Virus record (IMG/VR): IMGVR_UViG_3300044648_000427
Origin: a virus
Direction: 5' to 3' (one strand)
Length of the DNA: 25,982 nucleotides
This document shows positions 1-25,982 of the stretch, in pieces. The translations under genes and the position numbers were made by a program. The notes below the pieces were generated by a model, which saw nothing but the letters and a program-made list of their open reading frames with translations, searched no databases and was not told where the DNA came from. How positions within the stretch are numbered: the stretch's first letter is position 1; each line of letters begins with the position of its first letter.

Positions 1-2
1 AA

Positions 3-233
3 TATTATGTCCAACGAGGAACAAATAGATATGCTATAGGTGATTATGATGATTTCCGTGATGGAAAATATGAAGATTTACTTCAATTAGGAAAAAGTAC
101 AAAATATTACTTACGAGAACTTTACCCTGAAAGAGAAGAAAAAATTGTCAAAGAATCCAAAGTTTCAATTACTCAAGATGATGATAGGGTGAGTAAGAGA
201 GTTGAATCAAAAGTCTCCACTTCTAAAACGTAG
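3..233 (+). CDS. Partial hypothetical protein (5' end outside window)
   Basis: Frame 3 is open from the window start (YYVQRGTNRYAIGDYDDFRDGKYEDLLQLG...VSTSKT) to TAG at 231-233; not in the ORF track. Confidence 0.7.
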   Translation, partial: YYVQRGTNRYAIGDYDDFRDGKYEDLLQLGKSTKYYLRELYPEREEKIVKESKVSITQDDDRVSKRVESKVSTSKT

Positions 234-408
234 TGGAAGAAACATCAGTCTTCCTTTTTTTGTAAGTATGTATTTAACTCATAAATTTGAAGGTACAAAT
301 GGATTTTCAAATTATGTGTTGAATCTAATTTTAGATGACTTGTGTAAAGATCAAGAATTCATAAATGAATTCCCATCGGAACTAAAATCTTTAGGAAGAG
401 CGAATTAG
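202..408 (+). CDS. Putative ribbon-helix-helix DNA-binding protein
   Basis: 68 aa; RNISLP beta-strand followed by helices with FSNYVLNLILDDL, an RHH-like pattern. Confidence 0.5.
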   Translation: MNQKSPLLKRSGRNISLPFFVSMYLTHKFEGTNGFSNYVLNLILDDLCKDQEFINEFPSELKSLGRAN

Positions 409-439
409 TTCACAAAAGTAATCTATTTATTTAATTTTT

Positions 440-817
440 ATGGATATTTCTTTAGATGAAGTCTATGGTATAATCGGTACTGTAATCGCAGCGGTTATCG
501 CTGGTTTAATTAGATATCGAGATAAAATATTTAAAATAGGTGACAAAGAAGATAAGGATGATGCTAATACCATGATTAATGATAAATTTAATACTCAAAA
601 TAAAATTCTTGATAAGGGTTTAGAAAATATTATTGATAGTATGAGTAGATTAGAAGAAAAAGTAGATTATATGCATCAAAATGCTGAGGAAAAAATTGTA
701 ATCCTTAGATCAGATATATCCAAGGTAGATGCTAAAACAGAAAAACTCCAAGATAAATTAGGTGATTTAATTAATAAATTTTTTACTCACGTTGAATCGC
801 ATAAAAAGACCAGATAG
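440..817 (+). CDS. Membrane-anchored coiled-coil protein
   Basis: N-terminal TM (VYGIIGTVIAAVIAGLI) followed by a heptad-rich charged region. Confidence 0.7.
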   Translation: MDISLDEVYGIIGTVIAAVIAGLIRYRDKIFKIGDKEDKDDANTMINDKFNTQNKILDKGLENIIDSMSRLEEKVDYMHQNAEEKIVILRSDISKVDAKTEKLQDKLGDLINKFFTHVESHKKTR

Positions 818-856
818 TTCTCTCAAATTAATGAAGCTCAAAAGGCAATATTAACA

Positions 857-1228
857 TTGAATGAACAATTAGTTATAGCAATACCGATCTTAGTAGGACT
901 GGCAGCAGTAGGTTTAGCTATGCTTGAGCGAGGCTACAAAAGATATCTAGAAGAGAAGAAAATAGCAGAAGCAGAAGGTAAAACACTTACTTTCGATATG
1001 GCTTATATCGTCAATATGGTTGTAAGTACAGGTGTGTCATCTGCAATAATATCAGTTATACCTGTCTTGGTAGAACAAATTGGGAAACCAACAGAGATTA
1101 CATTTGTATCATTATTACTTAACGCAATTCTGGGATATACAACAGCATATACAGTATTAGATAAAATGAATCAAAAGACTGATTCAAAGATAGAGACGGC
1201 AAAAGCAATAAAAGAATCTAAACAATAA
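857..1228 (+). CDS. Small 3-TM membrane protein (holin-like architecture)
   Basis: Three hydrophobic segments, charged C-tail, TTG start, adjacent to structural genes. Confidence 0.55.
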   Translation: MNEQLVIAIPILVGLAAVGLAMLERGYKRYLEEKKIAEAEGKTLTFDMAYIVNMVVSTGVSSAIISVIPVLVEQIGKPTEITFVSLLLNAILGYTTAYTVLDKMNQKTDSKIETAKAIKESKQ

Positions 1229-1286
1229 CATCTTTTTTTTTCTTATGAATACTTCATTTATCCAATATTAATACTTTTTTAATTAT

Positions 1287-2795
1287 ATGAGTAGTTTCCG
1301 CAGACCCACCAATACTAATGAGGGAGACGCAGTTTTATACGGAGGAGAGGATGTCCACGTTATAACAGATATGCTCAATGGAACGATATCTGGAATTCCT
1401 CCTGTTAAATTTAAATCATCCAACGGTGTAGGCTTTTGGGATGGGGTGTTAAGAATTAAAGATGCTGCTAACGATACAAGGGAACTTGTAATCAAAAGTC
1501 CTAGTGGATTAGCCGCTAGTAGAAATTTAACTTTTCCTGTACTCGCAGTTAACGATACTATAGCTGCACTTCTTGCAAGTCAAGAATTTTTCAATAAAAC
1601 ACTTAATTTATCTAATAATATTATTACCGATACTTCCGCTGTTAGTGGAGAAATTATGGTTCATAATGGAACTAAATTCGTAAGATTACCTGCTGGTACG
1701 AGTGTCCAATTCCTCCGTGGTGACGGAATATGGGCTACTGCCCCCGGTCAAGGAGGAGGAGAAGCTAATACCATGACGAACATCGGAACTGCCGGAGTCG
1801 GAGTTTACAAACAAAAAACTGGTATGCAGTTTGAGATGAAAAAAATCAATGGTACTAGTGGAGTTACAGTAACTGATAATACAACAGATAACCAAGTTGA
1901 TCTTGCTGTAGATGCTTCTGGAATACTTTTACAGAATTTGGGTGGGACTTTAACTGTTGCCAAAGGTGGAACAGGGGCTACAACGCTTACGGGAATTCTT
2001 AAAGGTAACGGCACTTCCGCTTTTACCGCTGTAACCGCTCCTACAGGCACTATTTTAGGTACGACCGATACTCAGGTAGTAACAAACAAAACTTATAATA
2101 CTACGGATAACACGCTTACAGCTACATCACAAGCAACAGGTGATCTTTTAAAGAATAACGGTACAAAGTTCGTCAGAATGGCAAGAGGTCTTGCTGGTCA
2201 AGTACTGAAAGTTAATGCTGGAGGAACTGATGTAGAATGGGGAACAGACCTTACAGGTGGTGCTGGTAGTGGAAATACTACTACATTATCCAAAAATACT
2301 ACTTCAGTAACAGTAGTAAGTAACGCTGCTGAAGCAGATTTACTCAATTACTCGATAACGGGTAATACTATTGGAACAAATGGAATTTTACATCTATTAG
2401 TTTCAGGATATTATTTGAATAATTCTGGTGGAGATGAAACACCTCAACTTAGACTCAAACTTGGAGGTACAACACTTTGGCAAGATTCGTTTGGAACAAT
2501 TACAAGTGCTTCTGTAAGAGTTCCATTTAGGGTTGAACTATATATAAAAAATAATAATTCTGCTTCACAACAAAGAATTAATGGACATGCTTCACTTGGT
2601 CATCCAACGGCTGCTACTGTAGGATTTTCCGAACTTGACGATGATGAGGTTAATGCGGATGGCCCAATTCAAGCAGAAAGTTCTATTGATACAACTACGA
2701 ATAAAACAATCCAATTTACTGTAGATCATGAAGATTCTCATGCTAGTATTTCTTTTGTTGCGGATATTATATTTCTGGAGTTGATAGCAAGTTAA
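1287..2795 (+). CDS. Tail-fibre-like virion protein
   Basis: 502 aa, G/T/N-rich; LTVAKGGTGATTL fibre motif; internal repeat GEIMVHNGTKFVRL / GDLLKNNGTKFVRM; beta-rich C-terminal domain. Confidence 0.75.
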   Translation: MSSFRRPTNTNEGDAVLYGGEDVHVITDMLNGTISGIPPVKFKSSNGVGFWDGVLRIKDAANDTRELVIKSPSGLAASRNLTFPVLAVNDTIAALLASQEFFNKTLNLSNNIITDTSAVSGEIMVHNGTKFVRLPAGTSVQFLRGDGIWATAPGQGGGEANTMTNIGTAGVGVYKQKTGMQFEMKKINGTSGVTVTDNTTDNQVDLAVDASGILLQNLGGTLTVAKGGTGATTLTGILKGNGTSAFTAVTAPTGTILGTTDTQVVTNKTYNTTDNTLTATSQATGDLLKNNGTKFVRMARGLAGQVLKVNAGGTDVEWGTDLTGGAGSGNTTTLSKNTTSVTVVSNAAEADLLNYSITGNTIGTNGILHLLVSGYYLNNSGGDETPQLRLKLGGTTLWQDSFGTITSASVRVPFRVELYIKNNNSASQQRINGHASLGHPTAATVGFSELDDDEVNADGPIQAESSIDTTTNKTIQFTVDHEDSHASISFVADIIFLELIAS

Positions 2796-3425
2796 ATGGT
2801 TTTAAAAAATTATCATATTAGAAGTGATGGAAATAAAGAAAATTTAATTCAATATATTAAAAGTACTTATTCTCCTCCTAATTGCGGAAAACTTTCAGGA
2901 TCAGTAATAAGAGTTACAGTAGATTTACCTGATGAAGATGCATTTATTCAAGATATGGCTAGTAGAGGAGTTCAAGGTTTTTATATAGAAAATACATTTG
3001 TTGATTTATCTGTATATAGAAAGGATGCATTAGATAATAAAGTAATGTTTCAAATGACAAGAAATGTTCCAATGACATTATCTGCTGGTTATACAGATGT
3101 TATTTCTTCTTATAATGGTATGCCCATTCCTGTAGATACTACAGGATATAAAAAGATGGGAATGGTTCTATTGTGGAATAAAAACGGTGGAACAGGAACA
3201 CATACAATAAAATTAACTGAATGTAATGCTAACGGTGTAATATCTAATCCTGAGAAAATTCTAAGGGAATTTCCAATTGTAACAGGAGGATATTTAGCTG
3301 ATTTTAGTTATACTATTCCTGCTAACTTTATAGATTATCAGGGATTTGTGAAATTACAGGCAAAAGGAACATCAATAGAAAGCCCAATATTTGACGGATT
3401 ATGGCTTTATATGATCAGAAGGTAA
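2796..3425 (+). CDS. Probable virion structural protein
   Basis: Directly abuts the fibre gene; beta-strand-rich C-terminal half. Confidence 0.55.
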   Translation: MVLKNYHIRSDGNKENLIQYIKSTYSPPNCGKLSGSVIRVTVDLPDEDAFIQDMASRGVQGFYIENTFVDLSVYRKDALDNKVMFQMTRNVPMTLSAGYTDVISSYNGMPIPVDTTGYKKMGMVLLWNKNGGTGTHTIKLTECNANGVISNPEKILREFPIVTGGYLADFSYTIPANFIDYQGFVKLQAKGTSIESPIFDGLWLYMIRR

Positions 3426-3710
3426 AATACCTTTAAATATTTGACGTTCTTCACCATAAGCATCTATAACTTCTCCTAATTTTCTATAAAGATCAGAAGC
3501 TTCTTCTATATCAAGTTTAATAATTACATTCCAAAACCCTTTAGTATCATTTTCTATTTCATTTAGTGCAATAGTAATTAATTCTTCCTTACTAAGATTT
3601 CCTGTTTTTATATCTTGACCCACATAATAATTTTGAAGATTGATACTTATATTTGATGTTAAAATTGGAAATTTCTTGTTAAACTTTTGTAGATAATATT
3701 CAAATTTCAT
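3399..3710 (-). CDS. Hypothetical protein
   Basis: ORF track 3399..3818; the more plausible start is MKFEYY at 3710, which avoids overlap with the + gene at 3750. Confidence 0.55.
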   Translation of the reverse strand: MKFEYYLQKFNKKFPILTSNISINLQNYYVGQDIKTGNLSKEELITIALNEIENDTKGFWNVIIKLDIEEASDLYRKLGEVIDAYGEERQIFKGILPSDHIKP

Positions 3711-3749
3711 ATAGTTAAACTTAAATTCTAGCAAGTAATATATAAACGT

Positions 3750-4055
3750 ATGGAAGAAGAAGCTAATAAAGCTGAAGAATATCGTGAACAACTTAACCAA
3801 CGTAATAGTGAAATTCAAATTCTCAATGGTGTAATAGAACAGTTAAAGATCAATATTTTAGAATTAGAAAGCAAAAATAAAAAATTAGAAGAAGAGAACG
3901 AACGACTTGTTCAAAATAGTGATAATTGGGTTAAACAATATAATCTTACAATGGATTTAATATATCGAGGGGTGTTTAATTTAATGAATGTTTATACCAA
4001 TCGGAGACTTAGTCCGGTAGGAGTAGAAGATGCTTCCAGTTTTGGTAGCATGTAG
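3750..4055 (+). CDS. Coiled-coil protein
   Basis: Heptad, E/K/N-rich 101 aa. Confidence 0.65.
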   Translation: MEEEANKAEEYREQLNQRNSEIQILNGVIEQLKINILELESKNKKLEEENERLVQNSDNWVKQYNLTMDLIYRGVFNLMNVYTNRRLSPVGVEDASSFGSM

Positions 4056-4671
4056 TACATTTAACGATAAAGACAACATCAAAAGACATCTACTTTCAAT
4101 TCCCCAATATGTTCATCAATTAACGATTGATGGACGATATAAAGATTTTGATCATCCTTCCGATTTATCAGATGATGGAACACGGGAAATTGTAAATATG
4201 CATTTCAATTCCTTACTTATTGATGCAGGTGGATTATCTGAAATTGAAAAACGTCAGATATATTTTGATAGATTTAATCCCATAAATTATAAATTTCTAG
4301 TAGTTGCAGATTCAGATGAGTATTTCGCTGGAGATTGGCAAGAGTTCATTTGTGAACTTGATAATTTATACGAAAAATATTATACTATTGATCAACCTGT
4401 TTGTATTGGAATAAAAGTTCATAATCCCCCTACGGAAGAATTCGATCCACGGCCTAGAATTTGGATTAATGCTCATAATGTTAAAATGGGGCCAAAACAT
4501 AATCAATTTAGAAACAAGTTAGATAATTCATTATTACATTTTTCAGATGAAGTAAAATCCATGAAATTGAAGCATGATTATAGGTTACGATATCCATCAT
4601 ACAACAATCTTAGACTACTTTATCAAAGTAGGCTTATATCTGAGGAAGATAAAATTCATAGTCCTTTTTAA
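4030..4671 (+). CDS. GT-A fold (GT2-like) glycosyltransferase
   Basis: IDGRY...SDDGT-R and hydrophobic strand + ADSDE (DxD) motifs. Confidence 0.75.
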   Translation: MLPVLVACSTFNDKDNIKRHLLSIPQYVHQLTIDGRYKDFDHPSDLSDDGTREIVNMHFNSLLIDAGGLSEIEKRQIYFDRFNPINYKFLVVADSDEYFAGDWQEFICELDNLYEKYYTIDQPVCIGIKVHNPPTEEFDPRPRIWINAHNVKMGPKHNQFRNKLDNSLLHFSDEVKSMKLKHDYRLRYPSYNNLRLLYQSRLISEEDKIHSPF

Positions 4672-4693
4672 TTTAATAAGCAATCTGCTTTTA

Positions 4694-4927
4694 ATGATTG
4701 AGAAAGAAGTAGTGTTTGAAGATAAAGACAAACGCAAAGCTACTATATTTTATATTAAAGGTGACACTCCAAAAGATTTTTTTGAACAGGCTAAACAACT
4801 AGAAGACGAATTAAAAGCAAATACGAATATTGATCTAAAGATTAATTACGATATTATGGTATTTGATCTTAAAGATATTAATAAAATAGAACCTAGCAGA
4901 ACTCATAATATGGCTGGAATGCAGTAA
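4694..4927 (+). CDS. Hypothetical protein
   Basis: ORF track 4574..4927; likely start MIEKEVV at 4694, after the GT stop. Confidence 0.55.
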   Translation: MIEKEVVFEDKDKRKATIFYIKGDTPKDFFEQAKQLEDELKANTNIDLKINYDIMVFDLKDINKIEPSRTHNMAGMQ

Positions 4928-4945
4928 GAGAAAGTTACCTTTCTC
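4928..4945. terminator. Perfect 7-bp hairpin immediately after a stop codon (terminator or 3' end of a minus-strand RNA)
   Basis: GAGAAAG-TTAC-CTTTCTC. Confidence 0.4.
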
Positions 4946-5170
4946 CCACCTTGCTATACCCTTTTCCCACTATAGAATCAGATTTTGGATGCATTTATCT
5001 ATAGATGTATGCAGTATAACATACAGAAATTATATAATAAATAGTATTTAAACCTTTTGGTGTATTAGTGTACTGAACTACAATTTCGTTATTCCTTATT
5101 GCATTTTTTGGCATTTAACTACACTTAAAAATCACAAACTTTAATAAGGCCCACATCTAATGATCTATAC

Positions 5171-5288
5171 GCTTCGCCATAGGATTAAACCTGCCGAAGA
5201 TGGGTTTTATCCGTTTTACTGAGAAAACGGAAACCGGCGGCTGCAACGGTATAGTAAATCCCTCCTAGGACGGGGCAGCCATATTTTT
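5171..5288 (+). ncRNA. Structured ~115-nt ncRNA, family unknown
   Basis: TTTAATAA at 5140, GC-rich island starting at G5171, three hairpins, T5 at 5284-5288, no start codon at the TSS. Confidence 0.6.
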
Positions 5289-5381
5289 GGGTTTAAACCC
5301 ACAAACATAACAAGTTATACCTTTTTCATCTATAATCCATATACCATAATTACATCTAATACAAAAATCAGGGGTATTCAA
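5265..5381 (-). CDS. Zn-ribbon microprotein (38 aa)
   Basis: TTG start coupled to the upstream stop; CIRC...CYVCG; not in the ORF track. Confidence 0.6.
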   Translation of the reverse strand: MNTPDFCIRCNYGIWIIDEKGITCYVCGFKPKNMAAPS

Positions 5382-5683
5382 TTATGATCACAAGTTCCAC
5401 ATGCACAAAGTTTACTTAATTTGTTTTTCTTTTTCCTTTTATATTTATTTCTATTAAAAACTTTAGTATCAACTTTTTTAGCTCTAGTATGTTGTCTTGC
5501 AAAATATAATTCCATTTTCCAAATCCTTCTATTACAGGTTCGTTTATGAGAGAAAACTTTCTTATCCCTCCCAAAAGGTTTAGTAGGATCATATTCATCA
5601 ATAGTCAATTCATATCCTACATATCTATCATGCCATCTGATTGGTTTATCACAAATATAGCAGATTTTTTTACTCATCATCAA
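5378..5683 (-). CDS. Basic Zn-finger protein
   Basis: CYIC...HKRTC and C-terminal CACGTC. Confidence 0.65.
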   Translation of the reverse strand: MMMSKKICYICDKPIRWHDRYVGYELTIDEYDPTKPFGRDKKVFSHKRTCNRRIWKMELYFARQHTRAKKVDTKVFNRNKYKRKKKNKLSKLCACGTCDHN

Positions 5684-5888
5684 TCACAGCTAAATGCAAA
5701 CCCATCCAATCATTATAATCATCCTTTGACTTAAAATCTTTTGGTGATACACTAACATATTTCCTAAGAAAAGATTTATGTTCATCACACATCTTATCTA
5801 CATATAATTTTGTCATATCATTATTTTTTATATGGTATTTACATTCACAATATTTATTTATTACTCTCCGTTTAAGGCTTTTTCCCAT
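5670..5888 (-). CDS. Small CxC...CxxH protein
   Basis: CEC...MCDEH; within a coupled operon. Confidence 0.6.
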   Translation of the reverse strand: MGKSLKRRVINKYCECKYHIKNNDMTKLYVDKMCDEHKSFLRKYVSVSPKDFKSKDDYNDWMGLHLAVIDDE

Positions 5889-6133
5889 TTTTCCTCTAAA
5901 ACCTTCAAAGTATCAAATTGTAAATCATGTTTATTCGTATCATAATGCCCATTCGCTATATCATTAACCCATACTGATACAAGCATCATAGCCATATTAA
6001 ATCCATGTTTAAAGTCATCGCTTTCTGCCTTTATAACTCCACGTACAAACGGTCTATGGTTATCCGTATGAATTTTCGTTGCGAGCCAAAGGTCAAAGCG
6101 TCTAAGAACTTCCTGTTCCTCTTTAGTTACCAT
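5861..6133 (-). CDS. Hypothetical protein
   Basis: ORF track; coupled operon. Confidence 0.6.
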   Translation of the reverse strand: MVTKEEQEVLRRFDLWLATKIHTDNHRPFVRGVIKAESDDFKHGFNMAMMLVSVWVNDIANGHYDTNKHDLQFDTLKVLEEKWEKALNGE

Positions 6134-6239
6134 AATCGAAATCTCCTAACTTTCTACCACAAAAATAGCATTCCATTCCGTTAGCACGGGGTACATATGT
6201 ATGAGATCCTTCTTTGCAATATTTATTTTCTTCTTTCAT
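6123..6239 (-). CDS. Zn-binding microprotein (38 aa)
   Basis: MKEENKYCKEGSHTY...ECYFCGRK; ATGA overlap with the upstream gene; not in the ORF track. Confidence 0.6.
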   Translation of the reverse strand: MKEENKYCKEGSHTYVPRANGMECYFCGRKLGDFDYGN

Positions 6240-6751
6240 TGTAATATCCCCATATATTTTTTAATATTTGAAAATACATAATCTAAAGCTTTCATGTAAT
6301 CATCTAAAGTTTCATCAAAAACAGAATTATTAAATTTTGGATATTTTTTAACTCTATTTTGAAGTATTTCAAGTAATGTCCTTTCTGTATATGCACGCAA
6401 ATCTTCAGATTCTTTTACCCATTCATCTAGTTCTTCATTATAATATTCTATAGGACTATGTGGTTGCATTTTCTGTTTAATATACCCAAGTTTATCTGTT
6501 ATTTCTTCGAATTTTATCTTTGTTCCACATTCAGTACAGAATTTCATCAAAACTATATGATTAGTGGGTTTATATATTTTCATTAATTGCAACTGTTTAT
6601 CCTTTTCTGCTATTTCTACAGTATAATCATTAAAGTTATATAAATTATCCATAAACTTACAACATGGTTTAAATTCTACTATATGATGAAAAGCAAATTG
6701 TTTAGTTTTCGGATCATCTTTTGTATACTTTATAATAGTCATACTAACCAA
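6236..6751 (-). CDS. Hypothetical protein with CC..M / FCxxCG Zn domain
   Basis: PCCKFM...KFCTECGTKI. Confidence 0.65.
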   Translation of the reverse strand: MVSMTIIKYTKDDPKTKQFAFHHIVEFKPCCKFMDNLYNFNDYTVEIAEKDKQLQLMKIYKPTNHIVLMKFCTECGTKIKFEEITDKLGYIKQKMQPHSPIEYYNEELDEWVKESEDLRAYTERTLLEILQNRVKKYPKFNNSVFDETLDDYMKALDYVFSNIKKYMGILQ

Positions 6752-6954
6752 GACCTCACAGATTTCAATGCTTCCCTATATCCATCAGAATGACATCCAT
6801 CAAAGTTTCTCATTTCATCTAGAACTTCATCAATTCTTCCTTTAAATAATTTCAATATTTCATCGGTACATTCATGAGTTTCTGTCCATCGTATTCCCAC
6901 TCTTTCTCCTCCTCCAATCTTTTTATAGATTATATCAACAATATCTTTTTTCAT
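6739..6954 (-). CDS. Hypothetical protein
   Basis: ORF track; operon. Confidence 0.6.
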   Translation of the reverse strand: MKKDIVDIIYKKIGGGERVGIRWTETHECTDEILKLFKGRIDEVLDEMRNFDGCHSDGYREALKSVRSWLV

Positions 6955-6956
6955 AT

Positions 6957-7217
6957 TTAACTCTCCCTTTCCCCTTGTATCTTTTCACCGCAATAAGGAC
7001 AAAAGGAAATTTCTTTGTCATGTTTATCTTTATCTATCCATAACGCAGTTGGAGGATCTAGTTCTTTCATCATTATATTATCATCAACCACATCTCTTGC
7101 CATAGGTCTACAACAATACGTAATATCAAACATAGGATCACCATTACCCCAAGGTTTAGGAAATCTCCTTATTACTACGACACCAGTATCCACATATTTT
7201 CTATAATGTATTATCAT
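6957..7217 (-). CDS. Zn-binding protein, CC..M / FCPYCG
   Basis: YCCRPM...SFCPYCGEKI, the same pattern as 6236..6751. Confidence 0.65.
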   Translation of the reverse strand: MIIHYRKYVDTGVVVIRRFPKPWGNGDPMFDITYCCRPMARDVVDDNIMMKELDPPTALWIDKDKHDKEISFCPYCGEKIQGERES

Positions 7218-7519
7218 TCTAATTGCCTTTTCAAATCATTCAAAACCATTATAGTGGGAGCTGATATTAAACGTTCTTCCCAACTACACTGATCATCACA
7301 TTTATTAATCATGTCCAATTTTTTATCTATTTGTTGTGTTACTAATTTCAAAATATGATAAGTCATTGTAGCAGATCTATATCCATGAAAACAGTTAAAA
7401 GCATTTTGTTTAATTGTTTCCTTTAAATTGGGTTCAAGTCCAAGACTTTCGATAAATTGATTCAATGAGTCCTCTAATTCCTCTGATATATAATTCTCAA
7501 TTTGATTTTTCAAGTTCAA
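7214..7519 (-). CDS. Hypothetical protein
   Basis: ORF track; operon. Confidence 0.6.
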   Translation of the reverse strand: MNLKNQIENYISEELEDSLNQFIESLGLEPNLKETIKQNAFNCFHGYRSATMTYHILKLVTQQIDKKLDMINKCDDQCSWEERLISAPTIMVLNDLKRQLE

Positions 7520-7521
7520 CT

Positions 7522-7968
7522 TTATCTCACTGATTGAAAGTTAAAAGGTTCTACATCATTAAGCATTATTAAAGGAACCGGAACAATTAATTCATCAAAT
7601 CCATTATCAATAGCTAGATCATTTTTCTTGTAAAATACTTGAAGTTGGCGTGGTAATATAAATTTCAGACTTCCATTTACTACAAATACTAAGGTAGTTG
7701 GTAGGTCTTCCATAGTCGCCCGCTCTACAAATCTTACAGGAACAAAGAATGCATCTGATTCCAGAGTTTTATCATAACCTGTTTTTGAACGCCAATATGG
7801 ATCGAATTCCAAATAATGCAATAGGTAATAATTTACTCCATTTGCACTCAATTTGTATCCACCAATATCGTTTTTGTAGTATGGGCTATGATACATGAGA
7901 GTTTGTTCAACTGTTGTTTCTCTATAAAAATGTTTAAAGCTGTCTAATGTCTCATATACATTTAACAT
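7522..7968 (-). CDS. Hypothetical viral protein, first gene of the leftward operon
   Basis: 148 aa; TTTAAATA box ~30 nt upstream. Confidence 0.7.
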   Translation of the reverse strand: MLNVYETLDSFKHFYRETTVEQTLMYHSPYYKNDIGGYKLSANGVNYYLLHYLEFDPYWRSKTGYDKTLESDAFFVPVRFVERATMEDLPTTLVFVVNGSLKFILPRQLQVFYKKNDLAIDNGFDELIVPVPLIMLNDVEPFNFQSVR

Positions 7969-8011
7969 ACAATTAGTATGATTAGTGTGTTATTTAAAGA
8001 TTATGAATTTT

Positions 8012-8212
8012 TCACGCTTGAGTTACCGTATTATTATTTACTACAATGACAACAGTTGATTGGTTTTGACGTAAATCAGCTATAAGATCATTAAGATTAG
8101 AATTTTTGTTTTCATTAGATCCAAACAATCCAAACACCATAGATATTAATACTCCTATTCCTATAAATGCGATAAGTAAAAAAATGAGGGCAAATGTAGA
8201 TCTAATCCACAT
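8012..8212 (-). CDS. Single-TM membrane protein
   Basis: Long N-terminal hydrophobic helix. Confidence 0.55.
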   Translation of the reverse strand: MWIRSTFALIFLLIAFIGIGVLISMVFGLFGSNENKNSNLNDLIADLRQNQSTVVIVVNNNTVTQA

Positions 8213-8423
8213 TGCCTATAATTTCTCCAATCTGTTTTATGTAAGAATCTACTACGCTGTGGGTCTGATTTGAACCGTTTTCTAATCCGATTTCTGTTGC
8301 TATTCTCTCAGTAAACATTTCTGGACTAAGAGCTTCTACGGGGGAAATTGTTGCTAACACCATACTGGAAAAAACAAGTGTTGCAGCAATTATTATTTTG
8401 CTTCTAGATGAGTTGTTCATCAC
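8202..8423 (-). CDS. Signal-peptide-bearing small protein
   Basis: RSK + hydrophobic core + VEA cleavage-like site. Confidence 0.55.
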   Translation of the reverse strand: MMNNSSRSKIIIAATLVFSSMVLATISPVEALSPEMFTERIATEIGLENGSNQTHSVVDSYIKQIGEIIGNVD

Positions 8424-8480
8424 AATATAGTAGAATGTTTTATATTTTTACATTGGCGAAAAATTTATGTATGAAATTTT

Positions 8481-8618
8481 CTAGTCAATTTCATTTTCTA
8501 CAAATTCAAAAAGACAAACTCTGCAACAATCCATTCTACGGCCATAACCATTAGGAAGAGTTTCTACTTTTATACTGTAAAGTAGTTTTACATCTTGATT
8601 ACAATTATCACATTTCAT
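8481..8618 (-). CDS. Zn-finger microprotein (45 aa), paralogue of the C-terminus of 8615..8869
   Basis: MKCDNCNQDVKLLY...GRRMDCCRVC; ATGA coupling; not in the ORF track. Confidence 0.7.
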   Translation of the reverse strand: MKCDNCNQDVKLLYSIKVETLPNGYGRRMDCCRVCLFEFVENEID

Positions 8619-8869
8619 TTTGAATCACCTACCAATTTATTAGAACAGGGAATACAACAATCCATTTTACGTCCACGAATCCTTTCAGTATAATATATTT
8701 TTACATTTTTACCACAATTTTCACATCTAATAGAATCTATTTTATATTTTCTTATAGTTTTCACTAATTTCAATCTAATTTTTTGAATATCATAATCCTT
8801 TATATCATATAAAACTTCATTCAACAAATCTGCATCACTTTCTGATAGACTTAACTTTAGTCTGGTCAT
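8615..8869 (-). CDS. Protein with C-terminal Zn finger
   Basis: CENCGKNVKIYY...GRKMDCCIPC; TATA ~30 nt upstream. Confidence 0.7.
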   Translation of the reverse strand: MTRLKLSLSESDADLLNEVLYDIKDYDIQKIRLKLVKTIRKYKIDSIRCENCGKNVKIYYTERIRGRKMDCCIPCSNKLVGDSK

Positions 8870-8947
8870 AAAAAATATATCTTCTCTATATATTTAAGCT
8901 TTGTTATTTACGATAATCTTTATTAAAGGGTCAATCAAACTAAAATT

Positions 8948-9112
8948 ATGATTTCGTGTGATAAATGTAACAAAGGAATAGGGTATATGTTTCCATGCAC
9001 AAAGGTAAGTGTTGAGGATAATTCAATAAAAAAGAAATCTAGTAAAAGTCATTTGTGTTTAGATTGCGTTCAAGGCAAAGAAATTATATATGGATGGAGT
9101 AGTTCTGAATAA
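8948..9112 (+). CDS. Zn-finger microprotein (54 aa)
   Basis: MISCDKC...HLCLDC; TTTATTAA at 8919; not in the ORF track. Confidence 0.65.
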   Translation: MISCDKCNKGIGYMFPCTKVSVEDNSIKKKSSKSHLCLDCVQGKEIIYGWSSSE

Positions 9113-9134
9113 CTACTCATACAAATTATAATAA

Positions 9135-9308
9135 ATGAAAGATTCATCATGTTCTTGCAAGGGCAAAGATGTAGTTCTAAGACCATTTAAGGTTAGTAAA
9201 AGTCGTACGCTTCTCGTTTGCACCCGTTGTGATGGTTTAGTAGCTGAATGGCTTGATAAGGTTTATCCACCTGACAAAAACTTTACAAATCTAGAAGACT
9301 TAACTTAG
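9135..9308 (+). CDS. Zn-ribbon microprotein (57 aa)
   Basis: MKDSSCSC...LVCTRCDG; not in the ORF track. Confidence 0.6.
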   Translation: MKDSSCSCKGKDVVLRPFKVSKSRTLLVCTRCDGLVAEWLDKVYPPDKNFTNLEDLT

Positions 9309-9441
9309 CTATTTTATCCTGCTTTAATTTTTCTAATTCTTCAATTCGACGTTCAATATTTTTTATGATTCTTTCTAGAGTTCTAACAGTTTCAGGATCT
9401 GAAAAATTTCGAAAAATATGATTACAATTGGGGCATTTCAA
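9283..9441 (-). CDS. CPxC + coiled-coil microprotein (52 aa)
   Basis: TTG-KCPNCNHIF...IERRIEELEKLKQ; not in the ORF track. Confidence 0.5.
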   Translation of the reverse strand: MKCPNCNHIFRNFSDPETVRTLERIIKNIERRIEELEKLKQDKIAKLSLLDL

Positions 9442-9447
9442 TCTGCA

Positions 9448-9816
9448 TCACAGTTTATTTTCTTTAATTATTTTATCCAATTTGGAATTAATATCATCTA
9501 AATCAAATCCATCTGCCCAAACATAAACATCATTCAAGTCTAGTTCAAACCCCTTTAATGTAGTTTCTGTAACGGTATTAGGTATTTCGTCATTTTCTGC
9601 ATCCCAATCTGCATCATTACAGGAACATCCAGAATCAAATACATAGCCGATTTTTCCATCCTTCGTTATTCCAACAAAATTTGCATCCCATTCATAATTT
9701 TCCCATCTATAAGAGTTTACTAAAGGGATCATATTTCTTCCGCCAAAATCAATTTTATTTACATTAGCTAATACAATTTCTAGTTTATTTTTTATCTCAT
9801 CCGTTAAATTTAGCAT
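9448..9816 (-). CDS. Acidic hypothetical protein with DSGCSC motif
   Basis: YEWD...DGKIGYVFDSGCSC, a pattern I recall from small viral proteins; TATA 30 nt upstream. Confidence 0.7.
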   Translation of the reverse strand: MLNLTDEIKNKLEIVLANVNKIDFGGRNMIPLVNSYRWENYEWDANFVGITKDGKIGYVFDSGCSCNDADWDAENDEIPNTVTETTLKGFELDLNDVYVWADGFDLDDINSKLDKIIKENKL

Positions 9817-9835
9817 AAAAAAGTAAGGTCTTTTG

Positions 9836-9857
9836 ATATTTATAAACGTTTATATTT
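9836..9857. promoter_or_regulatory. Back-to-back divergent TATA boxes
   Basis: Palindrome TATAAACGTTTATA (9841-9854); each TATA lies 30 nt from the ATGs at 9816(-) and 9879(+). Confidence 0.75.
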
Positions 9858-9878
9858 ACTTATAACTTTTATTTTATT

Positions 9879-10088
9879 ATGGGTGAAGTAGAGGCAATAA
9901 TAATCCTTTCATTTGTAAGTGCAGGAGTAGGAGCTCTTATCTGGAGGTCTATGGATTTAGGGTTAATGGATGAAATTTATCCATCTGAAAAAACTGGAAG
10001 AACATTAAAAGGAGCATTTTATGGATTTATATTTATTTGGATTTTATATGGAATTCTTCGTCTTTTAAGTTGGGCAATTAATATTTAA
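9879..10088 (+). CDS. 2-TM membrane microprotein
   Basis: Two hydrophobic helices; leaderless. Confidence 0.7.
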   Translation: MGEVEAIIILSFVSAGVGALIWRSMDLGLMDEIYPSEKTGRTLKGAFYGFIFIWILYGILRLLSWAINI

Positions 10089-10126
10089 AGAAAACATTTA
10101 TATTAAATTTTACAGTATAATCTTCT

Positions 10127-10288
10127 GTGGACAAAGTAATAATCGCAAATTGTATAATGATTCTTCTTATAGGTTCATTATTTGTATCAACTAAAAGATA
10201 TAAAGATTACTGCGTACCTATTTGTATGATTGGTGTATCATTAATTCTCGTTTTGTTACTTTTCAACCTTTTTGGAATCTACGGGTGA
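10127..10288 (+). CDS. 2-TM membrane microprotein (53 aa)
   Basis: GTG exactly 30 nt after TTTATATT (10097); MDKVIIANCIMILLIGSLFVSTKRYKDYCVPICMIGVSLILVLLLFNLFGIYG; not in the ORF track. Confidence 0.65.
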   Translation: MDKVIIANCIMILLIGSLFVSTKRYKDYCVPICMIGVSLILVLLLFNLFGIYG

Positions 10289-10474
10289 ATCATAACACTT
10301 ACTACAATAATGTTTTCTACTGTACATATCCATGTATATTTCAGGTGGAATTGCTTTTGTCGTAGAAGTTGAAATACCTTTAATTGGAGTTACTTCATAA
10401 TAAACTATACCATCATTCCTTATTTCGTCTACCCTTTTTTTACATATATCACAAAATATTCTTCTTTCTTCCAT
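10256..10474 (-). CDS. Zn-finger protein
   Basis: IFCDICKK...HYCSKC; CTTAAATA at 10503. Confidence 0.7.
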   Translation of the reverse strand: MEERRIFCDICKKRVDEIRNDGIVYYEVTPIKGISTSTTKAIPPEIYMDMYSRKHYCSKCYDSPVDSKKVEK

Positions 10475-10506
10475 AAAAAAACAAACACATACAAATATTT
10501 AAGGAG

Positions 10507-10576
10507 TACTGTAGCCACATCAGTCTTCCCATTCAATCCCCGCTTATTAGCTAGACAGGATCGGTAGAGTTCGGCT
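10507..10576 (-). ncRNA. Candidate ~65-70-nt rod-like sRNA
   Basis: CTTAAATA at 10605(-), no start codon at +30; AGCCG/UGGCU end pairing, GAUCC/GGAUU and GCU-AAUA-AGC stems. Confidence 0.5.
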
Positions 10577-10611
10577 AAAATATATTAAATTAATCACTAT
10601 TTAAGTATTAA

Positions 10612-10683
10612 AAACGTGGCTACATCCCACGCCACGCATGAGAACACAACGAAACAGCGAAAAACAGAAACGCTATGGGATGC
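10612..10683 (-). ncRNA. Candidate ~70-nt sRNA with terminal stem and 3' AGCCA
   Basis: TTTATATA at 10714(-); GCAUCCCA/UGGGAUGU stem starting at the predicted TSS; T5 terminator. Confidence 0.55.
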
Positions 10684-10760
10684 AATATTAATATAAGTAA
10701 AAATGTTATATAAATGTTTCCATAATTCATATAGAGTAAAAAAGGTTAATAACTTATTTA

Positions 10761-10829
10761 ATGAGTGATCCAGATTCCGAACCTATTAATATTGAAGATG
10801 TAGAAGTAGAAGATGTTGAAGGAGAATAA
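10761..10829 (+). CDS. 22-aa acidic micropeptide
   Basis: MSDPDSEPINIEDVEVEDVEGE; T5 after the stop; not in the ORF track. Confidence 0.5.
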   Translation: MSDPDSEPINIEDVEVEDVEGE

Positions 10830-10943
10830 ATTTTTATCAACTAATTACTTCAACAAGTTTTTATTTAAACTTTACTGAATTTTTGTATAGTAATACTGGA
10901 TTTTTAATAAATGTAAAAAATGGCTCTCTCCCGCCGTATAAAA

Positions 10944-11076
10944 CAAATAGTTGTATACTCAGGATAGTATTTAAACCTTTTTGTTGAATTTAAAATTTTT
11001 ACTTTTTCTTAGTTTTTGATTTTGATGTAGGCATGTCGCAAATAGTAATATTCTCAGGGATCTATTTAAACCCTTT
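10944..11076 (-). repeat. Duplicated 38-bp promoter unit (10944-10981 and 11039-11076)
   Basis: 30/38 identical by manual alignment, covering BRE-TATA through the TSS. Confidence 0.75.
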
Positions 11077-11120
11077 GGTTCAGGTAAAGGTTTAAATATG
11101 AAACAATAACAATTATTAAT

Positions 11121-11318
11121 ATGGTAGACGTAATAATACTGTTACTAGGTGCTGCTATATATAATATTGTTCTTGGTTTTGGAACATTAGGTTTCGCTTA
11201 TGGAGCTTTTGTAAGTTTTAGAGAAGAAGATAGGTTTGAAGGGATATTATGTACTATAGTTTTTGTGGTACTTTTGTTAACATGGATACTAATAAATTAT
11301 CTATTCTTTAGGAGTTAA
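11121..11318 (+). CDS. 2-TM membrane microprotein
   Basis: AAAGG-TTTAAATA at 11091, ATG 30 nt later. Confidence 0.7.
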   Translation: MVDVIILLLGAAIYNIVLGFGTLGFAYGAFVSFREEDRFEGILCTIVFVVLLLTWILINYLFFRS

Positions 11319-11320
11319 AA

Positions 11321-11509
11321 ATGATAGATTTAATATTATTACTCCTGATCAATATTACAAGTGCTTTAGGGTTATATTGGGTTATTAGGGTGATATATGA
11401 TTCCCCTACTAATGCTATACGTATAACATTCCTTATCCTTATTACTATTATGATAATATCTATTGTACTAGTTAACTATATGGTACTAGATCTACATTAC
11501 CATTATTAG
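11321..11509 (+). CDS. 2-TM membrane microprotein
   Basis: Two hydrophobic helices; same layout and similar start (MIDLILLLL vs MVDVIILLL) as its neighbour. Confidence 0.65.
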   Translation: MIDLILLLLINITSALGLYWVIRVIYDSPTNAIRITFLILITIMIISIVLVNYMVLDLHYHY

Positions 11510-11519
11510 TATATTATAT

Positions 11520-11735
11520 TATTTACCGTTATAACATTAGTACGTTATTAGTAATTGGCCGTTGTACGTTATATGTACATGTACATCGGCCGGAAACGGC
11601 CGGGTAATGTGAGCGAAGCGAACATATAGAGTTTTGTTTTGAACGGATATATAACAACCCCTCCGGGGTTAGACCTGCAAGACAGGATCTCTGATTTCTG
11701 ATATATAAACATTTTAACCCTATTTCCCCCATTAA
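11520..11735. other. Palindrome/hairpin-dense non-coding locus; candidate replication origin
   Basis: ATGTACATGTACAT, CGGCCG-GAAA-CGGCCG, GCGAAGC, AACCCC-TCC-GGGGTT and CCTG-N5-CAGG near the switch of coding strand. Confidence 0.5.
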
Positions 11736-11791
11736 ATTGTAGGTTAATATGTATGCAAAAGTTTATATTTAAGCATCAAATTTTTAGTTTT

Positions 11792-11932
11792 ATGAAAGTA
11801 AAATTCTTTCCTGCATCAATGTTTGAAACTTTAGAAATTTATATAAATAGCTTTATTTCAGATAAAAAAGTTATAGATGTAAAAGTTGATTATACTCCAA
11901 CAGGATTTTATGCAATTGTCCTTTATGAATAA
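11792..11932 (+). CDS. 46-aa microprotein resembling the Cse60-like beta-alpha-beta-beta family
   Basis: MKVKFF...LEIYINSFISDKKVIDVKV...FYAIVLYE; TATA at 11762 (+30); not in the ORF track. Confidence 0.65.
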   Translation: MKVKFFPASMFETLEIYINSFISDKKVIDVKVDYTPTGFYAIVLYE

Positions 11933-11965
11933 ACATTTATATAATCAAAAAATCTAATGATTGGT

Positions 11966-12100
11966 ATGAGTCAGAGCCAAAAACTTGTATGTAGATCTTG
12001 CAACCATTTATTAAAAATTCACTTTCGAAGGGTAATTTGTCGTTGTCCTTGTTTCCCATGTCAAGCGGAAGGATGCGATTGTAATAGGGTTTGGACTTGA
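11966..12100 (+). CDS. Cys/His-rich microprotein (44 aa)
   Basis: CRSCNHLLKIH...CRCPCFPCQAEGCDC; TATA at 11936 (+30); not in the ORF track. Confidence 0.7.
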   Translation: MSQSQKLVCRSCNHLLKIHFRRVICRCPCFPCQAEGCDCNRVWT

Positions 12101-12106
12101 TAGCTT

Positions 12107-12310
12107 TTGACCGATAATCCCTTACAATATGTTATCTCCCTCCCCTTAGCTGTATCTGGTGCAATTTTTATATTATATTTAGAGCATATGGTTTTAGAAG
12201 AGAATGCATTCTTTATTGTTGGATTTATTAGCTTTGTATGTGTTATATATTTTGCTTTTATCTTGGGAGATAAACTTATAAGTATGATTGAGGTAAAGAG
12301 AAAACGATGA
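12107..12310 (+). CDS. 2-TM membrane microprotein
   Basis: Two hydrophobic helices, basic tail. Confidence 0.65.
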   Translation: MTDNPLQYVISLPLAVSGAIFILYLEHMVLEENAFFIVGFISFVCVIYFAFILGDKLISMIEVKRKR

Positions 12311-12570
12311 GTTCTCACTGTAGAGATCGATGTAGAAAGATCAAAGAAGCTGTGTGTTATAAAAATAGAAAGAAATATAAGATGGGTACAACGGGCGTGA
12401 AATGTTCAACCTGTGAAATACATTTACCAATTAATTATAGTGGAATAAAGTTAGCTAAGAATGGTGCAAGGATTTGTCCATGTTGTGGATGTAAATTATC
12501 ATCAAGAATTAATTCTAAAAAACATTATGTAGAACAATTAGTAGCTTGTGGAAAGGTGGTACGATATTAG
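12307..12570 (+). CDS. Zn-ribbon protein
   Basis: CRDRC...KCSTCEI...ICPCCGCKL. Confidence 0.7.
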   Translation: MSSHCRDRCRKIKEAVCYKNRKKYKMGTTGVKCSTCEIHLPINYSGIKLAKNGARICPCCGCKLSSRINSKKHYVEQLVACGKVVRY

Positions 12571-12692
12571 TGGGTTTTATTTATGTTTTTAAATATTGTG
12601 ATAAAACAGGTAGTTGGGGATTTGTTATTGAACATGAAGAAAAAGAGTATAGATTACAAAAGCTTTTATATGAGGATTGGGAAGAAGATTAA
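12570..12692 (+). CDS. 40-aa hypothetical microprotein
   Basis: GTG overlaps the upstream stop and its TAA overlaps the next ATG (12692); not in the ORF track. Confidence 0.5.
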   Translation: MGFIYVFKYCDKTGSWGFVIEHEEKEYRLQKLLYEDWEED

Positions 12693-12877
12693 TGGAAATA
12701 CCTATAGGTAAATGGATTGGTATAAGATGGTCAGTATTATCTAATATGGTTAAAGGTTTACCTATATTTAATTTTGGAATTATATTGACTAAAACGAGTA
12801 TGTATGCAGATCTAGATAGCAAATGGTTAACGGTTTATGAATTTGAGGAGCAAGGAATACTAAATGGAAAAAATTAA
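12692..12877 (+). CDS. Hypothetical protein
   Basis: ORF track 12677..; start moved to MEIPIG because of TAATG coupling. Confidence 0.5.
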   Translation: MEIPIGKWIGIRWSVLSNMVKGLPIFNFGIILTKTSMYADLDSKWLTVYEFEEQGILNGKN

Positions 12878-13214
12878 ATTAACTAAAGAACAAAAAGAGA
12901 TATTAGATAGACTTAATTCAATGCTATTTCATGATTATTGGCCAATAGTACTTCAATCTATGGAAAATTATGAAGAGCTTAAGGAATATTCAGATATGGA
13001 TAAACACGAGAAAGCAATATATACTCAAGGATATGCTAAAGCAGTTTGGGATATAACTTACAATACAGAAGCTGCCAAGGATGGATATTTACCTGATGAC
13101 AATACAATTAAAAATTGGAATAAAGAAAAGCTTGAACAATTAAAAAAAGAAGGATACAAAATTGAAGAAAAAGATGGTATAATACATATTAGTTCAAAAG
13201 TGAAGGATGAATGA
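12864..13214 (+). CDS. Hypothetical protein
   Basis: ORF track; operon. Confidence 0.65.
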   Translation: MEKIKLTKEQKEILDRLNSMLFHDYWPIVLQSMENYEELKEYSDMDKHEKAIYTQGYAKAVWDITYNTEAAKDGYLPDDNTIKNWNKEKLEQLKKEGYKIEEKDGIIHISSKVKDE

Positions 13215-13471
13215 AAGTATACGTTATTGTTCAATCAGACTATGAGTGTGGAGCTGGATTATCCGGTAAAGTTTTTGATTCAGAAGAAAAGGCTAGAAAA
13301 TATGTAGATAAATTAAATAAAGAAACTTATGATGGATGGTTAGATTTTGCTAAAACTGAAACTCATGAACTGATGAAAATGCGTCTTGAAGAATGTGGTT
13401 CACCTGAGGCTTATGCTAAAGATATGTTGGAACACGAAAAATATTTTTACCGTATGGAGGAAGTAGAATGA
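13211..13471 (+). CDS. Small viral protein with 'VY.....VFDSEEKA..Y' domain
   Basis: Shares this N-terminal motif with 15218..15679. Confidence 0.7.
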   Translation: MKVYVIVQSDYECGAGLSGKVFDSEEKARKYVDKLNKETYDGWLDFAKTETHELMKMRLEECGSPEAYAKDMLEHEKYFYRMEEVE

Positions 13472-13602
13472 ACGATCGTATTACCTATGAGTGTGGATGT
13501 TGGTATGATTTTGAATATGATTATGGAGTTCTTGTTTTGGATGAATATGGAACCCAGTTTGGTTTATGTGATAAACATTACAAAATGATTGATGATGAGT
13601 GA
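13468..13602 (+). CDS. CxC...CxxH microprotein (44 aa)
   Basis: YECGC...LCDKH; ATGA coupling; not in the ORF track. Confidence 0.6.
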   Translation: MNDRITYECGCWYDFEYDYGVLVLDEYGTQFGLCDKHYKMIDDE

Positions 13603-13672
13603 AGAGCTTTTTATTCGTTTACTAATTGGTATTAGTTCTTTTCCTTTTTTAATATTAATATTTGCTATATGA
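13595..13672 (+). CDS. 25-aa single-TM micropeptide
   Basis: MSEELFIRLLIGISSFPFLILIFAI, coupled on both sides; not in the ORF track. Confidence 0.45.
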   Translation: MSEELFIRLLIGISSFPFLILIFAI

Positions 13673-13806
13673 ATTACTGTTTTCTAGGAGATCATGAATG
13701 GGGCGAAGATGACGGGCAGAAAATTTACAGGGCTTGTATGAAATGCGTAAAATCAAAAGGTTCTGATATTAAAGAAGGGGCAAAATTACTCAGGGATCTT
13801 GATTAA
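13669..13806 (+). CDS. C...H / CxxC microprotein (45 aa)
   Basis: MNYCFLGDHEW...RACMKC; ATGA coupling; not in the ORF track. Confidence 0.6.
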   Translation: MNYCFLGDHEWGEDDGQKIYRACMKCVKSKGSDIKEGAKLLRDLD

Positions 13807-13841
13807 AAAAGTTTAAATATTAATAAAACTTATTTATCTTT

Positions 13842-14138
13842 ATGAGTGAAGAATTTCAATTCGATAAAAATCTTGTTAAACTTATTCAAGGATTAGGTCA
13901 ACACAAAAATAGATTAATAATTTTAGAAGGGATAATTAATATTGGTAAAGATGAAGTTACTATGAAAGAGCTTCAAGAAAATACTAATTATAATATTACC
14001 GAAATACATAAACAATTACAGGAATTGGTTTCAAGTGGAATAGTTACACGGGCTGGAATGGATGAAAAAGATCCTACACGTTATACGATTTCTCCACTTG
14101 GTAGAAAATTACTTCAGGCATTAAATACTGTGATTTAA
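13842..14138 (+). CDS. Winged-helix (ArsR-like) transcription regulator
   Basis: LGQHKNRLIIL...TMKELQE...IHKQLQELVSSGIV...YTISPLG; own TATA at 13812. Confidence 0.8.
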   Translation: MSEEFQFDKNLVKLIQGLGQHKNRLIILEGIINIGKDEVTMKELQENTNYNITEIHKQLQELVSSGIVTRAGMDEKDPTRYTISPLGRKLLQALNTVI

Positions 14139-14447
14139 ATGAAAGGTTACATTTTTCTTGTTGTTTTTATTTTTGGAGTTCAATCTGCATTTGCTCAGGT
14201 TACTGAGGATCAATGGGTTACTCAAGAACAGATAGATAAATGTACAAAATTTAATGGTTTTAGCTTGATAATAATTATAATGCAAACTGAAGGTAATTCA
14301 TTAAATATTTGTAGTTCTGTATTGGATAAAGCAATAGAGAAAGGGTATACAATTAAAACAGATATTTTAGGCCCTGCTTGGTTAGGAGAGGGATGTAGTA
14401 GTAGTTGTGCATATACTAAATATATAATTCTTGAAAGAAATGAATAA
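14139..14447 (+). CDS. Secreted Cys-containing protein
   Basis: Signal peptide ending AFA. Confidence 0.6.
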   Translation: MKGYIFLVVFIFGVQSAFAQVTEDQWVTQEQIDKCTKFNGFSLIIIIMQTEGNSLNICSSVLDKAIEKGYTIKTDILGPAWLGEGCSSSCAYTKYIILERNE

Positions 14448-14634
14448 AACAATAAAAAAATATTTAGAAACTGTTTATCCTGTTGGCCCTTATGTAAATG
14501 AGGGAACTTTCCGTAAACATAAATTAAAAAATAAAAAAATGGAAAAACGTAGAGGTTATCATTTAAATCCATACACTTATATACTTGAAGAAACTTATCA
14601 AACATGGGAAAGGAAATATGACAAATTCAAATGA
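14440..14634 (+). CDS. Basic hypothetical protein
   Basis: ORF track 14431..; probable start MNKTIKK. Confidence 0.5.
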   Translation: MNKTIKKYLETVYPVGPYVNEGTFRKHKLKNKKMEKRRGYHLNPYTYILEETYQTWERKYDKFK

Positions 14635-14833
14635 AGTGAAGGTTTCTCCGATTTTACTTGGTCAAGAGTTAGGTCATTCTGATTCAAAATATTTACAAAA
14701 ACGTGTAGATGAATGTTTACAAACTCTAGAAGCTTTACTTAAAATTCATACAACTACTAAAAATTGTTGCCCTGATATAACAAGAAGATTGGGATTAACA
14801 ATTGGATATGTAAAGGATGTAAGAGTTGGATAG
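14618..14833 (+). CDS. Hypothetical protein
   Basis: ORF track 14585..; probable start MTNSNE. Confidence 0.5.
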   Translation: MTNSNEVKVSPILLGQELGHSDSKYLQKRVDECLQTLEALLKIHTTTKNCCPDITRRLGLTIGYVKDVRVG

Positions 14834-15062
14834 TCTTTCAGAATTACAGAAATTAGTTTATGAGATATTTACAGATCCATGTTGGAGAGGAAGCGGTTTA
14901 CCTAATGTTCCTATAGAGATACAAGTTAGAAACTTATTAGAAAAATTAGGAAGAGAACAAGGAAGATATAAAGAGATTATAATGAGACAAGAAGATTTAA
15001 TTAAGAAATTAGCTACCAGATTAGATGACTATATAAAATTTGGATATTCGAATACTTTATAA
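14826..15062 (+). CDS. Hypothetical protein
   Basis: ORF track; operon. Confidence 0.55.
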   Translation: MDSLSELQKLVYEIFTDPCWRGSGLPNVPIEIQVRNLLEKLGREQGRYKEIIMRQEDLIKKLATRLDDYIKFGYSNTL

Positions 15063-15086
15063 GTAAGCATTCTGATTAAAGCTTTC

Positions 15087-15221
15087 ATGGCTAATTGTCC
15101 AACTTGTTCAAGAGATAGACCAGTCGAATTACAAATTGATCCCCGTACAATAAATAGAGAATTTAAACGTGCAACATGCCCAAAGTGTAGAAAAGCGTTT
15201 GAGGTGAAGGATTGGGATTGA
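15087..15221 (+). CDS. CPxC Zn-ribbon microprotein (44 aa)
   Basis: MANCPTC...ATCPKCRKAFEV; TTTATAAG at 15056; not in the ORF track. Confidence 0.7.
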   Translation: MANCPTCSRDRPVELQIDPRTINREFKRATCPKCRKAFEVKDWD

Positions 15222-15679
15222 AAGTTTGGGTAGTTGAGGAAGGTTATTATTCCGATAGAGGAATAAGTGCGATTTTTTCTACAGAGGAAAAGGCAAATGA
15301 CTATATTAAAATAATGAACCAATATAGCTATAGTTGGGGTGATATTCATGAGAAACCTGTCGAATTTGATTTAGATCCACAGTTACCAAATATAAGGGAT
15401 TATTTTGAATATGATCATTTTTATTGGGTTGAAATGGATAAGGAGGGTTATTTTAATAGAATGCCTCAAAGAGGTGGAATTGATATAGAAAATCCTGATA
15501 CAAGAAAGATACACTTTTATTTTAAAAGATCAGATCAAGAAGTTTTACTTGAAGGATTTGTTAATGCTAATGATGAAAAACATGCTTTACAAATTGTAAA
15601 TAGAAAAAGAAAAGAAGTCTTTGACAAGTGGCCGAAACTTGAAGATTTCGATTTATGGAACCATAATATAGATGTATAA
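15218..15679 (+). CDS. Viral protein with 'VW...G.YSD..I..IFSTEEKA..Y' N-domain
   Basis: TTGA-coupled start; motif shared with 13211..13471. Confidence 0.7.
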   Translation: MKVWVVEEGYYSDRGISAIFSTEEKANDYIKIMNQYSYSWGDIHEKPVEFDLDPQLPNIRDYFEYDHFYWVEMDKEGYFNRMPQRGGIDIENPDTRKIHFYFKRSDQEVLLEGFVNANDEKHALQIVNRKRKEVFDKWPKLEDFDLWNHNIDV

Positions 15680-16367
15680 TATTGAAGGTTTTCAAATGCA
15701 GCTTGACGATAAAGATTCGTTAGGATTATCTAAAGGGATTAATGATCCTTCGCAGGTAGCGGCAATAAGGAAATTCGCTAAAGGAACGGTAATTGATATT
15801 GGAGCAAATATTGGATTTACTACACTTTTAATGGGAGAAAAAGCTTCTCAAGTTTATGCGTTTGAACCAGAAAAGACCAATTTTCAACTTCTTAAATCAA
15901 ATGTTGAAGCAAATATTGATAAACTAGGAAGAGTTTCATTGTTCAATTTTGCCGTGGGAAACAAAAATGAAAAAATTGATCTGTATTTATGTGATTTCAA
16001 TCGTGGTATGCATAGAACATATCCTTCGAAGTGGTGTAAAGAAAAAGTACAAGTACAAATGGTAAGACTTGATGATTTAATAAATGATAAGATTGATTTT
16101 ATAAAGATGGATATAGAGGGAGCAGAATTCCCAGCGTTAAAAGGTATGATACAGATTTTAGAAACTTCTCATCCAGTGTTAATGATTGAATTTCATCCTC
16201 CATCAATAGCTGAATCGGGAGTAAATCCTGAAAAGATTCATAGATTTTTAACTCATGTAGGATATAATAAATTTAGTATGGTTGATGATTTAGCAAATCC
16301 TTTATCTTATTATCAAATAGAACAATATACACTATACGAAGCTGCGAAGAATCTCGTTTGTATGTAA
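15672..16367 (+). CDS. FkbM-family SAM-dependent methyltransferase
   Basis: IDIGANIG, VYAFEP, RLDD, IDFIKMDIEGAE motifs. Confidence 0.92.
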   Translation: MYNIEGFQMQLDDKDSLGLSKGINDPSQVAAIRKFAKGTVIDIGANIGFTTLLMGEKASQVYAFEPEKTNFQLLKSNVEANIDKLGRVSLFNFAVGNKNEKIDLYLCDFNRGMHRTYPSKWCKEKVQVQMVRLDDLINDKIDFIKMDIEGAEFPALKGMIQILETSHPVLMIEFHPPSIAESGVNPEKIHRFLTHVGYNKFSMVDDLANPLSYYQIEQYTLYEAAKNLVCM

Positions 16368-16400
16368 ACCTTTAAATATAATATAGACGCTCTCTTATTC

Positions 16401-16784
16401 TTGGTACTAATAACTAGAATAGGTATAATAGGTTCACGTAGTAGAGATTCTAATGATGATTTTAAGAAAACGTTAAAGGCTTTTTCAGACTTGATACAAA
16501 AATATCATGCTGAAGAAGGTGAAATAATGATTATTTCTGGAGGGGCGAAAAAGGGTGGAGATAGATTTGCTGAAATTATTGCTGATCAATTTGCTTGCCA
16601 TAAAACAATTTATTATCCACAATATAGACTTTATGGTAAGATTGCACCGATTGTAAGAAATACCCAAATAGCCAAGTTTTCTGATGCTCTTATAGCTTGT
16701 TGGGATAATAAGAGTGCAGGAACGGACAACGCTATCAAGACATTTAAGACTTTTCATCCGTTAGCTGACTTAATTGTTGTTTGA
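16401..16784 (+). CDS. SLOG-superfamily (YspA/DprA-like) protein
   Basis: IGIIGSR, IISGGAKKGGD..AE, APIVRN..IA, SAGT motifs; TATA at 16371. Confidence 0.8.
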   Translation: MVLITRIGIIGSRSRDSNDDFKKTLKAFSDLIQKYHAEEGEIMIISGGAKKGGDRFAEIIADQFACHKTIYYPQYRLYGKIAPIVRNTQIAKFSDALIACWDNKSAGTDNAIKTFKTFHPLADLIVV

Positions 16785-16819
16785 AAAGATTTATATAGGG
16801 TTTAGTATATATATAAATT

Positions 16820-16903
16820 GCAAGTCGTAGTTTCATCCATGGAAGAAGGGCTTTTTGGGTTTCTATTGTTTTCCCGTTTTCTCCCTTCTTCCACAATGTT
16901 TTT
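16820..16903 (+). ncRNA. Candidate hairpin sRNA
   Basis: AAAAGA-TTTATATA at 16790; 11-bp stem TGGAAGAAGGG/CCCTTCTTCCA with U-rich interior; T5 after it. Confidence 0.45.
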
Positions 16904-16927
16904 ATATGATCATTATACAATTCAGTT

Positions 16928-17143
16928 ATGAGATTTGAAGTTGATGAAGAAGAATTAGTAGATTTTATTCAAATGAAATATGAAAGTGATTATGCTGAAC
17001 GAATATTTAGAAACTTTGAAACTTTTAGACAAATTTTTGAGGAAGAAGTTAAAATATTAGAAGATGAATTTTTAGAAATATTAGAGTTTTGTGTTGATGA
17101 AGCTATAGAAAAAATGAATGAAAGGTTGAGGAATTCAGAGTGA
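16928..17143 (+). CDS. Highly acidic helical protein
   Basis: Very E/D-rich 71 aa; TATA-like box ~30 nt upstream. Confidence 0.65.
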   Translation: MRFEVDEEELVDFIQMKYESDYAERIFRNFETFRQIFEEEVKILEDEFLEILEFCVDEAIEKMNERLRNSE

Positions 17144-17460
17144 TTAACTTAGATTTACGTGAAATTGATGTTAAATTAGGCCCAGTATTAAAGTGGCATA
17201 ATAGAAGGAAACAACTTGAAAAAATTCAAATTAAACATGATAAAAGACCTCAAGGTGGGCGTTATCCGATTGCTTCTAAATATCTGGAAAGAATAAGTAA
17301 GCAACAGAAAGAAATTAATAAGCAACTTGTAGGTTTTGTATCTGAATATGAATCTAGAATTCGTTATAATTCTAATCATAACATTCGACCACAATATGTA
17401 CATAGTAAAGATTTTGGTAAAGTAGTTCCTGAGGACTTTACTACCGTTAGATATTTATGA
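17140..17460 (+). CDS. Basic hypothetical protein
   Basis: GTGA-coupled to the acidic protein gene. Confidence 0.6.
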   Translation: MINLDLREIDVKLGPVLKWHNRRKQLEKIQIKHDKRPQGGRYPIASKYLERISKQQKEINKQLVGFVSEYESRIRYNSNHNIRPQYVHSKDFGKVVPEDFTTVRYL

Positions 17461-17880
17461 ATGCTTGGATGATCTATGGTATAACAGTATCGATATTGGC
17501 ACAAGCATTATTTGTTGTGCTATCTTTGTTATAACGTCTCTCCAGTCCATCGTTACATCACGAATAACTATATCAGTGAAAGGTATGGGAATGGGATAAA
17601 TCCTGCTTAGGTAATAAAATACTACAATTGCTATTGTTCCAACTATCAGAACAAGATATGGAATTCTATATTGTGGAACAATTAATATGAAGGGTATAAC
17701 CAACATATATCCAAAACCAATTAGAGCAAAGAATGCGTATTCTGCATGTGTTTTAATTTTCTTCGTCTCTGATGTTGCTTTATCATGTGCTTGTTTTTCT
17801 ATTGCAGCATGTTCAAAATATATGTAAATAGTTGGAATAACACAAATTAAAAAAATAAAATAAAGAAATTTAGTGTTCAT
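17455..17880 (-). CDS. Multi-TM membrane protein
   Basis: 3-4 hydrophobic helices. Confidence 0.7.
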   Translation of the reverse strand: MNTKFLYFIFLICVIPTIYIYFEHAAIEKQAHDKATSETKKIKTHAEYAFFALIGFGYMLVIPFILIVPQYRIPYLVLIVGTIAIVVFYYLSRIYPIPIPFTDIVIRDVTMDWRDVITKIAQQIMLVPISILLYHRSSKHS

Positions 17881-18116
17881 TAGTGTTCTTGGTCTGCTTC
17901 ATAAATATCTTTCAATTCATTTATTGCGGTTTCTAATTCTTCTTGTGCTGCTTTAGTATCGCCTTCATTTAGATATATTTGTACTTCTTCTAATATTGTC
18001 ATTATTTTTCCTGCTACCATTCCTGCTCCACCTGTAGCTTCGGATTGGTTTGGTGTGAATGCTACTGCTATTAATAATATTCCTATTACAATTCCTAAAA
18101 TATTTGATGTCTTCAT
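17880..18116 (-). CDS. Secreted/anchored helical-hairpin protein
   Basis: Signal peptide then ILEEVQIYLNEGDTKAAQEELETA. Confidence 0.65.
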   Translation of the reverse strand: MKTSNILGIVIGILLIAVAFTPNQSEATGGAGMVAGKIMTILEEVQIYLNEGDTKAAQEELETAINELKDIYEADQEH

Positions 18117-18165
18117 TACCGTAGGTATAGAAATATTAATATATAAATGTTATCATTATTGTGGT

Positions 18166-18444
18166 ATGAGTAAATGTAGCTTTTGTACTAAACCTTCAAT
18201 TATAGGTTATATTGATGGATCTATTCAAAAAAATGTTTGCCAATTTCATTATAAAGTTAAACTCATCAAAGATATTGAACTTGAAGAACCAGTAAAACCA
18301 ATTTGTAATTTATGCGGTAAAGGTATTTGCCGTTATGATTCGTTAGGTGTTGTGGGGAATACAGCATTAGTAACCTTTATATGCACTAATTGTAAAGAGT
18401 ATTCTACGGTGAAAAAGGATATTGACAGTTACTTTACAGTTTGA
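18166..18444 (+). CDS. Double Zn-finger protein
   Basis: Start moved to MSKCSFC (TATA at 18136, +30); CSFC...CQFH and CNLCG...CTNC. Confidence 0.7.
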   Translation: MSKCSFCTKPSIIGYIDGSIQKNVCQFHYKVKLIKDIELEEPVKPICNLCGKGICRYDSLGVVGNTALVTFICTNCKEYSTVKKDIDSYFTV

Positions 18445-18946
18445 TGATCAACGGGATAAGTTAAAAACATTTATCAACAAGTTTGTTCGTAAAGGAGAAT
18501 TTAAACTTAAGTCAGGGATAATTAGTGATAAATATTTTGATATAAAATCTTTATTTTGCAATGGAAGTTTTGCGTTATATACGGCGAAATGTATTCAGGT
18601 TTCTAATGATATAAAATATGTTGGGGGGATGGAAACGGGAGCAACGCCCTTCGTTACTGCTATAAGTGTATCATTTAATTATTTACCCGCATTTAGAATT
18701 CGTAAGAAAGCTAAATCTTATGGATTGGATGGACGGGTTATAAGTTATTGGAATCCCATGATTGGAAAGTGCATACTTGTAGATGATGTGATTACAACAG
18801 GATCTAGTATAGATGAATGTGTGAGAGTTTTAAAGAAGGAAGGTCATCAATTAGAGGTTGATTCTGTAGTATGTATTGTTGATAGAACTAGAGGAAAATA
18901 TACTAAATATCCGATTGTTTCGTTTTATGTTGAGGATGATTTTTAA
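18422..18946 (+). CDS. pyrE: Orotate phosphoribosyltransferase
   Basis: GEFKLKSG..SDKYFD, IRKKAKSYG loop and PRPP motif LVDDVITTGSS. Confidence 0.88.
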   Translation: MTVTLQFDDQRDKLKTFINKFVRKGEFKLKSGIISDKYFDIKSLFCNGSFALYTAKCIQVSNDIKYVGGMETGATPFVTAISVSFNYLPAFRIRKKAKSYGLDGRVISYWNPMIGKCILVDDVITTGSSIDECVRVLKKEGHQLEVDSVVCIVDRTRGKYTKYPIVSFYVEDDF

Positions 18947-19620
18947 TACTTTTTTGGTTCAAAGACGATTCTCCTTGGTTTGATTCCTGCATAATAGTTT
19001 GTCATTAATGAACCCCTTCCTTCACGTAAATGAATTATTTCTACTTGTTTATCACAAATCATTGGTATTCCTCTTATATTGCATTGATAGCTGAAATTCG
19101 TATCAAGGCAACAACCTTGAGCATACTTAAGTCCATTCCATTTTGCATCATCATCAAATTCAATTCTTTCTACTATATCACGGCGAATTGTGGTTAAACT
19201 GAATCCTTGCCATTTGACTTGAAAGTAACGGGGCATTTTCGTTAAATCCTGTTTCGTAAGTAGCTGATATTGGCGAGCGGCCCTTTCCATAGGTTCGGGA
19301 TAGAGGCTTAGCGTTACATCGTTTATTTGGTCAGTGAGATTAATGTTTGAAAATCCTGTGATTACCGGAGGATTGAATTTTTCAATGTCCTCTATAAGTG
19401 TTTGGATTTCTTTTTCTGTGAATAGCACGTCATCAGGGCACAAGCATAAATGACTATACTCAGGATGCATTAAGAACCAGAGGCGAAGACTGTAGTAAGC
19501 ATCAGCTTCGGGTTGGAAATACTGGATTCGTAATTTATCAATATTATTTATTTTACTGATTGAGTCTTGGAATTGAGGAAGATCTCTTGGGTTTAAAATT
19601 CCAAGTAGAACGTTAGTCAA
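18943..19620 (-). CDS. GT-A fold (GT2-like) glycosyltransferase
   Basis: YSHLCLCPDDV, GFSLTTIRRDIVE, DTNFS..C...GIP..CD..V...H motifs. Confidence 0.75.
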   Translation of the reverse strand: MTNVLLGILNPRDLPQFQDSISKINNIDKLRIQYFQPEADAYYSLRLWFLMHPEYSHLCLCPDDVLFTEKEIQTLIEDIEKFNPPVITGFSNINLTDQINDVTLSLYPEPMERAARQYQLLTKQDLTKMPRYFQVKWQGFSLTTIRRDIVERIEFDDDAKWNGLKYAQGCCLDTNFSYQCNIRGIPMICDKQVEIIHLREGRGSLMTNYYAGIKPRRIVFEPKKY

Positions 19621-20293
19621 GTTTAAATAACTGTTTGTTTACTTCTTCATCTTTGTCAAGTTTATATAACTGCTTGGTTATTTTTTCAATTTTTAGTTCC
19701 GTATTCTTCAATATTTCATTCATTTCTTTTTGTAATTTTATATGATCTTTTGCAGGATTTCCCCAAACTGTTGTTCCTCTTGTGATTGATTTCGTTACAA
19801 CGCTGCCTGCCCCTACTACGACTTTTTCCCCGATGGTAATTCCCGGCAATAACGTACATCCTACGCCTATTTTAGCCCCTTTACAAATTCTTGTTTGTTG
19901 AGGTTCGAATGCCTTAGTTGCTGGCCAATCAATGTATTTATCGTTGCTTAATTGTGCTCCATTTCCTAGAAATACATTATCTTCGATTATGGTGTTAAAT
20001 GGAATACATACATGGGTTCCTACCCGTACATTATCTCCTATTATTATTCCTTTCCCTTCAAATGTGCAATGTCCTCCAATGTGACAATTTTTACCGATCT
20101 TTATTCCTGCTCTCAGTTGAACGAAAGGCCCTATAATACAGTTTTCTCCGATCTCTACGTCTTCTTCAATTAAACTGTAAGGCTCTAATCTTACACTATC
20201 ATGAATCTTAGCGTTATAATTAATTGTAAATCTATCATCTTCTATTAAATCTTCCCAATTTTGTTTAAGCTCACTATATCTTATTGCTGGCAT
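19613..20293 (-). CDS. Hexapeptide-repeat (LbH) sugar N/O-acyltransferase
   Basis: IGENCIIG/IGKNCHIG/IGDNVRVG repeats, SND, VGAGSVVTK...WGNPAK. Confidence 0.9.
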   Translation of the reverse strand: MPAIRYSELKQNWEDLIEDDRFTINYNAKIHDSVRLEPYSLIEEDVEIGENCIIGPFVQLRAGIKIGKNCHIGGHCTFEGKGIIIGDNVRVGTHVCIPFNTIIEDNVFLGNGAQLSNDKYIDWPATKAFEPQQTRICKGAKIGVGCTLLPGITIGEKVVVGAGSVVTKSITRGTTVWGNPAKDHIKLQKEMNEILKNTELKIEKITKQLYKLDKDEEVNKQLFKLD

Positions 20294-20296
20294 ATA

Positions 20297-21172
20297 TTAA
20301 TCGTGAAGATTAGTAAAATTTAAGGGTTTCGGTTGGAGGGTGTGAGGGCATGATTTTTTATCTCTTTTCCCTAAATTACAATTATAACATAGAACTTGAT
20401 AATCTTGGGGGAATTGATTTACTTTCAACCACTGGTAGAAATTTCTATTGCCTATTTGTTTTCTATGTTTAGTACCATTACCATTAATATGGTCAATACT
20501 AAGAAAATTAATTTCATTTTCTCCACAGCATTTACAGAAAGGAATTTCATTATTTGAATAATGAATTAATGCTATTTTTTTGTAATTTATATATCGTTTA
20601 TTATATATTTTACTATTAAATATAATTCTTTGATGAAAACATATGTTATTATTATGTTTATTTAAGTTACAATTATAACATAATACTTGAAATCCAATGG
20701 GAAGATTATTTTTTAATAACCAACTGTAAAGGTCATGAGATCCAGATTCAATTCTATGTTTGTTACCGTTTCCATTTATATGGTCTATACATAAAAAATT
20801 AATATTTTTTTCGTTACAACAATTACATTGAATTATTCCTTTAGGATTGGTGTAATATTCAAGTACTTTAATTTTATTGTTTTTATTCCATTCTATTCTG
20901 TTTTTTAGACGTTTTTCTTTATATTTTATATCCGAATGATAAAGGTTATAATTTTTCTGTGCTATTTCTTCTTTATGATTATAATAATATTTGAGTGATT
21001 GTCTATTACGTTTTTGACTATTTTTTATATGATATTTATTCCACATTGTTTTAATGCATTCTTTACATTGATTTCTGTTTTTATGGAAGTTTGACATTTC
21101 TTTGAATTTAAAACATTTATTGCATCTTTTATCACCACTTTCATTGAAAACTTTTTTTAAACGTTTATTCAA
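20297..21172 (-). CDS. Tandem double-HNH endonuclease
   Basis: Two copies of CxCC.E....FL.IDHINGNG..HR...QVLCYNCN, plus an N-terminal KRCNKC...F.....CKEC Zn module. Confidence 0.88.
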   Translation of the reverse strand: MNKRLKKVFNESGDKRCNKCFKFKEMSNFHKNRNQCKECIKTMWNKYHIKNSQKRNRQSLKYYYNHKEEIAQKNYNLYHSDIKYKEKRLKNRIEWNKNNKIKVLEYYTNPKGIIQCNCCNEKNINFLCIDHINGNGNKHRIESGSHDLYSWLLKNNLPIGFQVLCYNCNLNKHNNNICFHQRIIFNSKIYNKRYINYKKIALIHYSNNEIPFCKCCGENEINFLSIDHINGNGTKHRKQIGNRNFYQWLKVNQFPQDYQVLCYNCNLGKRDKKSCPHTLQPKPLNFTNLHD

Positions 21173-21246
21173 GCCTTGTCTAATATAAATGTTAACATAA
21201 AAATATTACTATAGTTAACAAATACTTCATTTTCCTTCATTTAGGT

Positions 21247-21663
21247 ATGACGGGTTCATACGCAAACATGGTAGATGTGCGTCGCCTAGCTGGTGGTATA
21301 GGAAGTATAAGCAACGAAGAGATGGAGGATTATCTTCTATCAGGTAATGTTTTGAGTGAAAGTTGTACAGGGTTAAAAGATTTATCTACATCAGATAATC
21401 GTTATCCATTGATGAAACAGTTAAGCGAGTATTACGCAAGTGCCATTATTCGTGATCATTACTCGGACAAGCTTAAAACTGCTAATACACATTTCGAGAG
21501 AGCTAAAGAATTATGTCAAGCAATTGTCGCTTTATCCTCTGGGGGAAGTACCTCAGCACGTAATGTCTCTCAAGGCTACAAAACGTCACCACTGAATGAA
21601 GACGGCGAGTACTTCAGCGACCGCTACATCAGTTCTGGAGTAACAGAAAATATATTTGATTAG
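21247..21663 (+). CDS. Head-tail adaptor-like protein
   Basis: N-terminal SYA...DVRRL, helical body with YYASAI; typical connector size (138 aa). Confidence 0.55.
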   Translation: MTGSYANMVDVRRLAGGIGSISNEEMEDYLLSGNVLSESCTGLKDLSTSDNRYPLMKQLSEYYASAIIRDHYSDKLKTANTHFERAKELCQAIVALSSGGSTSARNVSQGYKTSPLNEDGEYFSDRYISSGVTENIFD

Positions 21664-22040
21664 GAAACTATAAGGAATTTCCTATAAAATAACTGAAGAT
21701 CAAAAACAAAATGCCAATCAGTTTTAGCATTATCCCCATCAAACATTTGTCTAAAATCTAATATTTGAACTAAACTAATTCCTTCACCTACTAGGGCTGA
21801 TGGATTTTCTATTAATATTCTTTCTATTTCTTTTTGAATTTCCCCTACTTCTTCAGGTTCATCTTCACTTAAAGATTTTACATGAATGTGAATTTCAAGA
21901 ATTTTTGATTCATCAAAATTCGCCGTGGTAGAAGCAAACTCTATGGTAGTTTCAAATGGAACTATATTTATTTGGTATTCTGCTCCATGGTCAATATTAT
22001 CATCGGAAAATCTAATTTCATCAAGCGGTGGAAGAGGCAT
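21660..22040 (-). CDS. Tail-completion/terminator-like protein
   Basis: Acidic; beta-beta-helix (EIQKEIERIL)-beta-beta pattern; downstream of the fibre genes. Confidence 0.5.
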   Translation of the reverse strand: MPLPPLDEIRFSDDNIDHGAEYQINIVPFETTIEFASTTANFDESKILEIHIHVKSLSEDEPEEVGEIQKEIERILIENPSALVGEGISLVQILDFRQMFDGDNAKTDWHFVFDLQLFYRKFLIVS

Positions 22041-22076
22041 AAAATGTAAAATGTAAGCTTCGTATTTGAGTAGTAT

Positions 22077-24206
22077 TTATTGATTAGACCAATTAACCTT
22101 AATATAATTTATAAGTAAAGCAATCATTTCTTTATCTGATTTGTCAGGGAACCCACCAGCTAATCTTATTATTCCTTCAAGGTGAGTAAGTATTCCTACT
22201 ATAGTTTCATTTAATCCAACAGTAGGTTCATTAATGCCTCTTGATGTTACATAGATTCTAGATAAGACTTCAGCTACTGATACATTTACCAGTATAGGAC
22301 GGACTGAATCAAATGCTCTTTGTATCGAATCATTTATATTAATGAGATTTTCTTCTATTGATCGTGGATATAGTTTAGATCTTATTACCGCTTCTTCAAT
22401 ATCGGTGTCTTCTGATAATGTTCTGAAAGCAGTTAATAATCTATTTAATGTTTCATTAATGGTTATTGCTGATTCAGAAATTGTACGAACAGTAACAACA
22501 AGTCCTGTTAGTGTTTGATTAACATTTACAGTTTGTGATAGGGTACGTGAAGTACTGAAACTTTTTACTAACGATTCATTAATGGTTGTAGTTTGTGGCA
22601 ATGAACGAGATGCAGCATACAGTCTGTTTAGGGTTTGATTAATTGTCACACTTTCTTCAATTGTTCGAACGATTGTTTCACGTGCACCTGTTAGATTTTC
22701 ACTAATATCAGTGTCTTCTAATAATGTTCGGAAGGTTGCTAAAAGTCTTACTAGTGCTTCAGTACTTTCTATTGTATTTTCAGTAATCGTACGAACGGTA
22801 GAATAAACTTTGGTTAATGTTTCACTAATTGGTACATTCTGAGAAATTGAGCGTATGGAAGTTAGTAATCTAGTAATATTTTCGCTTATTGGAACGGTTT
22901 CGGATGGGGAACGAATTGAACCTAAAATTCTGCTAATTGTTTGATCAACGGTGATTGCAGTTTCAGTTATAGATCTTAATAATATTATTATTGCTGTAAC
23001 TGAATCATTAACAGTTACATTTTGATTTATACTACGTATAGTTGAAAAGCTTTTTGCAACTTCTCCAGTTATACCTTCATTTTCCGTAACGGTACGGATT
23101 GCAGCTAAAGTAGTAGCTACGATTTGATTTACATTGATTTGAGTTTCAGATATGGATTTAATAAATCCTAAAATTCTTTGTACTGCATCATCTTCAGGAG
23201 TATTTTCAGATACTGATCGTAAAGCTCCTAATATTCTAACAACTGTTTGATTAACTGTAATTGCGTCTTCCGTTATTGAAAGTGGACTAGTTCTTAATCT
23301 TGATAAAGTTTCATCAACGGTTAATGCATCTTCAGTTGGGGAACGTAAAGCTCCCAAGACCCTAATAAGTGTTTGGTTAATTGTAATCGCATCTTCAGTT
23401 ATTGTTCTTGGTATATGTCTTAATCTTGAAACAGTATCATCAGTTGTAATCGCATCTTCTGTTATGGAACGTAAGAATCCTGCTCCTGCACCTTTAGCAC
23501 CAAATAAACTATCTATTACTACTTCAGGGAACTCAACGCAGCTAACGGAATAATTAAATACTGTTGGGCCGCTGGGGGTATGTGTGCCTGAAACCGAATC
23601 ATCCTCTTCTACCGCTGTTTCCGATATTGACCCTATAACTCCTAAAATTCTTGCTATCTCTTCACTTACGCTTATTGATGATTCAGTAATATCACCATTG
23701 AAATTTTGTGGTATAATTAATGGAGTCGAAATTTCATCATTTGTACTTCCGAGATTTGTTCCTACACCGATGTTTTGAGTACCACAAGCACTTGTAGTGA
23801 GTGTAAATTCTACTGCGAATCTATCAGTTGATTGTCTACCTACTGGATTTTGTGTGCCATCACTCCATGCTATTGTATTTGATTTGACTCCTGTTGTACC
23901 ACAAGAAACGGAAATAGCACCGGAAGATTTAGATGCTCTTTCAGTTGTTCCATCAGAAGCGTAACGAATAAGACGAACTAATGTAATATTAAAATTGGTA
24001 TTTGCTGTTGTAACTCTATACCTCCATGTATAAGTTCCATTATCCCAATCAGTAATTCCTAGTCCAGCAGTTCCCCAAATTCTAGTTACGCTACCAGCAT
24101 TAGATCTACCATAAGTTAATGTAGCACCTGTACCTGTTGTAAGTGTCATATCATTTTGGATTGAACCTACAATATTGGTAGTAGTATCACATTTTATTAA
24201 ATCCAT
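22077..24206 (-). CDS. Fibre/stalk protein: N-terminal beta domain + roughly 24 repeats of 20-21 aa
   Basis: Repeat consensus R(S/T)I(S/T)ExxI(T/S)(I/V)(N/D)x(T/S)(L/V)xRxLxxx. Confidence 0.8.
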   Translation of the reverse strand: MDLIKCDTTTNIVGSIQNDMTLTTGTGATLTYGRSNAGSVTRIWGTAGLGITDWDNGTYTWRYRVTTANTNFNITLVRLIRYASDGTTERASKSSGAISVSCGTTGVKSNTIAWSDGTQNPVGRQSTDRFAVEFTLTTSACGTQNIGVGTNLGSTNDEISTPLIIPQNFNGDITESSISVSEEIARILGVIGSISETAVEEDDSVSGTHTPSGPTVFNYSVSCVEFPEVVIDSLFGAKGAGAGFLRSITEDAITTDDTVSRLRHIPRTITEDAITINQTLIRVLGALRSPTEDALTVDETLSRLRTSPLSITEDAITVNQTVVRILGALRSVSENTPEDDAVQRILGFIKSISETQINVNQIVATTLAAIRTVTENEGITGEVAKSFSTIRSINQNVTVNDSVTAIIILLRSITETAITVDQTISRILGSIRSPSETVPISENITRLLTSIRSISQNVPISETLTKVYSTVRTITENTIESTEALVRLLATFRTLLEDTDISENLTGARETIVRTIEESVTINQTLNRLYAASRSLPQTTTINESLVKSFSTSRTLSQTVNVNQTLTGLVVTVRTISESAITINETLNRLLTAFRTLSEDTDIEEAVIRSKLYPRSIEENLININDSIQRAFDSVRPILVNVSVAEVLSRIYVTSRGINEPTVGLNETIVGILTHLEGIIRLAGGFPDKSDKEMIALLINYIKVNWSNQ

Positions 24207-24587
24207 TTAGGGCCTCCATGCAACACATTTTTCATGCAATTTTTTGTAGGTTTTGTCGTCAAGCAATTTTCCAATAAATGTTTTCTTTAAACGTTTAGTA
24301 TTTTTAGTTTTAATTTTTTCTTTATTAACTCCTCTAAGTTCAACGAAAGTTGTTTCATTTTGATTTTCATCCCAATGAGCTTTTACTAGGAAATTTCCAA
24401 GTTTTTTATAATCTAAATGAACAAAATCATTACCATCTATTATATGTGAATATAGTTTATCATCATAAAAGATCTTGATTGATGTATAAGCTTTATCTTT
24501 CGGTATTTTATCAAAGTCTTTTTTGTTTGATATTTTTCCTTCATAAGTTGTTTCATCTTCGTAAGCGATAAAAATATAATATTCCAT
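24207..24587 (-). CDS. Hypothetical protein between the fibre genes
   Basis: 126 aa, K/D-rich, tightly abutting both neighbours. Confidence 0.65.
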   Translation of the reverse strand: MEYYIFIAYEDETTYEGKISNKKDFDKIPKDKAYTSIKIFYDDKLYSHIIDGNDFVHLDYKKLGNFLVKAHWDENQNETTFVELRGVNKEKIKTKNTKRLKKTFIGKLLDDKTYKKLHEKCVAWRP

Positions 24588-24589
24588 TA

Positions 24590-25981
24590 CTAGCTACCTC
24601 CCTTAAAAGTAAGTAGTGAATAATACCATTTAACATATGCTTCGACTATAATTGCATATGAAGTTCGAAGTACTTGTAATGTTTGATCGATATCTGTATC
24701 TTCAGTTATAGTTTTTGTGATGTTTTGAATTCTTGTTAATGTAGCATCAATTGTAATCGCATCTTCTGATATTGTACGCAAAGTTTCTCGAAGTCTTGTT
24801 ACCGAATCATTTATACTTATTGATGGTTCACTTACAGTTCTTAATGCTCCGAGAATTCTAACTAGAGCATCATCAATTGTAATAGTTCCTTCAGTTATCG
24901 TTTTAATTAAGCCTTGAATTCTTGTAACACTATCATTTATTGTTATTGCATCTTCAGTTATAGATACTCCTCCTGTTTGTTTTGTTCCAGATACACTATC
25001 ATCAGTTGTAATGGCAGTTTCAGCAATAGATCTTAATGCACCAAGAAGTCTAGTTAATGTTTGGTTAATACTAATTGAGGATTCATTTATTGAACGTAAA
25101 GTACCTAAAATTCTTGTAAGTGTTTCACCAGAACTAATCGATGGTTCAGATATCGAACGTAATGCTCCTAATATACGGGTTAAGGTTTGATTAACTGTAA
25201 TCGAGCTTTCAGTAATTGCCCTTGTTGCTCCAAATAGGCGTGTAAGTGTTTGATCAACTGTAATTGCTGGTTCAGATATTGAGCGTGGAACAGATCTAAG
25301 TCCTGTTAAAGTTTGATCAATTGTGATTGATGTTTCAGAGATTAGTCTTAATGCACCTAATAATCGAGTTAAAGTTTCACCATTAGATACAGATGGTTCG
25401 TTTACGGGTCTAATTGCAGCTAATAATCGTGATATGGTTTGATCAACTGTAATTGATGTTTCGGATATTGGCCTATCATAAGATGTTCCTCCTGTTGTTG
25501 AATTACCTAATACAATATAAAAATAACGTCTTGCATTTCCAATATTTGTCCAGTTAATAACAAAACCTGAATTAGTGAAACTATCAATAGTGGCTTCATC
25601 ATCAATTGTTGAAGATGTTGCAGTAGCATTTGGAGTTACATTAAGATACACAGAATCGGTTTCATATCTTGTTGTAGTTACGGCATTGGCAGCAGCATCT
25701 AAATCAGCGGCTACAGTTACAGCTTGAGTCTTTACAGAGGATTCATCTAGAGAAGCGGCACCAAATGAAAAAACGTTATCGGCTTGTATTGCTCCACCTG
25801 TTGCAGTATCACATCCAAATACTATTACCGCTTTTGCTCCATGAGTCATCTCTGTAGGAACTTCAATTGTTGTGTTTCCAGTTGTTGCAGGTTCAAGTGC
25901 TGAAGTAGTAAAATATTCACCACCTCTTAGAGCAAGATATGATTTTACAGTCGCAACAGAGAACGAACTATTTGTAAGTGT
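24590..25981 (-). CDS. Second repeat-fibre protein, 5'-truncated by the window end
   Basis: The frame stays open upstream of the M at 25849 (TLTNSSFSVATVKSYLALRGGEYF...); roughly 13 copies of the same 21-aa repeat. Confidence 0.8.
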   Translation of the reverse strand, partial: TLTNSSFSVATVKSYLALRGGEYFTTSALEPATTGNTTIEVPTEMTHGAKAVIVFGCDTATGGAIQADNVFSFGAASLDESSVKTQAVTVAADLDAAANAVTTTRYETDSVYLNVTPNATATSSTIDDEATIDSFTNSGFVINWTNIGNARRYFYIVLGNSTTGGTSYDRPISETSITVDQTISRLLAAIRPVNEPSVSNGETLTRLLGALRLISETSITIDQTLTGLRSVPRSISEPAITVDQTLTRLFGATRAITESSITVNQTLTRILGALRSISEPSISSGETLTRILGTLRSINESSISINQTLTRLLGALRSIAETAITTDDSVSGTKQTGGVSITEDAITINDSVTRIQGLIKTITEGTITIDDALVRILGALRTVSEPSISINDSVTRLRETLRTISEDAITIDATLTRIQNITKTITEDTDIDQTLQVLRTSYAIIVEAYVKWYYSLLTFKGGS

Positions 25982-25982
25982 G

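Follow-up and report, generated by a model that had tools for sequence, protein, structure and literature searches.

Phage T7 has three strong, co-oriented early promoters in tandem, A1, A2 and A3, which give one common long transcript and have no terminators between them. In T4-type phages, composite promoter/terminator motifs known as PeSLs are repeated in a variable region, and indels between related phages are edged by these motifs; PeSLs combine bacterial sigma-70 early promoters with stem-loop terminators and flank protein genes (PMC2839356; PMC4122927). Phage PhiTE carries pseudo-ToxI, a viral small RNA homologous to the host small RNA of a toxin-antitoxin-type locus, where RNA mimicry serves as counter-defence; ToxI itself is a tandem 36-nt repeat that is processed by its partner toxin ToxN (PMC3475682). 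For the archaeal virus SSV1, antisense and small RNAs were mapped by sequencing, and one of them was antisense to a small gene (bioRxiv 10.64898/2026.06.17.732947).

The locus described here lies in a viral DNA of 25,982 nucleotides (IMG/VR record IMGVR_UViG_3300044648_000427), the whole of which is referred to as the window. The window is AT-rich (31% GC) and packed with very small genes, and a gap of 645 bp (10475-11120) separates two diverging gene blocks. The gap contains five promoter boxes that all point along the minus strand and are not followed by a gene, called orphan boxes in the following (P1 to P5), and a sixth box (P6) that leads to a 72-aa gene. The short bodies behind the orphan boxes are numbered as units 1 to 5, and units 4 and 5 are also named RNA1 and RNA2. 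The sole viral relative in the comparison was the syntenic 61-kb sequence Ga0307411_10000024, designated L003.

The closest described organisation is the PeSL cassette of T4-type phages. In L003, +1/+2 of unit 3 is the starting point of a 92-nt insertion, and a 65-aa gene that was gained or lost adjoins an inverted promoter copy, which may resemble the PeSL pattern; the possible likeness comprises this one indel edge and this one gene gain or loss, in one relative. Unlike PeSLs, the units described here have archaeal BRE/TATA boxes and oligo-T runs, most of the bodies are non-coding, and P1 and P2 form the one clear repeat pair. Several strong co-oriented promoters stand at the head of a presumably early gene block, as in the A1-A3 region of T7, whereas here an oligo-T run follows units 2-5 (T4 after unit 1) and one of the bodies is an independent RNA gene in cells. 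SSV1 has BRE/TATA promoters too, and unit 3 shows the same antisense-over-small-gene layout; however, the SSV1 transcripts are scattered antisense RNAs known from sequencing, whereas the five co-oriented stand-alone units in tandem are predicted from DNA. The parallel with pseudo-ToxI lies in RNA2, a virus-borne small RNA homologous to a host-encoded one that has a MazE/AbrB-type gene upstream in the host. In contrast to ToxI, RNA2 consists of one 70-nt hairpin and the host locus revealed no toxin partner, so that any role in defence would be hypothetical. A narrow literature search yielded no description of a small RNA shared between virus and host in archaea.

Promoter boxes and oligo-T runs of the gap

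The leftward gene block opens with a 72-aa zinc-finger-like gene (10256..10474, minus strand; ATG at 10474) as its first normal gene. The protein shows 79% amino-acid identity in L003, third codon positions being the most variable, and has three close homologues (P0019-P0021, 75-86% identical) in the protein collection, where its own cluster also includes a contig of 165 kb; no copy of the gene was found in the genome contig collection. The rightward block opens with a 65-aa membrane gene (11121-11318, plus strand). Its divergent promoter box at 11091..11098 (plus strand) scores 11.5 bits and repeats the sequence of the P2 box in inverted orientation. A scan for bacterial-type promoters and terminators gave nothing special, as expected since the signals are archaeal, and ARAGORN detected 0 tRNA genes in the window.

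A preliminary description of this DNA had placed six minus-strand boxes at 11070, 10975, 10869, 10714, 10605 and 10503, and all of them were found at these positions. The box core was TTTAAATA at 11070, 10975 and 10869, TTTATATA at 10714, and CTTAAATA at 10605 and 10503, each on the minus strand. The same description held that boxes elsewhere in the window stand about 30 nt before an ATG and that, within the gap, only the one at 10503 feeds a normal gene. Both points agreed with our results: a TTTAAATA-like box was located 28-31 nt upstream of the start codon in most of 20 genes, indicating that the messages of the window are leaderless or nearly leaderless, and the box at 10503 is the single one followed by a normal gene, the 72-aa gene with its ATG at 10474.

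A promoter position matrix was trained on 20 other gene promoters of the window, none of them from 10475-11120. With this matrix the boxes at 10975, 10869, 10714 and 10503 scored 10.6, 12.0, 11.6 and 9.8 bits, respectively. The box at 11070 reached 4.5 bits, with a perfect core in atypical flanks, and the box at 10605, which is weak and has no purine-rich upstream part, scored -0.9 bits. On the minus strand of 10475-11120 there were four hits of at least 8 bits, compared with a mean of 0.44 in 2000 dinucleotide shuffles, none of which reached four. Hits of at least 10 bits numbered three, compared with 0.05 in the shuffles. An equal density of TATA-like boxes with BRE in shuffled sequence, named in the preliminary description as the outcome that would speak against the array, was thus not what was observed; the density was well above that of the shuffles.

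The individual boxes lie on the minus strand at 11063..11077 (P1), 10968..10982 (P2), 10862..10876 (P3), 10707..10721 (P4), 10598..10605 (P5) and 10496-10503 (P6). P1 joins its core to a purine-rich upstream part and is kept in L003, as is P5, and P3 is identical in L003 at 37 of 38 positions. A TTG is found exactly at +29..+31 of the orphan boxes at 11070, 10975, 10869 and 10714, where genes have their ATG. The background chance of a TTG at this fixed offset is 0.021, and the probability of finding it in four of five boxes is about 1e-6. A pyrimidine-purine initiator at a fixed distance is seen as TTG in four orphan units, as ATG at +29 for the 72-aa gene and as TA at unit 5, the 5' ends being predicted. 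Each unit would start about 31 nt after the first T of its box, either at the G of the conserved TTG or at A10576 in unit 5, with predicted transcript starts at G11039, 10944, G10838, G10683 and A10576 for units 1 to 5, respectively. The arrangement corresponds to that of archaeal BRE/TATA core promoters (an A/T-rich box and a purine-rich upstream element, 26-31 nt before the start), the box at 10605 being a weak example. When P1 and P2 were each taken with 30 downstream nt, they formed a 55-nt direct repeat with 73% identity, and the motif CTGAGWATA between box and start was common to both. No iterons were found beyond this pair.

On the minus strand, T-runs of 5-7 close units 2-5 at 10920-10915 (T6), 10743-10738 (T6), 10614-10610 (T5) and 10481-10475 (T7), all of which have the length of an archaeal oligo-T terminator (at least five T). 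The T7 lies between P6 and the start of the 72-aa gene. Unit 1 ends in T4 only, which is T5 in L003. Runs of six or more T occur three times in the 645 nt, compared with 0.41 per kb on the sense strand of genes, and are about ten times denser in the gap. These results support tandem units composed of a promoter, a short body and an oligo-T run, and not chance AT-rich sequence. The array is well supported as a sequence feature, and RNA products are predicted from it.

Conservation and coding status of units 1 to 4

L003 has 79-93% DNA identity to the window along most of its length. The entire gap could be aligned, and all six boxes as well as all four TTG triplets are kept in L003. From 10475 to 11080 the two viruses are 90.9% identical, whereas the four-fold degenerate sites of 38 conserved genes are 78.3% identical (binomial p ~1e-16). 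In the same genes, identity was 79.3% at third, 89.8% at first and 93.4% at second codon positions. The gap thus evolves as slowly as first codon positions and has been subject to purifying selection, as judged from the sole relative. The spacers between the units are as conserved as the bodies and boxes, and this uniform conservation cannot, on its own, separate RNA genes from a DNA-level control region.

Gain and loss of cassettes between related viruses had been anticipated in the preliminary description, and the unit content was indeed found to differ exactly at a predicted transcript start. The insertion in L003 (L003:9545-9636), which is GC-richer and foldable, leaves the promoter of unit 3 in place, since it begins at +1/+2, and alters or extends the body that would be transcribed. 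It also provides an ATG for the minus-strand frame of unit 3. The 65-aa gene is missing from L003 together with its promoter; its first codons resemble those of the next gene, suggesting duplication or recombination at this place. No relative of the virus was detected in IMG/VR by protein queries or DNA patterns. Two IMG/VR loci carry a 39% identical methyltransferase and otherwise have nothing in common with the window, and no match to the window was found in the phage and plasmid collections.

Unit 1 (10990..11039, minus strand) has an A-rich, unstructured body with an 11-aa basic ORF at 11034..10999. It is identical to L003 at 47 of 49 positions, and the single change within the ORF is synonymous; with only two changes in 49 nt, one of them in the ORF, a coding test has no power. 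Unit 1 may encode the 11-aa peptide and serve as a micro-mRNA.

The body of unit 2 (10915..10944, minus strand) corresponds to a predicted RNA of about 28 nt, in which a 3-bp hairpin is followed by the T6. Four substitutions were found in L003. Two of them constitute one compensatory pair (C-G to U-A) and one is located in the hairpin loop; the remaining substitution is structure-neutral only when the stem is extended by eye past the 3 pairs given by the tool. A 24-aa frame starting at the TTG is open in both viruses, with 4 non-synonymous changes versus 1 synonymous change in L003, and this frame contains the T6.

Unit 3 (10738..10838, minus strand) contains a 28-aa Ser/Thr-rich ORF (10754-10840, minus strand) whose TTG start coincides with the predicted transcript start and which precedes the T6 at 10743-10738. 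Over the same unit runs an acidic 22-aa ORF (10761-10829, plus strand), which has an ATG and no good box at the right distance. The third codon positions of the two ORFs coincide and 4 of the 5 substitutions fall there (p ~0.045), indicating that unit 3 probably yields a peptide from one of its strands, the pattern being equally compatible with either. The TTG frame is reduced to 7 aa in L003. When unit 3 was compared with type I toxin-antitoxin systems, the antisense layout was present, but the plus-strand peptide is strongly acidic and not hydrophobic as such a system would have it.

Unit 4, or RNA1 (10610..10683, minus strand), is about 74 nt long. Its 5' end and 3' part pair in an 11-bp helix, a CCA is present in the 3' tail before the T5, and a further T5 lies internally at 10664-10660. 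RNA1 folds better than shuffled sequences (z -2.3). A 36-aa hydrophobic ORF over RNA1 (10620-10730) was rejected as a gene since a 5-nt indel shifts its frame in L003, and the 21-aa frame from the TTG is shifted likewise, indicating that RNA1 is not a conserved protein and is non-coding. The indel and three substitutions are located in a hairpin loop, and through two A-to-G changes U-A pairs become U-G pairs, so that the predicted fold is undisturbed by all 5 substitutions and the indel; with one viral relative, covariation in RNA1, as in unit 2, is that of two sequences. In the host genomes there was no credible match to RNA1, units 1-3, the L003 insertion or a hairpin cluster at 11525-11700, and the hits obtained were AT- or T-rich and of low complexity.

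The small elements noted in the preliminary description, namely the 11-aa ORF, the unit of about 30 nt and the acidic plus-strand 22-aa ORF, were all present. Its characterisation of the bodies as mostly non-coding can be retained in part. A non-coding status is supported for units 2, 4 and 5 at least, whereas the third-position pattern of unit 3 and the possible micro-mRNA of unit 1 point the other way.

RNA2 and its homologues in Nitrososphaeraceae

Unit 5 has as its core the 70-nt RNA2 (10510-10579, minus strand), in which a terminal stem, an asymmetric internal loop, a long helix and a small hairpin were recognised. Ammonia-oxidiser genomes were reached via an amoA primer scan, and RNA1 and RNA2 were searched in 238 genomes of the family of a Nitrososphaeraceae MAG. 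Window positions 10515-10574 gave a 60-nt match with 90% identity (E ~4e-17) in two of the 238 genomes, G180 (contig 7) and G232 (contig 221). RNA2 is the sole DNA common to 20 kb of the virus and these two genomes. The two host contigs have 35% GC and share 97.8% identity over 4 kb. Ordinary cellular genes on them, for a sugar epimerase and a large surface protein, are accompanied by genes of mobile or addiction type, including those for an IS240-type transposase, a SWIM protein, a MazE/AbrB-type 51-aa protein and a DUF3800-like protein. On these contigs RNA2 comes directly after the MazE/AbrB gene, with a convergent gene opposite. Its core is preceded at 39 nt by a box that reaches 11.4 bits when scored with the matrix trained on the virus, and is followed by a T6, which is the grammar seen in the virus.

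The homology between virus and host ends at the terminal stem, and this stem pairs in both lineages with different letters. In the 70-column alignment there are 21 pairs, 5 of which changed on both sides, and 95% of the cells are paired compared with 28-47% when the partners are slid. Several G-U pairs are compatible with RNA of the minus strand only. The invariant parts are the asymmetric internal loop, with GAAC opposite AAGACUGAUGU, and the small hairpin. The energy of RNA2 is unremarkable (z -0.4 to -1.3). Of the two RNAs first described as GC-enriched and structured, RNA1 is confirmed by its folding energy, whereas RNA2 is not by energy alone. On the evidence of homology and covariation, RNA2 is a genuine structured RNA with homologues in genomes of the host family.

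With a covariance model of RNA2, no paralogue was detected in the window or in L003, and the model recovered no further member when 151 relatives of G180 and a class sample of 151 genomes were searched. The outcome was likewise negative for BLAST against an order sample of 401 genomes, for pattern scans of IMG/VR, and for the phage and plasmid collections. The genomes searched included G005 and G136, which are flagged as unpublished and on which none of the conclusions depends. The occurrence of RNA2 in just two genomes across these searches indicates a sporadic RNA that is not of the housekeeping kind and is probably associated with a mobile element.

A comparison with Rfam, by which the preliminary description had proposed to examine the RNAs, gave no match anywhere in the window at E values up to 1, and narrow scans gave chance-level hits only, far below gathering scores. 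Several known RNA classes were also considered and rejected. For a C/D-box guide RNA, inspection by eye located CUGAUG on the 3' strand only, and a C box was missing from the 5' end. For an H/ACA guide RNA, the ACA after the stem reads ACC in L003, and no Rfam guide-RNA model matched. K-turn and hammerhead readings were tried by eye and none fitted. An RNA antitoxin of a type III (ToxIN-like) toxin-antitoxin system did not agree with the single copy of RNA2 in both virus and host, where the neighbours are MazE/AbrB-type and DUF3800-like genes and no ToxN-type gene is present. When all units were compared by BLAST with the 238 Nitrososphaeraceae genomes for mimics of CRISPR repeats, there were at most 3 weak AT-rich hits per genome among the 2-3 candidates scored, none of them array-like. 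A 10-mer common to RNA2 and a unit at 11709, and the words ATCC(C)TGAG, occurred at or near chance level.

Proposed reading of the array and alternatives

Taken as a whole, we consider it moderately probable that the gap is a conserved array of five short, separately promoted units, including an RNA2 that also occurs in Nitrososphaeraceae genomes. Host RNA polymerase would read the units leftward from ordinary archaeal BRE/TATA promoters and would stop at the oligo-T run in units 2-5, unit 1 having its T4 only. The predicted non-coding products are the RNA of unit 2 (about 28 nt, with a small hairpin), RNA1 (about 74 nt) and RNA2 (about 70-100 nt), and units 1 and 3 would probably give micro-mRNAs or antisense RNA over a micro-gene. 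At P4 and P6 a T-run lies between the box and its own start and would stop transcripts from upstream, and five independent products, not one leader, would result; the T7 before the 72-aa gene would likewise halt transcripts arriving from unit 5. RNA2 would have come to be shared by the virus and Nitrososphaeraceae genomes through horizontal transfer, and via its invariant loops it most likely interacts with the host factor bound by the cellular copy. Should both RNAs engage one partner through these loops, the infecting virus would provide a host small RNA or out-compete it. A more specific reading, in which the array is a battery of takeover RNAs and RNA2 is the hijacked small RNA of a MazE-linked mobile defence or addiction module neutralised by the viral copy, appears to us decidedly unlikely. 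The early timing and the roles as decoys, sponges or anti-defence RNAs put forward in the preliminary description are hypothetical.

The main alternative at the level of transcription is a cis-acting early control region, in which tandem promoters serve the leftward operon after the manner of A1-A3 in phage T7, the oligo-T runs are leaky attenuators and the short RNAs are by-products of a leader; regulation would depend on read-through, or on a repressor that binds the repeated CTGAGWATA site. Such a region would sit, as the gap does, between diverging gene blocks; four strong boxes within 230 nt, the uniform conservation that includes the spacers and the 55-nt promoter repeat of P1 and P2 with its common motif between box and start are in agreement with it, and T5-T6 runs are reported to be only partial terminators in archaea (PMC8716108). 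However, the host RNA2 is a stand-alone unit of box, RNA and T6 facing a convergent gene, the homology of RNA2 is confined to the RNA body with covarying stems, and in the virus the 72-aa gene is served by a box of its own and has the T7 directly before its start. A control region is considered unlikely. It could also be argued that the units are missed protein genes and not RNAs, that is, leaderless micro-genes of 10/11, 24, 28 and 21 aa starting at UUG or AUG. The TTG stands exactly where leaderless genes have ATG, and TTG is likewise the start codon of a conserved 127-aa gene (16401), 30 nt downstream of a strong box; the open 24-aa frame of unit 2 in both viruses and the third-position bias of substitutions in unit 3 are in line with this view. 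Very improbable it nevertheless seems to us, since unit 4 is frameshifted and the TTG frame of unit 3 truncated in L003, and the frame of unit 2 runs through the T6 and carries four changes at its N-terminal end, none of them synonymous.

Two further explanations would make the segment a DNA element. A replication origin or other DNA-level element, in which the promoters prime or open the origin (cf. the T7 primary origin and T4 R-loop origins) and the GC-richer pieces are protein-binding DNA, would suit the cumulative GC skew minimum at about 10-11 kb and the repeated and inverted promoter copies. But the skew follows gene orientation across the window and so singles out no origin, iterons are limited to the P1/P2 pair, and the G-U pairs and compensatory changes of RNA2 fit one RNA strand only, which makes this explanation highly improbable. 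As for an attachment site, the RNA2 segment would be the viral copy of a host small-RNA gene used for site-specific integration, as tRNA genes are. The 60-nt 90% match to chromosomes of the host family, the only DNA match in 20 kb, and the location of the host copy beside an IS240-type transposase and toxin-antitoxin-like genes speak for this. Against it, Pfam revealed no integrase among 30 scanned ORFs (53-709 aa) of the 165-kb genome, the RNA is complete in the virus and has a box of its own, the stems are not identical but show compensatory differences, and the two host contigs give no sign of a flanking prophage. We regard an attachment site as scarcely probable.

To our knowledge, almost nothing is known about the non-coding RNAs of archaeal viruses, and nothing about those of viruses of ammonia-oxidising archaea; we know of no virus of this kind that can yet be cultivated with these hosts. 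Read as separately promoted units, the array provides five predicted transcripts with base-exact start sites. RNA2 represents a new structured RNA family present in both virus and host-family genomes, by which the question of whether archaeal viruses borrow host small RNAs becomes directly testable, and the DNA shared through RNA2 links the virus to low-GC Nitrososphaeraceae as likely hosts. If the reading of RNA2 as a takeover RNA directed at a MazE-linked module were true, archaea would have yielded their first case of RNA-based counter-defence and their first small-RNA family shared between virus and host.

Promoter boxes, pre-start T-runs and a candidate regulator

The strongest archaeal BRE/TATA promoter box in the window (13812) precedes the gene of a 98-aa protein (13842-14138, plus strand) with weak winged-helix and DnaD-N-like matches. 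This protein may be a regulator of the promoters in this part of the window. Three additional boxes without a start codon at the correct distance were located at 3432 (plus strand), 11709 (minus strand) and 19622 (plus strand), each scoring above 10 bits with a matrix trained on 20 gene promoters of the window. The box at 11709 is directed into a GC-rich hairpin cluster (11525-11700), for which no credible match was found among 238 Nitrososphaeraceae genomes.

At several gene promoters, T6-T7 runs separate the box from the start codon, which they directly precede (8869-8880, 9816-9826 and 10475-10481, minus strand). Such a run would serve as a built-in insulator, with incoming transcripts ending just upstream of the gene's own start.

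RNA1-RNA2 complementarity and the host locus of the RNA2 homologue

The 3' part of RNA1 (10614-10624, minus strand) and the 3' strand of the terminal stem of RNA2 (10510-10518, minus strand), two predicted small RNAs of the gap array, are perfectly complementary over 9 nt. In L003, a 61-kb contig of a viral relative (Ga0307411_10000024), 8 of the 9 pairs are kept and one is now G-U. The complementarity could be due to chance, or it could reflect an RNA1-RNA2 duplex competing with RNA2's own stem.

The RNA2 homologue on a Nitrososphaeraceae genome contig (L137, G180:C7) is surrounded by a host locus (4025-6658) with a DUF3800-like gene and a MazE/AbrB-type gene that stands alone, no toxin being visible. 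The locus also codes for a SWIM protein, an IS240-type transposase and a membrane protein of 177 aa that weakly matches PycTM (Pycsar effector; E 4e-6). It resembles a small island of variable or defence type.

Gene differences from L003 and a possible UUG start

A 65-aa membrane gene (11121-11318, plus strand) is missing in L003 together with its own promoter. Its first ~28 bases are similar to the beginning of the downstream 62-aa gene (11321-11509). As a result, a single L003 segment (9238-9265) matches the starts of both genes. The comparison points to either a tandem duplication or a deletion through recombination between the gene starts.

A conserved 127-aa gene (16401-16784, plus strand) shows clear third-position variation compared with L003, and its apparent TTG start is located exactly 30 nt downstream of a strong box, both lying within 16371-16403 (plus strand). 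If the gene truly starts at this TTG, leaderless UUG starts may occur in the virus.
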